Assembly: GCA_964504715.1 (NCBI GenBank)
Contig: CAZDEP010000006.1
Span: 4,748-68,747, forward strand
DNA length: 64,000 nucleotides
Source of the DNA: an uncultured Candidatus Saccharibacteria bacterium
GTDB taxonomy: Bacteria > Patescibacteriota > Doudnabacteria > UBA920
Reading direction: 5' to 3'
This document shows positions 1-64,000 of the stretch, one piece after another. How positions within the stretch are numbered: the first letter of the stretch is position 1; the number at the start of each line of letters is the position of its first letter. The notes under the pieces are model-generated. The model saw only the letters and a program-made list of their open reading frames with translations. It was not told the origin of the DNA and did no database searches. Made by a program: the position numbers and the translations under genes.

Positions 1-1
1 T

Positions 2-157
2 GAGGAAAAATGTTTGGCATTTGCACAGGAAAACGGGCTTTATAAAGTCGAAGCAGGCCTGCCTAAAGGTTGGTATCCAAAACCCGAGGAAGTAAATTGG
101 CAAAGGATAAAAAGAGCCGTTATTCTTTTTCAAAAGCGTGCTGATATCCGAGAATGA
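2..157 (+). CDS. 3' end of upstream gene, partial, product unknown
   Basis: Open frame entering from the window edge (...GLPKGWYPKPEEVNWQRIKRAVILFQKRADIRE*); no recognisable motif. Confidence 0.3.
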   Translation, partial: EEKCLAFAQENGLYKVEAGLPKGWYPKPEEVNWQRIKRAVILFQKRADIRE

Positions 158-164
158 ATATAAT

Positions 165-1028
165 ATGGACCTATCAATCGTAATTTTATCTTTTAATTCC
201 AACTCCGACTTAGAGCGGCTGCTGCCGAGCATTTTTGCGTCCGCGGGCGAATTTTCCTATGAGGTGATTGTTGTCGATAACGGCTCAACGGACGGCACGG
301 TTGACTCGCTTCAAAGATTGAAAGATTTAAAATATAAAGATTTAAAGATTATTGCCAACCAAAATAACGGCTTTTCGCATGGAAATAATTTGGGTATAAA
401 ACAGGCCCAAGGCAAATATATTTTAATTCTTAACCCGGATACGGAGCTAAAGCCCGAAACTTTGGAGGTGATGTTGGAATTTATGGAAGCCCATTCTGAT
501 GTCGGAATTAGCACTTGCAAGGTTATGCTGCCGGACGGCCGGCTGGATTTGGCATGCAGGCGCAGGTTCCCAAATCCCTGGAACAGTTTTAAGCGATTAT
601 TCCTTTTGTCGAATCGCGATTATAATTATGCCAATGCCGATGCGGATCGGGATATAGAAATTGAGAGCTGTATGGGTGCGTTTATGTTTGCCAGAAAATC
701 TGTACTTTTGCAAGTCGAGGGGTTTGATGAAGATTTTTTTATGTACGGAGAAGATTTGGATTTATGCTGGCGGGTAAAAGAGCTGGGCTTTAAGGTTTGG
801 TATTACCCTCAAACAACCATTACGCATTACAAAGGTTCTTCTTCCAAAAAAGTCCCATACAGTGCGCTTAAGTGGTTTCATGATGCAATGTGGATTTTTT
901 ATAAAAAGCATTACGGACGTCGCTATCCTTTTTGGTTTGGGTGGATGGTGTGGCTGGGAATTTATTTTCGATTGGTCGCTTTGTGGCTAATTAGTTTTCT
1001 TCGAAAGGAAAAATTTGTAAGCAAGTGA
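165..1028 (+). CDS. Family 2 glycosyltransferase
   Basis: N-terminal GT2 fold motifs (IVILSFNS..., VIVVDNGSTDGT, DxD-like EDLD); ATG at 165 inside the track ORF 138..1028. Confidence 0.8.
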   Translation: MDLSIVILSFNSNSDLERLLPSIFASAGEFSYEVIVVDNGSTDGTVDSLQRLKDLKYKDLKIIANQNNGFSHGNNLGIKQAQGKYILILNPDTELKPETLEVMLEFMEAHSDVGISTCKVMLPDGRLDLACRRRFPNPWNSFKRLFLLSNRDYNYANADADRDIEIESCMGAFMFARKSVLLQVEGFDEDFFMYGEDLDLCWRVKELGFKVWYYPQTTITHYKGSSSKKVPYSALKWFHDAMWIFYKKHYGRRYPFWFGWMVWLGIYFRLVALWLISFLRKEKFVSK

Positions 1029-1069
1029 GTAAATATGGTAAAATTATTATCTATCAATAATCTCAAAAC

Positions 1070-2335
1070 ATGAATAACAACTTGTCAGGCCCAATTCCGG
1101 AAGGCGGCGGCTCCACCAGGGGTGCATCAAAGAAAGTTTGGGCAATTTTTACATTCATCCTCATAATTGCAAGCTACAATTTGGGCCACAAAGCCGGCGA
1201 AAAAGGTTTTGTTTTAGAACCCAAAGAATTTAAGGTAATAAGCCGGAATGACGCGCCGCAGGCGGTAAACTATGGGCTTTTGTGGGACGCGATTAAAGTC
1301 GTCCAGGATAAATATATAGACAAAAAGCCCACGGATTTGGAATTCTTGTACGGAGCCGCCCGCGGCGCCGTGGCCTCCACCGGCGACCCTTACACTTCTT
1401 TTTTCCCGCCCAAGGAACTGCAAAGTTTTAAGACGGATTTGGCCGGGGAGTTTGACGGCATTGGGGCGGAAATTGGCAAAAAGGACGGGAATATTGTTGT
1501 TGTTGCCCCTTTGGAAGATTCGCCCGCGCAAAAGGCGGGGCTTAAAGCTCAGGATATTGTTTACAAGGTGGACGGGCAGGTAGTTTTAGACTGGACAGTG
1601 GAAGACGCAGTATCAAAAATCCGCGGTAAAAAAGGTACACAGGTAACTTTAACTCTGGTTCGGCAGGGCAAGAGCGAGCCGTTTGACGTAGTAATCACGC
1701 GCGACAAAATTGAAATCAAAAGCGTAAAATGGCAATTTAAGGAAGTCGACAGCAACGGCGTTAAAAAAACCGTTGCGGTTTTAAGCATCTCCAAATTCGG
1801 TGACGATACGGAAGGGCTGTTTGCAAAAGCGGTAAACGAAATCTTGAGCCGTAAAGTAGACGGCATAATTGTAGATTTGCGGAACAACCCGGGCGGATAT
1901 TTGCAGACTTCGGTTGAATTGGCCTCCGAATGGGTAAAACAGGGAGATGTGGTTGTGACCGAAGCCAGAAGCTCGGGGGAAAACCAGGTTTATAAAGCTT
2001 CAGGCAATAACCGGTTGGCTTCTATTCCCACCGTTATCCTTATAAATGGCGGCAGCGCCTCGGCATCGGAAATTTTTTCCGGCGCTTTGCACGACCACAG
2101 TTTGGCAAAGCTGGTGGGTGAAAAATCATTCGGCAAAGGCAGCGTGCAGGAACTGGTGGAATTGCCCGAAGGCGGCGCGGTAAAGGTTACCATTGCCAAA
2201 TGGATTACCCCCGGCGGCAAGAATTTAAACAAAGACGGCTTGGTCCCCGACGTGGAAGTAAAGTTTACCGACCAGGATTTAGCGGCGGGCAAGGACCCGC
2301 AAATGGAGAAAGCTTTGGAAGAAATAACCAAATAG
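1070..2335 (+). CDS. ctpA: Carboxyl-terminal processing protease (S41 peptidase with PDZ domain)
   Basis: PDZ segment (GIGAEIGKKDGNIVVVAPLEDSPAQKAGLKAQDIV), S41 catalytic motifs (DLRNNPGGYL, GSASASEIF) and an N-terminal membrane anchor. Confidence 0.85.
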   Translation: MNNNLSGPIPEGGGSTRGASKKVWAIFTFILIIASYNLGHKAGEKGFVLEPKEFKVISRNDAPQAVNYGLLWDAIKVVQDKYIDKKPTDLEFLYGAARGAVASTGDPYTSFFPPKELQSFKTDLAGEFDGIGAEIGKKDGNIVVVAPLEDSPAQKAGLKAQDIVYKVDGQVVLDWTVEDAVSKIRGKKGTQVTLTLVRQGKSEPFDVVITRDKIEIKSVKWQFKEVDSNGVKKTVAVLSISKFGDDTEGLFAKAVNEILSRKVDGIIVDLRNNPGGYLQTSVELASEWVKQGDVVVTEARSSGENQVYKASGNNRLASIPTVILINGGSASASEIFSGALHDHSLAKLVGEKSFGKGSVQELVELPEGGAVKVTIAKWITPGGKNLNKDGLVPDVEVKFTDQDLAAGKDPQMEKALEEITK

Positions 2336-2411
2336 ATCACAAATACACGAATACCACCAATATCACTAATCTGATATTTGTGCAATTTGTGCAATTTGTG
2401 CATTAGTGATC
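2336..2411. repeat. Imperfect inverted repeat built from tandem 9-bp CACNAAT units (locus A)
   Basis: Left arm atcacaaat acacgaata ccaccaata tcactaat; right arm atttgtgca atttgtgca atttgtgca ttagtgatc. Arms pair at the conserved cac/aat positions of every unit. Confidence 0.8.
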
Positions 2412-2413
2412 TT

Positions 2414-4201
2414 ATGAAAATAACAGCGCAAGAGCTTAGGGAAAAATTTCTTAATTTCTTTAAGTCAAAAAAACACGCCATCATCCCTTCGGCTTCTTTA
2501 GTGCCTTCAGGAGACGCTTCGGTTTTGTTTACTACTGCTGGCATGCATCCGCTGGTGCCGTTTTTGCTTGGCCAGGAGCATCCGGCAGGGAAACGCGTAG
2601 CCAACGTCCAAAAGTGCATAAGAACAGGCGATATAGACGAAGTGGGGGACGCAACCCATCTGACTTTTTTTGAAATGATGGGCAATTGGAGCTTTGGCGA
2701 TTATTTTAAAAAAGAAGCGATTGAGTGGAGCTTTGAATTCTTGACCTCCCCTGAGTATTTAGGTTTGCCTTTGGAGCGTCTCGCTATAACCTGTTTTGCG
2801 GGCGACGAAGATGCGCCAAGGGACGAAGAATCATCCGCAATCTGGAAAGCTTTGGGTGTGCCGGAACACCGAATTAGCTTTTTGCCGAAGGAAAAAAATT
2901 GGTGGATAGCCGGCGGCAGCGGACCATGCGGCCCTGACACCGAAATGCATTACTGGATAGACGATTCCACGCCTGCGCCCAAGGAATACGACGTTAACGA
3001 ATCGCGCTGGGTGGAAATTTGGAACGATGTCTTCATGCAGTATGAAAAAAAACCCACCGGCGAATTGGTGCCGTTAAAGCAGCAAAATGTGGATACGGGC
3101 ATGGGCTTAGACAGGGTTTTGGCCGTGTTGAACGGCCAGACTTCGGTTTACGATACTGACTTGTTTAAGCCAATGTGGGAGGTAATAGGTTTGGGCAATG
3201 AAATACTGTCAAACGACGAAATAAAAAAAGCCCGGATTATTTTGGACCATATCCGCGCCGCTGTGTTTATTGTAGGGGACGGCATTGAGCCTTCCAACAA
3301 GGACCGCGGCTATGTTTTAAGACGGCTTTTAAGGCGCGCTATGGTTATGGCCAGGCTTTTGAATTTGCAGTCAACCTGGCTTAAGGCATTGGTGGGGCAG
3401 GTGATATTTACCTATTCATCGCCATATACAGAGCTACGCGATAACAATGAAAAGATTTTCAATGTAATTGAAAATGAGTATGGTAAGTTTAATACAACAC
3501 TGGAAAAAGGTTTGAAGGAGTTTGCCAGGATAAGTAAGCAGTACGCAGAGGACAGCAAGCAGTTGAATGGTAAAGATGCGTTTGATTTGTATCAAACTTA
3601 CGGTTTCCCGTGGGAATTGACCAAAGAATTGGCTGAGGCTGCGGGGCAAAAAATTGACAAGGCCCAGTTTGAAGAAGAATTTAAAAAGCACCAGGACTTG
3701 TCCAGGACAGCCAGCGCCGGGCAGTTTAAAGGCGGTTTGGCCTCTCATAGTGAAAAGATTGTCAGACTCCATACTGCCACGCATTTAATGAACGCGGCCT
3801 TAAGGCAGGTGCTGGGGGAAAATATTTGGCAAAAGGGGAGTAACATTACCGAAGAGAGGACTCGTTTTGATTTTACCCACGACAAAAAAATGACGTCTGA
3901 GGAAGTTGCGGCCGTGGAAGCTTTGGTTAACGATTGGGTGGCAAGGGACTTAAAAGTCAAACGGGAAATGATGCCCCAGGAGGCCGCGCGAGAGCTTGGA
4001 GCCATCGGCGTGTTTGGTGAAAAATACTCAGACACCGTTTCTATTTATACCGTTTTTGACGAAAAAACCGGGGAAGTCATCTCCCGCGAGTTTTGCGGCG
4101 GCCCTCACGTAGAACATACCGGCGTAATCGGCCAGTTTAAAATCCAAAAGGAAGAGGCTTCTTCCGCAGGCATTAGAAGAATTAAAGCAACAATTATATA
4201 A
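2414..4201 (+). CDS. alaS: Alanine--tRNA ligase, short form lacking the C-terminal C-Ala domain
   Basis: Class II AlaRS catalytic core (FTTAGMHPLVPF, FFEMMGNWSFGDYFK) and editing-domain HxxxH (HTATHLMNAA ... CGGPHVEHTG). The protein is about 596 aa versus about 870 aa for typical AlaRS. ATG at 2414 inside track ORF 2378..4201. Confidence 0.85.
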   Translation: MKITAQELREKFLNFFKSKKHAIIPSASLVPSGDASVLFTTAGMHPLVPFLLGQEHPAGKRVANVQKCIRTGDIDEVGDATHLTFFEMMGNWSFGDYFKKEAIEWSFEFLTSPEYLGLPLERLAITCFAGDEDAPRDEESSAIWKALGVPEHRISFLPKEKNWWIAGGSGPCGPDTEMHYWIDDSTPAPKEYDVNESRWVEIWNDVFMQYEKKPTGELVPLKQQNVDTGMGLDRVLAVLNGQTSVYDTDLFKPMWEVIGLGNEILSNDEIKKARIILDHIRAAVFIVGDGIEPSNKDRGYVLRRLLRRAMVMARLLNLQSTWLKALVGQVIFTYSSPYTELRDNNEKIFNVIENEYGKFNTTLEKGLKEFARISKQYAEDSKQLNGKDAFDLYQTYGFPWELTKELAEAAGQKIDKAQFEEEFKKHQDLSRTASAGQFKGGLASHSEKIVRLHTATHLMNAALRQVLGENIWQKGSNITEERTRFDFTHDKKMTSEEVAAVEALVNDWVARDLKVKREMMPQEAARELGAIGVFGEKYSDTVSIYTVFDEKTGEVISREFCGGPHVEHTGVIGQFKIQKEEASSAGIRRIKATII

Positions 4202-4202
4202 T

Positions 4203-4589
4203 ATGGACGAAAGATTAGAACAATGGAAAGGGGAATATGGCGCGGGCCACAGCAAAGAATTTTTAAAGCGCGCCTATATTACTATTGACTCCCAGGCGCG
4301 GTCGCTTAGGATTCACCCCGAATATGTTTTAAAGGCCCTTGAGGGTTTGACCTTAAAACTGGACCCAACTATGCCTGAAAGCGAACCGGGGGATCTGGTG
4401 TATAAGGGAAACTATGCGGATATAATCCGCGCAAAGTCTCCGGACACTTACAGGGTACAAAGAAAAGATTTTTTTGACGCAGTGAAAAAACACTGTCCGG
4501 AAATTGAGCCGTATTTTGCCAAATTTATTATGCCCGACATAGATGTAATAGTATTTAATAAAGACGCAATACAAAGTATTGTCGATTAG
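4203..4589 (+). CDS. Hypothetical protein
   Basis: 128-aa ORF tightly packed between alaS and pgi; no recognisable motif. Confidence 0.4.
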   Translation: MDERLEQWKGEYGAGHSKEFLKRAYITIDSQARSLRIHPEYVLKALEGLTLKLDPTMPESEPGDLVYKGNYADIIRAKSPDTYRVQRKDFFDAVKKHCPEIEPYFAKFIMPDIDVIVFNKDAIQSIVD

Positions 4590-4592
4590 CTT

Positions 4593-5759
4593 ATGAAACT
4601 GGAATTTTACAACTGTCCTCCACCCAGCGATTTTAATCCTGCAATTTTACCGCCGCCACCGGAGTTTTTAAGTTATGTTCCGGATTTTAAATTCCTGGAA
4701 GATTTTGCCCGGGCTTACGAGAATTTTAAAAACGTTTTAGTCATTGGCCACGGCGGCAGCATTACCAGTTTTTACGGTTTTTACAACGCGCTAAAGCCTT
4801 TTGCCACTAAGCCCGCTTATTTTTTAAATTCCGTAGACCCGGTTTATATTTCGGAATTAAAATCCTCTTTAAAGAAAGAAGACACTCTGGTGGTGTGCAT
4901 TTCCAAATCCGGCGACAATATTACACTCATCGAAATGTTTTCCCAATTTTTAGACTACACGAGCGTGGTTATTACCGGCAAAGCCAGTCCTTTGAGGGCC
5001 ATGGCGGAAAAGTTAAAAATAAAAGTTATCACCCATCCGCCAATAGGCGGTCGCTACACGGGTTTGACGGAAATTGCCCTGCTGCCGGCTTTGCTTACAG
5101 GGCTCGACGCCGAGGCAATATACCAGGGCGCGGAAAAAATGTATCAAAATTACTCTTCCAACAACTTAGCCTGGAAAGCTGCCTCAATATTTTACGAACT
5201 TGAAAAAAAAGGTTATGCCGATGTCTTTATGCCGTTTTACAGCCACAGTTTGTTTTTTATGAGCAATTTAATAGTACAGTTGTGCCACGAAAGTTTCGGC
5301 AAAGCCGGCAAAGGCCAAACTTATTTTGCCCACGAGGCGCCGGAAAGCCAACATCACACTAACCAAAGGTTTTTTGGCGGCCCCAAAAATATTTGCGGTT
5401 TCTTTACTTCCGTAGAACATTACGACCAGGATTTATCTGCCGTCTACCCGCCCCATACCCACAGCGTACAAATAAAGGGGCATGCCTTGTTTGATATCAA
5501 TAAAATCCCTTTGGCTGAATCTATGCGAGCCGAGCTTTTGGGTACGATGGAAGACGCCCGAATAAATTCCATCCCTCTTGCCCATTTGAGCGTTTTTGCC
5601 GTTACTGCCGACGAAATTGGCCAGCTCACAGCTTTTTGGCAGCTGTATGCGGTTTATTCATCTCTTCTTAGGGGTGTGGACCCCTTTGACCAGCCACAGG
5701 TGGAAAACAGCAAAAAGATTAGCTTTAATAAGAGGCTGCAGTACAAAGGGTTGCTATAA
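4593..5759 (+). CDS. pgi: Glucose-6-phosphate isomerase, short SIS-domain type
   Basis: SIS/PGI motifs VLVIGHGGSITSFYGF and LVVCISKSGDNITLIE; about 390 aa, as in archaeal/CPR-type PGI. Confidence 0.55.
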   Translation: MKLEFYNCPPPSDFNPAILPPPPEFLSYVPDFKFLEDFARAYENFKNVLVIGHGGSITSFYGFYNALKPFATKPAYFLNSVDPVYISELKSSLKKEDTLVVCISKSGDNITLIEMFSQFLDYTSVVITGKASPLRAMAEKLKIKVITHPPIGGRYTGLTEIALLPALLTGLDAEAIYQGAEKMYQNYSSNNLAWKAASIFYELEKKGYADVFMPFYSHSLFFMSNLIVQLCHESFGKAGKGQTYFAHEAPESQHHTNQRFFGGPKNICGFFTSVEHYDQDLSAVYPPHTHSVQIKGHALFDINKIPLAESMRAELLGTMEDARINSIPLAHLSVFAVTADEIGQLTAFWQLYAVYSSLLRGVDPFDQPQVENSKKISFNKRLQYKGLL

Positions 5760-5789
5760 TCACGCAAATCGCCTAAAATAACGGCGGAA

Positions 5790-5893
5790 TGTCAAATCCC
5801 AAATATCAAATATCAAATGAAATCCAAATGCCAAAAGGTTAAAGTTTGCAGGTTTGGAGGTATTTGAAATTTGTCATTTGTAATTTGAAATTT
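5790..5893. repeat. Imperfect inverted repeat of tandem 7-bp CAAATNN units (locus C)
   Basis: Left arm gtcaaatcc caaatat caaatat caaatgaaatc caaatgc; right arm tttggaggt atttgaa atttgtc atttgta atttgaa attt. It directly abuts the start codon of the next gene. Confidence 0.75.
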
Positions 5894-5895
5894 TT

Positions 5896-7647
5896 ATGAT
5901 CCCCAGTATATACATAAACTTGGATGATGACGTCGCGCGAGTAGTTGCGAGGCTCAAGAAAACCCAGGCTGACAAGCTGGTTTTGGTTTGTCCCAAAAGG
6001 TGTCAGCTTTTTTCAGACAGCATAAATTTAAGGCTGCTTAAAAAACAGACCGACTTCCTCAAAAAAGAAGTTTATATTTTAACCATGGACGAGCGCGGCC
6101 AGCTTTATGCCAAAGAAGCGGGCTTTGGGCTTAAGTTTTTACCTAAAGGGAAAAACCCTTCGGCCTTTTCGGATATCCAGGTTCAGCATAAGCCGACTGC
6201 AGTTGAGCCCAAGGAATTTGGCGCAGCTTTGGCTGACAAAGTTAAAGAAGCAAAGAATTTTGTAAGCGAATTAGTCGCGTTGCCCAAAACTCAAACCCCT
6301 AAGCGAACGGAATTTAAAACCCAAGACCCGGCTAACTCAACAGCCAAAACGAGAAGCAATTTAAAGAAACCTTTGGCTCGTGCGCCTAAAATTTCCGAAG
6401 ATTTAATGCTTCCTAAAAACAGCGTTGCGAACGAGTTTTTTGAGCATTCCGCCAGTTATCCCGCCGAAGAGTCGGAAAATATAAAAAAGCCAGGTCGGCG
6501 TTGGCTCTTTAGTTTAAGCCTGGCTGCATCCCTGATTGTCGTTATGGCCTTAATTTTTGTGGTTTTACCGGCGGCCGCAGTAGATGTCTATCCTAAAACT
6601 GAACCTGTAACCCGGGATTTTGACGTGAGTTTGGACCTTAACGCCAAGCAAGCTGATGAGACCCGGTTGGTTTTGCCTGCGTCAAAAGTCGAGCAAACGC
6701 TGGAAACCTCGGCAAAATTCCAGAGTCAGGGCAAAAAAGACGTGGGAGCAAAGTCGGCCGGTTCGGTAATAATATATAATTTTACGGGACAAATATTAAA
6801 CTTGAAGGCTGCCACCACGGTAATTTCGGCTGGCAATAAAACTTATACCTTGGCTGAAGACGCCATGCAGATTAAGCCCACCAAGTACAAAAACGCGGTA
6901 ACCAAGGAAATTGACCCCGCCAGCTTAAACAGCCCTTTTGAAATTTTGGCGCAGGCCGCGGGGGAAGATTCGAATTTGCCCGCCGGCGTTAGGATGGAAA
7001 TAGCCAACCAAGTGTTCGGAAGCCGGCCGCAATTGGTATACGCAAAAACCGAAACACCGGTAAGCGGAGGGACTTCCAGGTTTTTATCGCTGGTTTCGGA
7101 AGGCGATTTGGCGGCGGCACAGGACCAGCTGGGCAAAAACCTGCTTTCCCAAGTTCAGCAGGCGTTGTCGGCAAGCCGTCAGCAATTAACTGAAAATTCT
7201 TACCGGCTGGAAGTTTTATCCTTTACGGCCGATAAGCAGGTTGGCACCGAAAGTCCGAGCTTCAACGCCACCCTCAAAGCCAAAGTTGTAGGCTTGGCTT
7301 TTTCTGAAGAAATGCTAAAAGAGTTGTTGGCCAAAAGAATCGGCCAAAATTTGTCGGAAAACCGCAAGCTAAGTTTGGGTAAAGATTTCAGCATGACTTA
7401 TAAAATTAAAACCGTGGATTTAAATATTCCTTCTGCTGTTTTGAGCGTGCATTTTGAGGGGAAAACCCAAATGAAGGTGGAAACTCAAAAATTGCCGGAA
7501 AGTTTGTTGGGCAAAACCAAGAATCAGGCCCGCGACGTTTTGGAATCCATGCCGGAAATTGAACGTGTAGATGTTACTTTAAGCCCGTCATGGCAAAAAA
7601 ACTTTCCCTGGTTTGTGGGAAAAATAAAAGTTAAGGTTATAGAATAA
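5896..7647 (+). CDS. Hypothetical single-pass membrane protein (583 aa)
   Basis: Long ORF with an internal hydrophobic helix (LFSLSLAASLIVVMALIFVVLPAAAV); no recognisable catalytic motif. Confidence 0.5.
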   Translation: MIPSIYINLDDDVARVVARLKKTQADKLVLVCPKRCQLFSDSINLRLLKKQTDFLKKEVYILTMDERGQLYAKEAGFGLKFLPKGKNPSAFSDIQVQHKPTAVEPKEFGAALADKVKEAKNFVSELVALPKTQTPKRTEFKTQDPANSTAKTRSNLKKPLARAPKISEDLMLPKNSVANEFFEHSASYPAEESENIKKPGRRWLFSLSLAASLIVVMALIFVVLPAAAVDVYPKTEPVTRDFDVSLDLNAKQADETRLVLPASKVEQTLETSAKFQSQGKKDVGAKSAGSVIIYNFTGQILNLKAATTVISAGNKTYTLAEDAMQIKPTKYKNAVTKEIDPASLNSPFEILAQAAGEDSNLPAGVRMEIANQVFGSRPQLVYAKTETPVSGGTSRFLSLVSEGDLAAAQDQLGKNLLSQVQQALSASRQQLTENSYRLEVLSFTADKQVGTESPSFNATLKAKVVGLAFSEEMLKELLAKRIGQNLSENRKLSLGKDFSMTYKIKTVDLNIPSAVLSVHFEGKTQMKVETQKLPESLLGKTKNQARDVLESMPEIERVDVTLSPSWQKNFPWFVGKIKVKVIE

Positions 7648-7733
7648 TTTTTTCCTTTTATTTATGAGGTTTTTTGCTTGCCTCCATTTAGTTGACAAAA
7701 AAACTTTAATGTTATAGACTTATTGAAGTTTTA

Positions 7734-7997
7734 ATGGAGAAAGATATTAATACTAGCACTCAAGACTTTAGGAAGTCTTCCCAAAAAAAGGATATAATAG
7801 AGCTTGAGGGCAAGGTCGTTGAGAACTTGCCTAATGCTGTTTTTCGTGTCCAACTACAGTCGGGGCAGGTTGTTTTGGGGCATTTGTCGGGGAAGATGAG
7901 GGTAAATATGATCAAAGTTTTACCCGGCGACAAAGTTATTATTGAAATGACCCCCTACGATTTAAGCAAGGGGAGAATTACCAGAAGATTAAGATAG
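7734..7997 (+). CDS. infA: Translation initiation factor IF-1
   Basis: S1-like IF-1 signature ([20 protein letters not shown] ... [30 protein letters not shown]). Confidence 0.85.
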
Positions 7998-8099
7998 ATC
8001 GCAAATTCACCAATACCACAAATAGCACTAATTTTTTTCAAAAATAGAGATCTGAAATTAGTATTTGTGGAATTTGTGAAATTTGTGCATTAGTGATCA
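7998..8099. repeat. Imperfect inverted repeat of 9-bp CACNAAT units (locus B)
   Basis: Left arm atcgcaaat tcaccaata ccacaaata gcactaat; right arm attagtatt tgtggaatt tgtgaaatt tgtgcatta gtgatcac. It ends 3 nt before the rpmJ ATG. Confidence 0.8.
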
Positions 8100-8102
8100 C
8101 CT

Positions 8103-8216
8103 ATGAAAGTAAGAGCATCAGTCAAGCCAATTTGTAAAAAATGCAAAGTAATAAAACGCTTTGGCAGGATTTATATTATTTGCGAAAATCCAAAGCATAA
8201 GCAGAGACAAGGCTGA
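8103..8216 (+). CDS. rpmJ: 50S ribosomal protein L36
   Basis: 37-aa [40 protein letters not shown] with the CxxC...C...H zinc ribbon; below the size cut-off of the ORF track. Confidence 0.85.
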
Positions 8217-8229
8217 TAAACTGACAAGA

Positions 8230-8275
8230 TTGACAAAATTGAACAAAAATAAACCGCAGTCAAAATTTTGTCAAT
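8230..8275 (+). promoter_or_regulatory. 11-bp inverted repeat (ttgacaaaatt / aattttgtcaa) in the rpsM leader, candidate S4 translational operator or promoter element
   Basis: Perfect 11-bp arms flanking a 22-nt loop immediately upstream of the first gene of the alpha operon. Confidence 0.35.
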
Positions 8276-8310
8276 TTAATTTAAATTTTTAAATTTTGTT
8301 CAATTAAATT

Positions 8311-8700
8311 ATGGCTAGAATTGCTGGAATAAACATCCCCAACGAAAAAAGAATTGAAGCGGCTTTGCCGTACATTTATGGCGTCGGTTTGCCGCTCGCC
8401 AAAAAAATTCTTTCCGCGACAAACGTTGATCCTAACAAAAGGACCAAAGATTTAAGCGAAACCGAAGTCAACCGTATACGCGAATATATTGAAAAGAATT
8501 TTAAAGTGGAAGGTGAGCTTAAGCAGCAAGTCCTGTTGAATATAAAAAGGCTCAAAGAAACCGGTTCTTATCGAGGTTTACGGCACATAAGAGGCCTTCC
8601 GGTTAGGGGCCAGCGGACCAAAACCAATTCCCGCACCCGCAGGGGTAACGTAAGAAAAACAGCCGGGTCGGGTAGGAAAAACGCGTCGGAGAAAACCTAA
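8311..8700 (+). CDS. rpsM: 30S ribosomal protein S13
   Basis: [26 protein letters not shown]... Confidence 0.95.
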
Positions 8701-8775
8701 TCAAAATTACAAATTAACAATATAACAAAATAACATGTTATATTGCTATCTTGTTTAATTGTTAAATTAAATTAA

Positions 8776-9234
8776 ATGGCTCAAGAAACAACCAACACAA
8801 CTAAAGAAGTTATTGAGGAGACTCCTAAAACGGATGCCACTGCAGAAGCTCCAAAAATCAAGTCTAAGAAGAAAAAGTCCAAGGCTAAAGTCACTAAGGG
8901 CAAGATTTTTGTCAATTCCACTTATAATAATACTATTGTGTCGGTTACAGATATGGCCGGCAATGTTTTGTTATGGAGCAGCGCCGGTAAAATCGGTTTT
9001 AAAGGTTCCAAAAAATCCACTCCTTATGCCGGACAAAAGACTATGGAAGACGCCCTGGCTCGTTTAAAGGAGAGAGGCCTGACCGAAGTCGATATTTTTA
9101 TAAAAGGCATAGGTTCCGGCAGAGAATCGGCAGTTCGAGCGCTTCAAGGCAGCGGTTTGGCCGTCTTAACCATTAAGGACCAGACACCCATTCCGCACGG
9201 CGGCGTAAGGCCAAAGAAGCCCAGAAGAGTTTAA
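8776..9234 (+). CDS. rpsK: 30S ribosomal protein S11, with a lysine-rich N-terminal extension
   Basis: S11 core (IVSVTDMAGNVLLWSSAGKIGFKGSKKSTPYAGQ ... IKGIGSGRESAVRAL). Confidence 0.95.
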   Translation: MAQETTNTTKEVIEETPKTDATAEAPKIKSKKKKSKAKVTKGKIFVNSTYNNTIVSVTDMAGNVLLWSSAGKIGFKGSKKSTPYAGQKTMEDALARLKERGLTEVDIFIKGIGSGRESAVRALQGSGLAVLTIKDQTPIPHGGVRPKKPRRV

Positions 9235-9306
9235 ACCTTAATTTTAGATAAGAGTAAAATTAGAATTTAATTATTTTTCGGATTTCTATATTCGAACTTA
9301 GAAATT

Positions 9307-9915
9307 ATGCGTTATACAGGACCCAAAGCAAAAAAAGCCAGGCGATTTGGAATGGCATTCACCGCCAAAGACGCTAAGATCCTTCAAAAAAGGGGTTTTG
9401 CACCTGGGCAGCACGGCCAAAATAAAGCCAGAATTTCCGAATACGGCATGCAATTGCGCGAAAAGCAGAAAATGAAAATCAATTACGGCGTCCTGGAAAA
9501 GCAGTTCAGCAATTATTTTAAAAAAGCCTTAAGCCAGACCGGTGTAACAGGCGATAACTTGCTCAGGGCGCTTGAAATGCGTTTAGACAATGTCATCTAC
9601 AGGCTTGGGTTTGCCGAAAGCCGGGCTCAGGCCAGGCAATTGGTATCGCACGGATTTTTTACTGTCAATGCAAAAAAGGTTGATATTCCTTCCTTTCAAA
9701 CCAAAGTAGGCGATGTCATAAAATTCAAAGAGAACAAAAAGAAAAGCAAGTATGTGGAAGTTTTAAAAGAAAAGCTGAAAGGTATTCAGCCCGCAGAGTG
9801 GCTGGAGGTAGACAAGTCAGTCATGGTTGGGAAAGTGCTTACTTCACCTACGCCCGAAATGGTAGGAAACCAAATAAACACGCAATTGATTGTTGAACAT
9901 TATAGCCGCACCTAA
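9307..9915 (+). CDS. rpsD: 30S ribosomal protein S4
   Basis: MRYTGPKAKKARRFG ... LDNVIYRLGFAESRAQARQLVSHG. Confidence 0.95.
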   Translation: MRYTGPKAKKARRFGMAFTAKDAKILQKRGFAPGQHGQNKARISEYGMQLREKQKMKINYGVLEKQFSNYFKKALSQTGVTGDNLLRALEMRLDNVIYRLGFAESRAQARQLVSHGFFTVNAKKVDIPSFQTKVGDVIKFKENKKKSKYVEVLKEKLKGIQPAEWLEVDKSVMVGKVLTSPTPEMVGNQINTQLIVEHYSRT

Positions 9916-9981
9916 TCTTTTAATCCTTCATCCTTAATTTTCGTTAAAGATTAAGGATTAAACATTAACTATATTAAAACT

Positions 9982-10920
9982 ATGGAAGCAATTCCTCTTC
10001 CAAACCGCGCTAAAATTGAAGATTTGGGCGGAAATAAGTACAAGCTAATTTTAGAACCGCTATATCCAGGATATGGCGTTACTGTTGGCAATGCGTTAAG
10101 AAGGGTTTTGTTGTCTTCCATGCCCGGATCTTCCGTCACTGCGGTTAAAATCAAGTACGTTGACCATGAATTTTCAACAATCCCCAATGTGAAGGAAGAT
10201 GTTATACAGCTTTTATTGAATTTAAAGCAGCTTAGGGTCAGGAGCTTTAGCACTGAGCCGGTCAGAATTCTCTTGAAGGCAAAAGGCGAAAAAGTTGTCA
10301 CTGCAGCCGATATAAAAGAAACCGATCAGGTTAAGGTCATAAGCAAAGATTTGCACATCGCAACTCTTGACAACAAAAATTCCGACTTTGAAATGGAATT
10401 GGTTGTTGAGCAGGGTAAAGGCTATTTGCCGGTAGAGCAAAGGGAAAATCATAAGCCGGAAATTGGCATGATTGCTTTAGACGCAGTATTTACCCCGGTT
10501 AAGTCGGTATTTTTCGATATTTCCAACGTACGCGTAGGCCAGCTTACAAACTTTGACAAATTGGAAGTAGTTATGGAAACCGACGGAAGCATAGACGGCA
10601 ATACCGCCATAAACATTGCAACCCATATTCTGGTTGACCATTTTTCCATGCTTTTTTCTGAACAGCCCGAAGGCGTTATCGAGAGACCCGAAGAAGCCGC
10701 TTTGCCCGGTGAAGGCGAAACAGCCGAAGTAGAAACGGTCCCAGGAGAAGACAATGAAATAACCGCTTCCACGCTTTCCACCCGCGCTAAGAACGCGCTT
10801 TCCAAAAACGGCATAAGCAGTATGAGCGCCTTAAGAGCATTAAGCAACGAGCAGATAGAGAATATTGAGGGCTTGGGCAAGAAAACCATTATGGAGATTA
10901 TTGAGTTTTTAGGCCGATAA
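9982..10920 (+). CDS. rpoA: DNA-directed RNA polymerase alpha subunit
   Basis: LEPLYPGYGVTVGNALRRVLLSSMPG plus a C-terminal alpha-CTD. Confidence 0.95.
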   Translation: MEAIPLPNRAKIEDLGGNKYKLILEPLYPGYGVTVGNALRRVLLSSMPGSSVTAVKIKYVDHEFSTIPNVKEDVIQLLLNLKQLRVRSFSTEPVRILLKAKGEKVVTAADIKETDQVKVISKDLHIATLDNKNSDFEMELVVEQGKGYLPVEQRENHKPEIGMIALDAVFTPVKSVFFDISNVRVGQLTNFDKLEVVMETDGSIDGNTAINIATHILVDHFSMLFSEQPEGVIERPEEAALPGEGETAEVETVPGEDNEITASTLSTRAKNALSKNGISSMSALRALSNEQIENIEGLGKKTIMEIIEFLGR

Positions 10921-10925
10921 AATTA

Positions 10926-10954
10926 TTGACAAAAGTTTACTCGGCAATTATGCT
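10926..10954 (+). promoter_or_regulatory. Sigma-70-type promoter upstream of rplQ
   Basis: TTGACA, a 17-nt spacer, then TATGCT. Confidence 0.4.
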
Positions 10955-10993
10955 CTATTTATTTAATTTTTTTAAATTTTGTTGAATTAAATT

Positions 10994-11338
10994 ATGCGTC
11001 ACAGAAAAAAGCCAAAAATAGGTAAAGGCAACGACCAAAAAAGGAAGCTTTTAAGAAGCCTTGCTTCTTCTTTGGTGCTGTACGAAAAAATAACTACGAC
11101 TTTAAAAAATGCCCGGGCGGCAAAATCCTACGCCGAGAAATTAATTACCCGCTCCAAAGAAAATAGCCTGCATAACCGAAGGATTTTAGCTTCAATGCTC
11201 AGCCCGATGGCCGCGAAAAAAGCCATTGAGGTCTTAGGCCCCAAGTACAAAGAGCGCAAAGGCGGGTATACCAGAATGGTAAAGTTAGTGCACCACCTGT
11301 CCGGAAATTCTAAGGTTTTACTGGAACTGGTGGAATAA
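10994..11338 (+). CDS. rplQ: 50S ribosomal protein L17
   Basis: MRHRKK ... LLRSLASSLVLYEKITTTLKNA. Confidence 0.9.
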   Translation: MRHRKKPKIGKGNDQKRKLLRSLASSLVLYEKITTTLKNARAAKSYAEKLITRSKENSLHNRRILASMLSPMAAKKAIEVLGPKYKERKGGYTRMVKLVHHLSGNSKVLLELVE

Positions 11339-11425
11339 ACTGGCGCTTCGCGCCCCCGATCAACAAGAACGCGTTGTTACAAGTTTAATTTTAAATCCGC
11401 GCTATCTGCGTATCAGCGAAAATTT

Positions 11426-11851
11426 ATGAAGTCACAAAAAATCACACTACCTAAAGTTAAAGAGGTAAAAAGGAGTTGGTACCAAATTGACGCCTCCTCG
11501 GCGACAATGGGCAGGGTTGCAAGCCAGATTGCCAACATCCTCAGAGGAAAGCATAAAAGGGATTTTACACCCCATATGGATATGGGTGATTTTGTGGTTG
11601 CCATAAACGCCGATGCGCCAAAATTTACAGGCAGGAAAGTTGACCAGAAAAAATATTTCCGCCATTCCGGTTATTTAGGTGGTATTAAATCAACCACCCT
11701 CAAAGTGCAACTGCAGAAAGAACCTACCGAAGTTTTAAAAAAAGCAGTGTTCAGCATGATTGACGATTTGAAGTTCAGGAAAAAAATCATGTCCAGATTA
11801 AAATTGGTAAAGGGGACTGAACATAATTATAAAATTGATAAGACTTTATAA
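11426..11851 (+). CDS. rplM: 50S ribosomal protein L13
   Basis: SWYQIDASSATMGRVASQIANILRGKHK. Confidence 0.9.
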   Translation: MKSQKITLPKVKEVKRSWYQIDASSATMGRVASQIANILRGKHKRDFTPHMDMGDFVVAINADAPKFTGRKVDQKKYFRHSGYLGGIKSTTLKVQLQKEPTEVLKKAVFSMIDDLKFRKKIMSRLKLVKGTEHNYKIDKTL

Positions 11852-11948
11852 CATAATCTGAATTATCCAAAGATTAATGCCCGAAAAGTAAATATTCGGG
11901 ACATTTGGATCCGCCTCTGGCGGGAATTCGGAACATTAGGATATATTA

Positions 11949-12470
11949 ATGCCGACTAAAACCACCACAACCAAGCCCGCAATCAAAACAGTAAGAAAGC
12001 CTCGCGCTGCTAAGCCAAAAGTAGAAGAAGCCGCGCCGCACGCGGAAGCAAAGACTGAAAATAAAGCCCATCACGTTGCTAAGGGTAAGTACATTTTTGC
12101 AACCGGCAGGCGCAAAACCGCCATTGCCAACGTCAGGCTTTTTGAAGGCAGCGGCAAGCACGTGGTAAACCAAAAACCTTTTGAAGGTTATTTTGGTTAC
12201 GGTTTCCACCAGGAAAAAGTCTTAAAGCCTTTTGATGTAACCGGTTTGGGAAAAAACTATTTTTTCACAGCCAGTATTTCCGGCGGCGGCAGCAACGCCC
12301 AAGCCGAAGCCTTAAGCCACGGCATTTCCCGCGCCCTTGCCGGCCTGTCCGACGATATAAAGAGCCTGCTTAAGAAAAACGGGCTGCTTACCCGCGACGA
12401 CAGAGTAAAAGAAAGAAAGAAGCCCGGCTTAAAACGCGCCCGCCGCGCTCCCCAGTGGGCCAAACGTTAA
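11949..12470 (+). CDS. rpsI: 30S ribosomal protein S9, with an N-terminal extension
   Basis: GRRKTAIANVRLFEGSG ... KKPGLKRARRAPQWAKR. Confidence 0.9.
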   Translation: MPTKTTTTKPAIKTVRKPRAAKPKVEEAAPHAEAKTENKAHHVAKGKYIFATGRRKTAIANVRLFEGSGKHVVNQKPFEGYFGYGFHQEKVLKPFDVTGLGKNYFFTASISGGGSNAQAEALSHGISRALAGLSDDIKSLLKKNGLLTRDDRVKERKKPGLKRARRAPQWAKR

Positions 12471-12475
12471 TTTTA

Positions 12476-12508
12476 AAACCGTTCCGCTGTAAGCGGGACG
12501 GTTTTTTT
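12476..12508 (+). terminator. Rho-independent terminator after rpsI
   Basis: Hairpin ccgttccgctgtaagcgggacgg followed by a T-run. Confidence 0.7.
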
Positions 12509-12652
12509 GTCGTTTATAGCAGGACAACGCATCTTTTCAGCGTTTCCGGTTATCCACTGTTACTTTGGGCAATAATTAGCGTATAATTTAATAGCAAAAA
12601 TAAATTATAGTTAACCCGAGGTTTTAAATTGACCCCGGACGAAAGGAAAGCA

Positions 12653-13426
12653 ATGAATCCATTCCCAAAATGGCTGGTAAGCGGCCTTGGCGGGCTGCTT
12701 ATTGCCTTGGTCGCCTTAATGGTAATCGGCAAAGGCAATGAACTGAGTGCCCAGCTTAGAAACAAAAATCCCAAAAATACAATTTCCGTGAGCGCCGAAG
12801 GCAAGGTCCAAGCGGTGCCGGATTTAGCTACAGTAAACTTGGGCGTGTTAACCCAGGGTTCCAGCCCGGCAAAAGTCCAGGAGGACAACACTCTTAAGGT
12901 AAATAAAATAATCGACTACATAAAGCAGCAGGGGATTGGCAAGGATGAAATTTCCACCTCGCAATTTAATATCTATCCCCAATATGATTATTCCAACGGC
13001 CGGAATAATATTATTGGCTACCAATTAAACCAAACCATAACGGTAAAAGTTAAGGGCGTGGACAAAACCACCGACGTACTGGGCAAAATACTGCAGGGAG
13101 CGGTTAACGAGGGCGCGAACGAAATAAACGGCGTGTCTTTGGGGTTTGACGATCCGGACAACTTAAGGCAAGAAGCGCGCAAACAGGCTATAGAAAAAGC
13201 CAAAGCCAAGGCCCAGGATCTGGCCCAAGCTGCAGGCTTGCGCCTTGGGAAAGTGGTAAGCGTTTCGGAATCGGGCATGGGCGGCTATCCGACGCCAATG
13301 TATGCAGAATACGGCATGGGTTACGGCGGTATGGACTCGGCTCAAGTGAAGGCGGCAGCCCCAAATGTTGAACCAGGCAGTCAAGATGTAATTGCAAATA
13401 TGACTGTTGTATTTGAAGTTAAGTAG
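12653..13426 (+). CDS. SIMPL/DUF541-family periplasmic protein (YggE-like)
   Basis: Signal anchor plus the SIMPL-domain pattern. RBS AGGAAA lies before the ATG at 12653 (track ORF begins at 12629). Confidence 0.65.
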   Translation: MNPFPKWLVSGLGGLLIALVALMVIGKGNELSAQLRNKNPKNTISVSAEGKVQAVPDLATVNLGVLTQGSSPAKVQEDNTLKVNKIIDYIKQQGIGKDEISTSQFNIYPQYDYSNGRNNIIGYQLNQTITVKVKGVDKTTDVLGKILQGAVNEGANEINGVSLGFDDPDNLRQEARKQAIEKAKAKAQDLAQAAGLRLGKVVSVSESGMGGYPTPMYAEYGMGYGGMDSAQVKAAAPNVEPGSQDVIANMTVVFEVK

Positions 13427-13442
13427 CAAAGGTTTTTTGCAA

Positions 13443-13480
13443 GATGACGGTCTTCTTGCTTTAGCAAGAAGACCGTCATC
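13443..13480. terminator. Perfect 18-bp stem hairpin (gatgacggtcttcttgct / agcaagaagaccgtcatc)
   Basis: Lies between the convergent SIMPL gene (+) and rnpB (-). Confidence 0.5.
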
Positions 13481-13502
13481 TAAATAAGTAGGATAAAATT
13501 AA

Positions 13503-13533
13503 AACAATCCCGCATTTTGCGGGATTGTTTTAA
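13503..13533. terminator. Hairpin aaaacaatcccgcattttgcgggattgtttt, likely rnpB terminator
   Basis: Perfect palindromic stem with flanking A/T runs, immediately 3' of rnpB on the minus strand. Confidence 0.55.
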
Positions 13534-13534
13534 T

Positions 13535-13950
13535 GCTCTAAGCAAGCTCATAAGCCGAATTCTGTTTCTTCCGCCAAAGGCGGATCGCCGAAATTAAATA
13601 AATAATCTTGGCGAAATAATCATCTCTCTGCCCATTCGATTGCTCGGAAGGGTCAAGCAGCCTACCAAATTTGGCCTTGCACTCAAGTAAGGATTTAGCC
13701 GTTTCACCCGCGATATTTCTATCACGGCTCACCCTATGCCGTATATCTTCCTTTTCGGGAAAATTCGGGTATAGGGTGTCTTTAGCCTTTCGGCCAAAGA
13801 CGTTTCTGTTCGCACCTCGAGGATTACTCCAGACGGGCGTTACCCGCTACTAATTTTGAAAACTCTATAGAGGTTCTCAAAGGAGTGTTCGGACTTTCCT
13901 CCCAGCCCTTTGAATAGAGCTGGGCGATTATTCGACTTGCTTAGAGCCAG
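13535..13950 (-). ncRNA. rnpB: RNase P RNA (bacterial type A)
   Basis: The minus-strand read has a P1 pairing (gctctaagcaag ... cttgcttagagc) and a P3 hairpin. The universally conserved P4 strands are present: GGAGGAAAGTCCGAAC at the 5' end and ACAGAATTCGGCTTA at the 3' end. It also carries GGGTAACGCC, GTGCGAACAGAAAC, AGGGTGAAACGGC and TGCAAGGCCAAAT. Confidence 0.8.
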
Positions 13951-13952
13951 TC

Positions 13953-13981
13953 GAATATTATCATATAATGTTGCTTTTGTC
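13953..13981 (-). promoter_or_regulatory. rnpB promoter
   Basis: Minus-strand TTGACA, a 17-nt spacer, then TAATAT, ending about 7 nt before the predicted 5' end of RNase P RNA. Confidence 0.55.
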
Positions 13982-13990
13982 AACGAAAAA

Positions 13991-13999
13991 TGGTATAAT
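13991..13999 (+). promoter_or_regulatory. Extended -10 promoter (TGGTATAAT) for the glycan cluster, divergent from rnpB
   Basis: TGnTATAAT about 95 nt upstream of the 14095 start. Confidence 0.4.
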
Positions 14000-14094
14000 T
14001 TTAAGTGTTTATAGGGAAATATGCAAGTGTTTATTGCATTTTTTTGCTATTATTATTTCCTTTGCTAATTAATCTTTTCAATAGTTTGGAATAA

Positions 14095-15531
14095 ATGAAA
14101 CGTTCTGAGTTGGCCTTTAATATGGCTTCCATCCCGGTTGATGCTTGCATGCTTTTGTTTGCAGGACTGATATCTTTTTATTTGCGCGAGCGATCTACTA
14201 AGCTCGTGGGTCCGATTTTATTCCAACTAAAACTGTCCGACTTTTTGTCGGTTTCCTATAAGCTCATACCTATCCTGCTTATAATATTTGCCATTCTCGG
14301 ACTTTATAATTTAAAAGGCACCCGCAAGTTTTTTACCGAGTTTGGGCGGGTTGCCGTGGCGGTTTCCTTGGGCCTGCTTATCGTCATGCTCCTTTTCTTT
14401 TTTGACCAGACAATCTTTCCATCGCGTTTTATTATTCTTGCCACGTGGGTATTGGGTATATTTTTTGTCACTTTTGGCCGCCTGACGCTTAAGGCCTTCC
14501 AAGAGTTTGCTTTTTCCAAACATATTGGCTTGCATAGGCTTGTTTTAATCAATGGCGCCGGCAGTGATGCCCGTATAATTGAGAATTTTTTCAAAAATAA
14601 AGCATACGGTTACGAGGTTGTAAAGGAACTGGAATTTAATTCGCAAATTTTCGGTATTTTGCAAGACTTGCATGCCCGGCAGAAAATTGACGAAATCTTG
14701 CAGGCCAATCCTACTTTAAGCGACGAACAAAATTTGAAGTTAGTGGAGTTTTGCCGGAACAACGGCTTGCGTTATTGCTTTGTGCCAAATTTGTTTAATG
14801 TCCAGCGGGGCGCTGTAGAAACCACCGATTACAATGGCATGCCCATAATTAGCTTAAAAAATACCCCGCTTGACGGCTGGGGCAAAGTCGCAAAAAGGAT
14901 TATGGATATTGTTTGTTCGATCATTTGCCTAATTCTGACCTCGCCATTTTTTTTGCTAATCGCTATTGCCATAAAAATAGACAGCCGGGGGCGGGTAATT
15001 TATTCCGCCACCCGTGGCGGCAAAAATCGCGACTTTAAGTTTTATAAATTCCGGACCATGTTCAGCCATATGTCGGTAGGGGATGCTTACGGCGGGCAGA
15101 ATGCCGAAAAATTAAGGCGCGAGCTTTGGAAAAAAAATAACCGCGGCGGCGAAGAGGGGCCATTTCTTAAAATAAAAGAGGATCCGCGCGTAACCAGGGT
15201 GGGGCGCTTTTTAAGGCGGACAAAGTTGGATGAAATTCCGCAATTTTGGAATGTTTTTTTGGGACATATGAGTATGGTCGGGCCGCGGGCCCATGTTTTG
15301 GACGAGGTCGAAAGGTACAGGAGCAGGTACATGAGAATGTTTTCCATAAAGCCCGGAGTTTTTGGGCTGTCTCAAATAGCGCAGTTTAATTGGCCCGATC
15401 TTCCTTTCGAGGAGGAGATTAGGCTCAACACACATTATATAGAAAATTGGTCGCTGTGGTTGGACTTAAAAGTATTGGCTAGAATGTTTTGGCTTTTGTT
15501 TTTTTCTAAAAAACCAAAAGGAGATTACTAA
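14095..15531 (+). CDS. Polyprenyl-phosphate sugar phosphotransferase (WbaP/bacterial sugar transferase family)
   Basis: Four N-terminal TM helices plus the C-terminal sugar-transferase domain (DIVCSIICLILTSPFFLLIAIAIKIDSRGRVIY ... RRTKLDEIPQFWNVFLGHMSMVGPR). Confidence 0.85.
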   Translation: MKRSELAFNMASIPVDACMLLFAGLISFYLRERSTKLVGPILFQLKLSDFLSVSYKLIPILLIIFAILGLYNLKGTRKFFTEFGRVAVAVSLGLLIVMLLFFFDQTIFPSRFIILATWVLGIFFVTFGRLTLKAFQEFAFSKHIGLHRLVLINGAGSDARIIENFFKNKAYGYEVVKELEFNSQIFGILQDLHARQKIDEILQANPTLSDEQNLKLVEFCRNNGLRYCFVPNLFNVQRGAVETTDYNGMPIISLKNTPLDGWGKVAKRIMDIVCSIICLILTSPFFLLIAIAIKIDSRGRVIYSATRGGKNRDFKFYKFRTMFSHMSVGDAYGGQNAEKLRRELWKKNNRGGEEGPFLKIKEDPRVTRVGRFLRRTKLDEIPQFWNVFLGHMSMVGPRAHVLDEVERYRSRYMRMFSIKPGVFGLSQIAQFNWPDLPFEEEIRLNTHYIENWSLWLDLKVLARMFWLLFFSKKPKGDY

Positions 15532-15559
15532 AAGACTCAATTATTTATCCGACGTGCAT

Positions 15560-16654
15560 ATGAAAATTGCTCTTGTTCATGACTCCATTACCCAATCCGG
15601 AGGGGCGGAGAGAGTGGTGGATTGTTTGCATGAGGTTTTTCCTGAGGCTCCGGTTTATACGTTGGTGATGGATCGCAAACTGGCCGCCCGTTACGCCACT
15701 TGGGATATTCGTACTACTTGGCTTCAGCCCCTTTATAATTTTTTGCCTAAACTTCAGTACTGGCTCTTTTTTATTCCATGGGCAGTGGGCTCTATTAGAA
15801 TTAAGGATGTAGAGGTGGTGATATCGTCTTCATCGGGTTTTGCAAAGAATATTCGGGTTGCAAAAAATGTCTGCCATGTAAATTATTGCCATACGCCTTC
15901 CAGATTTTTATGGATTGATAAAGATTACATTAATCAAGAAGTTAAGTGGTTTTTTAGGCCCGGTGTTAAATTGTTCTTATGGTGGATGAAAAAATGGGAC
16001 TCCAAGGGCTCCAAAACGGTAAATATTTTCATTGCCAATTCCAAAGAAGTTCAAAAGCGGATTGCCGAGGTTTACAGTCGGGACTCGGAAGTAATTTATC
16101 CCGCTATTGATACCGATTTTTGGAAACCGACCCAAGCCAAACAAAACTATTTCCTAGTCGCAGGCCGTCTGCAGGCGCATAAGAGAATAGATTTTATAGT
16201 CGAATGTTTTAACGAGTTAAACCTGCCGCTTCATGTGGTTGGCACCGGAAGGCAGGAAAGCTATTTGAAGTCAATTTCAGGTCCCAACATTAAATTTTTA
16301 GGATACGTATCTGATGATAAATTAAGAGACGAATATAGCGGCGCAATTGCCTTTATTTATCCTCAGGTGGAAGACTTCGGCCTGATGCCCCTGGAAGCCG
16401 CTGCCTGCGGCACTCCCACCTTAGCCTTCGCCCGGGGCGGTGCTTTGGAAACGGTAATTTCGGGTGTAACCGGGGAGTTCTTTGAAAGTTACAATAAATT
16501 AAAAGTAAAAGAAATAGTTTTAGATTGGCAACAGACGAAGTATAAACAAGAGGAGTTATGGAACCAGGCTTTAAAATTTAACAAAGACGCATTTAAAAAT
16601 AAGATTCACAATTTGATTGACAGTTTACATCTTGCGCGGCCGCGCAAGATGTAA
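15560..16654 (+). CDS. GT4 family glycosyltransferase
   Basis: EDFGLMPLEAAACGTPTLAFARGGALETV (GT-B C-terminal E-x7-E motif). Confidence 0.8.
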   Translation: MKIALVHDSITQSGGAERVVDCLHEVFPEAPVYTLVMDRKLAARYATWDIRTTWLQPLYNFLPKLQYWLFFIPWAVGSIRIKDVEVVISSSSGFAKNIRVAKNVCHVNYCHTPSRFLWIDKDYINQEVKWFFRPGVKLFLWWMKKWDSKGSKTVNIFIANSKEVQKRIAEVYSRDSEVIYPAIDTDFWKPTQAKQNYFLVAGRLQAHKRIDFIVECFNELNLPLHVVGTGRQESYLKSISGPNIKFLGYVSDDKLRDEYSGAIAFIYPQVEDFGLMPLEAAACGTPTLAFARGGALETVISGVTGEFFESYNKLKVKEIVLDWQQTKYKQEELWNQALKFNKDAFKNKIHNLIDSLHLARPRKM

Positions 16655-16690
16655 ACTAAAATTTTTGTCCTTATTTCATATTGTAAAGAA

Positions 16691-17815
16691 ATGAAAATCG
16701 CCGTTGATTTAAGAAGTTTGCAAACCGGTTCGGTTTCCGGAGTGGAGAATTATACTTTGAATCTTATCGAGCGGCTTTTGGAAATGGACAAAGCTAATAC
16801 CTATGTGCTGTTTTATAATTCTTTCAGTCCGTTGGAACTAAGAGACTTGAATTTTGTAAATGTTAAAACCATTAGAACCACATACCCCAATAAAATTTTA
16901 AATATTTTTTTTAAGTTTAAAATCCTTAGCTTGGAAGACTTAATTGGGCCATTTGATGTGCTGTTCATGCCAAATTTAAACGTTATAAATATCAGCGAAA
17001 AGGCGAGGCTAGTGGTAACCGTCCATGACCTTTCTTTTATTAAATTCCCCGAATTTTACGATCTTAAAAGGCGGTTGTGGCATCATTTTTTAGGAGTGGG
17101 TAATTTATTTAAGCGGGCCGATTTACTGCTGGCGGTTTCTAAATACACCAAGGAGGATATGGAAAAAATTTTTCATTGCCCCGAAAGTAAAATTAAAGTA
17201 GTCTACCCAGGTGTAGACCAAGCGGTTTTTAACAGTAATATGCCACTGTATAAGTTACGAGCCCTCAGGAATAAGTACGATCTGCCTGGTGAGTTTTTTT
17301 TATTCTTGAACACCCTTGAACCGCGTAAAAATTTAATCAAGCTCGTTAAAGCTTTCGAATCGTTGAATTCCGGCACCCACTTGGTAATTGCCGGAAAGAA
17401 AGGCTGGAAGACCAGATCAATACTTAAAAAAATTGCCAATAGCCCCAAAAGAAAGCTAATCCGTTATTTAGGCTACTTTGACGAGGCGGATAAACCTGCG
17501 TTATTCAAAATGGCCAAAGCGCTTTTATACCCTTCGTACTATGAAGGCTTTGGCTTCCAAGCTTTGGAGGCAATGTCTGTCGGCACTCCCGTTTTGGCAA
17601 CCCAAGTTACTTCGTTGCCTGAAGTTGCGGGTGATGCGGCTTTGCTTATAAATCCGTATAATGAACAAGATTTGGCAGCAGCCATGAAAATCTTGGAAAC
17701 AGACGAAAAGCTAAGGGTGGGCCTAATTAACGGAGGGCTGCAAAGAGCAGGGGGCTTTACCTGGCAGAACAGCGCCCGTCAAGTATTGACTCATCTTCAA
17801 TCATTAATAAATTAA
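16691..17815 (+). CDS. GT4 family glycosyltransferase
   Basis: YEGFGFQALEAMSVGTPVLATQVTSLPEVAGDAALLINP. Confidence 0.8.
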   Translation: MKIAVDLRSLQTGSVSGVENYTLNLIERLLEMDKANTYVLFYNSFSPLELRDLNFVNVKTIRTTYPNKILNIFFKFKILSLEDLIGPFDVLFMPNLNVINISEKARLVVTVHDLSFIKFPEFYDLKRRLWHHFLGVGNLFKRADLLLAVSKYTKEDMEKIFHCPESKIKVVYPGVDQAVFNSNMPLYKLRALRNKYDLPGEFFLFLNTLEPRKNLIKLVKAFESLNSGTHLVIAGKKGWKTRSILKKIANSPKRKLIRYLGYFDEADKPALFKMAKALLYPSYYEGFGFQALEAMSVGTPVLATQVTSLPEVAGDAALLINPYNEQDLAAAMKILETDEKLRVGLINGGLQRAGGFTWQNSARQVLTHLQSLIN

Positions 17816-17816
17816 T

Positions 17817-18929
17817 ATGCGTATTGGCATAGATTTCAGAATGGCGGGTATAGAAAACGGCGGCCTGGGCAGGTATGTTTTTGAGCTGACACGGGCGCTT
17901 TTAGCGGCGGATGCGGTAAACGAGTATGTTTTATTTTGCCGAAATACCGAACAGGCTAAAACTTTATCGGGTTATAAAAACGTGCAGATTGCCAAAGCGG
18001 ACTATAGGCACTATTCTGTTTCAGAGCAGCTTTTTTTCCCGCGCATCCTTAATCGTTATAGATTAGACTTGGTCCATTTTCCAAATTTTAATGTGCCACT
18101 TTTATATAAGCGCCCGTTTATAGTTACCATCCATGATTTAATCCACCATAAAATCGGCGGGGTAAAAAAAACCAACTGGGCGCACTTTTGGGCCTACAAG
18201 AAAGTCATTGAACATGCTGCTAAAAATTCCAAATCCATAATCACGGTCTCCGAGTGTTCCAAACAGGACATTATTAATGAGCTAAAGGTTCTGCCAAGCA
18301 AGGTAAAGGTTATCTACGAGGGTATCTCTTTGCGCCCGCCGGTTGATGAAAATAAAGTCGCTCAAGCTAAGGCCAAGTACTTTCTTGAAAAACCTTATTT
18401 TATGTTTGTGGGTGTACTGCAGAGGAACAAAAATTTATCGGCCTTAGTGGAAGGTTTTGCCGACTTTCAAAAAAAATTAGGGAACAGCTTCCATTTATTA
18501 ATAGTGGGCAAAGCTGACCCGCATTACCCGGACATAAAAACCCAATGCCTATTGTCGCCGGCCGCGCAAGATTTGGTTTTCGTCGGCGCAGTGGACGATG
18601 AGGATCTAAAATCTTTGTATGCCGGGGCCCAAGGCTTTGCTTCCGCATCGGTTTTGGAAGGCTTTGGCCTGCCCGGACTTGAGGCTGCAGCTTTTGGCGT
18701 ACCGTTGGCTGTTTCCAATATCCCAGTATTCAATGAAATTTACGAAAACGCAGCCATATATTTTAACCCTAAAAATCCAGCTGAAATTTCCCAGTGCTTA
18801 AAGCTTTTGTCCATGGACGAAAAATACCACGCCCAAGTTTCTGAAAATGCGCGAAAAAGAGCTTTGTTTTTTAATTGGCAAAAATGCGCAGCGGAAACTT
18901 TGCTTGTTTATAAAAGTGTCATAAATTAA
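17817..18929 (+). CDS. GT4 family glycosyltransferase
   Basis: LEGFGLPGLEAAAFGVPLAVSNIPVFNEIYENAAIYFNP. Confidence 0.8.
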   Translation: MRIGIDFRMAGIENGGLGRYVFELTRALLAADAVNEYVLFCRNTEQAKTLSGYKNVQIAKADYRHYSVSEQLFFPRILNRYRLDLVHFPNFNVPLLYKRPFIVTIHDLIHHKIGGVKKTNWAHFWAYKKVIEHAAKNSKSIITVSECSKQDIINELKVLPSKVKVIYEGISLRPPVDENKVAQAKAKYFLEKPYFMFVGVLQRNKNLSALVEGFADFQKKLGNSFHLLIVGKADPHYPDIKTQCLLSPAAQDLVFVGAVDDEDLKSLYAGAQGFASASVLEGFGLPGLEAAAFGVPLAVSNIPVFNEIYENAAIYFNPKNPAEISQCLKLLSMDEKYHAQVSENARKRALFFNWQKCAAETLLVYKSVIN

Positions 18930-18948
18930 ATTTGCCGCTGTTGAATAA

Positions 18949-20064
18949 ATGACAACATTTAAAATTATTTTGGCCGGCGGGGGAAGCGGAGGGCCGGTCG
19001 CGCCACTCTTGGCCGTACATTCAGAAATTAAAAAATCGCATTCAGATGCGCGATTTTTGCTTGTGGGCACAAGAAGCGGGCCGGAGCGGCGCATGGCTGA
19101 GGCCGCAGGAATTAGTTTTATTCCGATCATTTGCGGCAAATGGCGGCGATACTTTAGTGTGCATAATTTTCTGGCGCCCTTTTTAACCTTTGCCGGGTTA
19201 ATTTCGGCAATTTTTCTGTTAAAAAAATTTAGGCCTAATGTAGTTTTTGGCGCCGGCAGCTTTGTACAAGTGCCAATAATTTGGGCAGCTTGGATTTTAA
19301 GAATTCCCGTCGTTATCCATCAGCAGGATATTTACCCGAGCCTCGCAAATAAACTAACGGCTTGGGCATCGGACCAAGTTACAGTCAGCTTTGAAAAATC
19401 CTTGACCGATTTTTCGGCCGGAGCAGGTTTGTTTTACAAGGCGCGTGCTGGCGAAAAAGTTGTCTTAACCGGCAATCCTTTTAGAGAAGAACTTAAAGGT
19501 GTTTCCAGGCAACAGGGCCTAAAACATTTTAAGCTGAAAAACAATATGCCAGTGCTGCTGGTATTGGGAGGAGGAACCGGTTCGGATTTTATAAACAATC
19601 TCACGGACCGTGCGCTGCCCGAATTGGCCAAATTTGTGCAGATACTGCATTCTTATGGGGGCAGAAAAACCCGCAACCCGGATAAACACGAAAACTACCA
19701 TCCGTATCCCTTTATTTTAAGTATGGGCGAGGCTTATGCTGCTGCCGATTTTGTGCTCACACGCGCGGGCCTTTCCACCATTACCGAATTGTCTAATTTG
19801 GGTAAAGTCAGTATAATAATTCCCATGCCCGGCACGCACCAGGAATATAATGGGTTTATTTTAGATAAGCTTAAGGCGGCATTGGTGTTGAGGCAAAAAA
19901 TAGTCACGCCCGTAATTTTAATAAAGCTGCTTAAGGCTCTAATGTTTGATATAAAGACTCAAAAAATTATTGCGGAAGGAGTAGCCGGTATTATGCCAAG
20001 AAACTCGGCAAAAAAAATATCCCAGATTATTATTGACCTTGCACAAAGACATGCAAAAGAATAG
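18949..20064 (+). CDS. murG: Undecaprenyldiphospho-muramoylpentapeptide beta-N-acetylglucosaminyltransferase (GT28)
   Basis: N-terminal G-loop (ILAGGGSGGPVAPLLAV) and C-terminal RAGLSTITELSNLGKVSIIIPMP; followed by murC and murB. Confidence 0.7.
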   Translation: MTTFKIILAGGGSGGPVAPLLAVHSEIKKSHSDARFLLVGTRSGPERRMAEAAGISFIPIICGKWRRYFSVHNFLAPFLTFAGLISAIFLLKKFRPNVVFGAGSFVQVPIIWAAWILRIPVVIHQQDIYPSLANKLTAWASDQVTVSFEKSLTDFSAGAGLFYKARAGEKVVLTGNPFREELKGVSRQQGLKHFKLKNNMPVLLVLGGGTGSDFINNLTDRALPELAKFVQILHSYGGRKTRNPDKHENYHPYPFILSMGEAYAAADFVLTRAGLSTITELSNLGKVSIIIPMPGTHQEYNGFILDKLKAALVLRQKIVTPVILIKLLKALMFDIKTQKIIAEGVAGIMPRNSAKKISQIIIDLAQRHAKE

Positions 20065-20974
20065 GCCTAAAATCGGTCTCGCATTATCGGGTAGCGGTAA
20101 TCGCTCTGCTTTTTATATAGGATTTTTAGAAGAGTTGGAGCAAGTTGGCATTCGTCCCGATTATATTACCGCATGCAGCGGTGGGTCAATTGTAGTAGCC
20201 GCCTTTGCCGCCGGGAATTTGAAGCTGTTAAAAAAAGATTTTTTATCTATGACCAAGCAGGATTTAGTTAAGCTGATTACTTCCAAGCGCGGCAAGGGTG
20301 GCATTTTTTCTCTCGACCCCATGGAGGAAGAATTGCGGCGCTATACCAACGGATTGACTTTCGAAAATTCGCACATACTTATGAGTTTCATTGCGGCAGA
20401 CTTGGAGTCTGGCCAAATAGTGGAATTGGCCATGGGAGATGTTGCGCGCGCGGCGCGTATTTCGTGCACCATGCCCGGCGTATTTGAGCCGGTAAAATGG
20501 GGCAATCAAACACTGGTAGATGGGGGATTGCTTTGTATAGTTCCGCTCGAGGCCCTCAAAAAATTCCCCGCCGACATTACCATTGGCGTAGATATGCGGA
20601 CCACGCCCAATATTTTTACCGCAACGCATATAAACATAAAAAGATTCGCCAACTGGGTCAAGAAAATGTTTTTTATTGACGAATTAAAAGGCATTTTTTA
20701 TTCCAGCCAAAACGGCTACGGTGTAAAATTCGGCACTTTTTCCATCCTTGGGCGCAGCCTCGATTTAGTCATCGAAGCAAGAAATCAGCAGCTTAAGGAA
20801 GACAGGACCTGCGACTTAATGATTGAGCCCGATTTTCCCATATTGGGCAAAACGGATATTTCCGAAAACGCCATGCAGTACTACTATGAAATGGGCGTCA
20901 AGACCGCTCAGCAGTATTTGCCCGAAATTCGTTCGTTAATTAACTCTAAGTCCTCGGTTTCTGTAAACGCGTAA
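20051..20974 (+). CDS. Patatin-like phospholipase
   Basis: GLALSGSGNRSAFYIGFL, nucleophile elbow GxSxG (ACSGGS) and DGG (LVDGGLLCIVP). Confidence 0.75.
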   Translation: MQKNRPKIGLALSGSGNRSAFYIGFLEELEQVGIRPDYITACSGGSIVVAAFAAGNLKLLKKDFLSMTKQDLVKLITSKRGKGGIFSLDPMEEELRRYTNGLTFENSHILMSFIAADLESGQIVELAMGDVARAARISCTMPGVFEPVKWGNQTLVDGGLLCIVPLEALKKFPADITIGVDMRTTPNIFTATHINIKRFANWVKKMFFIDELKGIFYSSQNGYGVKFGTFSILGRSLDLVIEARNQQLKEDRTCDLMIEPDFPILGKTDISENAMQYYYEMGVKTAQQYLPEIRSLINSKSSVSVNA

Positions 20975-21038
20975 ATCAATTTTAATAAGCATTGGACCAC
21001 ATCAAAAAAGCACGTTAAATAGCCGCATATATAAATTT

Positions 21039-22511
21039 ATGATCGAAAATTCTCAGCTAGAAGAAATTCTTTCGCAAGATTCAGCCAAAGCTTATTTTAT
21101 TGGCATGGGCGGCATTGCCATGTCTGCTGCCGCCAGCATAGCAATGGAAATGGGCCTTCAGGTAGAAGGCAGCGATGCGACCGAAGTTTATGCGCCGGCC
21201 AGCGATGTGCTCAAGTCTTTTGGCTTAACGCCTCATTTGGGTTACAATGCGCAAAATATTTTAAATTCCCAAGCAGACTTATTTGTGCTTTCGGCGGGGG
21301 AAGGTCCGCAAAATCCGGAAGTTGATTGCATATTAAAAAATAATTTTCCTCGCGTCGGTTTTCCGCAGCTTTTGCGCCTGCTCGCCGAAGACAAATTAAG
21401 GGTAGTGATTGCCGGCACTCACGGCAAGACCACCACTACCGGGCTTTTAGGCCATATTTTAAAAAATATTGATGGTAGCTCTTTTTTAGCCGGGGGCGTG
21501 CTTGTAAATTATGGACAAAATTTCCATCTTGGCCAGGGGCACTATTTTATTTTTGAAGGGGATGAATATAAATCGGAATTCGACGACCCGACGCCCAAAT
21601 TCCACTATTACGAGCCTGATATTTTAATTCTAACAAACCTGGAATTTGACCACCCAGACCTGTTTGCGTCTTTTGAGGACCTCAAGCGAGAGTTTGAGCA
21701 GTTAATTGCCAATCTCCCCCCCGACGGTTTGATTGTTTACAATGCCGATAATGTCCATTTGTCACAGCTGGTTAGGGCTTCAGAAGTGGCCAGCGTAAGC
21801 TTTGGTATAGACAATGAGGCCGATTACAAAGTTGAGCAAATCCAGTATGACCAAAATTTTACTTCTTTTGAAGTATTAAATAAATTTTCCAAAAATGTTT
21901 CTTCCAGCCTGCTTGGCCTGACCGAACAGTATAAAATTCAGTTGCCGGGAAAACTTAACGTTTACAACGCTTTGGCAGTTGTGGCAGCCTTGCGGGCCCT
22001 GGGGTTTTCCGAGGAAGATATCCAGCTTGATTTGCTCTCTTTTAAAGGCATAAAACGCCGTTTTGAGGTTGTGGGATCGAAAAGTGGCGTTACCCTTATA
22101 GACGATTATGCGCATCACCCGACAGCGGTAAAAGAAACGCTGGATGCCGCCCGCCTGCGCTACCCTCAGGCAAAAATCTGGGCGATATTTGAACCTCATA
22201 CCTTTTCCCGCACCAAAGCGACGCTGGAGGAATTGGCTCAGGCATTCGATTCTGCGGATGAGGTTTTAATTTCCGAAATTTATCCCGCTCGCGAAAAAGT
22301 TTCCGAAGCCACTATAGATTCAGCAAAGGTCATTGAAGTTATAAAAGAGCATAATGCTAAATTCCAAATCAAAAATGGGGTTAGAAAAGTGGATAGCAAA
22401 TCAAACGCGATTAAAATTTTAAAAGATGAACTTAAGCCCGGCGATGCGGTAGTGGTTATGGCGGTTGGTGAATTCAACCGACTATCTTATGAGTTAAAAG
22501 AAATTTTATAA
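21039..22511 (+). CDS. murC: UDP-N-acetylmuramate--L-alanine ligase (Mur ligase family)
   Basis: MurC-type N-terminus (YFIGMGGIAMSAAASIAMEMGLQVEGSD) and P-loop IAGTHGKTTTTGLLGHIL. Confidence 0.7.
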   Translation: MIENSQLEEILSQDSAKAYFIGMGGIAMSAAASIAMEMGLQVEGSDATEVYAPASDVLKSFGLTPHLGYNAQNILNSQADLFVLSAGEGPQNPEVDCILKNNFPRVGFPQLLRLLAEDKLRVVIAGTHGKTTTTGLLGHILKNIDGSSFLAGGVLVNYGQNFHLGQGHYFIFEGDEYKSEFDDPTPKFHYYEPDILILTNLEFDHPDLFASFEDLKREFEQLIANLPPDGLIVYNADNVHLSQLVRASEVASVSFGIDNEADYKVEQIQYDQNFTSFEVLNKFSKNVSSSLLGLTEQYKIQLPGKLNVYNALAVVAALRALGFSEEDIQLDLLSFKGIKRRFEVVGSKSGVTLIDDYAHHPTAVKETLDAARLRYPQAKIWAIFEPHTFSRTKATLEELAQAFDSADEVLISEIYPAREKVSEATIDSAKVIEVIKEHNAKFQIKNGVRKVDSKSNAIKILKDELKPGDAVVVMAVGEFNRLSYELKEIL

Positions 22512-22533
22512 ACATTCTCACATTCTCAAGAAT

Positions 22534-23631
22534 GTGAGAATGAATTTTATGGACATTTTAAAGAATGTTGGGTTATCGCAATATACAACCTTTAAAATCG
22601 GCGGGGAAGCCGACTATTTTTGCGTAGTGAAAGACCAATTCGATGCGCTGACGGCTTACGAGTTTGCCCGCAGCAAACATCACGAAGTATTTATTTTGGG
22701 CGGTGGCAGCAATTTGCTCATAAGCGACAAGGGTTTTGGAGGGTTGGTTATAAAAGTTGAAAACAGCGGTATAGAAGTTGTATGTGAAAACGATACAGAA
22801 GTCGTTTTAAAAGTAGCGTCGGGCGAAAAATGGGACGCTGTGGTTAGTTTTGCAGTAAATAACGGGTGGTGGGGCGTGGAAAACCTTTCGCACATTCCCG
22901 GAAACTGCGGCGCCATTGCCGTACAGAATGTCGGGGCCTACGGCCAGGAAGCTTCGAAGGTTATAAAGTCGGTTACGGTTTTTGACCGCGACACTCACCA
23001 AATTTTGGAGTTGGAAAACAGCAGTTGCAATTTTGGTTATCGTTCGAGCATTTTTAACACTGCGCAAAAGGGCAAATATATAATTTTCTCCATAACGTTT
23101 GTACTTTTAAAATCCCCCCGGCCGGTTTTGTCTTATAGGGATTTAGCCAAAAAATTTGAAGGATTTAACCCTTCTTTGCAGGAAATTAGGTCCGCTGTTA
23201 CGGAAATCCGCGATGCCAAGTTTCCATATCCTACGGAAGCGCGCTTGGGCAACGCGGGGTCGTTTTTTAAAAATCCAGTAATGGACGAAAAGGAATTGCT
23301 TAAACTCAAAGAAGTTTTGGCCTCGGTTTTTGGGTCCGAAAAAGTCGCCCTTTTGGAGAGTAAAATTTTTAAGGAAGGGAGGAAAATCAAAGTCCCCGCG
23401 GCTTTTTTAATGGAAATTTGCGGCCTTAAAGATTTAAAATATGGAGGCGCAAAAATTAATCATAACCAACCCTTAGTCATAGTTAATGAAGAGGGCAGGG
23501 CCACGGCTTTGGATGTGTTGGGCTTGGCCAAAAAAGTCATTGCGACTGTCTATGAAAAGTGCGGCGTTAAGTTAAAACTTGAGCCGGAGCTGGTGGGTTT
23601 TTCCCCAAGCGAACTTGAAGGTGTGATATAA
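22534..23631 (+). CDS. murB: UDP-N-acetylenolpyruvoylglucosamine reductase
   Basis: FAD-binding domain (TTFKIGGEADYFCVVKD ... ILGGGSNLLISD). Confidence 0.8.
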   Translation: MRMNFMDILKNVGLSQYTTFKIGGEADYFCVVKDQFDALTAYEFARSKHHEVFILGGGSNLLISDKGFGGLVIKVENSGIEVVCENDTEVVLKVASGEKWDAVVSFAVNNGWWGVENLSHIPGNCGAIAVQNVGAYGQEASKVIKSVTVFDRDTHQILELENSSCNFGYRSSIFNTAQKGKYIIFSITFVLLKSPRPVLSYRDLAKKFEGFNPSLQEIRSAVTEIRDAKFPYPTEARLGNAGSFFKNPVMDEKELLKLKEVLASVFGSEKVALLESKIFKEGRKIKVPAAFLMEICGLKDLKYGGAKINHNQPLVIVNEEGRATALDVLGLAKKVIATVYEKCGVKLKLEPELVGFSPSELEGVI

Positions 23632-23708
23632 TATAAACAAGCTAAAACATTAATTTATTGAGCTGGATTAAATTTTAGGTTAATCCTATCAATTATGTAA
23701 TTTTTACA

Positions 23709-24020
23709 GTGAACATCAACATCAAAGCTACTAAAACAACTCTCACACCTTCCATAAAACAGTTTGTGGAAGATAAAATCCAGTCATTGGAGACTTTTAT
23801 AAAGTCGGAAGACAAAATTCGTGTTGAACTGGAAGTCGACAAAAAACACAGTTCGGGCAAAATCTACCGAGCGGAAGTTGATATTCAGCCGCACGGGCAC
23901 TATGCCGAGGCTTTTGCTGAAGATTTTTATGCCGCGTTTGATTTGGTAATGCCCAAAATAAAAGAACAGCTGGCAAAGCAAAAAGACAAGCGCGTTTCCC
24001 TTAGGCGCCGCGGTCGCTAG
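23709..24020 (+). CDS. hpf: Ribosome hibernation promoting factor / RaiA (S30AE family)
   Basis: HYAEAFAEDFYAAFDLVMPKIKEQL signature; GTG start. Confidence 0.85.
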   Translation: MNINIKATKTTLTPSIKQFVEDKIQSLETFIKSEDKIRVELEVDKKHSSGKIYRAEVDIQPHGHYAEAFAEDFYAAFDLVMPKIKEQLAKQKDKRVSLRRRGR

Positions 24021-24086
24021 CCCCTCAAACCTTTTGCACTACTGTACCTGCCTGCCCTGCCTACCGGCAGGCAGGCGGTAGGCAGG

Positions 24087-24195
24087 CTAGTGCCGTTTCA
24101 TTTTAATTATGTCGATTGTCAGATTTTCAAACTCCTCTAAAATAAATTAATTTAAGGGATATTGGCCGTCAGGTTTAAAATGAAACGGCACTAGT
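24087..24195. terminator. 20-bp perfect inverted repeat (ctagtgccgtttcattttaa / ttaaaatgaaacggcactag) flanking a 69-bp AT-rich loop
   Basis: Long stem-loop at the 3' end of the minus-strand trpR-like gene. Confidence 0.45.
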
Positions 24196-24209
24196 ACACT
24201 AAAACAGTC

Positions 24210-24494
24210 TTATTTGTAAAATTTTTCCAAAACCAGGCGGAAACCACCTTTTTTGTTTGCCAATTCGCGGGCGCCGCGATTAACGGTCGCCACACTCACC
24301 TTGAGCTGTGTGGCAATTTCGCGATGTGGGACCGCGGCCTGGAGCCTCTTGATGATTTGCCAGCGGACGGCCAGTTCGCGGTATTCGGCGGGTGACAGTA
24401 TATCAAATAAAAATTCCCTCATCAGAGCCTTGTCTTTGCCAATTTTGCCCACCAATCCTTCTAGTTCTGCCCCATATTCGTGTTTATATTGCAT
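24210..24494 (-). CDS. TrpR/YerC/YecD-family transcriptional regulator
   Basis: Trp-repressor-like helix-turn-helix (HREIATQLKVSVATVNRGARELANK); about 94 aa. Confidence 0.7.
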   Translation of the reverse strand: MQYKHEYGAELEGLVGKIGKDKALMREFLFDILSPAEYRELAVRWQIIKRLQAAVPHREIATQLKVSVATVNRGARELANKKGGFRLVLEKFYK

Positions 24495-24510
24495 ATTTTT
24501 TCTTTTGCTT

Positions 24511-24528
24511 TAGTGTACTAGTACACTA
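24511..24528. promoter_or_regulatory. 18-bp perfect palindrome tagtgtactagtacacta (trp-operator-like ACTAGT core) over the regulator's own promoter
   Basis: Lies 17-34 nt upstream of the regulator's start codon and overlaps a minus-strand TTGACG -35 / TAGTGT -10. Confidence 0.6.
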
Positions 24529-24594
24529 GAACATGCGGATCTTCGCGTCAACTGTGGATAATTAGATCTATTTTTTGCAATTTGGATGTTTCAG

Positions 24595-24606
24595 CGTACT
24601 AGTACG
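24595..24606. promoter_or_regulatory. 12-bp palindrome cgtactagtacg abutting a TTGACA -35 box on the + strand
   Basis: cgtactagtacg ggtg TTGACA, 17 nt, then TATGTT. Confidence 0.5.
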
Positions 24607-24941
24607 GTGTTGACAATGGGACGCAGAGAGAGTATGTTTTATTCATATGGAAAATTTGGTGGCTAAAAACAATATTGCAGTTTGGTGGGGTTTGCAGACT
24701 TTCGCAAAGCCCGGTGTTTTTAGCTGACTTTTTCAGTCTCCCGATAGTTGCTTTTAACCACCTTTTGGCTTTTTGCGAAAGGTGGTTTTGTTTTGGCTGT
24801 TTTTAACATCTCGATCAAATTTGCGTATTAGCCTGCCTGCTGGCAGGTATGCTAATGCAAATGGATGTTGTTGGCAGCCAGCACAAATCCACATGGCAGG
24901 ATAAACAAGCGTGCTGGCTTGCCTGCAAAGAAGGAGGTGCG

Positions 24942-25169
24942 ATGTACTACATCGCGCAGCAGCCGTCGCCAGTGGCGACCGCAAGACTTAAAAACGCTGG
25001 GTATGGGCGGGAAGGGGGCGAACTGGCGGCTCATCAGGTTAGCGGGAATTCTGTAACCGTGACCTTCGTTGAAACGGGTTTTTTTGGCGGCTTAACCCGT
25101 CATACAATGTCTGGCGAAGAATTTAAGCGCAACTTCGCCGTTATCCGCAACAAGAGGGCCAAACGCTAA
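24942..25169 (+). CDS. Hypothetical small protein (75 aa), higher GC than surroundings
   Basis: Strong RBS AAGGAGGTG 5 nt before the ATG at 24942; it is the internal start of track ORF 24849..25169. A near-perfect GC hairpin follows the stop. Confidence 0.35.
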   Translation: MYYIAQQPSPVATARLKNAGYGREGGELAAHQVSGNSVTVTFVETGFFGGLTRHTMSGEEFKRNFAVIRNKRAKR

Positions 25170-25212
25170 AAGCGTTTCGGCCCTCTTTCCACATCAGCAT
25201 GCACGTTTTAAC

Positions 25213-25222
25213 GTACTAGTAC
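25213..25222. promoter_or_regulatory. Third GTACTAGTAC palindrome at the right edge of the island
   Basis: acgtactagtac immediately followed by the right terminal inverted repeat. Confidence 0.45.
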
Positions 25223-25695
25223 AGTAGTGCAAAAGGCGCGGGGGTGGGGAGGGTTATGGGTATATTTACCCTTTTTAGTTTACTTGGAGCATGTAGGGAG
25301 GGTTTGTGCCCAGTTGGGTGCTTTATAGTTACTGCTTGAGAGAATGTAATTTATTGAGTTTTTAGGCTCGATAAATCGAGCGACTACAAGATCATTGGAA
25401 ATTGAAATTATAATTATAATGTTGATTGCTATTGACAGCATTGGTCGGGCTGGTATAATACAGTAAGTATGAATAAATTATCGCAAAATTTCTGGTATTT
25501 CTTTTATTTTTTTACTGGCCTGCTTGGAACCAGGAATTTTGAGTTTAATCCACAGATACACATATTGCACAGATAACACTGAACAAAGGATTCAACGTAA
25601 AACTCCCGGCTTCAAGCGAAGCCGGTTTTTTGTTTACCAATACAATATAATAGCAAACAATCCGCCGAAGCGTCTGGCGTAGGCGGGTGTTATTT

Positions 25696-25771
25696 GGGGA
25701 CGTAGTTTAGTTGGTTAGAACGCCGGCCTAAAAAACCGGAAAGGCAGGTTCGAATCCTGTTGTCCCCGCCA
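25696..25771 (+). tRNA. tRNA, isotype unresolved (anticodon loop CUAAAAA; apparent anticodon AAA)
   Basis: Cloverleaf: acceptor GGGGACG pairs with TGTCCCC (one G-U pair), D-arm with GG, T-arm GCAGG-TTCGAAT-CCTGT, encoded CCA, short variable loop. The anticodon stem has a C-A mismatch and the loop is A-rich. Confidence 0.55.
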
Positions 25772-25808
25772 AAATACCCCCGCTTAGCGGGGGGAGAAGG
25801 AGGGGCTT

Positions 25809-25937
25809 ATGGAATGCCCTAATTGTAAAAAAAAGCTCATCGAAAAAGGGGATCGGGCCCTGTGTCCGAAGTGCCCTTTTCGAAGAGAAAAAAAATTGGT
25901 TGCTAACTGGCAACCGAAACTACAGGAAAAAAAGTGA
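25809..25937 (+). CDS. Small zinc-ribbon protein (42 aa)
   Basis: MECPNCKKKLIEKGDRALCPKCPFRREKK... with two CPxC pairs; strong RBS AGAAGGAGGGG 6 nt upstream. A perfect hairpin ccccccgcttagcgggggg lies between the tRNA and this ORF. Confidence 0.4.
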   Translation: MECPNCKKKLIEKGDRALCPKCPFRREKKLVANWQPKLQEKK

Positions 25938-26077
25938 TGGGATTTGCCATTTGGCGCAAGGAATTTGGATCTCTATCTTTCGGTAGTTCTCGATAAACTC
26001 GAACACTACTCACGAACACGGAGAGCATTTTCCTAGCCCCAAAAGGCCAAGCTTTGTTATCCAGGAAAGGAGGCGGT

Positions 26078-26146
26078 ATGTACGAACCGTACCGTAACCC
26101 CGAGGTAGAACGGGGCGCAATACTATTCTACCGGCCGGAAACTTAA
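26078..26146 (+). CDS. 22-codon upstream ORF with a consensus RBS, overlapping a terminator hairpin (possible leader peptide)
   Basis: AAGGAGG 6 nt before the ATG. The stop codon sits inside the hairpin ccggaaacttaatgtttccgg, which is followed by a T-run. Confidence 0.25.
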   Translation: MYEPYRNPEVERGAILFYRPET

Positions 26147-26170
26147 TGTTTCCGGCTCTTTTCTTTTTAA
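26135..26170 (+). terminator. Rho-independent terminator/attenuator in the secA leader
   Basis: ccggaaac-ttaatg-tttccgg plus ctcttttcttttt. Confidence 0.5.
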
Positions 26171-26271
26171 CCTGAATTAGGTATAATTTATTGGCATTTA
26201 TTATTTAAGGGATCCCCTCACTCATCCTCGGATGCACTCGGATTCAAGGCCTGGGATGACAACAAAAGCTA

Positions 26272-29034
26272 ATGTCTTTTTTATCCAAACTATTCGGCGG
26301 TGAATCGCCCGCTATCGACAAATACCAAAAAGAACTTGACGCGGTCAATGTTTTTAAAAGTGAAGTTGAGAAATTGACACAGGAAAAAATTCAAGAAGAA
26401 GTAGCAAGTATCAAGGGTCAAGTATCAAGCTTAAAGACAAAAGAAGAAATAAAAAACAAGTTGAAAGAAGTTAGGCCACGCGTGTTTGCTTTAGTCAGGG
26501 AAGCGGCCAAAAGAACCATAGGCCAGACGCATTATGACGTGCAAATTGTCGGCGGCCTGGCTTTGTCGGACAACCGCATAGCGGAAATGAAGACCGGCGA
26601 AGGCAAAACACTCACTGCCACGCTGCCTTTAGTCTTGTATGCTTTGGCAGGCAAGGGCGCGCATTTGGTAACCGTCAACGACTATTTAGGCCGGTGGCAA
26701 GCCTCCCTTATGGGCCCGATTTTCCATTACTTGGGCTTAACTGTTTCTTCCATCCAGCATGAAGCTTCTTTTTTATATGATCCCACTTACCAACCCGAGG
26801 CGGAAGAACTCGAAAAGCTGGAAGGCCAGACCGAAGGTTTGGTAATGGATGTAAAGCACATGAGGCCGATTGCGAGAAAAGAGGCCTATGCTTCCGACAT
26901 AACTTACGGCACCAACAACGAATTCGGTTTTGATTATTTGCGGGACAATATGGCCCAGCGGGCCCAAAGCATGGTCCAAAGGCCTTTGTTTTTTGCCATT
27001 GTCGACGAAGTTGACTCAATTTTAATTGACGAAGCCAGGACGCCGCTTATAATTAGCGCGCCCGATACAGACCCGACTGACAAGTACGTGCAGTTTGCAA
27101 AGCTGGTTGGTCAGCTAAACGAAGGCGAGCACTATTCCGTAGACGAAAAACACAAAGCCGCGAGTTTGACCGATTCCGGCATTAACAAAATTGAAGAAAT
27201 TTTGCGCGTGCCCAATATTTACGACACGAGCAAGGGCGTGACCACCATCCACCACATAGAGCAGGCTTTGCGTGCCAAAACTTTGTTTAAAATTGACCGC
27301 GACTACGTAACGCGCAACGGGGAAATAGTGATTGTGGACGAATTCACCGGCAGGCTCATGTTTGGCCGGAGGTATTCCGAAGGCCTTCACCAGGCCATAG
27401 AAGCCAAGGAGGGAGTAAAAATCCAAGCCGAAAGCAAAACTCTTGCCACTATTACTTTTCAAAATTTGTTTCGCCTTTACGATTTTTTGTCCGGTATGAC
27501 AGGTACGGCTAAAACCGAAGAGGAAGAATTTTTCAAAATTTACCGCCTGCAGGTGGAAATTATCCCCACTAACCGGCCGATGGTAAGGAACGATGCGGCC
27601 GATGTGGTCTATAAAACCGAAAAAGCAAAATTTGAAGCCATTGCCAAAGAAGTCGCACTTAGGCATAAAAAAGGCCAGCCGATTTTGATTGGCACGGTCA
27701 GCATTGCCAAGAACGAACTTTTGGCCGATGAACTTAAAAAACAGGGCTTAAGTTTTGAGCTTTTAAATGCCAAAAACCACGAACGTGAAGCGCATATTAT
27801 TGCCCAGGCAGGACGGCTTGGAGCCATTACTTTGGCTACCAACATAGCCGGTCGCGGCGTGGACATTCTTTTGGGCGGAAATCCCATTGACCAGGAGGAA
27901 GCCAAAGCTGTGCGTGAGGCAGGCGGCCTGCACGTTTTGGGGACCGAGCGGCATGAATCTCGTAGGATCGACAACCAGCTTAGGGGCCGCGCAGGACGCC
28001 AGGGCGACCCGGGTTCTTCGCAGTTTTTCGTTTCCATGGAAGACGACCTCATGAGGCTTTTCGGCGGCGAACGGATGAAATCCCTCATGACGACTTTAGG
28101 CATACCCGACGACCAGCCCATAGAAGCCAAAATGGTTTCCCGCTCCATTGAATCGGCGCAAAAAAAGATTGAAGGCCTAAATTTTGACACCCGCAAGCAC
28201 GTCTTGGAATTCGACGATGTATTAAACCATCAACGCAATATTATTTATAAAATTCGCAGGCGCTATTTGCCCGGCTATGAACCGAAAGTGGACGAAGCCG
28301 GCCAACCGTTTGACCTTAAAAAAGAAATTTTGGAAATTGCGCGTGAGGAAGTAAGTAATTTGGTATTGAGTATACTTAATGCCGAAGTTCCGTCCGAAAA
28401 TAAGGCTTCCCAGGTTGACGAAGTAATTAAAGCGCTTGGGTCAATTTTTACAGTCCCCGAAGAGCTTAAAAGTAAAATTAAGGACGAATTTCCAAACGCC
28501 GCGGACAGGGAATTTGCCATAACGGATGCAACTCTGGTGGAACTGGAAAAATTCTGGGATGCAAAGGCGCAAGAATTCACGAAAGAAGGCTTTGAAAGCG
28601 TGGCACAGTATATAGCACTTCAAAATTTGGACGCCTTATGGATGGAGCACTTGGATACCATGGACCATCTGCGCGACAGCGTAAGGCTTCGCGGCTACGG
28701 TCAAAGGGACCCGTTGGTGGAATACAAAAAGGAAGGCTTTGGCATGTTCCAGAGGCTGGTGAAGGAAATAAACCGGCAAATAGTCTTTACAATTTTCAAA
28801 GTTAATATTCAAGTTAATCCAAATGTCCCTGCTCAGGAAGTCCAAATGGTGACAAATAGGACAGATACGACAAATACGTCGAATAGGACCAATGAGAATG
28901 TCGGCCGCAACGATCCCTGCCCATGCGGCAGCGGGAAAAAGTGGAAGAAATGCGGAATGCAAAATACCCAGGAACACCAAATAAATATGGCCAAAGGCAC
29001 CAGTCAAAAGCATGCGGCCAAGGTGGGAGGGTAG
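26272..29034 (+). CDS. secA: Preprotein translocase ATPase SecA
   Basis: DEAD-like motor motifs (MKTGEGKTLTATLP, TVNDYL), helical scaffold, and C-terminal SEC-C zinc finger CPCGSGKKWKKCG. Confidence 0.95.
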   Translation: MSFLSKLFGGESPAIDKYQKELDAVNVFKSEVEKLTQEKIQEEVASIKGQVSSLKTKEEIKNKLKEVRPRVFALVREAAKRTIGQTHYDVQIVGGLALSDNRIAEMKTGEGKTLTATLPLVLYALAGKGAHLVTVNDYLGRWQASLMGPIFHYLGLTVSSIQHEASFLYDPTYQPEAEELEKLEGQTEGLVMDVKHMRPIARKEAYASDITYGTNNEFGFDYLRDNMAQRAQSMVQRPLFFAIVDEVDSILIDEARTPLIISAPDTDPTDKYVQFAKLVGQLNEGEHYSVDEKHKAASLTDSGINKIEEILRVPNIYDTSKGVTTIHHIEQALRAKTLFKIDRDYVTRNGEIVIVDEFTGRLMFGRRYSEGLHQAIEAKEGVKIQAESKTLATITFQNLFRLYDFLSGMTGTAKTEEEEFFKIYRLQVEIIPTNRPMVRNDAADVVYKTEKAKFEAIAKEVALRHKKGQPILIGTVSIAKNELLADELKKQGLSFELLNAKNHEREAHIIAQAGRLGAITLATNIAGRGVDILLGGNPIDQEEAKAVREAGGLHVLGTERHESRRIDNQLRGRAGRQGDPGSSQFFVSMEDDLMRLFGGERMKSLMTTLGIPDDQPIEAKMVSRSIESAQKKIEGLNFDTRKHVLEFDDVLNHQRNIIYKIRRRYLPGYEPKVDEAGQPFDLKKEILEIAREEVSNLVLSILNAEVPSENKASQVDEVIKALGSIFTVPEELKSKIKDEFPNAADREFAITDATLVELEKFWDAKAQEFTKEGFESVAQYIALQNLDALWMEHLDTMDHLRDSVRLRGYGQRDPLVEYKKEGFGMFQRLVKEINRQIVFTIFKVNIQVNPNVPAQEVQMVTNRTDTTNTSNRTNENVGRNDPCPCGSGKKWKKCGMQNTQEHQINMAKGTSQKHAAKVGG
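26395..26430 (+). repeat. In-frame 7-bp periodic CAAGTAT repeat inside secA (encodes EEVASIKGQVSSLK)
   Basis: gaagtag CAAGtat CAAGggt CAAGtat CAAGc; a near-identical DNA segment occurs in pepN at 31513-31554. Confidence 0.6.
28843..28895 (+). repeat. In-frame 9-bp periodic ACAAATAGG-type repeat inside secA, just before the zinc finger (encodes QMVTNRTDTTNTSNRTNEN)
   Basis: caaatggtg acaaatagg acagatacg acaaatacg tcgaatagg accaatgag. It nearly matches the left arm of intergenic locus A (acaaatac acgaatacc accaatat). Confidence 0.65.
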
Positions 29035-29271
29035 CTATAAAAATGCCCGGACAATAATATGGAAAAATATACTATCGAAATTGAAACTTCAGCGGGCTGG
29101 ATACAATATCACAGCATTATGCGGCCGGGACAAGAGAGAGCTAAAATAATCCTTAAAGAATTACAGGATAAGTTTCCCAGTTCAAAATTTAGAATTGTGG
29201 TGTGGGAGGGGAAAGAAATTTAGAAATTTAAATTAACATAAATCTTTAATCTTAAATTTAATATCTAATTT

Positions 29272-29559
29272 ATGTCACACGATTACCTCAAAAAAGAACC
29301 GTCAAAAACCGAAAAAATGCTTTACGAGCTCGCTATGAACCAGAACCAAATGCAAAAAGGCTTATGGTCCACTTCCACGGTGGCAATGGCTGCAGCAATT
29401 GCCGCAAAAATTAAGCCGGAAGAGTTGGCGGCATTAATTGTCGATGACGCGAAAATCAAAGAATTCAGCGAAAAAGTAAACGAAGTAATAAAAAAATTGG
29501 AGTCGGAAAAGCATGCGGGCCACGAGCATGCAGCTGAAGTAGAAAAGAAGAACACTTAA
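29272..29559 (+). CDS. Hypothetical protein (95 aa)
   Basis: ORF with a plausible AT-rich leader; no recognisable motif. Confidence 0.4.
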   Translation: MSHDYLKKEPSKTEKMLYELAMNQNQMQKGLWSTSTVAMAAAIAAKIKPEELAALIVDDAKIKEFSEKVNEVIKKLESEKHAGHEHAAEVEKKNT

Positions 29560-29757
29560 AGGAAATTTAGGAGACCTGCGCTACCAAAAGTTTTCTTGGT
29601 GATTTTGTAGGGCGCAGCAAGAGCGCGGACTTACCTCATAATTCTTAGGATATATATTCGGACAAAAATTTATTGAAGAAAACAGTAGCGAGTTTTCGAT
29701 CAAGGTCTAACCGAACGGAAAATCTCCGACACTTTTAACTTATTGGATAAAAACTTA

Positions 29758-30216
29758 ATGGAAAAGGAAAGGCCAAAAATCGGAATTGGGGTTTATATTG
29801 TCAATAATAAGAATGAGCTTTTGTTAATGCTTAGAAAGGGAGTAAAGGGTGCGGGGAAATGGTCGCCCCCGGGGGGTCATTTGGAAATAGGGGAAGAATT
29901 TTTCGATACTGTAAAAAGGGAAACAAAAGAAGAGGTGGGGATTGACGTTTTTGAGGCGGAATTTTTGGCACTAGGGAACAACATAATGCCTGATAGGCAT
30001 TATGTAAATATAGATTTTCTTGTTTCAAAATATAGTGGCAGTCCCCATAACCTTGAACCTGAAAAATGCGCCGAAATACGATGGTTCAGCCTCGCTAACC
30101 TGCCACAACCGTTGTTTGAACCCACGGAGTACTTGCTTAAAAGGAACCCTAAATGTTTATGTCGAAGCGGAAAAAATTACTCTGATTGCCACGGTAAAAC
30201 TAACCATCCCAACTAA
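29758..30216 (+). CDS. Nudix hydrolase with a C-terminal SEC-C-type zinc motif
   Basis: Nudix box GGHLEIGEEFFDTVKRETKEEVGI; C-terminus KCLCRSGKNYSDCHG matches the SEC-C CxC..SG..Y..CHG pattern. ATG at 29758 (track ORF uses TTG at 29743). Confidence 0.8.
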   Translation: MEKERPKIGIGVYIVNNKNELLLMLRKGVKGAGKWSPPGGHLEIGEEFFDTVKRETKEEVGIDVFEAEFLALGNNIMPDRHYVNIDFLVSKYSGSPHNLEPEKCAEIRWFSLANLPQPLFEPTEYLLKRNPKCLCRSGKNYSDCHGKTNHPN

Positions 30217-30232
30217 CTTCTTGGAAAAAACT

Positions 30233-30823
30233 ATGCTTTATTTTATAACCGGAAACAAAAAAAAGTTTTTTGAGGCCAGTCAAATTATGCCTAAACTTAA
30301 GCAATTAGACATAAGTTTGCCGGAAATCCAAGAATTAGATATTAAGAAAATTATTGTTTTTAAGCTTAAACAAGCCTTTTTGCATCACAAGGGCCCTTTT
30401 TTAATTGAGGACAGCGGGGTTTGCCTTGGGGCTTTAGGAAATAAACTGCCCGGACCTTTGGCTAAGTGGTTCAACGATACTATCGGTCCAGATGGTTATT
30501 TTAAGCTTGCAAAAAAGTTCAAAAATTTTAAAGCTTTTGCTGTTACAATTGTTGCGTATGCCCAAAACGCTAAAAATATTAAATTTTTTGAAGGCAGGGT
30601 AAACGGCACTGTGGTCAAGCCCAGGGGCCAATACCGCTTTGGCTATGACGAAATTTTAGTTCCTAACGGGTCCAAATTCACCCTGTCGGAATTGAAAGCC
30701 GGGGGTAACTTCACTTTGAGCCCTCGTGGACTGGCTTTTAGGAAACTTAAGGATTATTTGTATGGCAAAGCAAAAATTAAACGAAAAGCAAAGAAGACTC
30801 GACAAGATAGCAAAAGAAATTGA
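30233..30823 (+). CDS. rdgB: Non-canonical purine NTP pyrophosphatase (Ham1/RdgB, dITP/XTPase)
   Basis: MLYFITGNKKKFFEA ... FGYDEILVP. The upstream part of track ORF 30020..30823 overlaps the Nudix gene and is not part of the protein. Confidence 0.75.
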   Translation: MLYFITGNKKKFFEASQIMPKLKQLDISLPEIQELDIKKIIVFKLKQAFLHHKGPFLIEDSGVCLGALGNKLPGPLAKWFNDTIGPDGYFKLAKKFKNFKAFAVTIVAYAQNAKNIKFFEGRVNGTVVKPRGQYRFGYDEILVPNGSKFTLSELKAGGNFTLSPRGLAFRKLKDYLYGKAKIKRKAKKTRQDSKRN

Positions 30824-31331
30824 GGCGTGCGAAATTTGCAAAGTGGGCAAGATCGGCCAAGCAGTGCCCGGCGAGGGCAATGCGGATGCCGATGTTGTTT
30901 TTATAGGCGAAGCGCCGGGCAAGCAGGAGGCGGTCACGGGCCGGCCTTTTATTGGCAGGGCCGGAAAGGTTTTAAGGGGTTTGATTAAGCAAGTTGGTTT
31001 GAATGAAAAAAACGTTTTTATTACAAGCCCGGTAAAATATCTGCCCGAATATGTCACCCCCAAACCCGCTGACATTGAGCATGGGAGGACGCATCTTTTT
31101 AAGCAACTAGACATAATTCGGCCCAAGGTGGTGGTATTACTCGGCAACGTGGCCGTTCAAGCGCTTTTGCACGAAAAAATGGCAATTGCCAAAGAGCATG
31201 GTAAAATAGTAAACAGGGACGGAATTACGTATTTAATTACTTACCACCCCGCCGCCCCGCTCTACAGCCCAAAAGTCAGGTTGGAGTTGGAAAAAGATTT
31301 TAAAAAATTGAAAAGTCTATCAGTCGTATAG
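30762..31331 (+). CDS. Uracil-DNA glycosylase, family 4 (Fe-S type)
   Basis: ACEICKVGK ... GEGNADADVVFIGEAPGKQEAVTGRPFIGRAGKVL; overlaps the rdgB 3' end by about 60 nt. Confidence 0.8.
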   Translation: MAKQKLNEKQRRLDKIAKEIEACEICKVGKIGQAVPGEGNADADVVFIGEAPGKQEAVTGRPFIGRAGKVLRGLIKQVGLNEKNVFITSPVKYLPEYVTPKPADIEHGRTHLFKQLDIIRPKVVVLLGNVAVQALLHEKMAIAKEHGKIVNRDGITYLITYHPAAPLYSPKVRLELEKDFKKLKSLSVV

Positions 31332-31332
31332 T

Positions 31333-33900
31333 ATGAAAAATATCAAAAAACAATCCGTACGTTTATCTGCTTTCATTAAACCCGAAAACTACAAGCTCCT
31401 TATCAAACCTGATTTGGAGGGTTTTACGTTTGAGGGGGAAGAGACAATATCAATTAAGCTGGAAAAGTCCGTAGCATCTATAACACTGCACGCAAAGGAG
31501 CTCGACATATCCGAAGTAGAGTATCAAGTAGCAAGAATCAAGTATCAAGCAAGGGAGATAAAATACGACAATAAGTCGGAAACAGCAACTTTCATTTTTG
31601 CCCGTAATTTGCCAAAGGGCAGGGGGGCCTTGAATTTAAAATTCAAGGGCATATTGAATGACCATATGCGCGGGTTTTACCGCAGCCGGTACCTTCACAA
31701 CGGCAAGGAAAAACATTTGGCCACCACCCAATTTGAGGCCACGGACGCCAGAAGGGCTTTCCCGTGTTTTGACGAGCCCGCGCAAAAGGCGATTTTTGAC
31801 ATAACGGTAATGGTGCCGCCCGGCCTGACGGCCATATCTAACACCGTGGAATCGAAAATTACCGAACACGAATCCGGCTATAAAGTGGTGGAGTTTGCCC
31901 CCACGCCTAAAATGTCCACATACTTGGTGGCTTTTATAGTAGGCGATTTCGAATTTATTGAAGGCAAGACCAAGTCGGGGACAGCAGTGAGGGTTTTTGT
32001 GACGCCGGGGAAAAAGCACCAGGCCAAATTTGCTTTGGAGTGCGCAATAAAAACTTTGGAATTTTACAATAAGTATTTTGATATTCCCTATCCCTTGCCG
32101 ATTCTTGACCTGATTGCCATTCCGGATTTTAGCCATGGCGCCATGGAAAATTGGGGCGCGGTAACTTACCGCGAATCCGCGCTTTTGGTTGATCCCGAAA
32201 ATTCTTCCGCTGCCAACAAACAATGGGTGGCGCTTGTAATTGCCCACGAACTCGCGCACCAATGGTTCGGTAATTTGGTCACCATGCAGTGGTGGACGGA
32301 TTTGTGGCTGAATGAAGGTTTTGCATCTTATATTGAATACCTGGCAGTCGACCACTTGTTTCCTTCTTGGGATATTTGGACTCAGTTTGCTTACAACGAT
32401 TTGGGCATAGCGTTAAAACTGGACGCGCTTAAATCCACCCACCCAATTGAAGTTGAGGTTAGGCACCCCGACGAAATCGGCGAAATTTTTGACGAAGTCA
32501 GCTATTCAAAAGGTGCCAGCGTAATCCGCATGCTGGCCAATTACCTGGGCGAACGTGATTTTATGGACGGCTTAAGGCATTATTTAAAAAAACATGCCTA
32601 TCAAAATACGCGGACAGTGGATTTGTGGCGGGCGTTTGAAAGAATTTCCAAAAAACCGGTGAGCAAAATTATGAAGAATTGGACGGGCAAACCCGGCTAC
32701 CCGCTTATTAAAGTTATCCAAAAACCGCGGGGGATAGGGCTTGCCCAATCCCGCTTTTTTTCTTCGCCGCTTTCTAAAAAACAGGCTAAAGACAAGACGC
32801 TTTGGGATATCCCGGTAAAAATTTCGAATGACAAATTACAAATTTCAAATGAGATCTTAAAAGCCAAATCACAAACCCTCACAAAGCCCCAGGGCCAAAT
32901 GTTTAAGCTCAACTTTGGCGAGTCTTCCCTGGTGCGCGTAGATTACCCGGCGCAACTTTTGCAAAAGCTTCATGGGCCGATTAAAAGCAAAAAGCTCCCG
33001 GCTCTGGACCGTTTAGGCTTAATCCGCGACGCCTTTGCTTTGGCCGAAAGCGGGGATTTGCCTTCTGCCCAGGCTTTGGAGCTTGCCATGCATTATATTA
33101 ATGAAAATGACTATACCGTTTGGCTGGAGCTTGTTTCAGGCCTTCATTCGGTTGATAATTTGCTGGCCGGGCAAAATTTCCAAAGCCAATTCCGGCATTT
33201 TGCAGTCGGTTTGCTTAAACAGATGCTAAAAAATGTGGGATGGAAAGCTCAGGCCAATGAACCGCACACCAAGAGCCTTTTAAGGAGCCTTATTTTAAGT
33301 GCCAGCGGCAACTTTAAAAATCCGGAAGTAATTCTGGAAGCAAAAAATAGGTTTGACGGGTGGATGCGGAAAAATAAAAAAATCACCCCTGATTTAAGAG
33401 GTGTGGTTTACTCAGTTGCTGCGGAAAACGGCGGACATAAAGAACATAGTTTTTTAATCAATGCTTACAAAACAGAAGCCCTGCACGAAGAAAAAAACCG
33501 CATTGGCCGCGCTTTGGGCCTGTTTAATTCCGAGGCTTTGGTAAAAAAAACCTTGGAATTTGCTTTGTCGGAAGGCGTTAGGCCACAGGATACGCCGGGA
33601 ATTTTCCTTTCCTGCTGGCAAAACCAAAACCAGAGGGCTCAAGTCTGGAAGTTTACTAAGCAGCACTGGCAAGAGCTTTTAAAGCGCTACCCGTCGTCTG
33701 GCCATATGCTTAACCGTTTTATAAAACCCGCCGGTCTTTTTGCGGACAAAGCCCGGGCAAAAGAAGTTGGTAATTTTTTCAAAGCCCATAAGGCGCCGGG
33801 GGCACAAAGGGCAATTGAACAAGTCGTAGAAAAAATTCTTTCCAATGCCGAATGGCTGGGAAGGGACGGGGGGAAAATACAAAATTGGCTAATGCAGTAA
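31333..33900 (+). CDS. pepN: Aminopeptidase N (M1 family zinc metallopeptidase)
   Basis: GAMENWGAVTYRE and HELAHQWFGNLVTMQWWTDLWLNEGFA (HEXXH-18-E). Confidence 0.9.
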   Translation: MKNIKKQSVRLSAFIKPENYKLLIKPDLEGFTFEGEETISIKLEKSVASITLHAKELDISEVEYQVARIKYQAREIKYDNKSETATFIFARNLPKGRGALNLKFKGILNDHMRGFYRSRYLHNGKEKHLATTQFEATDARRAFPCFDEPAQKAIFDITVMVPPGLTAISNTVESKITEHESGYKVVEFAPTPKMSTYLVAFIVGDFEFIEGKTKSGTAVRVFVTPGKKHQAKFALECAIKTLEFYNKYFDIPYPLPILDLIAIPDFSHGAMENWGAVTYRESALLVDPENSSAANKQWVALVIAHELAHQWFGNLVTMQWWTDLWLNEGFASYIEYLAVDHLFPSWDIWTQFAYNDLGIALKLDALKSTHPIEVEVRHPDEIGEIFDEVSYSKGASVIRMLANYLGERDFMDGLRHYLKKHAYQNTRTVDLWRAFERISKKPVSKIMKNWTGKPGYPLIKVIQKPRGIGLAQSRFFSSPLSKKQAKDKTLWDIPVKISNDKLQISNEILKAKSQTLTKPQGQMFKLNFGESSLVRVDYPAQLLQKLHGPIKSKKLPALDRLGLIRDAFALAESGDLPSAQALELAMHYINENDYTVWLELVSGLHSVDNLLAGQNFQSQFRHFAVGLLKQMLKNVGWKAQANEPHTKSLLRSLILSASGNFKNPEVILEAKNRFDGWMRKNKKITPDLRGVVYSVAAENGGHKEHSFLINAYKTEALHEEKNRIGRALGLFNSEALVKKTLEFALSEGVRPQDTPGIFLSCWQNQNQRAQVWKFTKQHWQELLKRYPSSGHMLNRFIKPAGLFADKARAKEVGNFFKAHKAPGAQRAIEQVVEKILSNAEWLGRDGGKIQNWLMQ
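31513..31554 (+). repeat. In-frame CAAGTAT repeat inside pepN (encodes EVEYQVARIKYQAREIKY)
   Basis: gaagtag agtat CAAGtag CAAGaat CAAGtat CAAG CAAGg; shares gaagtag and caagtatcaagc with the secA copy. Confidence 0.6.
32821..32880 (+). repeat. In-frame CAAAT-family repeat inside pepN (encodes ISNDKLQISNEILKAKSQ)
   Basis: atttcgaatgacaaattacaaatttcaaatgag ... gccaaatcacaaaccctcacaaag; same units as the intergenic arrays. Confidence 0.55.
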
Positions 33901-33910
33901 CGGCCGGAAA

Positions 33911-33960
33911 TACCAAATGACAAATGACAAATCCCAATTAAATTCCAAAATCAAAATTTT
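33911..33960 (+). repeat. CAAAT-family repeat spanning the start codon of the L,D-transpeptidase gene (encodes MTNDKSQLNSKIKILK)
   Basis: ccaaatgacaaatgacaaatcccaattaaattccaaaatcaaaatttt. Confidence 0.55.
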
Positions 33961-34597
33961 AAAGCCTCGGCCGCAAGCAGGGCGCAGTTTAAAAAATCGT
34001 TTGATTTACCGGCTGGCGTGGTGCTTGTTTGCAGCCGTGTTAATTTTGGCAAGTCCGCTGCAATTTGCTCTCGCACAGGAAAATACCGACTCGGACGCCG
34101 ACGGTTTGTCAGATTACCTGGAAATAAATATTTACCGGACCGACCCTAAGCGCGCGGACACTGACGGGGACGGTTATATTGACGGCGTGGAGATTGAAAA
34201 TTCTTACGATCCGAATAAGCCTTACGACGACAAAATTTCAAAAGTCATCGGCGTCAGTTTAAAAGACCAAACGCTCACTTATTCTTTGGGACCCTATATT
34301 TTAAAAACTATTTTTATATCTTCCGGCCTGTCCTCCACCCCGACTCCGCCGGGAGAATACGCGGTAGAAAAAAAGCTGCCTTTGGTAACCTACCGCGGCC
34401 GCAACTATTATTATCCAAATACCAAATGGAATATGCTGTTTAAAAGCGGCTCAAAAGGCGGGTATTATATTCATGGCGCTTATTGGCATAATAATTTTGG
34501 CAAACCCATGAGCCATGGCTGCATTAACGTTTCTTATACAGAAATGCAGCCCCTTTACGAATGGGCCGATGTGGGCACAAGGCTAATAATTGAATAG
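33917..34597 (+). CDS. L,D-transpeptidase (YkuD domain) with N-terminal calcium-binding-like D-x-D repeats
   Basis: Catalytic HG...SHGC (YYIHGAYWHNNFGKPMSHGCINV) and DSDADGLSDY ... DTDGDGYIDGVE. Confidence 0.8.
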   Translation: MTNDKSQLNSKIKILKPRPQAGRSLKNRLIYRLAWCLFAAVLILASPLQFALAQENTDSDADGLSDYLEINIYRTDPKRADTDGDGYIDGVEIENSYDPNKPYDDKISKVIGVSLKDQTLTYSLGPYILKTIFISSGLSSTPTPPGEYAVEKKLPLVTYRGRNYYYPNTKWNMLFKSGSKGGYYIHGAYWHNNFGKPMSHGCINVSYTEMQPLYEWADVGTRLIIE

Positions 34598-34645
34598 CTG
34601 GCACAAGCTTGCATTATCTAAAAATCCCGCTATAATATCTTAAGT

Positions 34646-36127
34646 ATGAATCCTCGAATAAAACTCATTCTTTCCTTAGTTGGAATTTTTTTGTTAGCTG
34701 CCTCGGCAGCCTGGATAGTTTATCCCAAAGGCTCGGCAATAAACTTAAAGCCGCTAAAAATCCCCTTGGAAAAGCGTTTCAAGGTAAATTTAGGTTTGGA
34801 TTTACAAGGCGGGTCGCATTTGGTGTATAAGGCCAATTTTACGGGCATAAACCAGGCCGACCGCGGCGAATCTTTAAACGGCATTAGAGATGTTATTGAA
34901 AGGCGGGTAAACAGCTTTGGCGTCAGCGAACCCGTGGTGGCTGTTTCCGGTACAGATAAAATTATAGTTGAGCTGCCCGGGGTAAAAGACGTTAATGAAG
35001 CCATCAAGCAGATAGGCGAAACCCCCCAACTTGAATTCAGGGTGCAGAACCCCCAGGTGGCCACAACCACAGCCGACGCAAACGGCAACATTGTGGTTAA
35101 CGCTCAAGAGCAATGGTTGTCTACAGGGCTTTCGGGTAAACAACTTTCCCGCGCTTCCGTGGACTTCCAGCAGGGCAAGGGTTTAAATGAAGTTGTCGTC
35201 CGATTGGAATTTAATGATGAAGGTAAAAAACTTTTTTCTGAAATTACTTCTGCCAATGTAGGCAAGCCAGTGGCAATAATTTTAGACGGCCAGGTAATAA
35301 GCGCTCCGGTTGTCCAAAACGCGATTACTGACGGCATCGCTGTCATAACCGGTAATTTTTCCTCCGAGGAAGCCAAAATTTTGGCTCGCAGGCTTAACAG
35401 CGGAGCCCTGCCGGTACCGATAAGCCTGGTGTCCCAGGAAAGCGTGGGTGCAACTTTAGGCAAAGAATCTGTCCAAAAATCTGTCATAGCGGGCGTAATT
35501 GGCCTTTTAATGATTATTTTGTTCATGCTTATTTATTACCGCTTTCCGGGTGTTTTGGCTTCGTTTGCCCTTTTAATTTACGCTCTCGTTGCTTTTGCGG
35601 TTTTTAAAATCGGTATTTCTTTTTTGGCTGTAATTTTAGTCGGGGCGTTCTTTTTTCTGGGGCTTACAGTAAATTCAAAGTTCGGATTTTTGGCGCTGCT
35701 CAGCTATTTGGGCCTAATGTTGGCCTCCGCCTTGCAGCCCGTTACCCTGACTTTGGCAGGCATTGCCGGATTTATTTTGTCCATTGGCATGGCAGTTGAC
35801 GCCAATATTTTAATTTTCGAAAGGCTCAAGGAAGAAATTAGGGCGGGCAAGGACATCCAAAAAGCGGCGGAAGACGGCTTTAACCGAGCTTGGCTGTCCA
35901 TAAGGGATTCTAACGTTTCCAGTTTAATTACCTGTGCCATTTTATACCTTTACGGCACGCCTTCCATAAAAGGTTTTGCGGTAACTTTGGCCATTGGCAT
36001 CCTTATTTCCATGTTTACGGCAATTACCGTGACGCGCAATTTGCTTAAAACCTTCATTGGTAACAGCCTTTTAAGCCACCCGTGGCTGTTCGGCGTGGGA
36101 CGCAGGTTTAATGCAGATAAAAAGTAA
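34646..36127 (+). CDS. secD: Protein translocase subunit SecD
   Basis: SecD periplasmic domain plus 6 TM (LGLDLQGGSHLVYKA ... IDANILIFERLKEE). Confidence 0.9.
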   Translation: MNPRIKLILSLVGIFLLAASAAWIVYPKGSAINLKPLKIPLEKRFKVNLGLDLQGGSHLVYKANFTGINQADRGESLNGIRDVIERRVNSFGVSEPVVAVSGTDKIIVELPGVKDVNEAIKQIGETPQLEFRVQNPQVATTTADANGNIVVNAQEQWLSTGLSGKQLSRASVDFQQGKGLNEVVVRLEFNDEGKKLFSEITSANVGKPVAIILDGQVISAPVVQNAITDGIAVITGNFSSEEAKILARRLNSGALPVPISLVSQESVGATLGKESVQKSVIAGVIGLLMIILFMLIYYRFPGVLASFALLIYALVAFAVFKIGISFLAVILVGAFFFLGLTVNSKFGFLALLSYLGLMLASALQPVTLTLAGIAGFILSIGMAVDANILIFERLKEEIRAGKDIQKAAEDGFNRAWLSIRDSNVSSLITCAILYLYGTPSIKGFAVTLAIGILISMFTAITVTRNLLKTFIGNSLLSHPWLFGVGRRFNADKK

Positions 36128-36169
36128 TACGCGGATTACACGAGCATCCGCAAGAAATCAGCGACTCAA

Positions 36170-37054
36170 ATGTTTAATGTTTTAAAATATTATAAAGTTT
36201 GGTTTATAATTTCCGGCCTAATACTGGCTTTTGGCATATTTTCTTTGGCCAGTTTCGGACTGCGCCTCGGTATTGACTTTACCGGCGGCAGTCTGACTGA
36301 AATTAAATTCAATTCCCAATACGATTTAGGCAAAGTTGAAAATGCCCTTAAAGAAAAAAATATTGAAGGCGCCCAGCTGCAGACCACAGAAAATTTCGGA
36401 CTGATTATAAAAACCAAACCGCTTGAAAAAGACCAGCACGACGAAATGATGGCAGCTATAAAAGACGAGGCAGGGGATTTCCAACAGGAACGGTTTGAAT
36501 CAATAGGCCCCATAATCGGAGCCGAACTTAAGCAAAAGGCCTTTTATCAACTGTTATTTGTTTCGCTCGGAATTTTAATTTACATCGGCTACGCTTTTAG
36601 GAAAGTAGCCAAGCCCATAACCTCATGGAAATTCGGCGTCGCTGCGGTTATTGCGCTTTTCCACGACCTGCTTTTTGTGGTTGGCGTATTTTCCATCCTT
36701 GGTAAATACAAAGGAATAGAAGTCGACAGTATGTTTGTGACGGCGGTTCTAACAGTCCTGGGCTTTTCCGTGCACGACACAATAGTGGTTTTTGACAGGA
36801 TCCGCGAAAACCTAAAAATTTATGCGGGCAGAGGAGTGGAATACGTAGTAAACCACAGTATTGCCCAAACCCTGGTCCGTTCGCTTAATACCAGCTTGAC
36901 CGTGTTATTTGTGTTATTGGCCCTGCTTTTATTCGGTGGCGAAACAATCAGGTATTTTGTGCTTGCGCTGTTTATTGGAATTATCGTGGGCACCTATTCT
37001 TCAATTTTTGTAGCCAGCCCAATGTTAATGCTAATGCAAAGGGCAAAAAAGTAG
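36170..37054 (+). CDS. secF: Protein translocase subunit SecF
   Basis: LRLGIDFTGGSLTEIKF ... VHDTIVVFDRIRENL. Confidence 0.9.
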   Translation: MFNVLKYYKVWFIISGLILAFGIFSLASFGLRLGIDFTGGSLTEIKFNSQYDLGKVENALKEKNIEGAQLQTTENFGLIIKTKPLEKDQHDEMMAAIKDEAGDFQQERFESIGPIIGAELKQKAFYQLLFVSLGILIYIGYAFRKVAKPITSWKFGVAAVIALFHDLLFVVGVFSILGKYKGIEVDSMFVTAVLTVLGFSVHDTIVVFDRIRENLKIYAGRGVEYVVNHSIAQTLVRSLNTSLTVLFVLLALLLFGGETIRYFVLALFIGIIVGTYSSIFVASPMLMLMQRAKK

Positions 37055-37169
37055 CTAATTTCAACAGATATATTTAAATCCCCCATAAATATGGGGGATT
37101 TTTGATATTCGATATATTTGACATTAAAAATAGTTTGTGCTATACTATAAAAAAGTTTTTAGGAAATAT

Positions 37170-38252
37170 ATGGGAATACTCGACACAATTATCCAGACTA
37201 AACAAGACGAAGCCTTAAGGACTTTTAATCCTGAAAGCATCATAGACGAAATCCTTTCCGCCTTAAAAGAACGCGAAAGGCAAATCCTTATGAAGCGCTA
37301 CGGCCTTAAAGGCAGCGAAATTAAAACTTTGGCTGCCATTGGTCTTGAACATGGCTTAACGCGTGAGCGCGTGAGGCAGATTGAAAAAGACCTAATCAAA
37401 AACCTGCGCAAAAATGGCCGAGCCAACACAGGGCTTTTGGCAGTGAAAGAAATGATGCTAAATACCATAAGCGAGCACGGTAAAATTATTGCGGAAGACA
37501 ATCTGCTTAAAACCTTGGGCGTTAAAAGCGAGCAGGAACGCAATTCTATTATTTTCCTTTTGCATTTGATAGAAGAAATTGACTTATACTTGCACGACAA
37601 TTACAAAAATTGCTGGTCTTCTGTGGTTTTTAACAAGCAAATTCTGCACGATTTCACCGGTGAAGCGCACCAGATTTTGGAACGCTTCGCAAAGCCAGTG
37701 GAAGAAAAGGAGTTTTTACAGCACTTTACGCAAACCGAATTTTACCAGCGCTATGCCAATGATTTTCCGCAAAAAGTCATATTGAATTTTTTGGATTTGG
37801 CCCACCGAGTGGAAAGGAACGTGTTTGGGCACTGGGGCCTGACTAATTGGAAGCAAATTGTCCCCAAAGATGTCGGTGATAAAGCTTATTTGATCTTAAA
37901 ACAGCACGGCAAGCCCGAACATTACTCCGTAATTACCGATATGATAAACAAAGCGGCTTTTGATTCGCGCACGGCCTACAAAGAAACTGTCCATAACGAA
38001 CTAATTAAAGATCAGCGGTTTATTTTAGTAGGGCGCGGTATTTACGCGCTTGCCGAATGGGGCTATAAATCGGGCGTAGTTTCCGATGTTATAAAGGAGA
38101 TATTAACTGAAAATGGGAAACCGCTTCCTAAGGATAAAATTATAGAAGAAGTCCTCAAGCGCAGGCAAGTTAAGAAAAATACCATTCTTGTAGGATTATC
38201 CAACAAAAAACTATTTAGGAAAGTAGAAAAAAACCTCTACGCCTTGGCTTAA
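37170..38252 (+). CDS. DNA-binding protein with an N-terminal sigma-70 region-4-like HTH and a C-terminal HARE-HTH domain
   Basis: N-terminus LSALKERERQILMKRYGL...KTLAAIGLEHGLTRERVRQIEKDLIKNLRK (region 4 consensus, no region 2). C-terminus YSVITDMINKAAF...RFILVGRGIYALAEWGY (HARE-HTH ending). RBS AGGAAA before the ATG at 37170. Confidence 0.6.
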   Translation: MGILDTIIQTKQDEALRTFNPESIIDEILSALKERERQILMKRYGLKGSEIKTLAAIGLEHGLTRERVRQIEKDLIKNLRKNGRANTGLLAVKEMMLNTISEHGKIIAEDNLLKTLGVKSEQERNSIIFLLHLIEEIDLYLHDNYKNCWSSVVFNKQILHDFTGEAHQILERFAKPVEEKEFLQHFTQTEFYQRYANDFPQKVILNFLDLAHRVERNVFGHWGLTNWKQIVPKDVGDKAYLILKQHGKPEHYSVITDMINKAAFDSRTAYKETVHNELIKDQRFILVGRGIYALAEWGYKSGVVSDVIKEILTENGKPLPKDKIIEEVLKRRQVKKNTILVGLSNKKLFRKVEKNLYALA

Positions 38253-38311
38253 GTTTTTTGCCTTTTAGTTTTATTGCAAAAAGAAGGTAAAACCCGCCCG
38301 AAACAAAAATC

Positions 38312-39649
38312 ATGGGTAACTTCAATTCAATATTTCCAGATTTTCAAATAATGTTAGGTTATACCTACCGTTTTATTTTTGTATATTACGGGTGGGCGGT
38401 TTTTGTTATTGGGATTATGTATATGCTTTGGCGCTCGTATCTTATGGAAATCCAGCACCAATATGTGCATACCAATAAGTTCATTTTTTTCCAGATAAAA
38501 GTGCCTAAAGACAATTTGGTGAGCACGCTTGCGGTGGAAACCATATTTGCCCAGCTGCATTCGCTGCACGTCGGTAAGACTTTCACGGAAAAATACATAG
38601 AGGGACACGTACAGCTTTGGTATTCGCTGGAAATTATTAGCATGGGCGGCAAAGTTTCTTTTATTATCCAACTGCCTGAACGCATGCGGCACGTAGTGGA
38701 ATCGGCCTTTTATGCGCATTATCCGCAGGCAGAAATCACCGAAGTCAGCGATTACATGGAAAATTTCACTTATGATCCTGAAGATAAAGACAATCCTTAT
38801 GAAATATTCGGCACCGAATGGAAACTAAACGACAGCGAAGTAATCCCAATTAAAACCTATAAAGACTTTGAGCATCCGGCTGCGGAAGAAACGATTATAG
38901 ATCCTTTGGCCAATTTTTTTGAAGGGCTTTCCAAAATGGATCCCCACGAATTTTTTGGGGTACAAATTTTAATTTCGCCGAGGGCGGACGACGAATGGAA
39001 ACCTTTGGGCGACGCTAAAATTAAGGAGCTGATAGGCGAAGATGTCCCTCACACAGCCAGCTTTAAGAGTTTTCTTATGTCCCCGGCGGATAAATTTGCC
39101 AAATTCAGTTATAAAGAAACCCTGTTCGGCGGCCACGGGCATGCCGCGGGCCCTGAGAACAAGCCTAAAAACAACTGGATGAATATGACCGAAAGTGAAA
39201 AGGAGAGGGTATCCTTAATTGAAAAGAAAATCGGCAAACCCGGATACAAAACCAAAATAAGATTTTTGTATGTGGCGCCCAAGGACAAATTTGATGCCAC
39301 AAAAAAGTCAATCCTGACGGGCGCCTACCGCCCTTTGGGCAGCGTGATGACAAACAAAATCAGGCCGGATGTGGCCAACACATGGACTTCAGTAGATTAT
39401 GTTCTCTCAAAACCCCTCGAAAAGCCTTACTTGGAATGGCTGCTTAATTACAAAAAGCGAAACGTTTTTAAAGGCTATAAAGACCGTGACACCCACATTG
39501 GTTTGCCTATGTTCATTTTAAATATTGAAGAATTGGCTACCCTTTACCATTTCCCCATCACCACCAAAACTTCTACCGTTCCGAGTAATATTGAGCGCAC
39601 GGAAAGCAAAAAATCCCAGCCGCCCGTTAATTTGCCGATCCTTGAATGA
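38312..39649 (+). CDS. Hypothetical single-pass membrane protein (445 aa), partner of the downstream ATPase
   Basis: N-terminal TM helix FIFVYYGWAVFVIGIMYMLW followed by a roughly 400-aa soluble domain; no recognisable catalytic motif. Confidence 0.5.
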   Translation: MGNFNSIFPDFQIMLGYTYRFIFVYYGWAVFVIGIMYMLWRSYLMEIQHQYVHTNKFIFFQIKVPKDNLVSTLAVETIFAQLHSLHVGKTFTEKYIEGHVQLWYSLEIISMGGKVSFIIQLPERMRHVVESAFYAHYPQAEITEVSDYMENFTYDPEDKDNPYEIFGTEWKLNDSEVIPIKTYKDFEHPAAEETIIDPLANFFEGLSKMDPHEFFGVQILISPRADDEWKPLGDAKIKELIGEDVPHTASFKSFLMSPADKFAKFSYKETLFGGHGHAAGPENKPKNNWMNMTESEKERVSLIEKKIGKPGYKTKIRFLYVAPKDKFDATKKSILTGAYRPLGSVMTNKIRPDVANTWTSVDYVLSKPLEKPYLEWLLNYKKRNVFKGYKDRDTHIGLPMFILNIEELATLYHFPITTKTSTVPSNIERTESKKSQPPVNLPILE

Positions 39650-39753
39650 GCTTTGCATATCTCTACGAAATACTAAAACTCTTATATAATCATTGTTATT
39701 TAATTTATTTCGTATTTAGTATTTCGTCCCTTTAGTATTTAGTAGAAGAACCT

Positions 39754-41559
39754 ATGGATACCAAAGACCAAATAACCATATTTGCGCGTACCAACTTCCG
39801 GAACAAGGAAGTGCCTTTTGGCATAAAAACCGACGACCGCCGCAGGCATATGTACCTAATCGGTAAAACCGGCATGGGCAAAACCTCGTTAATGGAAAAC
39901 ATGGTCATCCAGGATATAAAAAATGGCCATGGTGTGTGCTTTATTGACCCGCACGGGGATTCTGTCCAAAGGATTTTAGATTCCGTACCCTCTTCCAGGG
40001 TAAATGACGTAATTTACTTTAACCCCGCGGACCTGCAATTTCCTATTGCCTTTAACATCCTCGAGGCCGTAGAAACCGAATATAAGCACTTGGTTGCTTC
40101 GGGCCTAATGGGCGTTTTTACGAAAATTTGGGCGAATGTGTGGTCTGCCAGGATGGAATACATTTTAAACAACACTGTGTTGGCGCTTTTGGAAAGCCCG
40201 GGCAATACGCTTTTGGGCATTACCCGTATGTATGTGGACAAAAAGTACCGAAAGAAAATTGTCGACAACGTAAAAGACCCGGTTGTTAAAACCTTTTGGA
40301 CCGACGAATACGCCAACTATAACGAAAAATACCGGACTGAGGCCATAGCCCCTATCCAAAACAAAGTTGGGCAATTTTTGTCTTCGGCCATAGTTAGGAA
40401 TATCGTAGGCCAGCCAAAAAGCACCATAGATTTGAGGGAGATAATGGACAATAAAAAAATCTTAATTGTCGATATTTCCAAAGGCAAGGTGGGTGAGGAC
40501 AATGCCGCCCTTTTGGGCGCCATGTTAATTACCAAACTGCAGCTGGCAGCCCTTTCGCGAGCCGACATACCCGAACGTGACCGCAAAGACTTCTATTTGT
40601 ACGTGGACGAGTTCCAAAATTTTGCCACCGACAGTTTTGCGACCATTTTAAGCGAGGCCAGAAAATACCGCCTTAACTTAATTATCGGCCACCAATACAT
40701 TGCCCAGCTGGAAAATGACAAAAATACCAAAGTCAGGGACGCAATTTTCGGTAACGTGGGCACTATGGTCATTTTTCGTATCGGCGCGGCGGATGCGGAA
40801 TTCCTGGAAACCGAATTCGATCCAATTTTTACGCCTAACGACCTCGTAAACTTGCCTAAATACAACATAATTCTGAAGCTTATGATAAATGGCGTGGCTT
40901 CGGACCCTTTTAGCGCCGTAACCTTGCCGCCGAACCCCGAGTTTATATCCGGCAATTTGGAAAAAGTCGTAAAAGTTTCGCGCGAACGTTACGCCAACCC
41001 CGTGGCTTTTGTAGAAGAAAAAATTGCCCGCTGGATGGATTCGGATTACCACAAAGAAGCGGCAATTTTGATAGGAAAAAATCTGGAAACCGAAGAGGAA
41101 AGCGAACAGGAAGGGGAGGGCGAAAGCAAAAATAACCAACCTGAAGTTGCGCCCCAGCCACCGCCAAAACCCCCCGCCCCGGTCTCACCGCCCGTCGTCC
41201 CCGAGCAAAATCGGCCCGAACAAAACAGGGATAAAACAGAATCTCAGCCGGCAAAGGCGCCCTCCAAACCCAAAGAGCAATTCAATCCGCAGCAAAAAAA
41301 GGACCACCAGAGGCCTTTTAGGGAAAAGGACCATGACCGCAGACCTCAAAACAAGCAGAAAAAAGAGCACCCAATTTGGCAAAAGGTTGCCGGGCTGGAA
41401 GCGGAAAAGGCCAAGGAACAATTGAAAGCCCTGGATAAAACTTTAGAGGACCTGGGTAAAAATTTAAGTTCGGATTCAGGCCCAGTCCAAAGCCCCGCTC
41501 TACCCCCTCCGCCCCAAAAGATAGTCCTGCGGCCCGGGGAATCTCATAGCTTAGAATGA
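39754..41559 (+). CDS. VirD4/TraD/TrwB-like (type IV coupling-protein-type) P-loop ATPase lacking a TM anchor, with a disordered Pro/Gln-rich tail
   Basis: Walker A YLIGKTGMGKTS then CFIDPHGD. Walker B and the sensor region: LYVDEFQNFAT ... SEARKYRLNLIIGHQYIAQL ... IFGNVGTMVIFRIG, which resembles the T4CP DEF...Q..Q signature. The roughly 150-aa C-terminal tail is rich in E/P/Q/K. Confidence 0.6.
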   Translation: MDTKDQITIFARTNFRNKEVPFGIKTDDRRRHMYLIGKTGMGKTSLMENMVIQDIKNGHGVCFIDPHGDSVQRILDSVPSSRVNDVIYFNPADLQFPIAFNILEAVETEYKHLVASGLMGVFTKIWANVWSARMEYILNNTVLALLESPGNTLLGITRMYVDKKYRKKIVDNVKDPVVKTFWTDEYANYNEKYRTEAIAPIQNKVGQFLSSAIVRNIVGQPKSTIDLREIMDNKKILIVDISKGKVGEDNAALLGAMLITKLQLAALSRADIPERDRKDFYLYVDEFQNFATDSFATILSEARKYRLNLIIGHQYIAQLENDKNTKVRDAIFGNVGTMVIFRIGAADAEFLETEFDPIFTPNDLVNLPKYNIILKLMINGVASDPFSAVTLPPNPEFISGNLEKVVKVSRERYANPVAFVEEKIARWMDSDYHKEAAILIGKNLETEEESEQEGEGESKNNQPEVAPQPPPKPPAPVSPPVVPEQNRPEQNRDKTESQPAKAPSKPKEQFNPQQKKDHQRPFREKDHDRRPQNKQKKEHPIWQKVAGLEAEKAKEQLKALDKTLEDLGKNLSSDSGPVQSPALPPPPQKIVLRPGESHSLE

Positions 41560-41571
41560 CCGTAAATTAAA

Positions 41572-41601
41572 AAATCTCCCTATTAAGGGAGATTTTTTAA
41601 T
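41572..41601. terminator. Bidirectional terminator between convergent genes
   Basis: aaaaaatctccc-ttaata-gggagatttttt. Confidence 0.7.
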
Positions 41602-41611
41602 GGAAGGGAAC

Positions 41612-41932
41612 TTATAGGTATTTTTTTATTTCTGATTCTATCATAGGCTTCGGGGCGGCGCCGATTAATTCGCCCACAATTTTGCCGCTTTTAAAAAACT
41701 TCAGAGTGGGGATGCTCATTATTCCAAAGCGGCCTGCGAGGGAATTATTTTCATCCACATTGATTTTTACGACTTTAAGTTTTCCCGTGTAATCGTTTGA
41801 CAGTTCCTCGACAATTGGCCCCAATACTTTGCAGGGACCGCACCATTCAGCCCAAAAATCAGCCATAACTGGCATTTCTGATTCCAATACCTCCTTTTGG
41901 AAATTTTGTTCGTTTACTATTGTATGCGCCAT
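41612..41932 (-). CDS. trxA: Thioredoxin
   Basis: WAEWCGPCK active site; start at the internal Met (MAHTIVNEQNF). Confidence 0.9.
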   Translation of the reverse strand: MAHTIVNEQNFQKEVLESEMPVMADFWAEWCGPCKVLGPIVEELSNDYTGKLKVVKINVDENNSLAGRFGIMSIPTLKFFKSGKIVGELIGAAPKPMIESEIKKYL

Positions 41933-42072
41933 TTTTTTCCTTTCGCAATTACTTTTTGCCAAACTATTTTATCCACAATTAAAAGTCTTGTCAATCATAT
42001 ATACTGAATATAAGAATTATTGATTTAAAAGCCATTTTAATAACAAATACCAAAACCAAATCGGCTGTCTTA

Positions 42073-42990
42073 TTGCTCGCAATCGCATTTAGTGCAGCCT
42101 TTTATTTATTTAAGGATTCCGCGGCTTTGACGGAAGAAAAGCCTGTTTCCACGACGGCTCAACAAGGGCAAGTTTTGGGGGAAGTCACCGAAAAAGCCCG
42201 GGGTGCAGATATTCCACCCGCCGTCATTGAGCAAAAGGCGGCAGGGCCTTTGGCGTTTAATGGCGTTTCCGCAAAATCATTTGCGGTTTTTGAAAATTCG
42301 ACTAAGGCCGAACTGTTTGGAAGCAACCAGCACCAAAAGCTTCCTATTGCCAGCTTAACCAAGCTTATGACTGCGCTTTTGTCCTACGAAAACCTGGAGC
42401 CATATGATTATTTAGATGTATCCTCAGCCGACCGTATAAACGTTAATCCAAGGCTAGATTTACTGCCGCCAGATGAGATCCAAATCATAAATTTGCTGGA
42501 AGCCAGCCTGGTCTGTTCGGCTAACGATGCTGCTCGGGCTTTGGCGAGGGCCACGCAGGAAAAAACCGGCACTAACTTTGTTGCTTTAATGAATTCGCGT
42601 GCCAAAGAGCTGGGGATGGAAGATACCAATTTCAGCAATCCTTTGGGTTTTGACAGCTGGTACAACTATTCGACAGTCTCGGATTTAGTTAAGCTTGCAA
42701 ACTACACCCAAAACCTTGCGGTGTTTAAAAACTTGGGCAAAAAAACCGGCGTAAGTTTCGTTTCAAAGGAAAACCGAAGCTACTCCTGCACGGCGACCAA
42801 TAAGTTGGTCGGTAAAAACGGGGAAATTGAAGCCGTAAAAACCGGTTCAACCCCGGAAGCAAAAGGGGCAATAATAGCCAAAGTGAACCGCGAAGGCAAG
42901 ACTGTACTGGTTATACTTTTAGAAAGCGAAGACCGAGAAAAAGACCTTCTAAACCTTGCCGATCTTGCTTTTAAGGCTTTTGAGTGGTAA
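42073..42990 (+). CDS. dacA: D-alanyl-D-alanine carboxypeptidase (S11 family, PBP5-like)
   Basis: SxxK (ASLTKLMT), SxN (SANDAARAL), KTG (KTGSTPEAKG); TTG start with a signal/anchor sequence. Confidence 0.8.
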   Translation: MLAIAFSAAFYLFKDSAALTEEKPVSTTAQQGQVLGEVTEKARGADIPPAVIEQKAAGPLAFNGVSAKSFAVFENSTKAELFGSNQHQKLPIASLTKLMTALLSYENLEPYDYLDVSSADRINVNPRLDLLPPDEIQIINLLEASLVCSANDAARALARATQEKTGTNFVALMNSRAKELGMEDTNFSNPLGFDSWYNYSTVSDLVKLANYTQNLAVFKNLGKKTGVSFVSKENRSYSCTATNKLVGKNGEIEAVKTGSTPEAKGAIIAKVNREGKTVLVILLESEDREKDLLNLADLAFKAFEW

Positions 42991-43035
42991 AATTATTTTT
43001 TCCATCTTTTAGATAAACTGTGGTATAATTAATGC

Positions 43036-44076
43036 ATGAATGGTTATCCAGATCTTGCTAAAATATCCATACTCACTGTTTTGGCTTTTGCGTTCGCATT
43101 GCTAAATACGCCCCTTCTAACTACATTCCTTTACCGCAAAAAATTGGGGAAAAACATCCGAAACGACAAAGACACGCCGTTGTTTTCGCGAATGCACGCG
43201 AAAAAACAGGGCACTCCCACCATGGGCGGCATTCTAGTCTGGGGCACAGTGGTCTTTTTAATTTCTTTTTTTTGGTTCGCGCACCGGATTTTGGGCATTG
43301 AACAGCTGTCCTTTTTAAATTTTCTTTCGAGAAAAGAAACCCTTTTGCCCATTGGGGCATTTTTAGGCGCTTCCTTAGTCGGCCTTTTAGACGACTGGCT
43401 GGATGTGAAAAAAATGGGGCCATCCGGCCGGGGTTTAAGATTTAGGTTTAAAATTTGGCTGTACGCCCTTGTGGCGGCCATTGGCGCCTGGTGGTTCTAT
43501 TTTAAACTCGACTTTAGCACCGTAAAAATTCCTTTTTTTGGCAGTTTCGATTTTGGAATTTGGTTTATCCCTTTTTTCATACTTGCAATTACGGCAGTAA
43601 GCTTTGCAGTAGATTTAACCGACGGACTGGACGGTTTGGCGGGCGGAACTTTAATGATTGCTTTTTTCGCCTACGGCGTAATTGCGTTCACCCAGGGCAA
43701 AACCGACCTTGCCGCACTGGCGGGCGTGGTGTGCGGCAGCCTTTTGGCTTTTTTGTGGTTTAACATTTACCCGGCCAGATTTTTTATGGGAGATACAGGT
43801 GCTATGGGATTGGGAGTGCTTTTGGCAATTATTGCATTTTTAACGAACTCCGTTTTTTTACTCGCATTTTTTGGCTTTATTTTTATGATTGAAGCCGGCT
43901 CAACATTAATCCAAATGTTTTCAAAAAAAGTCTTTGGAAAAAAACTCCTGCTTTCTTCGCCCCTTCACCACCATTTTGAGGCCCTGGGGTGGCCCGAAAC
44001 CAAAGTCACCATGCGTTTTTGGATAATTTCGGCCGTTATGGCCATAGTAGGCATGATAATTTATTTTATTAGTTAA
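43036..44076 (+). CDS. mraY: Phospho-N-acetylmuramoyl-pentapeptide transferase
   Basis: KQGTPTMGGILV and FFMGDTGAMGLG; about 10 TM helices. Confidence 0.9.
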   Translation: MNGYPDLAKISILTVLAFAFALLNTPLLTTFLYRKKLGKNIRNDKDTPLFSRMHAKKQGTPTMGGILVWGTVVFLISFFWFAHRILGIEQLSFLNFLSRKETLLPIGAFLGASLVGLLDDWLDVKKMGPSGRGLRFRFKIWLYALVAAIGAWWFYFKLDFSTVKIPFFGSFDFGIWFIPFFILAITAVSFAVDLTDGLDGLAGGTLMIAFFAYGVIAFTQGKTDLAALAGVVCGSLLAFLWFNIYPARFFMGDTGAMGLGVLLAIIAFLTNSVFLLAFFGFIFMIEAGSTLIQMFSKKVFGKKLLLSSPLHHHFEALGWPETKVTMRFWIISAVMAIVGMIIYFIS

Positions 44077-45639
44077 ATGTATAGTTTAGTAATAAAAAAC
44101 GCCACTGTTTACGACGGAACCGGCAAACCGGGCGAAGTTTTGGATGTGGCGGTTGAAAACGACAAAATCGTCAATGTTGACAAAGGCATTGGACAATCGG
44201 CCCGCGAAGTTATTGACGCTCAAAGCTTGGCGCTCGCACCGGGGTTTATTGACCTTCAAAACCACAGCGACAGCTACTGGCAAATTTTTGACAACCCAAA
44301 TTTTGAAAGTCTTATTACCCAAGGTTACACCACAGTCTTGCTCGGAAACTGCGGCGCCAGCTTGGCCCCGTTGCTTTCCGACCAAAGCATGCTGGCTTTG
44401 CAAAAATGGCACAACCTGGAGGGCGCAAACATAAATTGGAACAGTTTTGGCGAATTTTTAAAAGAACTTTCCCGCAAATCATTTGGTTGCAATGTAGGCA
44501 GCTTAATCGGCTACGACACCATAAGAAGAGGGATAGTGGGCGACCAAATCCGCTCTTTGGAAAAGAACGAATTTAAAGCGATTGCAAAAATTTTGGAAGA
44601 GGGCTTAAGCGCCGGCGCTTTTGGCCTCTCTAGCGGACTTTCCTACTCACACGAAATAATTATTTCAGAGCTCGAGCTTTTTGAGCTGGCCAAAATTGTC
44701 AAAAAATACGGACGCCTTTTCTCCATCCACTTAAGGAGCGAAGGTTCGGAAGTGTTGGAAGCCACGGAAGAAGCTCTGGATATTGCCAGAAACACTGAAG
44801 TCAACCTTAAAATTTCCCACTTAAAAGTGCGGGGCCAGCAAAATTTCGCCAAATTCCCAAATTTGCTTTCCGATTTGGAAACCGCCTACCACCAGGGCGT
44901 AAATGCGCATTTTGACGTTTACCCATACGACACAATTTGGCAGGTTTTATATTCTTACTTGCCGAAATGGGCAATTGAAGGCGGCAGGCAAGCCATGCTA
45001 ATGCATTTTAAGGACCCCGTCCAAAAAAACAAAATTCTTTTGTATCTAAATTCCCTGGATGTTAAGTTCCCTGAAATTATAGTCGCATCCACGGCCAACA
45101 AACTTTCAGCTTCGGGCAAAACGCTCGGGCAAATTGCAAAAAACCTGGAAATTTCATCCGAGCAGGCGGTTTTGGATTTAATCCAAAATGGCGGAAGTGA
45201 AGTTTTGGTTTTTGAAAAAAACCTTAGCAGCGAGCAGGTAAGAGAGCTTCTTTTCCACCCTCTGTCCTTTGTGGGCACGGACGGAGCCGGCTTTAGCGGC
45301 AAACCTTTGGAAAAGCTTGTCCACCCGCGCTGTTTCGGCACTGCCCCGCGCTTTTTAAAGCTTGCCAGGGAGTCAAAAATAAGTTTGGAATCGGCCATTA
45401 AAAAACTTACAACCTTGCCCGCGCAAAAAGCAGGCATTAAAAACCGTGGGGAAATAAAAGTCGGCAATTTTGCCGATTTGGTCTTGTTTGACCCGGCCAA
45501 AATTGCTGACAAAGCCACCTACCAAAATCCCTTCCAATTTTCCGAAGGAGTGGATTCCGTTTTTGTAAACGGCAGGGCAGTGGTCAAAGGAGGCAAGGTT
45601 ACCCAGGTCTTGTCCGGGACAATATTGAAGAAAAGCTAA
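44077..45639 (+). CDS. Amidohydrolase-3 family protein (D-aminoacylase-like)
   Basis: N-terminal metal-binding module (VIKNATVYDGTG ... APGFIDLQNHSDSYW). Confidence 0.65.
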   Translation: MYSLVIKNATVYDGTGKPGEVLDVAVENDKIVNVDKGIGQSAREVIDAQSLALAPGFIDLQNHSDSYWQIFDNPNFESLITQGYTTVLLGNCGASLAPLLSDQSMLALQKWHNLEGANINWNSFGEFLKELSRKSFGCNVGSLIGYDTIRRGIVGDQIRSLEKNEFKAIAKILEEGLSAGAFGLSSGLSYSHEIIISELELFELAKIVKKYGRLFSIHLRSEGSEVLEATEEALDIARNTEVNLKISHLKVRGQQNFAKFPNLLSDLETAYHQGVNAHFDVYPYDTIWQVLYSYLPKWAIEGGRQAMLMHFKDPVQKNKILLYLNSLDVKFPEIIVASTANKLSASGKTLGQIAKNLEISSEQAVLDLIQNGGSEVLVFEKNLSSEQVRELLFHPLSFVGTDGAGFSGKPLEKLVHPRCFGTAPRFLKLARESKISLESAIKKLTTLPAQKAGIKNRGEIKVGNFADLVLFDPAKIADKATYQNPFQFSEGVDSVFVNGRAVVKGGKVTQVLSGTILKKS

Positions 45640-46964
45640 TGGTTATAAACGATTTAAAAAATAAACAAGTCGCGGTGCTTGGCTTTGGCCAAGAAGGCCA
45701 GGCGGTAACGCGGTATCTAACCAAGCACGGAATAAAACCCGTGCTGTTTGATCAGAAGCCCTGGGAAGATTGGGACAAAGCGCAGCAGGAAGAAATAAAA
45801 AAATTGGGCTTAAATTTTATTTTCGGACCCGACGCATTCATAGAACTAAAAGGTTTTGATATGGCTTTTAGGAGTCCGGGAATTGCGTTAGAAAAGATTA
45901 AAAATTTAGGGTTAAAGCTCGAAGTCACTTCCCAAGCTAAGTTTTTTTTTGAAAATTGCCACGCAAAGATAATAGGCGTAACCGGCACCAAGGGCAAAGG
46001 CACCACCGCAAGCTTAATTTATCAAATCCTAACCGCAACCCGCTACTTGCTACCCGCTAAAGTTTTTTTAACCGGCAATATCGGCAAGACCCAACCGCTG
46101 GACATTTTGGATAATTTACAGCCGGAAGATTGGGTGGTTTTTGAACTTTCGAGTTACCAGCTTCACGACCTGAACCAAAGCCCGCACATTGCCGTGGTGC
46201 TTATGGTGACTAGCGAACATTTGGACTACCATAAGGATTTGGCAGAATACCGTGTGGCCAAATCGTCCATTACGCGCTATCAGAGTCCCCAAGATTGGGC
46301 AGTCATAAATTCCGCCTATCCCGCATCCGTCCAAATCGGCTCCGGGGGGCAGGGGAAAAAAGTGTTCTTTGGCGGACAAGAGTTTAACCTGCTTCCCCAA
46401 GAAAAAATCCAGCTTAAAGGCAAACATAACCTTGAAAACATCCAGGCTGCGGTAAAGGTGGCGGAGATATTGGGTATAAATTCCGAAATAACCAAACAAG
46501 CCATAGCGGAATTCCGCGGGCTTGAGCATAGGCTGGAATTCGTTGCGGAAAAAAATGGCATAAAGTTTTACGACGATTCATTCTCAACAACCCCTGAAGC
46601 TGCCATTGCGGCCATTCGGGCTTTTTTTGAACCCTTGGTAGTCATATTGGGCGGGTCAAAAAAAAATTCAGACTTTTCGGAGCTCGGCAAGGTAATTAGG
46701 GAAGCTAAAAACATCCGCGCCCTGATTTTAATAGGGGAGGAAGCCCCAAGGATCAGGCAGATTATTACAAAAAACGCAGACGCGGACAAACGGTTAGTTT
46801 TTGAAGGCGCGCAAAATATGCCGGAAATTTTTGGTCAAATTAAGCAGGTGGCAAAACCGGGCGACTCAGTCTTGCTTTCACCGGCTTGCGCAAGCTTCGG
46901 GATGTTTAAAAATTACAAAGACCGGGGCGAAAAATTTAAAAATTCAGTTTTAAGCTGGAATTAG
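45639..46964 (+). CDS. murD: UDP-N-acetylmuramoylalanine--D-glutamate ligase
   Basis: VAVLGFGQEGQAV (N-terminal Rossmann) and IGVTGTKGKGTTASLI. Confidence 0.85.
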   Translation: MVINDLKNKQVAVLGFGQEGQAVTRYLTKHGIKPVLFDQKPWEDWDKAQQEEIKKLGLNFIFGPDAFIELKGFDMAFRSPGIALEKIKNLGLKLEVTSQAKFFFENCHAKIIGVTGTKGKGTTASLIYQILTATRYLLPAKVFLTGNIGKTQPLDILDNLQPEDWVVFELSSYQLHDLNQSPHIAVVLMVTSEHLDYHKDLAEYRVAKSSITRYQSPQDWAVINSAYPASVQIGSGGQGKKVFFGGQEFNLLPQEKIQLKGKHNLENIQAAVKVAEILGINSEITKQAIAEFRGLEHRLEFVAEKNGIKFYDDSFSTTPEAAIAAIRAFFEPLVVILGGSKKNSDFSELGKVIREAKNIRALILIGEEAPRIRQIITKNADADKRLVFEGAQNMPEIFGQIKQVAKPGDSVLLSPACASFGMFKNYKDRGEKFKNSVLSWN

Positions 46965-46968
46965 CAAT

Positions 46969-48069
46969 ATGCCAAAAAAACAAAAAATCGACTACTGGCT
47001 CCTGCTTCTTACTTTGGCGCTTTTGGTTTTCGGTTTAACTGCACTGTATTCGGCGTCCACGGTGGAGTCTATTGATAACTTCGGCAACACCACGCACTAT
47101 ATTTTCCATCAGCTTGCATACGGTGTGGGGATTGGTTTGATAAGTATGTTGATTTTTTCCAAAATTGATTACAAAATTTGGCAAAAGTTGCTTCCACTTA
47201 TTGTTTTAGCTTCGCTGGTTTTGCTGGCTTTGGTAAAAATTCCGGGCTTTAGCTTTTCCGCAGGCGGCGCATCAAGATGGATCCACATCGGGCCTATTTT
47301 TTTCCAGCCTTCGGAACTGGCAAAACTTGCAGTCGTTTTATATTTGGCGGCCTGGGCCGGCAAAAAAGCATCTTTGAGGGAAAATTTTATTTTCGGCCTG
47401 CTTCCTTCGCTCATTATAGTCGGCCTGTTTTCGCTGCTTATTCTTTTTCAGCCCGATTTCGGCACAATGAGCGTTCTTGTGGGTACGTCCGCCGTATTGC
47501 TTTTCGCCTCCGGAATCAAATTAAAACACTTTTTATTGCTTATGGCCTGTGGTCTCTTGGCTGTGGCTCTGTTAATAAAATTTGAGCCTTACAGAGCCGA
47601 AAGGCTAACCAGCTTTTTAAACCCAAAAATAGACCCCCAAGGGTCAAGCTACCAAATAAACCAGTCTCTATTGGCCATTGGCGCAGGCGGTGTAACAGGC
47701 TATGGCTACGGGCTTTCCAGGCAAAAGTATAACTACCTGCCCGAGCCAATGGGGGATTCCATTTTCGCCATTACCGCAGAAGAACTTGGGTTTTTTAGGG
47801 TGATTTTTGTCCTGCTGCTTTTCCTTATGTTTTTTTTGCGGGCCCGCAAAATTTCGCAGGGCATATCGGACCCGTTTGGCCGCATGACAGTGCTCGGAGT
47901 GGCTACTTGGATATCGCTGCAGGCTTTGGTTAACATTGGCTCTATGGTCGGTGTTATGCCCCTTACCGGGGTGCCGCTGCCTTTTTTTTCCTACGGCAGC
48001 TCGGCATTGCTGATTACTCTGTCTGCAGTCGGCATTGTTTTAAATATCAGTAAAAATTATAAACAGTAG
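46969..48069 (+). CDS. ftsW: SEDS-family peptidoglycan glycosyltransferase FtsW/RodA
   Basis: 10 TM helices and SEDS motifs (PSELAKLAVVLYLA, GVMPLTGVPLPFFSYGSS). Confidence 0.85.
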   Translation: MPKKQKIDYWLLLLTLALLVFGLTALYSASTVESIDNFGNTTHYIFHQLAYGVGIGLISMLIFSKIDYKIWQKLLPLIVLASLVLLALVKIPGFSFSAGGASRWIHIGPIFFQPSELAKLAVVLYLAAWAGKKASLRENFIFGLLPSLIIVGLFSLLILFQPDFGTMSVLVGTSAVLLFASGIKLKHFLLLMACGLLAVALLIKFEPYRAERLTSFLNPKIDPQGSSYQINQSLLAIGAGGVTGYGYGLSRQKYNYLPEPMGDSIFAITAEELGFFRVIFVLLLFLMFFLRARKISQGISDPFGRMTVLGVATWISLQALVNIGSMVGVMPLTGVPLPFFSYGSSALLITLSAVGIVLNISKNYKQ

Positions 48070-50100
48070 ATGGGAATGTTTCGAAAAAAAAAGACTTTTA
48101 AATTCAGGGCGAACCCCTACGCTGAATTCCATATCGTCTATGCTAAAGCACGAAAGGGATTCTGGACCGGTTTTAATTTTAGCCGGCAAAATTTTAAAAA
48201 AATTTGGCCCGAGCTTTCAGTTTTTCTTGCCGTGCTGGTTTTGGGCTGGGCGCTTCTGCAATCGAGCCGCTTGGCCGCAGTGACTTTGAGCATAAAAGAA
48301 AAAATTCTCATGGGCGGCAAAAGCGGGGCGGAAATGCTCAGACTGGCTAAATCCTCCCTGGAAAAGCGGGACTTGGAATCTGCGGGTGTGGAACTCGGTG
48401 ATGCTGTGGAAAATTTCAAGCAGAGCCAGCAGGAACTTTTTGCCGTGAGGCAAAATTTTATGGGCTTAAGCAGACTTCTGCCTCAAGAACGGGCGGCCGC
48501 CAAACTCTTGGAAGGTTCCTTAAACTTGGCCGAAGCGGGCCAAAGCGGGCTAGTATTAGCCAAGCTCACCTCCAACCTCTCCTTCGGCGCACAGGGTTTA
48601 AGTGCGGAGGCTGATATAAATGAAATTTACAGCCAGCTTGTGGTCTTTGAATCTAAAATTAGCCGGGCATTTCAAGCTTTAAGCGAAATCGACCCCGGCA
48701 AGCTACCCCCAAATGAACGGGACGATTTTGAAAAAAACTTCACGAAAGTTAAAGCGGTGGCCGATTCGGCCGCAACCTTAAAATCGCTGGGCAAACTCGG
48801 GCAAATATTTTTGACCGGTAAAAAAAATGTCCTGCTATTGTTTGAAAACAACAACGAGCTCAGGCCCACGGGCGGATTTATGGGCTCTTTTGGCGGCGCA
48901 GTTTTAAATAACGGCAAACTCGAGTCGCTTAAAATTAGCAGTATTTACGACTTGGACGGCCAGTTAGCTGAAAAAATTGTCCCGCCATCCCCAATAATCG
49001 CGGTTAATGACCGTTGGTTTTTGCGAGACTCCAACTGGTTCACCTCGTTTCCCGAATCCGCAGCGCTAATTAGCGCGTTTTATGAAAAAGAAGGGGGCGA
49101 AACGCCGGACCTTATAATTGCCCTTACGCCGCAAACACTGGAAAAAATTATTGAAGTAACCGGTCCGCTTAAAACACCCGGGGGACTAACCATTAACGAA
49201 GAAAATCTGCTGGAACAAATCCAAATTCTTACAACCAGCACAGCCGAAGACCCGTCCAATGAACCTAAAAAAATATTGGGACAGCTTTTAACCGAATTGC
49301 TCCAAAAAATCAGCCAGTTAGATGCCCCGCAAAAAACCCGCGTACTTAAAGCATTGAGCGAAAGCCTTTCGGAAAAAAGCCTGTTGGCCTTTTCCCGCAT
49401 CCCGGAAGCGGCGGATATTTTCAGCCAATTTAACTGGGCAGGACAAATTTTGCCCACTGACAGGGATTTTTTGCTTATGTCTTTTGCCAACCTCGGCGGG
49501 ACAAAAACCGACCTTAGTGTGCAGCGCAGCGCAGCTTTAAACAGTTATGTTAACCGCGGCGGCGAAATTCAAAACACGCTTACCATAAGCCTTAAAAACC
49601 TTATGCCGGAAATGCCATTTTCGGAAAATAAAACTTTCGTAAGGGTGTATGTGCCGGAAGGCAGCAAACTTTTATCTTCCGAAGGCTTCGACAAGCTGGA
49701 ATTGCCGGCGCCTGATAATGAGGATTATAAAAGCAGCAGCGCCATTCGTGACTGGGAAAAAACCTCGGTTAAAGACGTGGTTACGGGTACGGTTATTGGA
49801 GAAGAGTCCGGCAAAACTTTTTTTGGAAACTGGGTAATTTTAAAAGCGGGGGAAAGCCGTCAAATAAAAATTGTTTACCAACTGCCCTGGAGGTTAAAAA
49901 AACTCGACCGCTTAAGCCTAATGCTTCAAAAACAGCCCGGCGTCACTTGGGAAGAATTCGGCTATACCTTAAGCATTCCGGGGCGCCAAGCAATTTGGGC
50001 AACTGCTGCGGATTTTACGCAAAAAAACGGCATTTGGAGCCTAAAAAACCATTTGAACAAAGACGTTTTTTCTGGTATGGTATTGATGCAAGATAATTGA
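48070..50100 (+). CDS. DUF4012-like membrane-anchored protein (676 aa)
   Basis: N-terminal TM then a large extracytoplasmic domain with the ENNNELRPTGGFMGSFG motif (recalled as DUF4012-like; unverified); embedded in the dcw cluster. Confidence 0.45.
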   Translation: MGMFRKKKTFKFRANPYAEFHIVYAKARKGFWTGFNFSRQNFKKIWPELSVFLAVLVLGWALLQSSRLAAVTLSIKEKILMGGKSGAEMLRLAKSSLEKRDLESAGVELGDAVENFKQSQQELFAVRQNFMGLSRLLPQERAAAKLLEGSLNLAEAGQSGLVLAKLTSNLSFGAQGLSAEADINEIYSQLVVFESKISRAFQALSEIDPGKLPPNERDDFEKNFTKVKAVADSAATLKSLGKLGQIFLTGKKNVLLLFENNNELRPTGGFMGSFGGAVLNNGKLESLKISSIYDLDGQLAEKIVPPSPIIAVNDRWFLRDSNWFTSFPESAALISAFYEKEGGETPDLIIALTPQTLEKIIEVTGPLKTPGGLTINEENLLEQIQILTTSTAEDPSNEPKKILGQLLTELLQKISQLDAPQKTRVLKALSESLSEKSLLAFSRIPEAADIFSQFNWAGQILPTDRDFLLMSFANLGGTKTDLSVQRSAALNSYVNRGGEIQNTLTISLKNLMPEMPFSENKTFVRVYVPEGSKLLSSEGFDKLELPAPDNEDYKSSSAIRDWEKTSVKDVVTGTVIGEESGKTFFGNWVILKAGESRQIKIVYQLPWRLKKLDRLSLMLQKQPGVTWEEFGYTLSIPGRQAIWATAADFTQKNGIWSLKNHLNKDVFSGMVLMQDN

Positions 50101-50105
50101 CCTGA

Positions 50106-51722
50106 TTGGGTCAATTTTTTAAACTACCACCTGTGATCAATAAACTCAAAAGTCTGGAGTCGAATTTTACAATCAATAAGGCAGCCTTAATCGTCGGCTT
50201 TTTCACTCTACTGTCCAGGCTCACCGGCCTGTTGCGCGACCGACTTTTTGCCGGCAAATTCGGCGCCGGCGATATTTTAGACGCATATTACGCGGCTTTT
50301 CGCATTCCCGATTTTGTTTTTAATTTGCTGATTTTGGGTACCTTGTCCGTCGCCTTCATTCCTGTTTTCAGCGAACTTTTGGTTAAAGACCGCCAGCAAG
50401 CCAACCGGACGGCCAATACCATTCTCAACTCCACTTTTCTCTTGATGTTTGCAATTTGCACCATCCTCTGGCTTTTTAGCGCCAGCCTTTCCAAAATCCT
50501 GGTGCCGGGATTTACGGGAGAAAAATTGGCAAATATGATTTCTTTGACCCGCTTGTTTTTAATCTCTCCTATTATCTTTACGCTTTCCAACGTATTCTCC
50601 AGCATCTTAAACAGCCAAAAAAAATTTGTGGCCGTCGGCCTTGCGCCCGTGCTTTACAACTTCGGCATTATTTTCGGCCTCCTTGCTCTTTACCCCCGCT
50701 ATGGGATAATGGGCATTGGCTACGGCGTGCTTGTAGGCGCCTGCCTGCATTTGCTGGTCCAGGTGCCCGAAGCTGTCCGCTTAGGTTTTAGGTGGAAACC
50801 CATAATGGATTTTAAGGACAAAGCTTTCCAAAAAATGACCAAGCTTTTTGTACCCAGAATTTTCGGGCTGGATAATTCGCAAATCAGCCTGCTAATCGGC
50901 TCCGTCATCGGTTCTTTTTTGGCTTCCGGCTCCATTGCCATTTTAAATTTGGCCAACAATTTGCAGGCGGTGCCCATTGGCATCTTTGCCATTTCCATTG
51001 CCGTGGCTTCTTTTCCTGCCCTATCCCAATTGAATGCGGAAAAAAACGAGCGGGGTTTTTTGGAAACTTTGGCCAAAAGCCTCCTGCAGATTTTATTTTT
51101 CATTATCCCCATAACCATTTTTATTTTAATTTTAAGGGCGCACTTAGTGAGGCTGGCTTACGGCGCGGGCAATTTTTCCTGGGAAGACACCATCTTAACT
51201 TTTAAAACCCTGGGCGTCTTTGCTTTTTCCCTTTTTGCGCAAAGCGTAAGCCCGCTTTTGGCCAGAAGTTTCTACGCCAAACAGAACACCATAATCCCGG
51301 TGGCCATTAATTTTTTTACCATGGCCTTAAACGCCTCTTTGGCCTACTTTTTTGGAAAGAGTTATGGCGTGGTGGGAATTGCCGCCGGGTTTTCCATTGC
51401 AAGCATATTTAACGCGCTGTGCCTTTTTATTGCGCTGCATTATTTCCTCTCCGAAGACGGTAAAACAGGGTTACTAAAGGAATTCGACCTGACAATTTTC
51501 AAGCAAGTAGCTAAAATAACTATTTGCGCGCTGGCAGGAGGCCTTGCAGCTTACGGCGCCTTGTATGCGGCGGAGCCCTTCATAAATACTCGTACCGTTT
51601 TGGGTCTTTTGGCCCAGGCGGCAGCCGCCGGACTTTTGGGCTCAGCAATTTATTTTATGGCGGCTGTTGCGCTGGATTTGTCCCAGGCTAAAAAGTTTGT
51701 AGAAAAATATGGATCAAAGTAA
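50106..51722 (+). CDS. murJ: Lipid II flippase MurJ
   Basis: LLSRLTGLLRDRLFAGKFGAGDILDAYYAAFRIPDFVFNLL; 14 TM helices. Confidence 0.85.
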   Translation: MGQFFKLPPVINKLKSLESNFTINKAALIVGFFTLLSRLTGLLRDRLFAGKFGAGDILDAYYAAFRIPDFVFNLLILGTLSVAFIPVFSELLVKDRQQANRTANTILNSTFLLMFAICTILWLFSASLSKILVPGFTGEKLANMISLTRLFLISPIIFTLSNVFSSILNSQKKFVAVGLAPVLYNFGIIFGLLALYPRYGIMGIGYGVLVGACLHLLVQVPEAVRLGFRWKPIMDFKDKAFQKMTKLFVPRIFGLDNSQISLLIGSVIGSFLASGSIAILNLANNLQAVPIGIFAISIAVASFPALSQLNAEKNERGFLETLAKSLLQILFFIIPITIFILILRAHLVRLAYGAGNFSWEDTILTFKTLGVFAFSLFAQSVSPLLARSFYAKQNTIIPVAINFFTMALNASLAYFFGKSYGVVGIAAGFSIASIFNALCLFIALHYFLSEDGKTGLLKEFDLTIFKQVAKITICALAGGLAAYGALYAAEPFINTRTVLGLLAQAAAAGLLGSAIYFMAAVALDLSQAKKFVEKYGSK

Positions 51723-53502
51723 CATTAGAAATTTTTGCATAATTGCGCACATTGACCACGGCAAAAGCACGCTGGCCGACCGCCTTTTGGAAATAACCGG
51801 CACGGTCTCGAAAAGGGAAATGAAAGACCAACTCTTGGACCAGATGGATTTGGAGCGCGAACGCGGCATTACCATAAAACTCCAGCCGGTTCGTATGGAC
51901 TACCAGCTACAAGCAACTTCCTACACGCTAAATTTAATAGATACTCCAGGCCATGTGGATTTTTCTTACGAAGTTTCGCGCTCTTTGGCCTGCTGCGAGG
52001 GGGCAATTTTAGTCGTGGACTCCACGCAGGGGATAGAGGCTCAAACCCTGGCAAACGTATATTTGGCAATGGAGCACGACCTGAAAATTATCCCTGTTGT
52101 CAACAAAATTGATCTGCCCAATTCCGACCGTAAAAAAACCGCGGAGCAAATTAAAGCGGCGTTCGGCTTTACGGACGAAGAAATTCTTTATGCTTCGGGC
52201 AAAACCGGCGAAGGCGTGGAAGATATTATTAAAGCCGTAATAAAGCACGTGCCGCAGCCAAAAGGGGACTCTTCCAAATCCTTAAGGGCGCTGATTTTTG
52301 ATTCCATTTACGACATCCATAAAGGCGTGGTGGCTTATGTCAGGGTGTTTGACGGCCAGCTGCTCCCGCGCGAAAAAATCTATACCCTCGGCAGCCAAAC
52401 GGAAGCGGAGAGCTTGGAAGTCGGGTATTTTAAACCGAAAATGGAAAAACATTTTGAAATTAAAACCGGCGAAGTCGGCTACATTGTCACGGGATTAAGG
52501 GACGTTTCCAAAGCCCGGGTCGGCGACACTATAACGCTGTTTGAAGGCCGGCAGGCAGTTGAGCCTCTCGCCGGCTACAAGCACGTTACGCCCATGGTCT
52601 ATGCCACAATATTCCCGACCAGCGGCGACGACTACCCGTTGTTGCGCGACGCAATGGGCAAATTAAAGCTGTCGGATGCCGCCCTTGAATACGAACCCAT
52701 AAACATCCCTTCCATAGGGTTTGGTTTTAGGACCGGCTTTTTAGGCCTTCTCCACATGGATATTGTGCAGGAGCGGCTGCAGAGAGAATATAATTTGGAT
52801 TTGGTCCTAACTGCTCCCAGCGTGGCTTATAGAATAGCCAAAACCGACGGGTCGGAAATTACCATCCACAATCCCGCGGAATTCCCGGACCCTTCCATAA
52901 TCAAAGAAATTTTTGAACCGTGGATGCGGGTGGAAATATTAACACCGCCCGATTACATAGGCCCCATAATGGAAATCGCCACCCAAAGGCGCGCCGTTTC
53001 CCGCGACATCAAGTACATTGGCGAAAGCCGCGTGGAAATGTTTTTTGAAATGCCGCTGGCAAACATAATTTTGGATTTTTATGACAAGCTAAAGTCGGTT
53101 TCCTCCGGCTATGCCAGCCTGAACTATGATTTTTTGGAAGAGCGGGTGGGGGAGTTGGTTAAAGTTGATATTTTAGTTGCGGGGGAAAAAGTTGATGCGC
53201 TGTCTGCCATTATGCACCGGAGCGCGGCGCAGGAAGACGGGAAAAATTTGGTGGAAAAGCTAAAGCAGCTCATCCCCAAACACCAGTTTGAAATAGCCAT
53301 CCAGGCCGCCATTGGCGGCAAAGTTATTGCCCGAGAAACCATTTCGGCCCTAAGAAAAGACGTAACCGGCTACCTTTACGGCGGCGACGTTACGCGCAAA
53401 ATGAAACTTTTAAACAAGCAGAAAAAAGGCAAGAAAAGAATGAAAAAAATCGGCAAAGTCGACATACCCCAGGAAGCATTCCTTGCCGTACTAAAGAAAT
53501 AA
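51709..53502 (+). CDS. lepA: Elongation factor 4
   Basis: IRNFCIIAHIDHGKSTLADRLLE, GTPase domain, and LepA C-terminal domain. Confidence 0.95.
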   Translation: MDQSNIRNFCIIAHIDHGKSTLADRLLEITGTVSKREMKDQLLDQMDLERERGITIKLQPVRMDYQLQATSYTLNLIDTPGHVDFSYEVSRSLACCEGAILVVDSTQGIEAQTLANVYLAMEHDLKIIPVVNKIDLPNSDRKKTAEQIKAAFGFTDEEILYASGKTGEGVEDIIKAVIKHVPQPKGDSSKSLRALIFDSIYDIHKGVVAYVRVFDGQLLPREKIYTLGSQTEAESLEVGYFKPKMEKHFEIKTGEVGYIVTGLRDVSKARVGDTITLFEGRQAVEPLAGYKHVTPMVYATIFPTSGDDYPLLRDAMGKLKLSDAALEYEPINIPSIGFGFRTGFLGLLHMDIVQERLQREYNLDLVLTAPSVAYRIAKTDGSEITIHNPAEFPDPSIIKEIFEPWMRVEILTPPDYIGPIMEIATQRRAVSRDIKYIGESRVEMFFEMPLANIILDFYDKLKSVSSGYASLNYDFLEERVGELVKVDILVAGEKVDALSAIMHRSAAQEDGKNLVEKLKQLIPKHQFEIAIQAAIGGKVIARETISALRKDVTGYLYGGDVTRKMKLLNKQKKGKKRMKKIGKVDIPQEAFLAVLKK

Positions 53503-53508
53503 AATAAT

Positions 53509-53940
53509 ATGATTTTGTACCACGGCTCAAAAGGACTGCTAAAAAGTTTGACGCCTCATCAAGCCAGGTCTAAAGATCCGAATCAGGTTCCGAAGGACGA
53601 GCTGCTGAACGCAATTTATTTAACCAATGAATTTAAATTCGCTTTAGCTATGGGCGCCAGGCCGGAAGGGATTACTCAAATTGACAATAACAAAATTAGG
53701 TTTGAGCATCCTGAACTTTTTGACCCGGAATGCATTGTTTATATTTATGAATTTGACACCTCCGATATCCCTGCGGAGAATCTAAGTCCAATCGACAGCA
53801 AACAATTTGCGGTAAATGGGGTGGAGAGGCTTGTGCCAAAAAGCTACCAAAAACTGAAGGCAAAAGAACTGCTAAAGTACTATGAATTGACCAACTGGAA
53901 AAATCCGGAGACCGAGGTAAGGCGGCTTCCCAGAAGGTAA
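53509..53940 (+). CDS. Hypothetical protein (143 aa)
   Basis: ORF tightly following lepA; no recognisable motif. Confidence 0.4.
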   Translation: MILYHGSKGLLKSLTPHQARSKDPNQVPKDELLNAIYLTNEFKFALAMGARPEGITQIDNNKIRFEHPELFDPECIVYIYEFDTSDIPAENLSPIDSKQFAVNGVERLVPKSYQKLKAKELLKYYELTNWKNPETEVRRLPRR

Positions 53941-54078
53941 GCATGAGTTTTATACATGATAAGAATAAGTTTTGCAGCGGTACTTTTGCGTTGAATGAAA
54001 AAAACAGCAATATTGCCTAAAAAATAAAAAAGTATCATACTTAAACAAATTGAAAAGTTAATATGTTAGAACAAAATT

Positions 54079-54474
54079 ATGACCCTTCATAGCAATTTGC
54101 TTTACATTGTATCCATAATTGGCCTTGTAGATACAATATACCTTTCCTACCACGCCATAACCAAAACCGACGTAGCCTGCTGGTTTTTCCCGGCAGAGTG
54201 GTGCAAAAAAGTCCAGTACAGCAAATACAGCCGCACGCTCGGCATACCCAACCCATACTTAGGCCTTTTAATGTATGTGGCCATTATACTTCTAACTTAT
54301 TTTACGGGTCTCGGACAGGTTAGTTCTTGGATTGTGCCTGCCATAGTAGCATTTGGATTTGCCTTTTCCATGTATTTTACATTCATACAAGCCTTTGTGC
54401 TGAGGGCTTTTTGCACCTGGTGCGTGGTTTCGGCCATAAACTTTACTATTATGTTTATTTCGCTTTTTAAATAA
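54079..54474 (+). CDS. Vitamin K epoxide reductase (VKOR)-like membrane thiol oxidoreductase
   Basis: Four TM helices, loop cysteines (VACWFFPAEWC) and the CxxC active site (CTWC). Confidence 0.6.
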   Translation: MTLHSNLLYIVSIIGLVDTIYLSYHAITKTDVACWFFPAEWCKKVQYSKYSRTLGIPNPYLGLLMYVAIILLTYFTGLGQVSSWIVPAIVAFGFAFSMYFTFIQAFVLRAFCTWCVVSAINFTIMFISLFK

Positions 54475-54480
54475 AATTAT

Positions 54481-54915
54481 ATGGGCGAACATTTTAATTT
54501 TTTGGATGACCCCACAACCAAATCCCAGCTCACACAATTGCTCGAGACGCACTTAGACGCCCTTTCCAGCTTCTCAAAAGGCGAGCAATATATGACCCAG
54601 GCTTTTGCGGCACTGGAGGCAGATAAATGGTTCCGGCACATGCTATCCACCGCAAGCAATAAAGACCTGGAAGGCATTGCAACGCAGCTGGCTTTGGGTG
54701 AGTACGCTAAAAAACCGTCTTCAGATGCTGCCTATGAGGTGGTAGTCGCGAGTAATGATATAGCCATCGCAGCCGTAAAAGGCCATACCATCGACGAAAA
54801 GCAGGTTAAATTTGATTCGAAAATTCAGGAATTTTATTTGAGTAAACTATTAGAACTAAGGGCGCGCGCCCGGGAAATTGCTGGCACGCCTTCTGATACT
54901 AAAGATATTAATTAA
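54481..54915 (+). CDS. Hypothetical protein (144 aa)
   Basis: ORF followed by a terminator; no recognisable motif. Confidence 0.4.
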   Translation: MGEHFNFLDDPTTKSQLTQLLETHLDALSSFSKGEQYMTQAFAALEADKWFRHMLSTASNKDLEGIATQLALGEYAKKPSSDAAYEVVVASNDIAIAAVKGHTIDEKQVKFDSKIQEFYLSKLLELRARAREIAGTPSDTKDIN

Positions 54916-54916
54916 A

Positions 54917-54940
54917 GGCTCAACCGGTTGAGCCTTTCAA
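54917..54940 (+). terminator. Terminator hairpin aggctcaaccggttgagcct
   Basis: Perfect 8-bp stem followed by an A/T stretch. Confidence 0.55.
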
Positions 54941-54953
54941 AACAGCCATCTTT

Positions 54954-55265
54954 ATGCTACTTTTTGCGCTAGGCTTTATTATAGGTTTAGGATCGGGTTG
55001 GCTAATATCCAAATACTCGACCGGCCAGCCGCTAATAGGACACTTTGTACAAAATCAGGTAGAAACCCGCAAAAAACATTTGGATGCCGTTTTGGCCCTG
55101 TCCGCAAGGCAGGCAAAAATTACCAACGACGACGTGCAGCGCGAACTAAAAGTCAGTGACGCCACAGCCACCAGGTATTTGGAAACATTGGCTGAATTCG
55201 GACAGCTAACCCGCGTGGGCCAAAGAGGTCAAAGCGTCTATTATACATCACAAGTACACAGATAA
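54954..55265 (+). CDS. Membrane-anchored winged-HTH protein
   Basis: N-terminal TM (LLFALGFIIGLGSGWLI) then an HTH (ITNDDVQRELKVSDATATRYLETLAEFGQL). Confidence 0.45.
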   Translation: MLLFALGFIIGLGSGWLISKYSTGQPLIGHFVQNQVETRKKHLDAVLALSARQAKITNDDVQRELKVSDATATRYLETLAEFGQLTRVGQRGQSVYYTSQVHR

Positions 55266-55266
55266 C

Positions 55267-55402
55267 ACATCACAAATACATAAATCACAGTAGACCACGG
55301 CAATCGGTATGGCATAAATAGATTGCTTCGGATGCACTCGCAATGACATTATCGAAACTTATAGCGTTTGTGTAATTGGTGATATTGGTGCATTTGTGAT
55401 CA
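55267..55402. repeat. CAAAT-family inverted repeat (locus G) with a central conserved motif
   Basis: Left arm catcacaaat acataaat cacag...; right arm gtgtaattg gtgatattg gtgcatttg tgatc. The centre is aaatagattgcttcggatgcactcgcaatgaca. Confidence 0.7.
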
Positions 55403-55516
55403 GAATAATTTATGTTTAACAACCGAAAACTTATAAACAAAATAATGCAGGTTTTGGCCGTAATAATAATTGCCACAACCGTAATTATGCTTTTTGGTCC
55501 GGCGTTTTTAAATTAG

Positions 55517-56005
55517 ATGTTTAAATTTAACTTACATCCCGGGGAAAAAGTCGTACAAACTTACCGCCAGGCGGAAATTATTTTGGTGCGTCCGGTTTTA
55601 ATAGTTTTCATTTTAATTTACGCGCCATGGGCTTTTTTAATCAAGTATGACCTTATTCGGCAAAGCACCCGCTGGCTGTTTTTTTGGACGGCTTTGGTGG
55701 TGTTATATGCGCTTTACAAATACCTCCTGTGGCTTATAAACGCTTATATTGTAACTGACAAGCGGCTTATTTCCGTGCATTATTTAAGCCTGGTCCACAA
55801 GGTAGTTTTGGAAACACCTTTGGACAGGATACAAAATATAAGTTTTGAAACCAAAGGCCTGTGGCGCTCCCTTTTAAAAGTTGGTAATGTGGTAGTACAG
55901 GTCGCTTCTTTAAACCAGCCGATGGTCTTAAAAAACCTTAAAAATCCGGATTCCGTTAAAGATCTCCTCTGGAAAATCCACACCCGGCCGCTTAACCGCA
56001 TATAA
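55517..56005 (+). CDS. bPH_2 (YdbS/YdbT-like) membrane-flanked PH-domain protein
   Basis: HPGEKVV ... two TM helices ... TDKRLISV ... GNVVVQVA pattern. Confidence 0.5.
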   Translation: MFKFNLHPGEKVVQTYRQAEIILVRPVLIVFILIYAPWAFLIKYDLIRQSTRWLFFWTALVVLYALYKYLLWLINAYIVTDKRLISVHYLSLVHKVVLETPLDRIQNISFETKGLWRSLLKVGNVVVQVASLNQPMVLKNLKNPDSVKDLLWKIHTRPLNRI

Positions 56006-56006
56006 A

Positions 56007-56381
56007 ATGAAAATCGCTTGGACATCCAAATGGGTAATTTTTGGACTTGTGATTCTCACAATTTTTTTTGCTGAGCAAAAATACCGGCAATTCCGTTTGC
56101 AGGCAAAAATTGAAACGGAAAAAGTCAGCCTCCAAAAGGAGCTCCAGGGATTGGAGGGGAGAAATTCCGAGCTCCAGCGTACACTCGGCTATTTGGACTC
56201 CGATACCTACAAAGAACTCATTGCCAAACAGCAGCTAAACTTGCAAAAAAATGGCGAATTGGCCTACAGCTTTTCCGAAAACCAGGCTCCGCCGGATACG
56301 GGCAATGCGCAGCAAAACTTAAGCGGACTTAGCAATTTCCAAAAATGGGCAAACTATTTTTTAAATAAACCCAAACAATAA
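56007..56381 (+). CDS. Septum formation initiator (FtsB/DivIC-like) protein
   Basis: N-terminal TM plus coiled coil (LQKELQGLEGRNSELQRTLGYL). Confidence 0.5.
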   Translation: MKIAWTSKWVIFGLVILTIFFAEQKYRQFRLQAKIETEKVSLQKELQGLEGRNSELQRTLGYLDSDTYKELIAKQQLNLQKNGELAYSFSENQAPPDTGNAQQNLSGLSNFQKWANYFLNKPKQ

Positions 56382-57209
56382 ATGACAAAAAATAACCATA
56401 CATCCTTTAAACACATACTGCTGTGGGCCTGTGGCCCGGTGGTTTTTTTAATTGCGTTCGGCTACTGGCTTAAAGCAGCGCCGTTTTCCGGTATAAAAAA
56501 AGCGGTAATGTTGGCTATTCCCGTCCCCATGGCCAGGGTTAATTCCCATATTATTTACAGCACCGAATATATAAATAGATTTAACGATTACTCCGCTCTT
56601 AAAAACGCCGGCATAAATTTGTCCGCCGCGCCAAAAGACGCCGCGCTGCAGAATTTAATTTATGAGAGTCGGCTGGATGAATTGGCGAGGGCTGAAAAGG
56701 CCAAATTAAAACCCGCTTCCGATTTCATTGACTTAAACGCGGAAGAGCTTAAAAAGAGTCAGCTGATTAAACGGGCCGCCGAAGCAGATGCGAAAAAATC
56801 CGCACTTAAATTCTGGTTTTATTCGCAAAAAACGCTCAACTCCGGGGCGTGGGAAAAGGCGGAGAAAATAATAAGCCAGGCCAAAGACGGGGCGGATTTT
56901 GGCACCCTGGCCAAAACTTACAGCGATGACCGGCAATCCTTGATGTTGGAAGGGGACTTGGGTCCGCAAAATCCGGAAGACATGCTCTTTGAAATAAGGC
57001 AGCCGCTGGCAGCCTTAAAATCCGGAGAAGTGGCGATTATCCCAAGCAGGTTGGGCCTGCATGTTATTCAGGTTTACAAAAAAGAAAATTCTGAAAATGG
57101 CAAGGATATGCTATACTTAAAACAAATCTTCCTCAAGGGTTCGGACTTCGAAACTTGGGTTTTAGAGGAAACAAAAAATTATCAAGTCAGCCAATGGCTG
57201 GCCATATAA
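56382..57209 (+). CDS. PpiC-type peptidyl-prolyl cis-trans isomerase (parvulin; SurA/PrsA-like)
   Basis: Parvulin domain GADFGTLAKTYSDDRQSLMLEGDLGPQNPEDMLFEIRQPL...GLHVIQV; N-terminal membrane anchor. Confidence 0.8.
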   Translation: MTKNNHTSFKHILLWACGPVVFLIAFGYWLKAAPFSGIKKAVMLAIPVPMARVNSHIIYSTEYINRFNDYSALKNAGINLSAAPKDAALQNLIYESRLDELARAEKAKLKPASDFIDLNAEELKKSQLIKRAAEADAKKSALKFWFYSQKTLNSGAWEKAEKIISQAKDGADFGTLAKTYSDDRQSLMLEGDLGPQNPEDMLFEIRQPLAALKSGEVAIIPSRLGLHVIQVYKKENSENGKDMLYLKQIFLKGSDFETWVLEETKNYQVSQWLAI

Positions 57210-57218
57210 AAAAATAAA

Positions 57219-59003
57219 ATGAACCAAGACATAATCAATTACATAAAAGAAGGCAGGCAGCATAACCTGGCGGATATTGAAATTAAGCAAAATTTGCTGA
57301 ACGTCGGCTGGGATGCCGGGACCGTGGAGGAAAGCTTTGCGCATTTAAAGGCGCAGGAAAACCGTTCGCCCGTCAACAGGGACGAAGACATAAAACCGGA
57401 AAGCCCCGCGGGCAGCGGCCCAAACTTGAATTTCCATTTAAGCCAGCATATGCAGGAGCAAAAACCGCAAGCCAATGTGCAGCCCGCTGCAGCGTTGCCG
57501 GCCATAGGTTTGGGCGGGAGCCCGCAAAAAAGCGGCAGCCGAATGGCAAAAATTTTGGGCGGGGTCATTGCGGCCGTAATTTTGCTTGCCGGCGCGGGCG
57601 CGGCGGCCTATTTTTATGTTTACCAGAACCCTGAAAGGGTGTGGAAAAAATTCAGCTCAACGGATCAGGACAAAACCTTCAGCGGAAACCTGAAAATTTC
57701 TTACAAAGACACGGGCGCTATAACCCCCGAAGATTCTTTGGGTATGACGCTTAAAGATATCAGCTTGGATTTAACCAGCAAGGTCTATAGCGACATAAAA
57801 GCGGACAGCCCGCAAAGCAGCGCGGAAATGTCCTACTCTTTTTCCAGCGGAAACACGAGTTTTTCCACCGGTTTTGAATACCGCCTGATTGGCAAAAAAC
57901 TCTATATGAACGTCGGCAGCAACCCGTTTTTGGTAAATATGTTTGCCCAGCTCGGAAAGGGGAAGCAAATAAATTGGATAGTTTTGGACATTGCGGAGCT
58001 TGAAAAAAAGGCGGATCAGGAAAACTCGGAAAAAGCCAACCAACTGAGGCAGGCGTTTAACGACCAGCTGTTTGGCGAGATCCAAAAAACCTGGAACGAC
58101 GCCAGTTTTGTAAAAATGGACAAATACCTCGGCCGTGAAAAAGTTAACAACAAAAACACTTTGCATTTTGCCAATACGCTCGACAAACAGGCCATTAAAA
58201 ACACTTTTGGTGAAATTGTCGACCGTTTGGTAAAAGCCGCCAAAGATTCCGGGGAAAACGTGGACGACTCAACAGTTAATACGGTAAAAACCACTGTAAA
58301 TGCCCTGGTAGACAAGCTCGAAGTCAAGCAGTTTGAAACATGGATAGGGGTAACCGATTTTAAAATATATAAAGTCAGCATAAAAACCAGCGCGCCTTCG
58401 GTCGTTTCGACCATAAAAACCGCATTCCAAGGGCCGCAGGAATCTTCGCGCGACGCAAAACGTCTGTCGGACGTCAGGCAAATGGCTTCGGCTCTGGAAC
58501 TATACTTTAACGATAAAAACCGATACCCGGCGTCAAAAGACGGCAAGCCGGTGGGATTATCCCCATCTTACATTGGCGAATTTCCCAATTCGCCCACGCC
58601 CGCGGACGGAAACTGCACCGACTATTACAACACTTACTGGTATGAAACCTCGACCGATGGCTCCACATACCAACTGACTTTCTGCCTAGGCAAAAATACC
58701 GGCGGTTACACTTCGGGCATTATGAAGCTCTCCCCCCGGGGGATCGAGGAAGTTGCGGAATGCCCCAGTACGCCCGAAAATTGCTACAAGAATGGCAAGC
58801 CTGGGTCCAATGCAGAAGTTGATGTCGCGGATATAGAGAAAAGCATAAAAGAAAAAGTGGAAAGCATTAGTTTTGACGCTGCCTTCGAAATTACGGCTGA
58901 CTACAGCGACTACGGAGTCAAAAAAGAAGTTACCGCGCCTGAAGGGGCTTTTGACTTAATCGAACTTTTAGACAGCAGCGGTGAACAACTGCTTTCAAAC
59001 TAA
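57219..59003 (+). CDS. Large membrane protein with a C-terminal type-IV-pilin-like globular domain
   Basis: TM helix (ILGGVIAAVILLAGAGAAAYF). C-terminal RDAKRLSDVRQMASALELYFNDKNRYP ... C...C core matches the pilin/pseudopilin head motif. Confidence 0.55.
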   Translation: MNQDIINYIKEGRQHNLADIEIKQNLLNVGWDAGTVEESFAHLKAQENRSPVNRDEDIKPESPAGSGPNLNFHLSQHMQEQKPQANVQPAAALPAIGLGGSPQKSGSRMAKILGGVIAAVILLAGAGAAAYFYVYQNPERVWKKFSSTDQDKTFSGNLKISYKDTGAITPEDSLGMTLKDISLDLTSKVYSDIKADSPQSSAEMSYSFSSGNTSFSTGFEYRLIGKKLYMNVGSNPFLVNMFAQLGKGKQINWIVLDIAELEKKADQENSEKANQLRQAFNDQLFGEIQKTWNDASFVKMDKYLGREKVNNKNTLHFANTLDKQAIKNTFGEIVDRLVKAAKDSGENVDDSTVNTVKTTVNALVDKLEVKQFETWIGVTDFKIYKVSIKTSAPSVVSTIKTAFQGPQESSRDAKRLSDVRQMASALELYFNDKNRYPASKDGKPVGLSPSYIGEFPNSPTPADGNCTDYYNTYWYETSTDGSTYQLTFCLGKNTGGYTSGIMKLSPRGIEEVAECPSTPENCYKNGKPGSNAEVDVADIEKSIKEKVESISFDAAFEITADYSDYGVKKEVTAPEGAFDLIELLDSSGEQLLSN

Positions 59004-59008
59004 TTTTT

Positions 59009-59416
59009 ATGATAAAGGGCGTTGGGCAAAAAGGATTTATTTTACCGGGAGTGGAAGGCCTAATTATGATAGGCGGGCTTATGGTTTCAGTAACCCTTCT
59101 TAGCTTAAATTCGGCCCGAATGAAGTCGCGAGATGCCAAACGGATGGCGGACACCAGGCAAATTGCTGCGGCTTTGGAATTGTATTATAACGACCGGCAA
59201 GCCTATCCCGGAAGTTTGAACGAACTCACCCCAAATTATATTGGCATTCTGCCCACTGCACCAAAGCCCCAGGATGGGACATGCACAGCCGAACAAAATG
59301 AGTATAAATACACAAATATGGGCAAAGAAAAATACGAATTCACTTTTTGTCTGGGCAACATAACTAGCGGGTATCAGGCCGGGCCTAGGACCCTAAGCGA
59401 AGCAGGCATAAAATAA
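59009..59416 (+). CDS. Type IV pilin/pseudopilin-like protein with a degenerate prepilin leader
   Basis: KGFILPGVEGLIMIGGLMVSV (G-F but no Glu5) then SRDAKRMADTRQIAAALELYYNDRQAYP and paired Cys; paralogous to the C-terminus of the upstream gene. Confidence 0.6.
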   Translation: MIKGVGQKGFILPGVEGLIMIGGLMVSVTLLSLNSARMKSRDAKRMADTRQIAAALELYYNDRQAYPGSLNELTPNYIGILPTAPKPQDGTCTAEQNEYKYTNMGKEKYEFTFCLGNITSGYQAGPRTLSEAGIK

Positions 59417-59479
59417 CCACTACATATTTTTAAAAACGGGACTGTTTTCTTTTGGAAATGGTTCCGTTCTTTTTATTTT

Positions 59480-59740
59480 ACGCCGGAGTAGCTATTCTAA
59501 GAGCCCCAGAGCAGCCCCGTGGACCTTGCAGGCGCAAGCGCGCTTGCCGCTTTCGTAGCGGCGTGTTTGACCCTAGACGCCTTAAGGTTCGCGTTTACTT
59601 TCGCGATGTTGTCCTTAAGGGGTTTTAACTTCGCTTATTATGCGCGCGCTACGACGGAAGTTCGAGCGGTGTAGCGTGGCCTAACAGCTGAGCAGTCCAT
59701 AAATGGGCACGCTACCTTTATTGCGGTGCTAGTTTTTGGT
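59480..59740. ncRNA. GC-rich, highly self-complementary intergenic region; candidate structured RNA of unknown family
   Basis: About 58% GC in an AT-rich genome. Dyads include gcaagcgcgcttgc, gccgc-tttcgta-gcggc, ccttaagg[tcgcg-tttacttt-cgcga]ccttaagg and cgctacgacgg-aagttcgag-cggtgtagcg. No ORF. Confidence 0.3.
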
Positions 59741-59751
59741 ATAATAGCCGT

Positions 59752-60552
59752 ATGAAAATCGGTATTTTTGATTCGGGGCTTGGGGGACTTACTGTTGCCA
59801 AAGCGCTATTTAAAAAACTTCCCAGTTACGACTACTTATACTTGGGAGACACAAAAAACCTGCCATACGGGCAAAAGACACCGGCTGAAATTTATCGCCT
59901 TACCCAAAGGGGCGTTAATTTTTTATTTCAAAACGGCTGTCAACTAATTATTATTGCCTGCAACACCGCTTCGGCTTTGGCCTTGCGCAAAATCCAGCAA
60001 AAATATTTGCCCAAACATTGGCCCAAAAAACGGGTGCTTGGAGTAATAATCCCCACGCTGGAAGAAGCCGACAAAAAGCACCGCGGCAAAACTTTGGGGG
60101 TAATTGGCACCACGGCAACCGTAAAGTCCCATATATATAAAAAAGAATTGAAAAAAATAGACAGCCGCGCCCGGATTTTTGAACTTGCCACTCCCGGGCT
60201 GGTGCCGCTAATAGAAAAAAATTCTTTACAAAAAGCCACAAAATTACTACAATTATACCTGCAGCAGCTTCAAAACAAGGGGATTGAGGCGCTGGTTTTG
60301 GCTTGCACTCATTACCCCATTTTAAAAGCGTCGGCCAAAAAATATGCGGGACCTAAAACCAGCGTTATCAGCCAGGACGAAATTATTCCGGGCAAACTTA
60401 CGGATTATTTAAAAAGGCATGCGGAAATATCCTCCCAGCTTTCCAAAAACGCGCGACGGGATTTCCTGGTCACTGCCAAAAGTAAAACTTTTAGTTCCGT
60501 AGCCAAGAGGCTGTTTGGCAGGAAAATTAATTTTAGGCTCGCGAAATACTAA
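59752..60552 (+). CDS. murI: Glutamate racemase
   Basis: KIGIFDSGLGGLTV and IIACNTAS; TGGTATAAT extended -10 directly upstream. Confidence 0.9.
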   Translation: MKIGIFDSGLGGLTVAKALFKKLPSYDYLYLGDTKNLPYGQKTPAEIYRLTQRGVNFLFQNGCQLIIIACNTASALALRKIQQKYLPKHWPKKRVLGVIIPTLEEADKKHRGKTLGVIGTTATVKSHIYKKELKKIDSRARIFELATPGLVPLIEKNSLQKATKLLQLYLQQLQNKGIEALVLACTHYPILKASAKKYAGPKTSVISQDEIIPGKLTDYLKRHAEISSQLSKNARRDFLVTAKSKTFSSVAKRLFGRKINFRLAKY

Positions 60553-60664
60553 CACAGGCCTGCAAGGTTTAAAGGTTTCTTCGAGGACAGGCGTTAATAT
60601 TCAAAAACCGGTGATAATCAACGCCCGGCCGCAACGACTTACTATACAAACAGTGCTTAATGGT

Positions 60665-60740
60665 GCCGGCTTAGCTCATCTGGTAGAGCAGCGGTATCGT
60701 AAACCGCAGGTGGTCGGTTCAAGTCCGACAGCCGGCTCCA
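60665..60740 (+). tRNA. tRNA-Thr (anticodon CGT)
   Basis: Acceptor GCCGGCT/AGCCGGC, D-arm GCTC-ATCTGGTA-GAGC, anticodon stem GCGGT/ACCGC with loop ATCGTAA, T-arm GTCGG-TTCAAGT-CCGAC, encoded CCA. Confidence 0.9.
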
Positions 60741-60955
60741 CTAAGTACTGTGGTTTGCAAAAATCATCCGATGGTTGCGAAGTCGGGCGGACCCGCCCGC
60801 CATTATATTGGCAAAGTAAATCAGCCCATAAGTTAGCCGATTTGTTGGCTTTTCTTTCCTAGGCTGCAAGCATAAAACCTACCCCAAGTCAAGGCTATAT
60901 AGTCTTGACATGAGAAGCTATTTTAGATACATTTAATGCGTTATTTAAGCGGGAT

Positions 60956-61300
60956 ATGGACGAAGAACATAACAAAACCGAATATAAGGTTCCGGGCCGG
61001 GTGGATTTGGATAAACTGCACAGGGAGGAACAGGAAATAAGGGAATTCAACGATGTAACACGGCGAAAACAAGGCCCGAAACTTTTAAATGCTATGTCGC
61101 TGGTATCTGTAGGACTGGATTTTGCCGTAATTTTAGCAGCCCCACTGCTGGTCGGCATTTTCCTAGGCCGCTATATAGACGGCAAAATGGGAACCAAATA
61201 CTGGGTGATTGTGGGCATACTTGTCGCCATGGTCGTGTCCGCCGTCGGAATTTACAAGCACACTAAGCGAGTGGAAAGATTAATGAAAACGAAAAAATAA
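60956..61300 (+). CDS. AtpZ/AtpI-like small membrane protein preceding the ATP synthase operon
   Basis: Two C-terminal TM helices (LVSVGLDFAVILAAPLLVGIFLGRYIDGKMGTKYWVIVGILVAMVVSAVGIY); the true start may be the internal Met near 61094. Confidence 0.45.
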   Translation: MDEEHNKTEYKVPGRVDLDKLHREEQEIREFNDVTRRKQGPKLLNAMSLVSVGLDFAVILAAPLLVGIFLGRYIDGKMGTKYWVIVGILVAMVVSAVGIYKHTKRVERLMKTKK

Positions 61301-62178
61301 TGGAACTGCACTTGCCGCCGCTTGCGGCAGAAACCATCTTTAATATAGGACCACTGCCCATAACCAATTCATATTTAAACACGACACTGGCTTTGGCAGT
61401 TTTTATTGTCCTGGCGATATTCATTCAAATCGGCATTAAAAAATATTACACCGCCAATCTGGCGCCAAAAGGTTTTTTAAACTTTTTTGAATGGCTCGTG
61501 GAAACCATGTTTGGCTACTTGGACCAGGTTACGGGCGACAGGAAAAAATCCTTAAAATTCCTGCCTATAATCGGCGGATTTTTCCTCTTTATTCTTGTGG
61601 CAAACTGGATGGGACTTTTGCCAGGAACGGGCTCTGTAACCATTACGGCATTGCACAACGGCGAAGTTGAAGCCCTGCCGCTATTTAGGCCCAGTAACAC
61701 CGATTTAAATATGACCCTGGCCATGGCAATTTTGGCCGTGGTTTCTTCCCACATTTTGGGCGCGGCCACAATTGGCTTCTTTAAATACGCCAACCGTTTT
61801 ATAAAGCTTGGCGATTTGTACAAAGCGTTGGTTTCCCTAAGTCCCGTAAAAATCCTCACCGCGGTAATCGAATTTTTCGTCGGCTTTATAGAAATCTTTT
61901 CCGAAGTGGCCAAAATGGTTTCTTTGTCGCTCCGGCTTTACGGCAACGTTTTTGCGGGCGAAGTTTTGCTTACAGTTTTGGCAAGTTTAATGGCCTACGT
62001 AGTGCCATTGCCTTTTATGGGCCTTGAATTGCTCGTGGGCCTTATCCAGGCCGTGGTCTTTTCCATGTTAACTCTGGTATATTTAAATTTGGCGACTACT
62101 GACACACATGGCCATGCAGAGAGCGGCCACGGTGCAGAACACGTGGAAGTTGAAGAAAACCAAGTGCCGACAGTTTGA
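61300..62178 (+). CDS. atpB: ATP synthase F0 subunit a
   Basis: LSLRLYGNVFAGEVLL with the essential Arg. Confidence 0.9.
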   Translation: MELHLPPLAAETIFNIGPLPITNSYLNTTLALAVFIVLAIFIQIGIKKYYTANLAPKGFLNFFEWLVETMFGYLDQVTGDRKKSLKFLPIIGGFFLFILVANWMGLLPGTGSVTITALHNGEVEALPLFRPSNTDLNMTLAMAILAVVSSHILGAATIGFFKYANRFIKLGDLYKALVSLSPVKILTAVIEFFVGFIEIFSEVAKMVSLSLRLYGNVFAGEVLLTVLASLMAYVVPLPFMGLELLVGLIQAVVFSMLTLVYLNLATTDTHGHAESGHGAEHVEVEENQVPTV

Positions 62179-62223
62179 AGCTTGAATTAAGAATTATGAA
62201 TTAAGAATCAAAATTTTTATTCT

Positions 62224-62301
62224 TTCACTAATGCACAAATGGCACAAACAGATAAAATACTGCAATTAGGTGATATCAGTGGAATTTGTGTATCAGTGGA
62301 C
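62224..62301. repeat. CAAAT-family inverted repeat (locus H) in the atpB-atpE spacer
   Basis: Left arm cactaat gcacaaat ggcacaaac; right arm attaggtga tatcagtgg aatttgtgt atcagtgg. Confidence 0.7.
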
Positions 62302-62384
62302 GAGTAAATTAATTTAGCACGCAAGACGACGTTAAATAACAACAACAAATACCGTCGATCGACCGTGAAAGAAAGGTTAGCACT

Positions 62385-62603
62385 ATGGATGCAGAATCCG
62401 TAACAGCAGTCGCAAAGGCTGCAACCATCGCAATTGGCGGCGCTATGCCGGCTTACGCGATTGGCAAAACCGCTTCCAAGGCCATGGAAAGCATTGGCCG
62501 CAACCCGGAAGCCGCTGACAAAATTTTCGTACCTATGCTTTTGTCGCTGGCTTTTGCCGAAGCTATCGCCATTTACGCTTTGGTCATTACCTTCACCCTC
62601 TAA
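62385..62603 (+). CDS. atpE: ATP synthase F0 subunit c
   Basis: GRNPEAADKIFVPMLLSLAFAEAIAIYALVI (hairpin with the essential Glu). Confidence 0.9.
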   Translation: MDAESVTAVAKAATIAIGGAMPAYAIGKTASKAMESIGRNPEAADKIFVPMLLSLAFAEAIAIYALVITFTL

Positions 62604-62697
62604 TTGAGTGATTTTAGGTTTACCGATACACGTGCTTGTGCGAGTGTCATCGCGAGGAGACAAAGGGCCTTATCTTTGTCGACGTGGCGATCTTTTA

Positions 62698-62757
62698 GCA
62701 AAATAGATTGCTTCGCTTTTCAGATGAAGCCCTGAAAAACTCGCAATGACACAAATA
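62698..62757. repeat. Second copy of the aaatagattgcttcg ... ctcgcaatgaca motif with a CAAAT-family tail, in the atpE-atpF spacer
   Basis: gcaaaatagattgcttcg[cttttcagatgaagccctgaaaaa]ctcgcaatgacacaaatagataaatac; compare 55311-55353. Confidence 0.6.
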
Positions 62758-62828
62758 GATAAATACTTACCCGTGTCTATCTAGCTAGTATAGTATTCGG
62801 TAAACCAATGAATCATTAAATATACACT

Positions 62829-63410
62829 ATGGATTTTACAAATATACTGGAAATTTTTGTCCACACTGCCCATGCGGCAACCGAAGTTGCAGGCGAGACG
62901 GAAAAAGCCAGCGGCATAGCAACTTTGGGCCTTAACTGGAAACTTTTTGCAGCGCAGCTTTTTAACTTTGCGATAATAGTCGCGGTTTTATACAAATGGG
63001 TTTTTACCCCTGTCGGAAAAAAATTGCAGGAAAGGCACGAGAAAGTTAACCGCGCCTTAAAAGACGCCGAAGACATTGAAAAGCAAAAAACCGAATTTGA
63101 AACGTGGAAACAGCAGGCGATCCAGGAGGCGCGCAAAGAGGCGGCCGAAATAGTTGCGGGCGCCCAAAAAGACGCAACGTCCGCCAAGGACGCAATTTTG
63201 TCGCAAACCAAGCAGGAGCAGGCCAAGCTGGTGTCTGAAGCGCGCAGCCGCATAGAAAATGAACAAAAACAGGCAATGCAGCAGGCGAAAAGCGAAGTGG
63301 CGGATTTGGTGACACTGGCGGCCGAAAAAGTAATCCGCGCAAAACTGGACGACAAAAAAGACAAGGAGCTAATTACCCAGGCTATTAAAGAGGCAGGGGA
63401 GAACGTTTAG
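62829..63410 (+). CDS. atpF: ATP synthase F0 subunit b
   Basis: N-terminal TM (LFAAQLFNFAIIVAVLYKWVF) then a long coiled coil. Confidence 0.8.
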   Translation: MDFTNILEIFVHTAHAATEVAGETEKASGIATLGLNWKLFAAQLFNFAIIVAVLYKWVFTPVGKKLQERHEKVNRALKDAEDIEKQKTEFETWKQQAIQEARKEAAEIVAGAQKDATSAKDAILSQTKQEQAKLVSEARSRIENEQKQAMQQAKSEVADLVTLAAEKVIRAKLDDKKDKELITQAIKEAGENV

Positions 63411-63412
63411 TT

Positions 63413-63805
63413 ATGAAATTTACAAGCAAGGACTACGCCAAGGCCCTTTTTGAATCCGTTTCGGAAGTTTCCGATGCGGATTCGGAAAAAGTCCTGGAAA
63501 ATTTTGCCAAAGTATTGGCTGATATGGGCGATACGGAAAAGCTGGAAGAAATTGAAAAAGAATTTAAAATTCTCGCGGATAAAAAACAGGGCAAAATGGA
63601 AGCCGAAATAACTACGGCCCGGAATGTAAACATTGGCAAAGAAAGCATGGAAACCCTGAACAAAATCGCCAACGCGCAGGTTAAGGCCAATCCCAAAACC
63701 GAAGAAAAAATTGTGGGCGGGGTCATAGTTAAAATGGAAGACCAACTGGTAGATGGCAGCTTAAAAAGCGAATTGGAAAAATTAAACAGCTTATTAAAAT
63801 CTTAA
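63413..63805 (+). CDS. atpH: ATP synthase delta (OSCP) subunit, short form
   Basis: N-terminal YAKALFES and C-terminal IVGGVIVKMEDQLVDGSLKSELEKL. Confidence 0.7.
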   Translation: MKFTSKDYAKALFESVSEVSDADSEKVLENFAKVLADMGDTEKLEEIEKEFKILADKKQGKMEAEITTARNVNIGKESMETLNKIANAQVKANPKTEEKIVGGVIVKMEDQLVDGSLKSELEKLNSLLKS

Positions 63806-63823
63806 TTTTGCATAATTAAACAT

Positions 63824-64000
63824 ATGGCAACTTCAGAAGCAATTATCAGCCAATTAAAAGATAAAATAACCGCATACCGGCCAAAAGCCGGCGTGGAAAG
63901 CATAGGCACAGTGCTGGAAGTCGCGGACGGCGTTGCCCGTATTTCCGGCCTTAAGCAAGTTGCCAGCATGGAAATGCTTGAGTTTTCAGCTAGTGGCGGC
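63824..64000 (+). CDS. atpA: ATP synthase alpha subunit, 5' partial (continues beyond the window)
   Basis: MATSEAIISQLKDKITAYRPKAGVESIGTVLEVADGVARISGL (alpha N-terminal beta-barrel); open to the window end. Confidence 0.85.
   Translation, partial: MATSEAIISQLKDKITAYRPKAGVESIGTVLEVADGVARISGLKQVASMEMLEFSASGG

What the first reader, a model, noticed from the sequence alone, without database searches (positions are those of the whole stretch)
57219..59416. Tandem paralogous type-IV-pilin-like head domains: one fused to a large membrane protein, one with a leader lacking Glu5
The segments 58440-58700 and 59120-59400 encode the same fold signature: RDAKR(L/M)(S/A)D(V/T)RQ(M/I)A(S/A)ALELY(F/Y)ND(K/R)..YP, then two cysteines around FCLG. 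This signature is typical of Patescibacteria pilin and pseudopilin heads.

The upstream copy is the C-terminal roughly 180 aa of a 594-aa protein that has an unrelated N-terminal region and an internal TM helix. The downstream 135-aa protein has a prepilin-like start, KGFILPGVEGL-hydrophobic. It lacks the conserved Glu at position +5 and places a Pro in the helix, so it may not be processed or assembled like a major pilin.

The pair sits in a block of division and envelope genes (FtsB-like, parvulin). This suggests a structural or adhesive role, for example minor pilins or cell-surface attachment.
Basis: partly seen in the sequence, partly recalled or inferred. Interest (0 to 1): 0.5.

Follow-up and report, generated by a model that had tools for sequence, protein, structure and literature searches.

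The report
Pilin heads built into an envelope protein
Two related pilin-type head domains are real, but they belong to a conserved membrane-anchored, lipid-carrier-like envelope protein of Doudnabacteria-type ultrasmall bacteria, whose second head has here become a separate small gene with its own altered pilin-style membrane anchor, so it is probably not a pilus subunit.

Summary
ORF A (57219-59003, 594 aa) and ORF B (59009-59416, 135 aa) share a pilin-type head (45% identity, E 1e-29).

Many homologues are about 690 aa with a second head fused at the C-terminus. A+B is collinear with them. B's head classifies as that second head (21-34 bits better than on free pilins) and shares its charged surface chemistry.

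B keeps a basic leader, an invariant Gly and a Glu, but it fails the prepilin models that a canonical relative passes. Its odd N-terminus is more conserved than its head.

Pilus machinery exists in sister genomes, always at another locus.

Best reading: A/B is a two-piece envelope complex carrying exapted pilin heads. B is a membrane-anchored module, not a filament subunit. The biochemical function (lipid or glycolipid handling linked to division and envelope growth) is inferred, not shown.

The parts
55517..56005 (+). Operon gene 1: small membrane protein with a bacterial PH domain (bPH_2)
   Evidence: Pfam PF03703, E 6e-7. It lies 1 nt upstream of the next gene. It is syntenic in nearly all related loci.
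56007..56381 (+). Operon gene 2: DivIC/FtsB-like septum-formation initiator
   Evidence: Pfam PF04977, 32 bits against a cut-off of 28.9. Conserved immediately upstream of the PPIase and A in ~40 loci.
56382..57209 (+). Operon gene 3: PPIC-type (parvulin/PrsA-like) peptidyl-prolyl isomerase
   Evidence: Pfam PF13616 (E 2e-14) and PF00639. It ends 9 nt before the start of A. Syntenic.
57219..59003 (+). Protein A (594 aa): bitopic membrane protein with an LprG/LolA-like ectodomain, one pilin-derived head and a core tail
   Evidence: ORF. More than 120 full-length homologues at 25-85% identity. AlphaFold model with mean pLDDT 83.9.
57219..57359 (+). A residues 1-47: cytoplasmic three-helix domain (invariant Y8, I22, K23, W31)
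57540..57626 (+). A residues 108-136: single transmembrane helix, preceded by a disordered linker (residues 55-106)
   Evidence: Model helix 108-136. The most hydrophobic 19-residue window starts at residue 112.
57675..58400 (+). A residues 153-394: LprG/LppX/LolA-like half-barrel ectodomain
58401..58751 (+). A residues 395-511: pilin-derived head 1 (alpha1-C helix plus beta-sheet, Cys466-Cys489, no alpha1-N)
58761..58784 (+). A residues 515-522: invariant Cys-x6-Cys loop (CPSTPENC) that follows head 1 and is part of the inserted cassette
   Evidence: C515 and C522 are invariant in 53 sequences. The loop is absent from headless relatives.
58824..59000 (+). A residues 536-594: core tail (..SISFDAAFEI..DYG..APEGAFDLI..). 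It equals the inter-head linker of two-head homologues and the C-terminus of headless ones.
   Evidence: Alignments.
59009..59416 (+). Protein B (135 aa): detached head 2 of the A family, with its own modified class-III-like signal anchor
   Evidence: ORF starting 5 nt after A's stop codon, in a different reading frame. Concatenated A+B is collinear with two-head homologues. The head scores 144.7 bits on the fused-head-2 HMM, 120.1 on the free-pilin HMM and 110.9 on the head-1 HMM.
59009..59035 (+). B residues 1-9: basic leader MIKGVGQKG, ending in the invariant Gly9 (a putative prepilin-peptidase site Gly9|Phe10)
   Evidence: G9 is invariant and F10 nearly invariant across 40 family members. 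The role of Gly-1 is taken from PMC4471445. Cleavage itself was not tested.
59036..59113 (+). B residues 10-35: remodelled alpha1-N, FILPGVEGLIMIGGLMVSVTLLSLNS (Pro+4, Gly+5, Glu+7), the likely membrane anchor
   Evidence: There are 0-2 differences in 27 residues among orthologues, against 17-35 in 100 for the rest of the protein. Codon comparison shows synonymous and conservative changes. There is no PF07963 or TIGR02532 hit. Mean hydropathy is 1.97, against 3.08 for a canonical pilin.
59114..59413 (+). B residues 36-135: alpha1-C helix and globular head (Cys92-Cys114)
   Evidence: Model with pLDDT 81, helix 15-63 and strands 100-130. Foldseek: PilE probability 0.96, gonococcal pilin 0.91, EpsG 0.82. 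The family profile hits GspG at E 2.5e-11 and soluble EpsG heads at E 3e-4.
59435..59468 (+). Terminator-like hairpin (15-bp stem plus T-run) 19 nt after B's stop codon; the probable end of the bPH-DivIC-PPIase-A-B operon
   Evidence: Consensus scan. The five genes are separated by only 0-9 nt.

Best explanation
A and B together are the two-gene form of one conserved extracytoplasmic envelope protein of Doudnabacteria-type Patescibacteria.

Shown: A is a bitopic membrane protein. It has a small cytoplasmic three-helix domain, a disordered linker, one TM helix, an LprG/LppX/LolA-fold ectodomain, and a core C-terminal tail. A pilin globular head without the hydrophobic alpha1-N helix has been inserted as a cassette before that tail. 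In many species a second such head is fused to the C-terminus. In this window's lineage the second head is encoded by a separate gene, B, which starts 5 nt after A's stop codon. B carries a pilin-style N-terminus with a basic leader, an invariant Gly and a hydrophobic helix containing a Glu. This N-terminus no longer fits the prepilin consensus, yet it is more conserved than the head.

Inferred: A is oriented N-in/C-out. The heads are disulfide-stabilised outside the cell. B is inserted through its class-III-like signal anchor, possibly trimmed by PilD at Gly9|Phe10. B then stays in the membrane next to A instead of polymerising, which reproduces non-covalently the arrangement that other species obtain by fusion. 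The LprG/LolA-like cavity probably binds acyl chains of a membrane lipid, glycolipid or lipoprotein. The pilin-derived heads probably act as rigid adaptor or binding modules; head 1 has an invariant aromatic patch, N471/Y473/W474/Y475. The complex probably works with the co-transcribed FtsB/DivIC-like protein and PrsA-like foldase in envelope growth and division.

Confidence by component: anatomy and orthology about 0.85-0.9; B as a non-filament membrane-anchored module about 0.65; a lipid-handling or envelope-biogenesis function about 0.35.
For: Paralogy of the two heads: E 1e-29.

A family: more than 120 full-length homologues, with one-head (~590 aa) and two-head (~690 aa) architectures. 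A+B is collinear with the two-head forms; the only extra segment is A's last 13 residues, the stop codon and B's N-terminal 35 residues.

Locus survey: 14 fused, 18 one-head and 6 split loci, all in the synteny bPH-DivIC-PPIase-A-(B)-MurI-ATP synthase. B starts 1-11 nt after A in the other split loci (L005, L006, L009-L011) and 5 nt after A in this window.

B is head 2: the group HMMs separate by 21-34 bits, and control free pilins go the opposite way. Charged residues make up 16% of B heads, 13-14% of embedded heads and 5% of free pilins, p = 4e-7.

Head 1 is a cassette insertion relative to headless relatives. Of 107 further representatives, 53 have no head.

B's N-terminus: Gly-1 is invariant. 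PF07963 and TIGR02532 fail for four B-type proteins while the control P0008 passes. There are 0-2 differences in 27 residues against 17-35 in 100 elsewhere, with synonymous or conservative codon changes.

Pilus clusters including PilD occur in genomes with every locus state, but at other loci.

The tight spacing of five genes and a terminator-like hairpin after B suggest one operon. Invariant Cys pairs and a VKOR gene nearby fit an extracytoplasmic location. Pilin disulfides made by a VKOR system in CPR bacteria are discussed in PMC6744442.
Against: There is no experimental or expression data. Lipid binding, topology, PilD cleavage and A-B contact are all untested.

The LprG/LolA assignment is by fold only. 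There is no Pfam hit, and the SCO4651 match is below its cut-off.

Retention of the invariant Gly and of a Glu in B's anchor is more than a plain signal anchor would need. It leaves room for some interaction with the pilus machinery.

Bootstrap support for the head tree and the A tree is poor. The direction of change, fission of a fused gene or retention of a pre-fusion state, is therefore unresolved.

The rest of this genome could not be examined for pil genes.
Confidence: 0.6

Rival explanations
1. B is a genuine minor pilin, for example an E5-less tip or priming subunit. It would be cleaved by PilD and incorporated at low copy number into the type IV pilus. A would be its membrane partner or an adhesin.
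For: B has a pilin fold and clear homology to prepilins. It has an invariant Gly at -1 and a retained acidic residue in the anchor. Glu5 is dispensable for processing, and Glu5 mutants can co-assemble with wild-type pilin (PMC4471445). Sister genomes with the same split locus have full PilM/O/B/T/C/D clusters. From general knowledge, E5-less minor (pseudo)pilins such as GspK exist.
Against: B's head is the orthologue of a domain that in most species is fused, without alpha1-N, to a bitopic protein and so cannot enter a filament. Its composition matches embedded heads, not filament pilins. Pro+4/Gly+5 break the start of the helix, and the Glu sits at +3, +7 or +8 in different orthologues, which is incompatible with a fixed Glu5-Phe1 geometry. 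B is never in the pil cluster and is always 1-11 nt after A in the division/envelope operon. It fails PF07963 and TIGR02532.
Confidence: 0.15
2. The pilin heads link the LprG/LolA-like carrier physically to the type IV pilus machinery or to the membrane pool of pilins. They could do this by docking on PilMNO/PilC or on pilin subunits. Pilus retraction would then be coupled to uptake or hand-over of lipids taken from a host cell.
For: The ectodomain has a lipid-carrier fold. The heads derive from the same family as the organism's own pilins. B retains Gly-1 and Glu. In one genome a second A paralogue lies ~0.9 kb from a divergent PilB/C/M-like cluster. CPR bacteria depend on hosts, and type IV pili are central to their interactions (PMC6744442).
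Against: Nothing was observed here that bears directly on coupling. The canonical A locus is never next to pil genes. The L034 adjacency is convergent and occurs once. The operon partners point to division and envelope growth, not to pili.
Confidence: 0.1
3. The split is not biological. It would be either a sequencing or assembly frameshift in a two-head gene, or else B is a decaying pilin pseudogene.
For: A+B sums to 729 aa, close to the fused forms. B's leader is non-canonical.
Against: The same A and B proteins occur in three independent assemblies. Five other species representatives have the same split, with B starting 1-11 nt after A. The split form contains ~43 extra residues, including a hydrophobic helix, that no frameshift could create. 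B's N-terminus is under stronger purifying selection than its head, and its codons show synonymous changes.
Confidence: 0.02

Closest known systems
Canonical type IVa-like prepilins of Patescibacteria (PF07963 + GspG-like head; e.g. P0008, P0018)
   Same: They share the head family: RDAKR..ALELYYND..YP, the Cys pair around FCLG, and 56-59% identity to B. They also share the alpha1-C sequence LLSLNSAR.KSRDAKR, the basic leader and the Gly at -1.
   Different: Canonical members have GFTLIELLVVIAIIG with Glu5, pass PF07963/TIGR02532, and sit in PilM-O-B-T-C-pilin-PilD clusters. Their heads are Ala/Gly/Ser/Thr-rich with ~5% charged residues. B fails the leader models, has Glu at +7, has 16% charged residues, and is encoded after A in a division/envelope operon. 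A's head has no alpha1-N at all.
T2SS major pseudopilin GspG/EpsG/PulG (PF08334, TIGR01710)
   Same: These are the best sequence-profile matches among solved structures for the alpha1-C and head region (5wda, 3fu1, 4lw9, 3gn9, 29jd). Pfam and NCBIfam give weak hits.
   Different: The scores are far below the family cut-offs (13-21 bits against 21 and 88.85). No T2SS context is present. Patescibacteria are not known to have an outer membrane (PMC6744442).
Mycobacterial LprG / LppX / LprF lipoproteins and the wider LolA/LolB/RseB superfamily
   Different: A is anchored by an N-terminal TM helix with a cytoplasmic domain, not by a lipobox. It has no significant sequence-family membership. It carries one or two pilin-derived heads, which no described LprG/LolA protein is known to have. 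Literature searches found no such report.
Modular and dual-fold pilins (Streptococcus sanguinis PilB/PilC modular pilins; Clostridioides difficile PilJ with a second, alpha1-N-less pilin-like domain)
   Same: These are precedents for pilin folds combined with other modules, and for a pilin-like domain lacking alpha1-N inside a larger protein. This rests on general knowledge; S. sanguinis minor-pilin work is listed (PMC9934059).
   Different: In those proteins a bona fide class III signal peptide and pilin domain come first, and the protein is a filament subunit. Here the scaffold is a non-pilin bitopic protein and the heads are internal or C-terminal passengers.
Sulfolobus bindosome (sugar-binding proteins with class III signal peptides)
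   Same: It is a precedent for class III signal peptides on surface proteins that are not known to form filaments (PMC4471445). This is analogous to B using a pilin-type anchor for surface display.
   Different: It is archaeal, with unrelated passenger domains. Its localisation depends on a dedicated Tff system. No such dependence is known for B.

Membership tests
Type IV pilin / class III signal peptide protein (applied to B) | Hydrophilic leader ending in a conserved Gly (-1), the prepilin peptidase site | tested here: met
   The leader is MIKGVGQKG|F. Gly9 is invariant and Phe10 nearly invariant in 40 aligned family members, including all B-type proteins. The definition is from PMC4471445. 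Cleavage itself was not tested.
Type IV pilin / class III signal peptide protein (applied to B) | Glu at position +5 of the mature protein | tested here: not met
   Position +5 is Gly and the Glu is at +7. In orthologues the Glu is at +3 (GFIEAL, PGVIEAA), +7 or +8.
Type IV pilin / class III signal peptide protein (applied to B) | Stretch of ~21 predominantly hydrophobic residues forming alpha1-N | tested here: inconclusive
   A hydrophobic segment is present (best 19-residue window 15-33, mean hydropathy 1.97). It is weaker than in a canonical relative (3.08) and is preceded by Pro13-Gly14. The model helix starts only at residue 15.
Type IV pilin / class III signal peptide protein (applied to B) | Match to the curated N-terminal models PF07963 (N_methyl) and TIGR02532 (IV_pilin_GFxxxE) | tested here: not met
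   There is no hit at E <= 1 for B, P0006, P0007 or P0017. The control P0008 scores 37.1 bits against a cut-off of 16.3. Precomputed PF07963 is absent from the closest B relatives and present in the next tier.
Type IV pilin / class III signal peptide protein (applied to B) | Lollipop fold: long alpha1 helix packed on a beta-meander head with a C-terminal disulfide | tested here: met
   The model has helix 15-63 and strands 100-130 at pLDDT 81. Top Foldseek hits are pilins and EpsG. The family profile hits solved pilins and GspG. Cys92 and Cys114 are conserved.
Type IV pilin / class III signal peptide protein (applied to B) | Polymerisation into a filament by PilB/PilC machinery | not testable with these tools
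   There are no pil genes in the 64-kb window, and the rest of the genome is unavailable. Sister genomes have the machinery at another locus. Orthology to an alpha1-N-less fused domain argues against polymerisation.
Type IV pilin / class III signal peptide protein (applied to A) | [quoted passage not shown] | tested here: not met
   The head starts at residue ~395, after a cytoplasmic domain, a TM helix and a 240-aa ectodomain. Only the alpha1-C remnant precedes RDAKR.
T2SS pseudopilin GspG (PF08334 / TIGR01710) | Score above the curated family cut-off | tested here: not met
   PF08334: A 13.7 and B 13.1 bits against a cut-off of 21. TIGR01710: B 20.9 bits against 88.85.
LolA / LprG / LppX lipid-carrier superfamily (applied to A residues 153-394) | Unclosed half-barrel fold with helices plugging a cavity | tested here: met
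LolA / LprG / LppX lipid-carrier superfamily (applied to A residues 153-394) | Sequence-family membership (e.g. PF07161 LppX_LprAFG; NCBIfam lipoprotein families) | tested here: not met
   No Pfam hit in this region other than DUF7198 at E 0.004, below its cut-off. NF053532 SCO4651 lipoprotein scores 34.3 bits against a cut-off of 65.
LolA / LprG / LppX lipid-carrier superfamily (applied to A residues 153-394) | Lipobox and N-terminal acylation (LprG/LppX) or a soluble periplasmic carrier (LolA) | tested here: not met
   A has a 107-aa cytoplasmic N-terminus and a TM helix at 108-136. There is no signal peptide or lipobox.
LolA / LprG / LppX lipid-carrier superfamily (applied to A residues 153-394) | Binding of acyl chains in the hydrophobic cavity | not testable with these tools
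Doudnabacteria-type 'TM + LprG-like + pilin head(s)' protein family (unnamed; applied to A+B) | Full-length collinear homology and conserved synteny bPH-DivIC-PPIase-A-MurI-ATP synthase | tested here: met
   More than 120 homologues cover 98-100% of A. Synteny holds in ~40 species representatives. A+B is collinear with two-head members.

The most novel reading that the evidence does not exclude
Pilin globular heads have been exapted as building blocks of a lipid-carrier-like envelope protein, and the detached head B still uses the pilin export and processing route (class-III-like anchor, PilD) without polymerising. If the heads dock on the pilus platform or on membrane-pool pilins, A/B would physically couple the type IV pilus machine to lipid or glycolipid trafficking, and possibly to host-lipid acquisition, in ultrasmall host-dependent bacteria.
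Probability: 0.1. Interest if true: 0.8.

Novelty: new variant of a known kind. Interest (0 to 1): 0.5.

Why it matters
Pilins are regarded as filament subunits whose conserved alpha1-N helix defines their biology. Here the globular head alone has been recruited, once or twice per protein, into a non-pilin membrane scaffold with a lipid-carrier fold. That scaffold is conserved across a whole candidate phylum in a division/envelope operon.

The locus also captures a domain caught between two states: fused without an anchor, or free-standing with a remodelled but strongly conserved pilin-type anchor. This gives a natural experiment on which features of a class III signal peptide are needed for membrane targeting and processing, and which for polymerisation.

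There is a practical consequence for annotation. B-like genes are being labelled PilE, PulG or 'type II secretion system protein' and would inflate pilin counts in CPR genomes. A-like genes are labelled 'hypothetical'.

The function of an LprG/LolA-like protein in bacteria thought to depend on hosts for lipids is worth testing. No long-standing question is settled by the present evidence.

Tried and rejected
- **Third word-indexed homologue search.** A search with A residues 137-400 returned a single hit and added nothing. The exhaustive representative search replaced it.
- **Head-domain NJ tree.** It nests B inside the fused second heads, but strict-bipartition bootstrap support was 12% or less for every grouping. 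I replaced that argument with group-HMM scoring.
- **Polarity of the split against the fused state.** In the midpoint-rooted A tree the split loci form one clade. With an outgroup and bootstrapping, strict monophyly of that clade was recovered in only 1% of replicates. A softer measure gave a median MRCA clade of 12 of 38 taxa, with most fused loci outside it in 58% of replicates. This only modestly favours 'fused ancestor, one fission'. Polarity is left open at about 60:40. A fission would also require regaining alpha1-N from a pilin paralogue by recombination.
- **Pseudogene or frameshift artefact.** Rejected.
- **Sec-type cleavable signal peptide for B.** Not favoured. The LNSAR segment is the conserved alpha1 of uncleaved canonical pilins.
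- **RNA gene in the 335-nt gap after B.** Rfam found nothing. The gap is a remnant of a 73-aa ORF that is intact in relatives.
- **Promoter scan.** The number of promoter-like sites was not above the shuffled expectation, so no promoter is claimed.
- **Weak G6PD hits of the A profile** and the CLIP/DUF7198 Pfam hits were treated as noise.
- **Literature searches.** Searches for a pilin head fused to a LolA/LprG-like protein in CPR bacteria found nothing.
Full report
**Observation.** A is 57219..59003 (+), 594 aa. B is 59009..59416 (+), 135 aa. BLASTP aligns A 395-510 with B 25-135 at 45% identity, E 1e-29, so the shared signature is real paralogy. Pfam gives only sub-threshold T2SSG (PF08334) hits for both proteins (13.7 and 13.1 bits, cut-off 21) and no N_methyl hit for B. 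The upstream genes are a bPH_2 membrane protein, a DivIC/FtsB-like protein and a PPIC-type rotamase. A VKOR homologue lies a little further upstream. The rest of the window is a housekeeping stretch, almost entirely on the + strand: ribosomal proteins, rpoA, mur genes, mraY, ftsW, murJ, secA, secDF, lepA and the ATP synthase. It contains no pilB, pilC, pilD, pilM or pilT and no other pilin-type head.

**What B is related to.** B has 118 homologues. Most are Patescibacteria prepilins that carry PF07963 and the canonical KGFTLIELLVVIAIIGLLASVVLLSLNSAR.KSRDAKR N-terminus, at up to 59% identity. The closest relatives lack the PF07963 hit and share non-canonical N-termini: GFILPGVEGL, GFIIFPGLEGL, GFIPIPGIEGL, GFIEALAM or PGVIEAAAM. 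In a 40-sequence alignment the Gly at -1 is invariant and Phe at +1 nearly so. A profile of the family hits solved type IV pilins and GspG (5wda, E 2.5e-11). It also hits soluble EpsG/GspG head domains at profile positions 38-120 (E ~3e-4). B's AlphaFold model (pLDDT 81) is a pilin lollipop with helix 15-63 and a small sheet. Its best Foldseek matches are PilE, gonococcal pilin, EpsG and PAK pilin, with probabilities 0.75-0.96 but weak E-values. NCBIfam gives a controlled membership test. TIGR02532 (IV_pilin_GFxxxE) scores 37 bits on the canonical relative P0008 (cut-off 16.3) and gives nothing at E <= 1 for B or three other B-type proteins.

**What A is.** A has more than 120 full-length homologues at 25-85% identity. 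All are 'hypothetical', and several are named Candidatus Doudnabacteria (lineage). The AlphaFold model built from a 53-sequence alignment is confident (mean pLDDT 83.9). It shows:
- a three-helix N-domain (residues 1-47)
- a disordered linker (55-106)
- a TM helix (108-136)
- a beta-rich domain (153-392)
- a 39-residue helix (395-433) followed by a small sheet (474-511)
- a tail

**Family architecture.** Counting head motifs shows two main forms: about 580-630 aa with one head plus a tail, and about 680-740 aa with a second head that ends the protein. Concatenated A+B aligns collinearly with the two-head forms. A's tail matches their inter-head linker and B's head matches their second head. 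The only window-specific material is A's last 13 residues, the stop codon and B's first ~35 residues. An exhaustive search with A residues 1-400 found 494 relatives. Among 107 further representatives, 53 have no pilin head, 39 have one and 15 have two. Alignment with headless members shows that head 1, together with its Cys-x6-Cys loop (about residues 403-523), is a clean cassette insertion, and that the tail belongs to the core. The ancestral scaffold is therefore TM + LprG-like domain + tail, and pilin heads are accessory.

**Locus survey.** A scan of species-representative genomes returned about 50 full-length loci. Nearly all keep the order bPH-DivIC-PPIase-A-MurI ... AtpZ-AtpB. The loci fall into three states:
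- fused, two heads: 14 loci
- one head, then MurI: 18 loci
- split, as in this window: L005, L006, L009, L010 and L011, with B starting 1-11 nt after A's stop codon

All split-state B proteins have a basic leader, a Gly and a nearby Glu, but none has the canonical FTLIELLVV. The fused forms keep only '..SLN.AR.KSRDAKR', so they lack alpha1-N. Other combinations also occur, such as tail plus head 2 without head 1.

**Is B head 2 or an ordinary pilin?** An NJ tree nests the B-type heads inside the fused second heads, with free canonical pilins as sister group. Bootstrap support for strict groupings is poor, 12% or less, so I did not rely on it. Separate HMMs for fused head 2, head 1 and free canonical heads give a clear answer. 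All ten B-type heads score 21-34 bits higher on the head-2 model than on the free-pilin model, while three control free pilins behave the opposite way. Composition agrees. B heads have 16% charged and 32% Ala/Gly/Ser/Thr residues, like embedded heads (13-14% and 36%). Free pilins have 5% and 52% (p = 4e-7). B is therefore the orthologue of head 2.

**Is B's odd N-terminus functional?** Among four orthologues, residues 9-35 differ at 0-2 of 27 positions, while the rest of the protein differs at 17-35 of 100. Codon comparison across three loci shows synonymous or conservative changes and strict conservation of GFILPGVE. It also shows that the 116-aa entry P0005 is a mis-called start. The segment is therefore translated and under stronger constraint than the head, so it is not decaying. 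The same proteins occur in three independent assemblies. A and B are in different reading frames, separated by TAA-TTTTT-ATG. An assembly artefact is excluded.

**Pilus machinery.** The window has none. L066 comes from the same genome as split locus L011. It encodes PilM, PilO, PilB, PilT, PilC, a canonical N_methyl pilin, a Wzy_C/TPR protein and a PilD peptidase. Homologous clusters flank canonical pilins in more than 20 genomes of the lineage, covering the split, fused and one-head states, and always at a locus different from A. This agrees with the reported ubiquity of type IV pili in CPR bacteria (PMC6744442). But the presence of machinery does not make B a pilus subunit.

**Mechanism.**
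- *Shown:* the anatomy, the orthology, the selection on B's N-terminus and the synteny.
- *From established knowledge:* the Gly at -1 is the critical determinant for prepilin peptidase. Glu5 is dispensable for cleavage but needed for homopolymer assembly. Alpha1-N is the main assembly interface (PMC4471445).
- *Inferred:* A is N-in/C-out. The heads and the Cys loop are oxidised outside the cell, and VKOR lies in the neighbourhood. B inserts through its class-III-like anchor, may be trimmed at Gly9|Phe10, stays in the membrane and sits beside A. This reproduces the fused arrangement. The variable position of the Glu (+3, +7 or +8), the Pro-Gly at +4/+5, and the fact that head 2 works without any alpha1-N in most species all argue against filament incorporation.
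- *Function:* the LprG/LolA fold suggests binding of acyl chains of a lipid, glycolipid or lipoprotein at the outer face of the membrane. The tight five-gene arrangement (gaps of 0-9 nt) with a terminator-like hairpin at 59435-59468 links the pair to an FtsB/DivIC-like protein and a PrsA-like foldase. I commit to an envelope-biogenesis or division-associated lipid-handling role at about 0.35 probability.

**Evolutionary direction.** Rooted on headless outgroups, split loci fall in a restricted subclade (median 12 of 38 taxa). Most fused loci lie outside it in 58% of bootstrap replicates. This modestly favours a fused ancestor with one fission. In that case B's alpha1-N-like segment must have been regained from a pilin paralogue by recombination at the highly conserved LNSAR.KSRDAKR region. 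The alternative is that the split form is ancestral and one or more deletions fused the genes. This is unresolved.

**Comparison and novelty.** The heads belong to the type IV pilin/GspG superfamily by homology and fold. However, B fails defining features of a class III signal peptide (Glu5 and the curated models), and A has none of them. A's ectodomain works like, but is not a sequence-family member of, LprG/LppX/LolA. Precedents exist for pilin folds combined with other modules (modular pilins and PilJ, from general knowledge) and for class III signal peptides on non-filament surface proteins (the bindosome). I found no description of alpha1-N-less pilin heads embedded in a LolA/LprG-like bitopic protein. 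I rate it a new variant of a known kind, with interest 0.5.

Noticed in passing
window 25696-25771 (+): ARAGORN calls this tRNA as tRNA-Phe with anticodon AAA, and Rfam gives a tRNA match of 62 bits. The anticodon-loop region reads CCGGCCTAAAAAACCGG. An A34 Phe tRNA is unusual for bacteria. The call might be wrong, or the loop may be atypical.
   Followed up: partly
window 59417-59751 (between B and murI): Relatives (L083, L084) encode a 73-aa hydrophobic ORF here. The window keeps only the 3' half at the DNA level, with the start and 5' part deleted, so this is a gene remnant. Two conserved hairpins are present, and a conserved ~110-nt stretch lies upstream of murI with TTGCGG-17-TATAAT. There is no Rfam family.
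   Followed up: partly
window 54079-54474 (+): A VKOR homologue (PF07884, E 2e-23) lies three genes upstream of the operon. It is conserved at that position in L007, L018 and L084. This fits disulfide formation in the extracytoplasmic pilin-type heads (PMC6744442).
   Followed up: partly
L034 5132-10775 (- strand), ~0.9 kb from a second A paralogue (2235-4241, +): In genome CAIWKW01 a second, two-head A paralogue lies outside the DivIC/MurI synteny. It sits next to a convergently oriented, divergent PilB/PilC/PilM(/N/O)-like cluster with 30-45% identity to the main pilus genes. This is a single case. It may hint at a link between the A family and type-IV-filament machinery.
   Followed up: partly
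L019 1931-5877; L018 11441-13096: The A family is sometimes duplicated. L019 has two tandem two-head A paralogues. L018 has a second A-like gene (N-part plus tail, no head hit) 3 kb downstream of the first.
   Followed up: no
window 39754-41559 (+) and 38312-39649 (+): A TrwB/VirD4-like coupling-protein ATPase (PF10412, PF12696) sits in the middle of housekeeping genes, preceded by a 445-aa ORF with no Pfam hit. It may belong to the monoderm-type T4SS described for Patescibacteria (PMC12102498, listed).
   Followed up: no
window 13535-13943 (-): Bacterial RNase P RNA class A, 108 bits (gathering score 100), on the minus strand in an otherwise plus-strand stretch.
   Followed up: no
window 2378-4589 (+): The alanyl-tRNA synthetase ORF is only 607 aa (tRNA-synt_2c plus tRNA_SAD). 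It is followed 1 nt later by a 128-aa ORF with no Pfam hit, which may be a split-off C-terminal domain.
   Followed up: no
P0004, P0007, P0012, P0027 (homologues of B): Public sources label B-type proteins as 'Tfp pilus assembly protein PilE' or 'type II secretory pathway pseudopilin PulG'. Given their orthology to the fused second head of the A family, these labels are probably misleading.
   Followed up: yes

What the first reader, a model, noticed from the sequence alone, without database searches (positions are those of the whole stretch)
59480..59740. About 260-bp GC-rich, densely base-paired ORF-less element between the pilin gene and murI
Local GC is about 58%, against low-to-mid 40s for the rest of the window. 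The segment is packed with perfect dyads:
- gcaagcgcgcttgc
- gccgc-tttcgta-gcggc
- ccttaagg enclosing tcgcg-tttacttt-cgcga, then ccttaagg again
- a 10-bp stem cgctacgacgg / cggtgtagcg around aagttcgag

The murI promoter (TGGTATAAT at 59735) lies at its 3' edge, so the element is not the murI 5' UTR. I could not match it to tmRNA: no GGGG start, and a tRNA-like end is missing. It does not match SRP RNA or the common riboswitch cores from memory. It may be an unclassified structured sRNA, a degenerate imported fragment, or a long 3'-UTR structure of the pilin gene.
Basis: seen in the sequence. Interest (0 to 1): 0.5.

Follow-up and report, generated by a model that had tools for sequence, protein, structure and literature searches.

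The report
Decayed small gene plus REP relic
The GC-rich hairpin-filled spacer before murI is not a new structured RNA but the wreck of a small membrane-protein gene that is intact in sister genomes, followed by that gene's terminator hairpin, a worn-out REP-type palindromic repeat and the murI promoter.

Summary
The sequence features are real: 54.8% GC against 44.2% for the window, and all four listed dyads are present. As a whole, though, the segment folds no better than shuffled sequence (z -0.4 on both strands) and matches no Rfam family.

The two closest sister lineages (MurI 77-80% identical) carry an intact 73-codon gene between the pilin-like gene and murI. It has a promoter, a Shine-Dalgarno site, two hydrophobic helices and dN/dS of 0.22.

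The window keeps only part of that cassette:
- Codons 37-56 (59504-59563). About 200 nt are lost, covering the promoter, ribosome-binding site, start codon and 5' half. A 47-nt frameshifting deletion follows.
- The gene's terminator hairpin (59578-59627).
- A degenerate REP/REPIN-type doublet (59670-59715).
- The murI -10 box, 6 nt before the ATG, so murI is probably leaderless.

More distant relatives (~70% identical and below) have only an 11-115 nt spacer here.

The REP family is dispersed in other Doudnabacteria-type contigs. There, REP units flank a 137-aa RAYT-like transposase.

One point remains open. The non-coding block 59558-59750 is 88-93% identical across lineages whose third codon positions are 52-69% identical. 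Some function is therefore likely, such as termination, insulation or promoter control. Overall this is an ordinary finding of low to moderate interest.

The parts
59435..59475 (+). Intrinsic terminator of the pilin-like gene (15-bp stem, then CTTTTTATTT). It forms the left boundary of the element and shows that the element is not the pilin 3' UTR.
   Evidence: terminator scan. (-18.3 kcal/mol, z -5.96). The start of the hairpin is homologous to the L083 pilin terminator.
59476..59503 (.). Junction that cannot be aligned to relatives. It stands where about 200 nt were lost: the small gene's promoter, Shine-Dalgarno site, ATG and codons 1 to about 31-36. In-frame stop codons lie at 59489-91 and 59498-500.
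   Evidence: Alignment A1, local alignment, six-frame translation.
59504..59563 (+). Remnant of codons 37-56 of a 73-codon small membrane-protein gene. The window reads PQSSPVDLAGASALAAFVAA, against PKNEPVDLAGASALAAFGAA in L083. It contains dyads 1 and 2 of the finding. A 47-nt frameshifting deletion at 59562/59563, at a CGGC microhomology, removes codons 57 to about 71.
   Evidence: nhmmer of the remnant against L083 and L084: E 1.6e-7 and 3.1e-6.
59562..59570 (+). The last two codons and stop codon of the ancestral gene (CGT GTT TGA). They are now out of frame with the remnant.
   Evidence: Alignment A1, sequence.
59578..59627 (+). Terminator hairpin of the small gene. The outer stem is CGCCTTAAGG / CCTTAAGGGG, the inner hairpin is TCGCG-N8-CGCGA, and TTTTA follows. 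This is dyad 3 of the finding.
   Evidence: 97-100% identical to L083 and L084. Fold -21.1 kcal/mol, z -3.6. In L083 and L084 it lies 9-11 nt after the ORF stop codon.
59628..59669 (+). Spacer that carries 26-nt and 3-nt deletions relative to L083 and L084. It contains a probable old half-REP end, ATGCGCGCGCTAC (59640-59652), which matches the REP right end ATGGGCGCGCTAC at 12 of 13 positions. Its CGCTAC pairs with the GTAGCG of the next REP unit, which produces dyad 4 of the finding.
   Evidence: Alignment A1. Direct repeat D1 and inverted repeat I6. REP consensus. That this is a half-REP is inference.
59670..59715 (.). Degenerate REP/REPIN-type inverted doublet. The left unit, GTAGCGTG, is truncated by an 11-nt deletion. 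The right unit (minus strand), GTAGCGTGCCCATTTATGGAC, has one stem mismatch.
   Evidence: nhmmer with a profile built from 20 distinct doublet sequences (35 occurrences) gives 21.9 bits here, against about 58 bits for canonical copies. Supporting alignments. Fold z -1.36, against -4.67 for a canonical copy.
59717..59754 (+). murI promoter and start codon: weak -35-like TTTATT (59717-22), extended -10 TGgTATAAT (59737-45), ATG at 59752. The 6-nt gap between the -10 box and the ATG implies a leaderless mRNA.
   Evidence: Sequence. TATAAT or TATAGT lies 6-7 nt before the ATG in L004, L007, L009, L012, L015, L016, L017, L025, L144 and L149. This stretch is 92% identical to L083 and L084. That the mRNA is leaderless is inference.

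Best explanation
The 260-bp segment is a composite left by gene decay. It is not a dedicated RNA gene.

A common ancestor of this genome and two sister lineages carried a cassette of about 550 nt between the pilin-like gene and murI. The cassette comprised a promoter, a Shine-Dalgarno site, a 73-codon gene for a small two-helix membrane protein, a Rho-independent terminator hairpin and REP-type palindromic repeats. These abutted the promoter of murI, which is probably leaderless.

In the lineage of this window, four deletions disabled the cassette:
- About 200 nt were lost, removing the promoter, ribosome-binding site, start codon and first half of the gene.
- 47 nt were lost at a CGGC microhomology, removing the gene's 3' end and shifting the frame.
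- 26 nt were lost after the terminator.
- 11 nt were lost inside the REP doublet.

What remains explains each feature of the finding:
- Ala/Gly-rich coding sequence accounts for the high GC and the first two dyads.
- The terminator hairpin is the third dyad.
- The REP ends, whose GTAGCG and CGCTAC termini are mutually complementary, give the fourth dyad.
- The murI promoter lies at the 3' edge.

Inferred rather than shown: the retained terminator and REP hairpins probably still work at the DNA/RNA level as a second stop for read-through from the pilin-like gene. That would insulate the promoter-proximal murI start, and it would explain why this non-coding block stays about 90% identical between lineages.
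For: **Homology to an intact gene**
- L083 and L084-L086 (MurI 80% and 77% identical) carry a called 73-aa gene between the 135-aa pilin-like gene and murI.
- Alignment A1 places window 59504-59563 on codons 37-56 and maps the four deletions.
- nhmmer of the remnant against these loci gives E 1.6e-7 and 3.1e-6.

**The intact ORF is a real gene**
- It has a TTGACA-18-AATAAT promoter (11 of 12 positions) and an AAAGGAGG site upstream of the ATG.
- It has two hydrophobic segments.
- dN/dS is 0.22 with dS 0.55 between L083 and L084.

**The window copy is disabled**
- In-frame stop codons lie just upstream of the remnant, no Shine-Dalgarno site is present, and the frame is shifted.
- No promoter-like site lies in 59400-59735.

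**Direction of change**
- Relatives with about 70% or lower MurI identity keep the pilin-to-murI gene order with only an 11-115 nt spacer and no trace of the cassette.
- The cassette was therefore gained in the subclade and then eroded in this lineage.

**Terminator**
- The hairpin lies 9-11 nt after the stop codon and is followed by UUUUA.
- Its fold has z -3.6 in the window and -4.45 in L084.

**REP identity of the 3' part**
- A metagenome scan found 56 loci carrying the unit, mostly as 46-48-nt inverted doublets.
- Unit variants keep the inner palindrome through changes on both sides: GCCGAT/ATCGGC, GCCCAAT/ATTGGGC and GCCTAA/TTAGGC.
- REP units flank a 137-aa Y1_Tnp gene (PF01797, 28.4 and 26.5 bits against a cut-off of 23) in L126 and L139.
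- That transposase has 371 homologues. JGI names some of them RayT, and NCBI labels some as transposase of Candidatus Doudnabacteria.

**No support for a known RNA**
-.
Against: - Only three independent versions of the locus exist, so the order of events rests on parsimony.
- The non-coding block 59558-59750 is 88-93% identical between lineages. Third codon positions of the flanking genes are 52-69% identical, and other spacers 35-60%. This is more conservation than 'debris' predicts, so some part of it must be functional. I cannot say whether that function is termination, promoter control or an RNA.
- The closest relative by MurI (L087, 85%) has unrelated sequence in the 170 nt upstream of murI. 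The block is therefore dispensable in at least one near lineage, and the history of the locus is more complicated than one gain followed by one decay.
- No transcript data are available.
Confidence: 0.85

Rival explanations
1. The conserved non-coding block (about 59558-59750: terminator hairpin, spacer and REP doublet) is itself a functional element. It could be a 3'-UTR-derived or independently transcribed small RNA. It could also be a protein-bound regulatory region that controls the adjacent murI promoter. On this view the dead coding remnant upstream is incidental.
For: - The block is 88-93% identical among the window, L083 and L084. Between L083 and L084 the divergence is roughly 0.1 per site, against dS 0.55 in the adjacent ORF.
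- Stems and loops of the CCTTAAGG hairpin are invariant, and CCTTAAGG is a self-complementary 8-mer repeated 33 nt apart.
- The REP doublet ends 1 nt before the -35 position of murI.
- L084 has a weak promoter-like site just after the terminator (TTAACG-16-TAAAAT).
Against: - No Rfam match.
- The alignment fold shows 1 compensatory pair among 56 predicted pairs and an unfavourable covariation term.
- The promoter-like site of L084 lies inside the 26 nt that are deleted in the window.
- No promoter-like site lies in the window's block.
- The block is absent from the closest MurI relative, L087, and from all relatives at about 70% identity.
- Three sequences about 90% identical give almost no power either way.
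Confidence: 0.12
2. The window encodes a shortened but functional small protein: either the 51-aa ORF from GTG 59519 or the 58-aa ORF from TTG 59452.
For: Both ORFs are open. The 51-aa ORF starts in the ancestral frame, with VDLAGASALAAF.
Against: - There is no Shine-Dalgarno site or promoter upstream.
- After codon 15 the 51-aa ORF reads a shifted frame through the terminator hairpin and the spacer up to the left edge of the REP doublet.
- The 58-aa ORF is in a non-ancestral frame throughout.
- Neither has a Pfam match.
- The first transmembrane helix of the ancestral protein is gone.
Confidence: 0.02
3. The segment is a fragment imported from a high-GC donor or a mobile element.
For: GC is 10-14 points above the genome average. 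The cassette is confined to a small subclade, and the 73-aa protein is an orphan: 2 clusters among 5.8 billion proteins, and no credible hit among 1.84 billion representatives.
Against: - The high GC follows from the Ala/Gly/Trp/Arg-rich composition of the small protein. The intact ORF is 58-60% GC in loci that are 46% GC.
- No phage or plasmid similarity was found.
- No other copy is present in the 64-kb window or in 150 fetched loci.
- The REP part belongs to a family native to Doudnabacteria-type genomes.
- The ultimate origin of the cassette remains unknown.
Confidence: 0.03

Closest known systems
Gene remnant (unitary pseudogene) of a lineage-restricted small membrane-protein gene
   Same: The remnant is homologous, in frame, to the middle of an ORF that is intact and under purifying selection at the same locus in sister genomes. 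It carries disabling lesions: 5' truncation, loss of the promoter, ribosome-binding site and start codon, and a frameshifting deletion.
   Different: The parent gene is an orphan with no Pfam or NCBIfam family, so its function is unknown. Its downstream non-coding region has not decayed.
REP / REPIN elements mobilised by RAYT (REP-associated tyrosine transposases; Bertels and Rainey, PMC3116915 and PMC3337134; Bertels et al. 2017, PMC5581495)
   Same: - Units are about 22 nt, starting with GTAG followed by a short palindrome.
- They mostly occur as tail-to-tail inverted doublets that can form a long hairpin.
- They are dispersed, mostly outside ORFs, across many contigs.
- The inner palindrome is kept by changes on both sides.
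- A single short Y1 transposase gene with an HVH motif is flanked by units.
   Different: - The family is found in Doudnabacteria/Patescibacteria-type contigs. The well-studied REPIN-associated RAYT groups are from Enterobacteria and Pseudomonas (PMC5581495).
- The RAYT is short, at 137 aa.
- The window itself holds one degenerate doublet in 64 kb and no RAYT, so here the element is a fossil, not an active population.
Rho-independent (intrinsic) terminator
   Same: It is a GC-containing hairpin with a 10-bp outer stem, lying 9-11 nt after a stop codon and followed by a U-tract. Its fold is significantly stable.
   Different: The U-tract is short (UUUUA). The hairpin is branched or interrupted: an inner 5-bp hairpin plus a 6-nt asymmetric bulge. 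It is conserved in sequence, loops included, far more than a generic terminator needs to be.
Leaderless bacterial mRNAs
   Same: The -10 box TATAAT lies 6-7 nt before the murI ATG and there is no Shine-Dalgarno site. This holds in the window and in many relatives.
   Different: No transcription start site was mapped. This is inferred from spacing only.

Membership tests
Gene remnant / pseudogene | Significant homology to an intact gene in relatives, at the orthologous position | tested here: met
   Alignment A1. nhmmer E 1.6e-7 and 3.1e-6. Same pilin-like to murI context.
Gene remnant / pseudogene | The intact counterpart is under coding constraint | tested here: met
   dN/dS 0.22 with dS 0.55 between L083 and L084. 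Promoter, Shine-Dalgarno site and two hydrophobic helices are present. Only one pairwise comparison is available.
Gene remnant / pseudogene | Disabling lesions in the copy under study | tested here: met
   The promoter, Shine-Dalgarno site, ATG and codons 1 to about 36 are lost. In-frame stop codons lie at 59489-91 and 59498-500. A 47-nt frameshifting deletion is present.
REP / REPIN (RAYT-associated) | Unit with a 5' GTAG followed by a short imperfect palindrome | tested here: met
   Canonical units read GTAGCGYGCC-(C/G)A(A)TTTAT(T)(G/C)-GGCTGC. In the window, the minus-strand unit GTAGCGTGCCCATTTATGGAC is met with one mismatch, and the plus-strand unit is truncated. That GTAG is a REP hallmark comes from my own knowledge (Ton-Hoang 2012, Messing 2012) and was not read here.
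REP / REPIN (RAYT-associated) | Two units in inverted orientation forming a hairpin (REPIN) | tested here: met
   45 doublets of 46-88 nt in the scan loci. A canonical copy folds at -26.6 kcal/mol, z -4.67. The window copy folds at -18 kcal/mol, z -1.36. Definition from PMC3337134.
REP / REPIN (RAYT-associated) | Many dispersed extragenic copies within one genome | tested here: inconclusive
   Related contigs carry up to 8 profile hits (4 full doublets) in 14 kb (L126) and several loci on one 80-kb contig. 47 of 57 doublets lie outside crude ORFs. The window has a single weak copy in 64 kb. No whole genome could be scanned, and the loci were selected for carrying a copy.
REP / REPIN (RAYT-associated) | A cognate RAYT (Y1 HUH transposase) gene flanked by the same REP units | tested here: met
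   This is met for the family. L126 4781-5194 and L139 515-928 match PF01797 above the cut-off, carry an HVH motif, and have units on both sides. It is not met in the window: tblastn with the Doudnabacteria-type RAYT from L126 finds nothing in the 64 kb.
REP / REPIN (RAYT-associated) | RAYT cleaves or mobilises the REP | not testable with these tools
   This needs a biochemical or genetic assay.
Known structured RNA families (tmRNA, SRP, 6S, riboswitches, any of the 4227 Rfam models) | Covariance-model match at or near the gathering score | tested here: not met
   Nothing in 59300-59900 other than two chance-level hits (L20_leader 17.7 of 58.7 bits; VIS1 16 of 100 bits). None at the gathering threshold. 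ARAGORN finds no tmRNA.
Novel structured sRNA | Conservation with compensatory base-pair changes, its own promoter and terminator, and folding beyond composition | tested here: not met
   z -0.4 on both strands. No internal promoter-like site. 1 compensatory pair among 56, with a positive covariation term. Absent outside three lineages. Power is low with only three sequences.
Intrinsic terminator | Stable GC-rich hairpin directly followed by a U-tract, downstream of a stop codon | tested here: met
   The consensus scan tool flagged only the inner hairpin. The U-tract is only 4 nt long. Termination itself was not tested.

The most novel reading that the evidence does not exclude
Two readings remain open.

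First, the 3' two-thirds of the element (59558-59750) may not be debris. It may be a REP-derived hairpin module that selection keeps next to the leaderless murI promoter, as a terminator, insulator or operator.

Second, the REP part may be a fossil of a REPIN-RAYT system that is alive in sister Doudnabacteria. That would mean that ultra-small CPR (Candidate Phyla Radiation) genomes maintain, and in some lineages lose, such intragenomic replicators.
Probability: 0.25. Interest if true: 0.45.

Novelty: new member of a known kind. Interest (0 to 1): 0.25.

Why it matters
For genome annotation, this is a caution. A GC-rich intergenic stretch full of hairpins in a CPR (Candidate Phyla Radiation) genome can be produced entirely by decay of an Ala/Gly-rich small gene plus terminator and REP hairpins. 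Comparing the closest sister genomes settles the question quickly.

Two by-products have some value:
- Doudnabacteria-type genomes carry a clear REP/REPIN family with a flanked RAYT gene. This would extend that host-replicator system to ultra-small CPR genomes.
- murI and its relatives appear to be leaderless. A block of about 190 nt next to the promoter evolves several times more slowly than synonymous sites, which makes it a concrete target for transcript mapping.

Tried and rejected
- **Known RNA families.** Rfam over the whole window at gathering thresholds, and over 59300-59900 at E <= 10, gave only chance-level hits. ARAGORN found no tmRNA. By eye I compared the segment with the SRP domain IV motif and with a tmRNA tag frame on both strands. 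Neither fitted.
- **Global structure.** Folding z-scores are -0.40 and -0.37. The RNAalifold consensus of the three versions shows no covariation support.
- **Repeat within the window.** blastn and nhmmer of the element against the 64 kb found no second copy.
- **Conservation at the same locus in GTDB species representatives.** 80 murI loci were fetched. None has the element, and only short REP-like matches were seen in L007, L009 and L011.
- **Wider family for the 73-aa protein.** Pfam and NCBIfam gave nothing. The word-indexed search found 2 clusters. The exhaustive profile search found only the family itself, low-complexity hits in long repetitive proteins, and one borderline 64-aa two-helix protein (P0246, E 3.7e-4) next to uvrC in an unrelated context. 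I did not rely on that hit.
- **Mobile or imported origin.** No match for the L084 cassette in the phage or plasmid collections, and no REP unit in viral contigs.
- **Pilin 3' UTR.** Rejected because the pilin-like gene has its own strong terminator before the element.
- **Type I toxin-antitoxin reading** (small hydrophobic protein plus antisense RNA). Considered, but no minus-strand promoter-like site lies in the block in the window or in L084. It remains untested speculation.

Full report
**1. The observation**

The segment lies between a 135-aa pilin-like ORF (59009-59416, +) and murI (59752-60552, +; Pfam Asp_Glu_race, E 3e-18).

GC is 54.8% for 59480-59740 and 57.5% for 59500-59699, against 44.2% for the window. 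That is the 98.8th percentile of 261-nt windows.

Taken as one molecule, however, the segment is not unusually structured:
- The minimum free energy is -93.8 kcal/mol against -91.8 +/- 4.9 for dinucleotide shuffles (z -0.40). The minus strand gives z -0.37.
- There are 11 perfect dyads against 6.5 +/- 2.4 expected.
- Only the CCTTAAGG hairpin stands out on its own (z -3.6).

The pilin-like gene has its own terminator at 59435-59468 followed by a T-run (z -5.96). The element therefore starts after the end of the pilin transcript.

TGGTATAAT is at 59737-59745, with the murI ATG at 59752.

The element is identical in contigs from two other sequencing runs (L001 and L002).

**2. Not a known RNA**

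Rfam finds RNase P RNA and two tRNAs elsewhere in the window but nothing here, even at E <= 10. ARAGORN finds no tmRNA.

**3. What relatives show**

The window comes from a CPR (Candidate Phyla Radiation) bacterium of the Doudnabacteria type. The best murI matches among GTDB species representatives are 55-71% identical and carry such labels.

In these relatives, and in ones about 70% identical from other assemblies, the pilin-like gene is followed directly by murI. The spacer is only 11-115 nt and usually holds a small terminator and a TATAAT box. The 335-nt spacer of the window is therefore a lineage-specific addition.

The two nearest lineages with usable flanks are L083 (NCBI CAZDGW010000035.1, MurI 80%) and L084-L086 (ENA, 77%). 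Their spacers are even longer, 606 and 595 nt, and contain a called 73-aa gene.

That gene has:
- a TTGACA-18-AATAAT promoter;
- an AAAGGAGG site upstream of the ATG;
- two hydrophobic helices;
- dN/dS of 0.22 with dS 0.55 between the two lineages.

It is a real but orphan gene. It forms two clusters among 5.8 billion proteins, has no Pfam or NCBIfam family, and gives nothing credible in an exhaustive profile search.

**4. Anatomy of the window's element**

The three-way alignment (A1) and local alignments resolve the following parts.
- **59476-59503:** a junction that cannot be aligned. It replaces about 200 nt that held the promoter, Shine-Dalgarno site, ATG and first half of the gene.
- **59504-59563:** codons 37-56 in the ancestral frame. 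The window reads PQSSPVDLAGASALAAFVAA, against PKNEPVDLAGASALAAFGAA in L083.
  - The first dyad (GCAAGCGCGCTTGC) is Ala-Ser-Ala-Leu-Ala coding sequence. It is not palindromic in L083 or L084.
  - The second (GCCGC...GCGGC) encodes the conserved AAFGAA.
- **59562/59563:** a 47-nt deletion at a CGGC microhomology. It removes codons 57 to about 71 and shifts the frame.
- **59562-59570:** the ancestral CGT GTT TGA, which survives out of frame.
- **59578-59627:** the gene's terminator hairpin with UUUUA, 97-100% identical in all three lineages. This is the third dyad.
- **After the terminator:** deletions of 26 nt and 3 nt.
- **59640-59652:** ATGCGCGCGCTAC resembles the right end of a REP unit at 12 of 13 positions (inference).
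- **59670-59715:** a degenerate REP-type doublet with an 11-nt deletion in its left unit.
  - The fourth dyad is simply CGCTAC of the old REP end pairing with GTAGCG of the next unit.
- **59717-59745:** the murI promoter.

**5. The palindromic repeat**

Short matches of 59692-59718 in L007, L009 and L011 led to a unit, GTAGCGYGCC-(C/G)A(A)TTTAT(T)(G/C)-GGCTGC.

One scan of metagenome contigs found 56 loci, mostly from one sample series. The unit usually appears there as a 46-48-nt inverted doublet. An nhmmer profile of the doublets finds 90 copies in the fetched loci but only one weak copy in the window (21.9 bits, against about 58).

Unit variants keep the inner palindrome through changes on both sides. 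47 of 57 doublets lie outside crude ORFs.

In L126 and L139, units flank a 137-aa ORF between purN and purD. This ORF matches Pfam Y1_Tnp above the cut-off and carries an HVH motif. Its 371 homologues include proteins that JGI names 'REP element-mobilizing transposase RayT' and NCBI labels 'transposase [Candidatus Doudnabacteria bacterium]'.

This matches the published definition of REPINs and RAYTs (PMC3337134 and PMC5581495). The window has no RAYT in its 64 kb.

**6. What stays unexplained**

The non-coding block 59558-59750 is 88-93% identical among the three lineages. In the flanking genes, third codon positions are 52-69% identical, and other spacers are 35-60% identical. The coding remnant is only 74-76% identical.

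The block is therefore constrained. Its position suggests termination or insulation in front of a leaderless murI, or promoter control, but nothing here tests that.

Three sequences give no power for covariation analysis. The closest MurI relative, L087 (85%), has unrelated sequence upstream of murI.

**7. Verdict**

Its main idea, an unclassified structured sRNA, is not supported, and its own refutation criterion (a fragment of a protein-coding gene) is met.

The element is a decayed small gene, followed by that gene's terminator, a REP relic and the murI promoter.

This is a new member of known kinds and of low to moderate interest. The REPIN-RAYT family in Doudnabacteria and the conserved promoter-proximal block are the parts worth following up.

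Noticed in passing
L126 4740-5400; L139 440-960; 56 loci L088-L143; also L007 4797-4844 and L009 6869-6918, 8218-8277: A REP/REPIN-type family occurs in Doudnabacteria-type contigs: 46-48-nt inverted doublets of a GTAGCGYGCC...GGCTGC unit. Units flank a 137-aa RAYT-like Y1 transposase that sits between purN and purD. The transposase has 371 homologues, some named RayT by JGI. One full-text search (REP plus 'candidate phyla radiation') found no paper describing REP elements in CPR bacteria, and none of the 10 listed results of the REPIN/RAYT/Patescibacteria search held 'Patescibacteria'.
   Followed up: partly
window 25696-25771 (+): ARAGORN calls this tRNA a tRNA-Phe with anticodon AAA, and Rfam scores it at 62 bits. 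The anticodon arm reads CCGGC-CUAAAAA-ACCGG, with a C31-A39 mismatch. Alternatively it is a 4-bp stem with a 9-nt loop. The CCA end is encoded. An A34 Phe tRNA is unusual in bacteria.
   Followed up: no
window 59737-59754; L004, L007, L009, L012, L015, L016, L017, L025, L144 and L149, just upstream of murI: TATAAT or TATAGT lies 6-7 nt before the murI ATG with no Shine-Dalgarno site, across many relatives. This suggests that murI is transcribed as a leaderless mRNA in this clade.
   Followed up: partly
L010 about 3810-3975; L087 1-135: Other lineages carry unrelated GC-rich palindromic inserts directly upstream of murI. L010 has CTGCCCGCATGAGCTTTGAA...TTCAAAGCTCATGCGGGCAG, and L087 has CCCTGCCTGCGGCAGGCAGG...CAGGCAGGG. 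The pilin-murI spacer looks like a recurrent landing site for hairpin elements.
   Followed up: no
L083 1671-2663: The deposited gene call for MurI in CAZDGW010000035.1 is 330 aa. It is extended 64 codons upstream, through part of the terminator hairpin, the spacer, the REP doublet and the promoter. The conserved start is at 1863. This looks like an annotation artefact.
   Followed up: partly
L083 1412-1633; L084 3556-3777: An orphan 73-aa two-helix membrane protein (MGKGEK...WPTRRV) has its own strong promoter and terminator. It is known from only two lineages. A borderline 64-aa look-alike (P0246) lies next to uvrC in an unrelated organism. Its function is unknown.
   Followed up: partly
window 13535-13943 (-) and 60665-60740 (+): RNase P RNA class A scores 108 bits, just above the gathering score of 100, and shows large insertions. 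tRNA-Thr(CGT) lies between murI and the atp operon.
   Followed up: no
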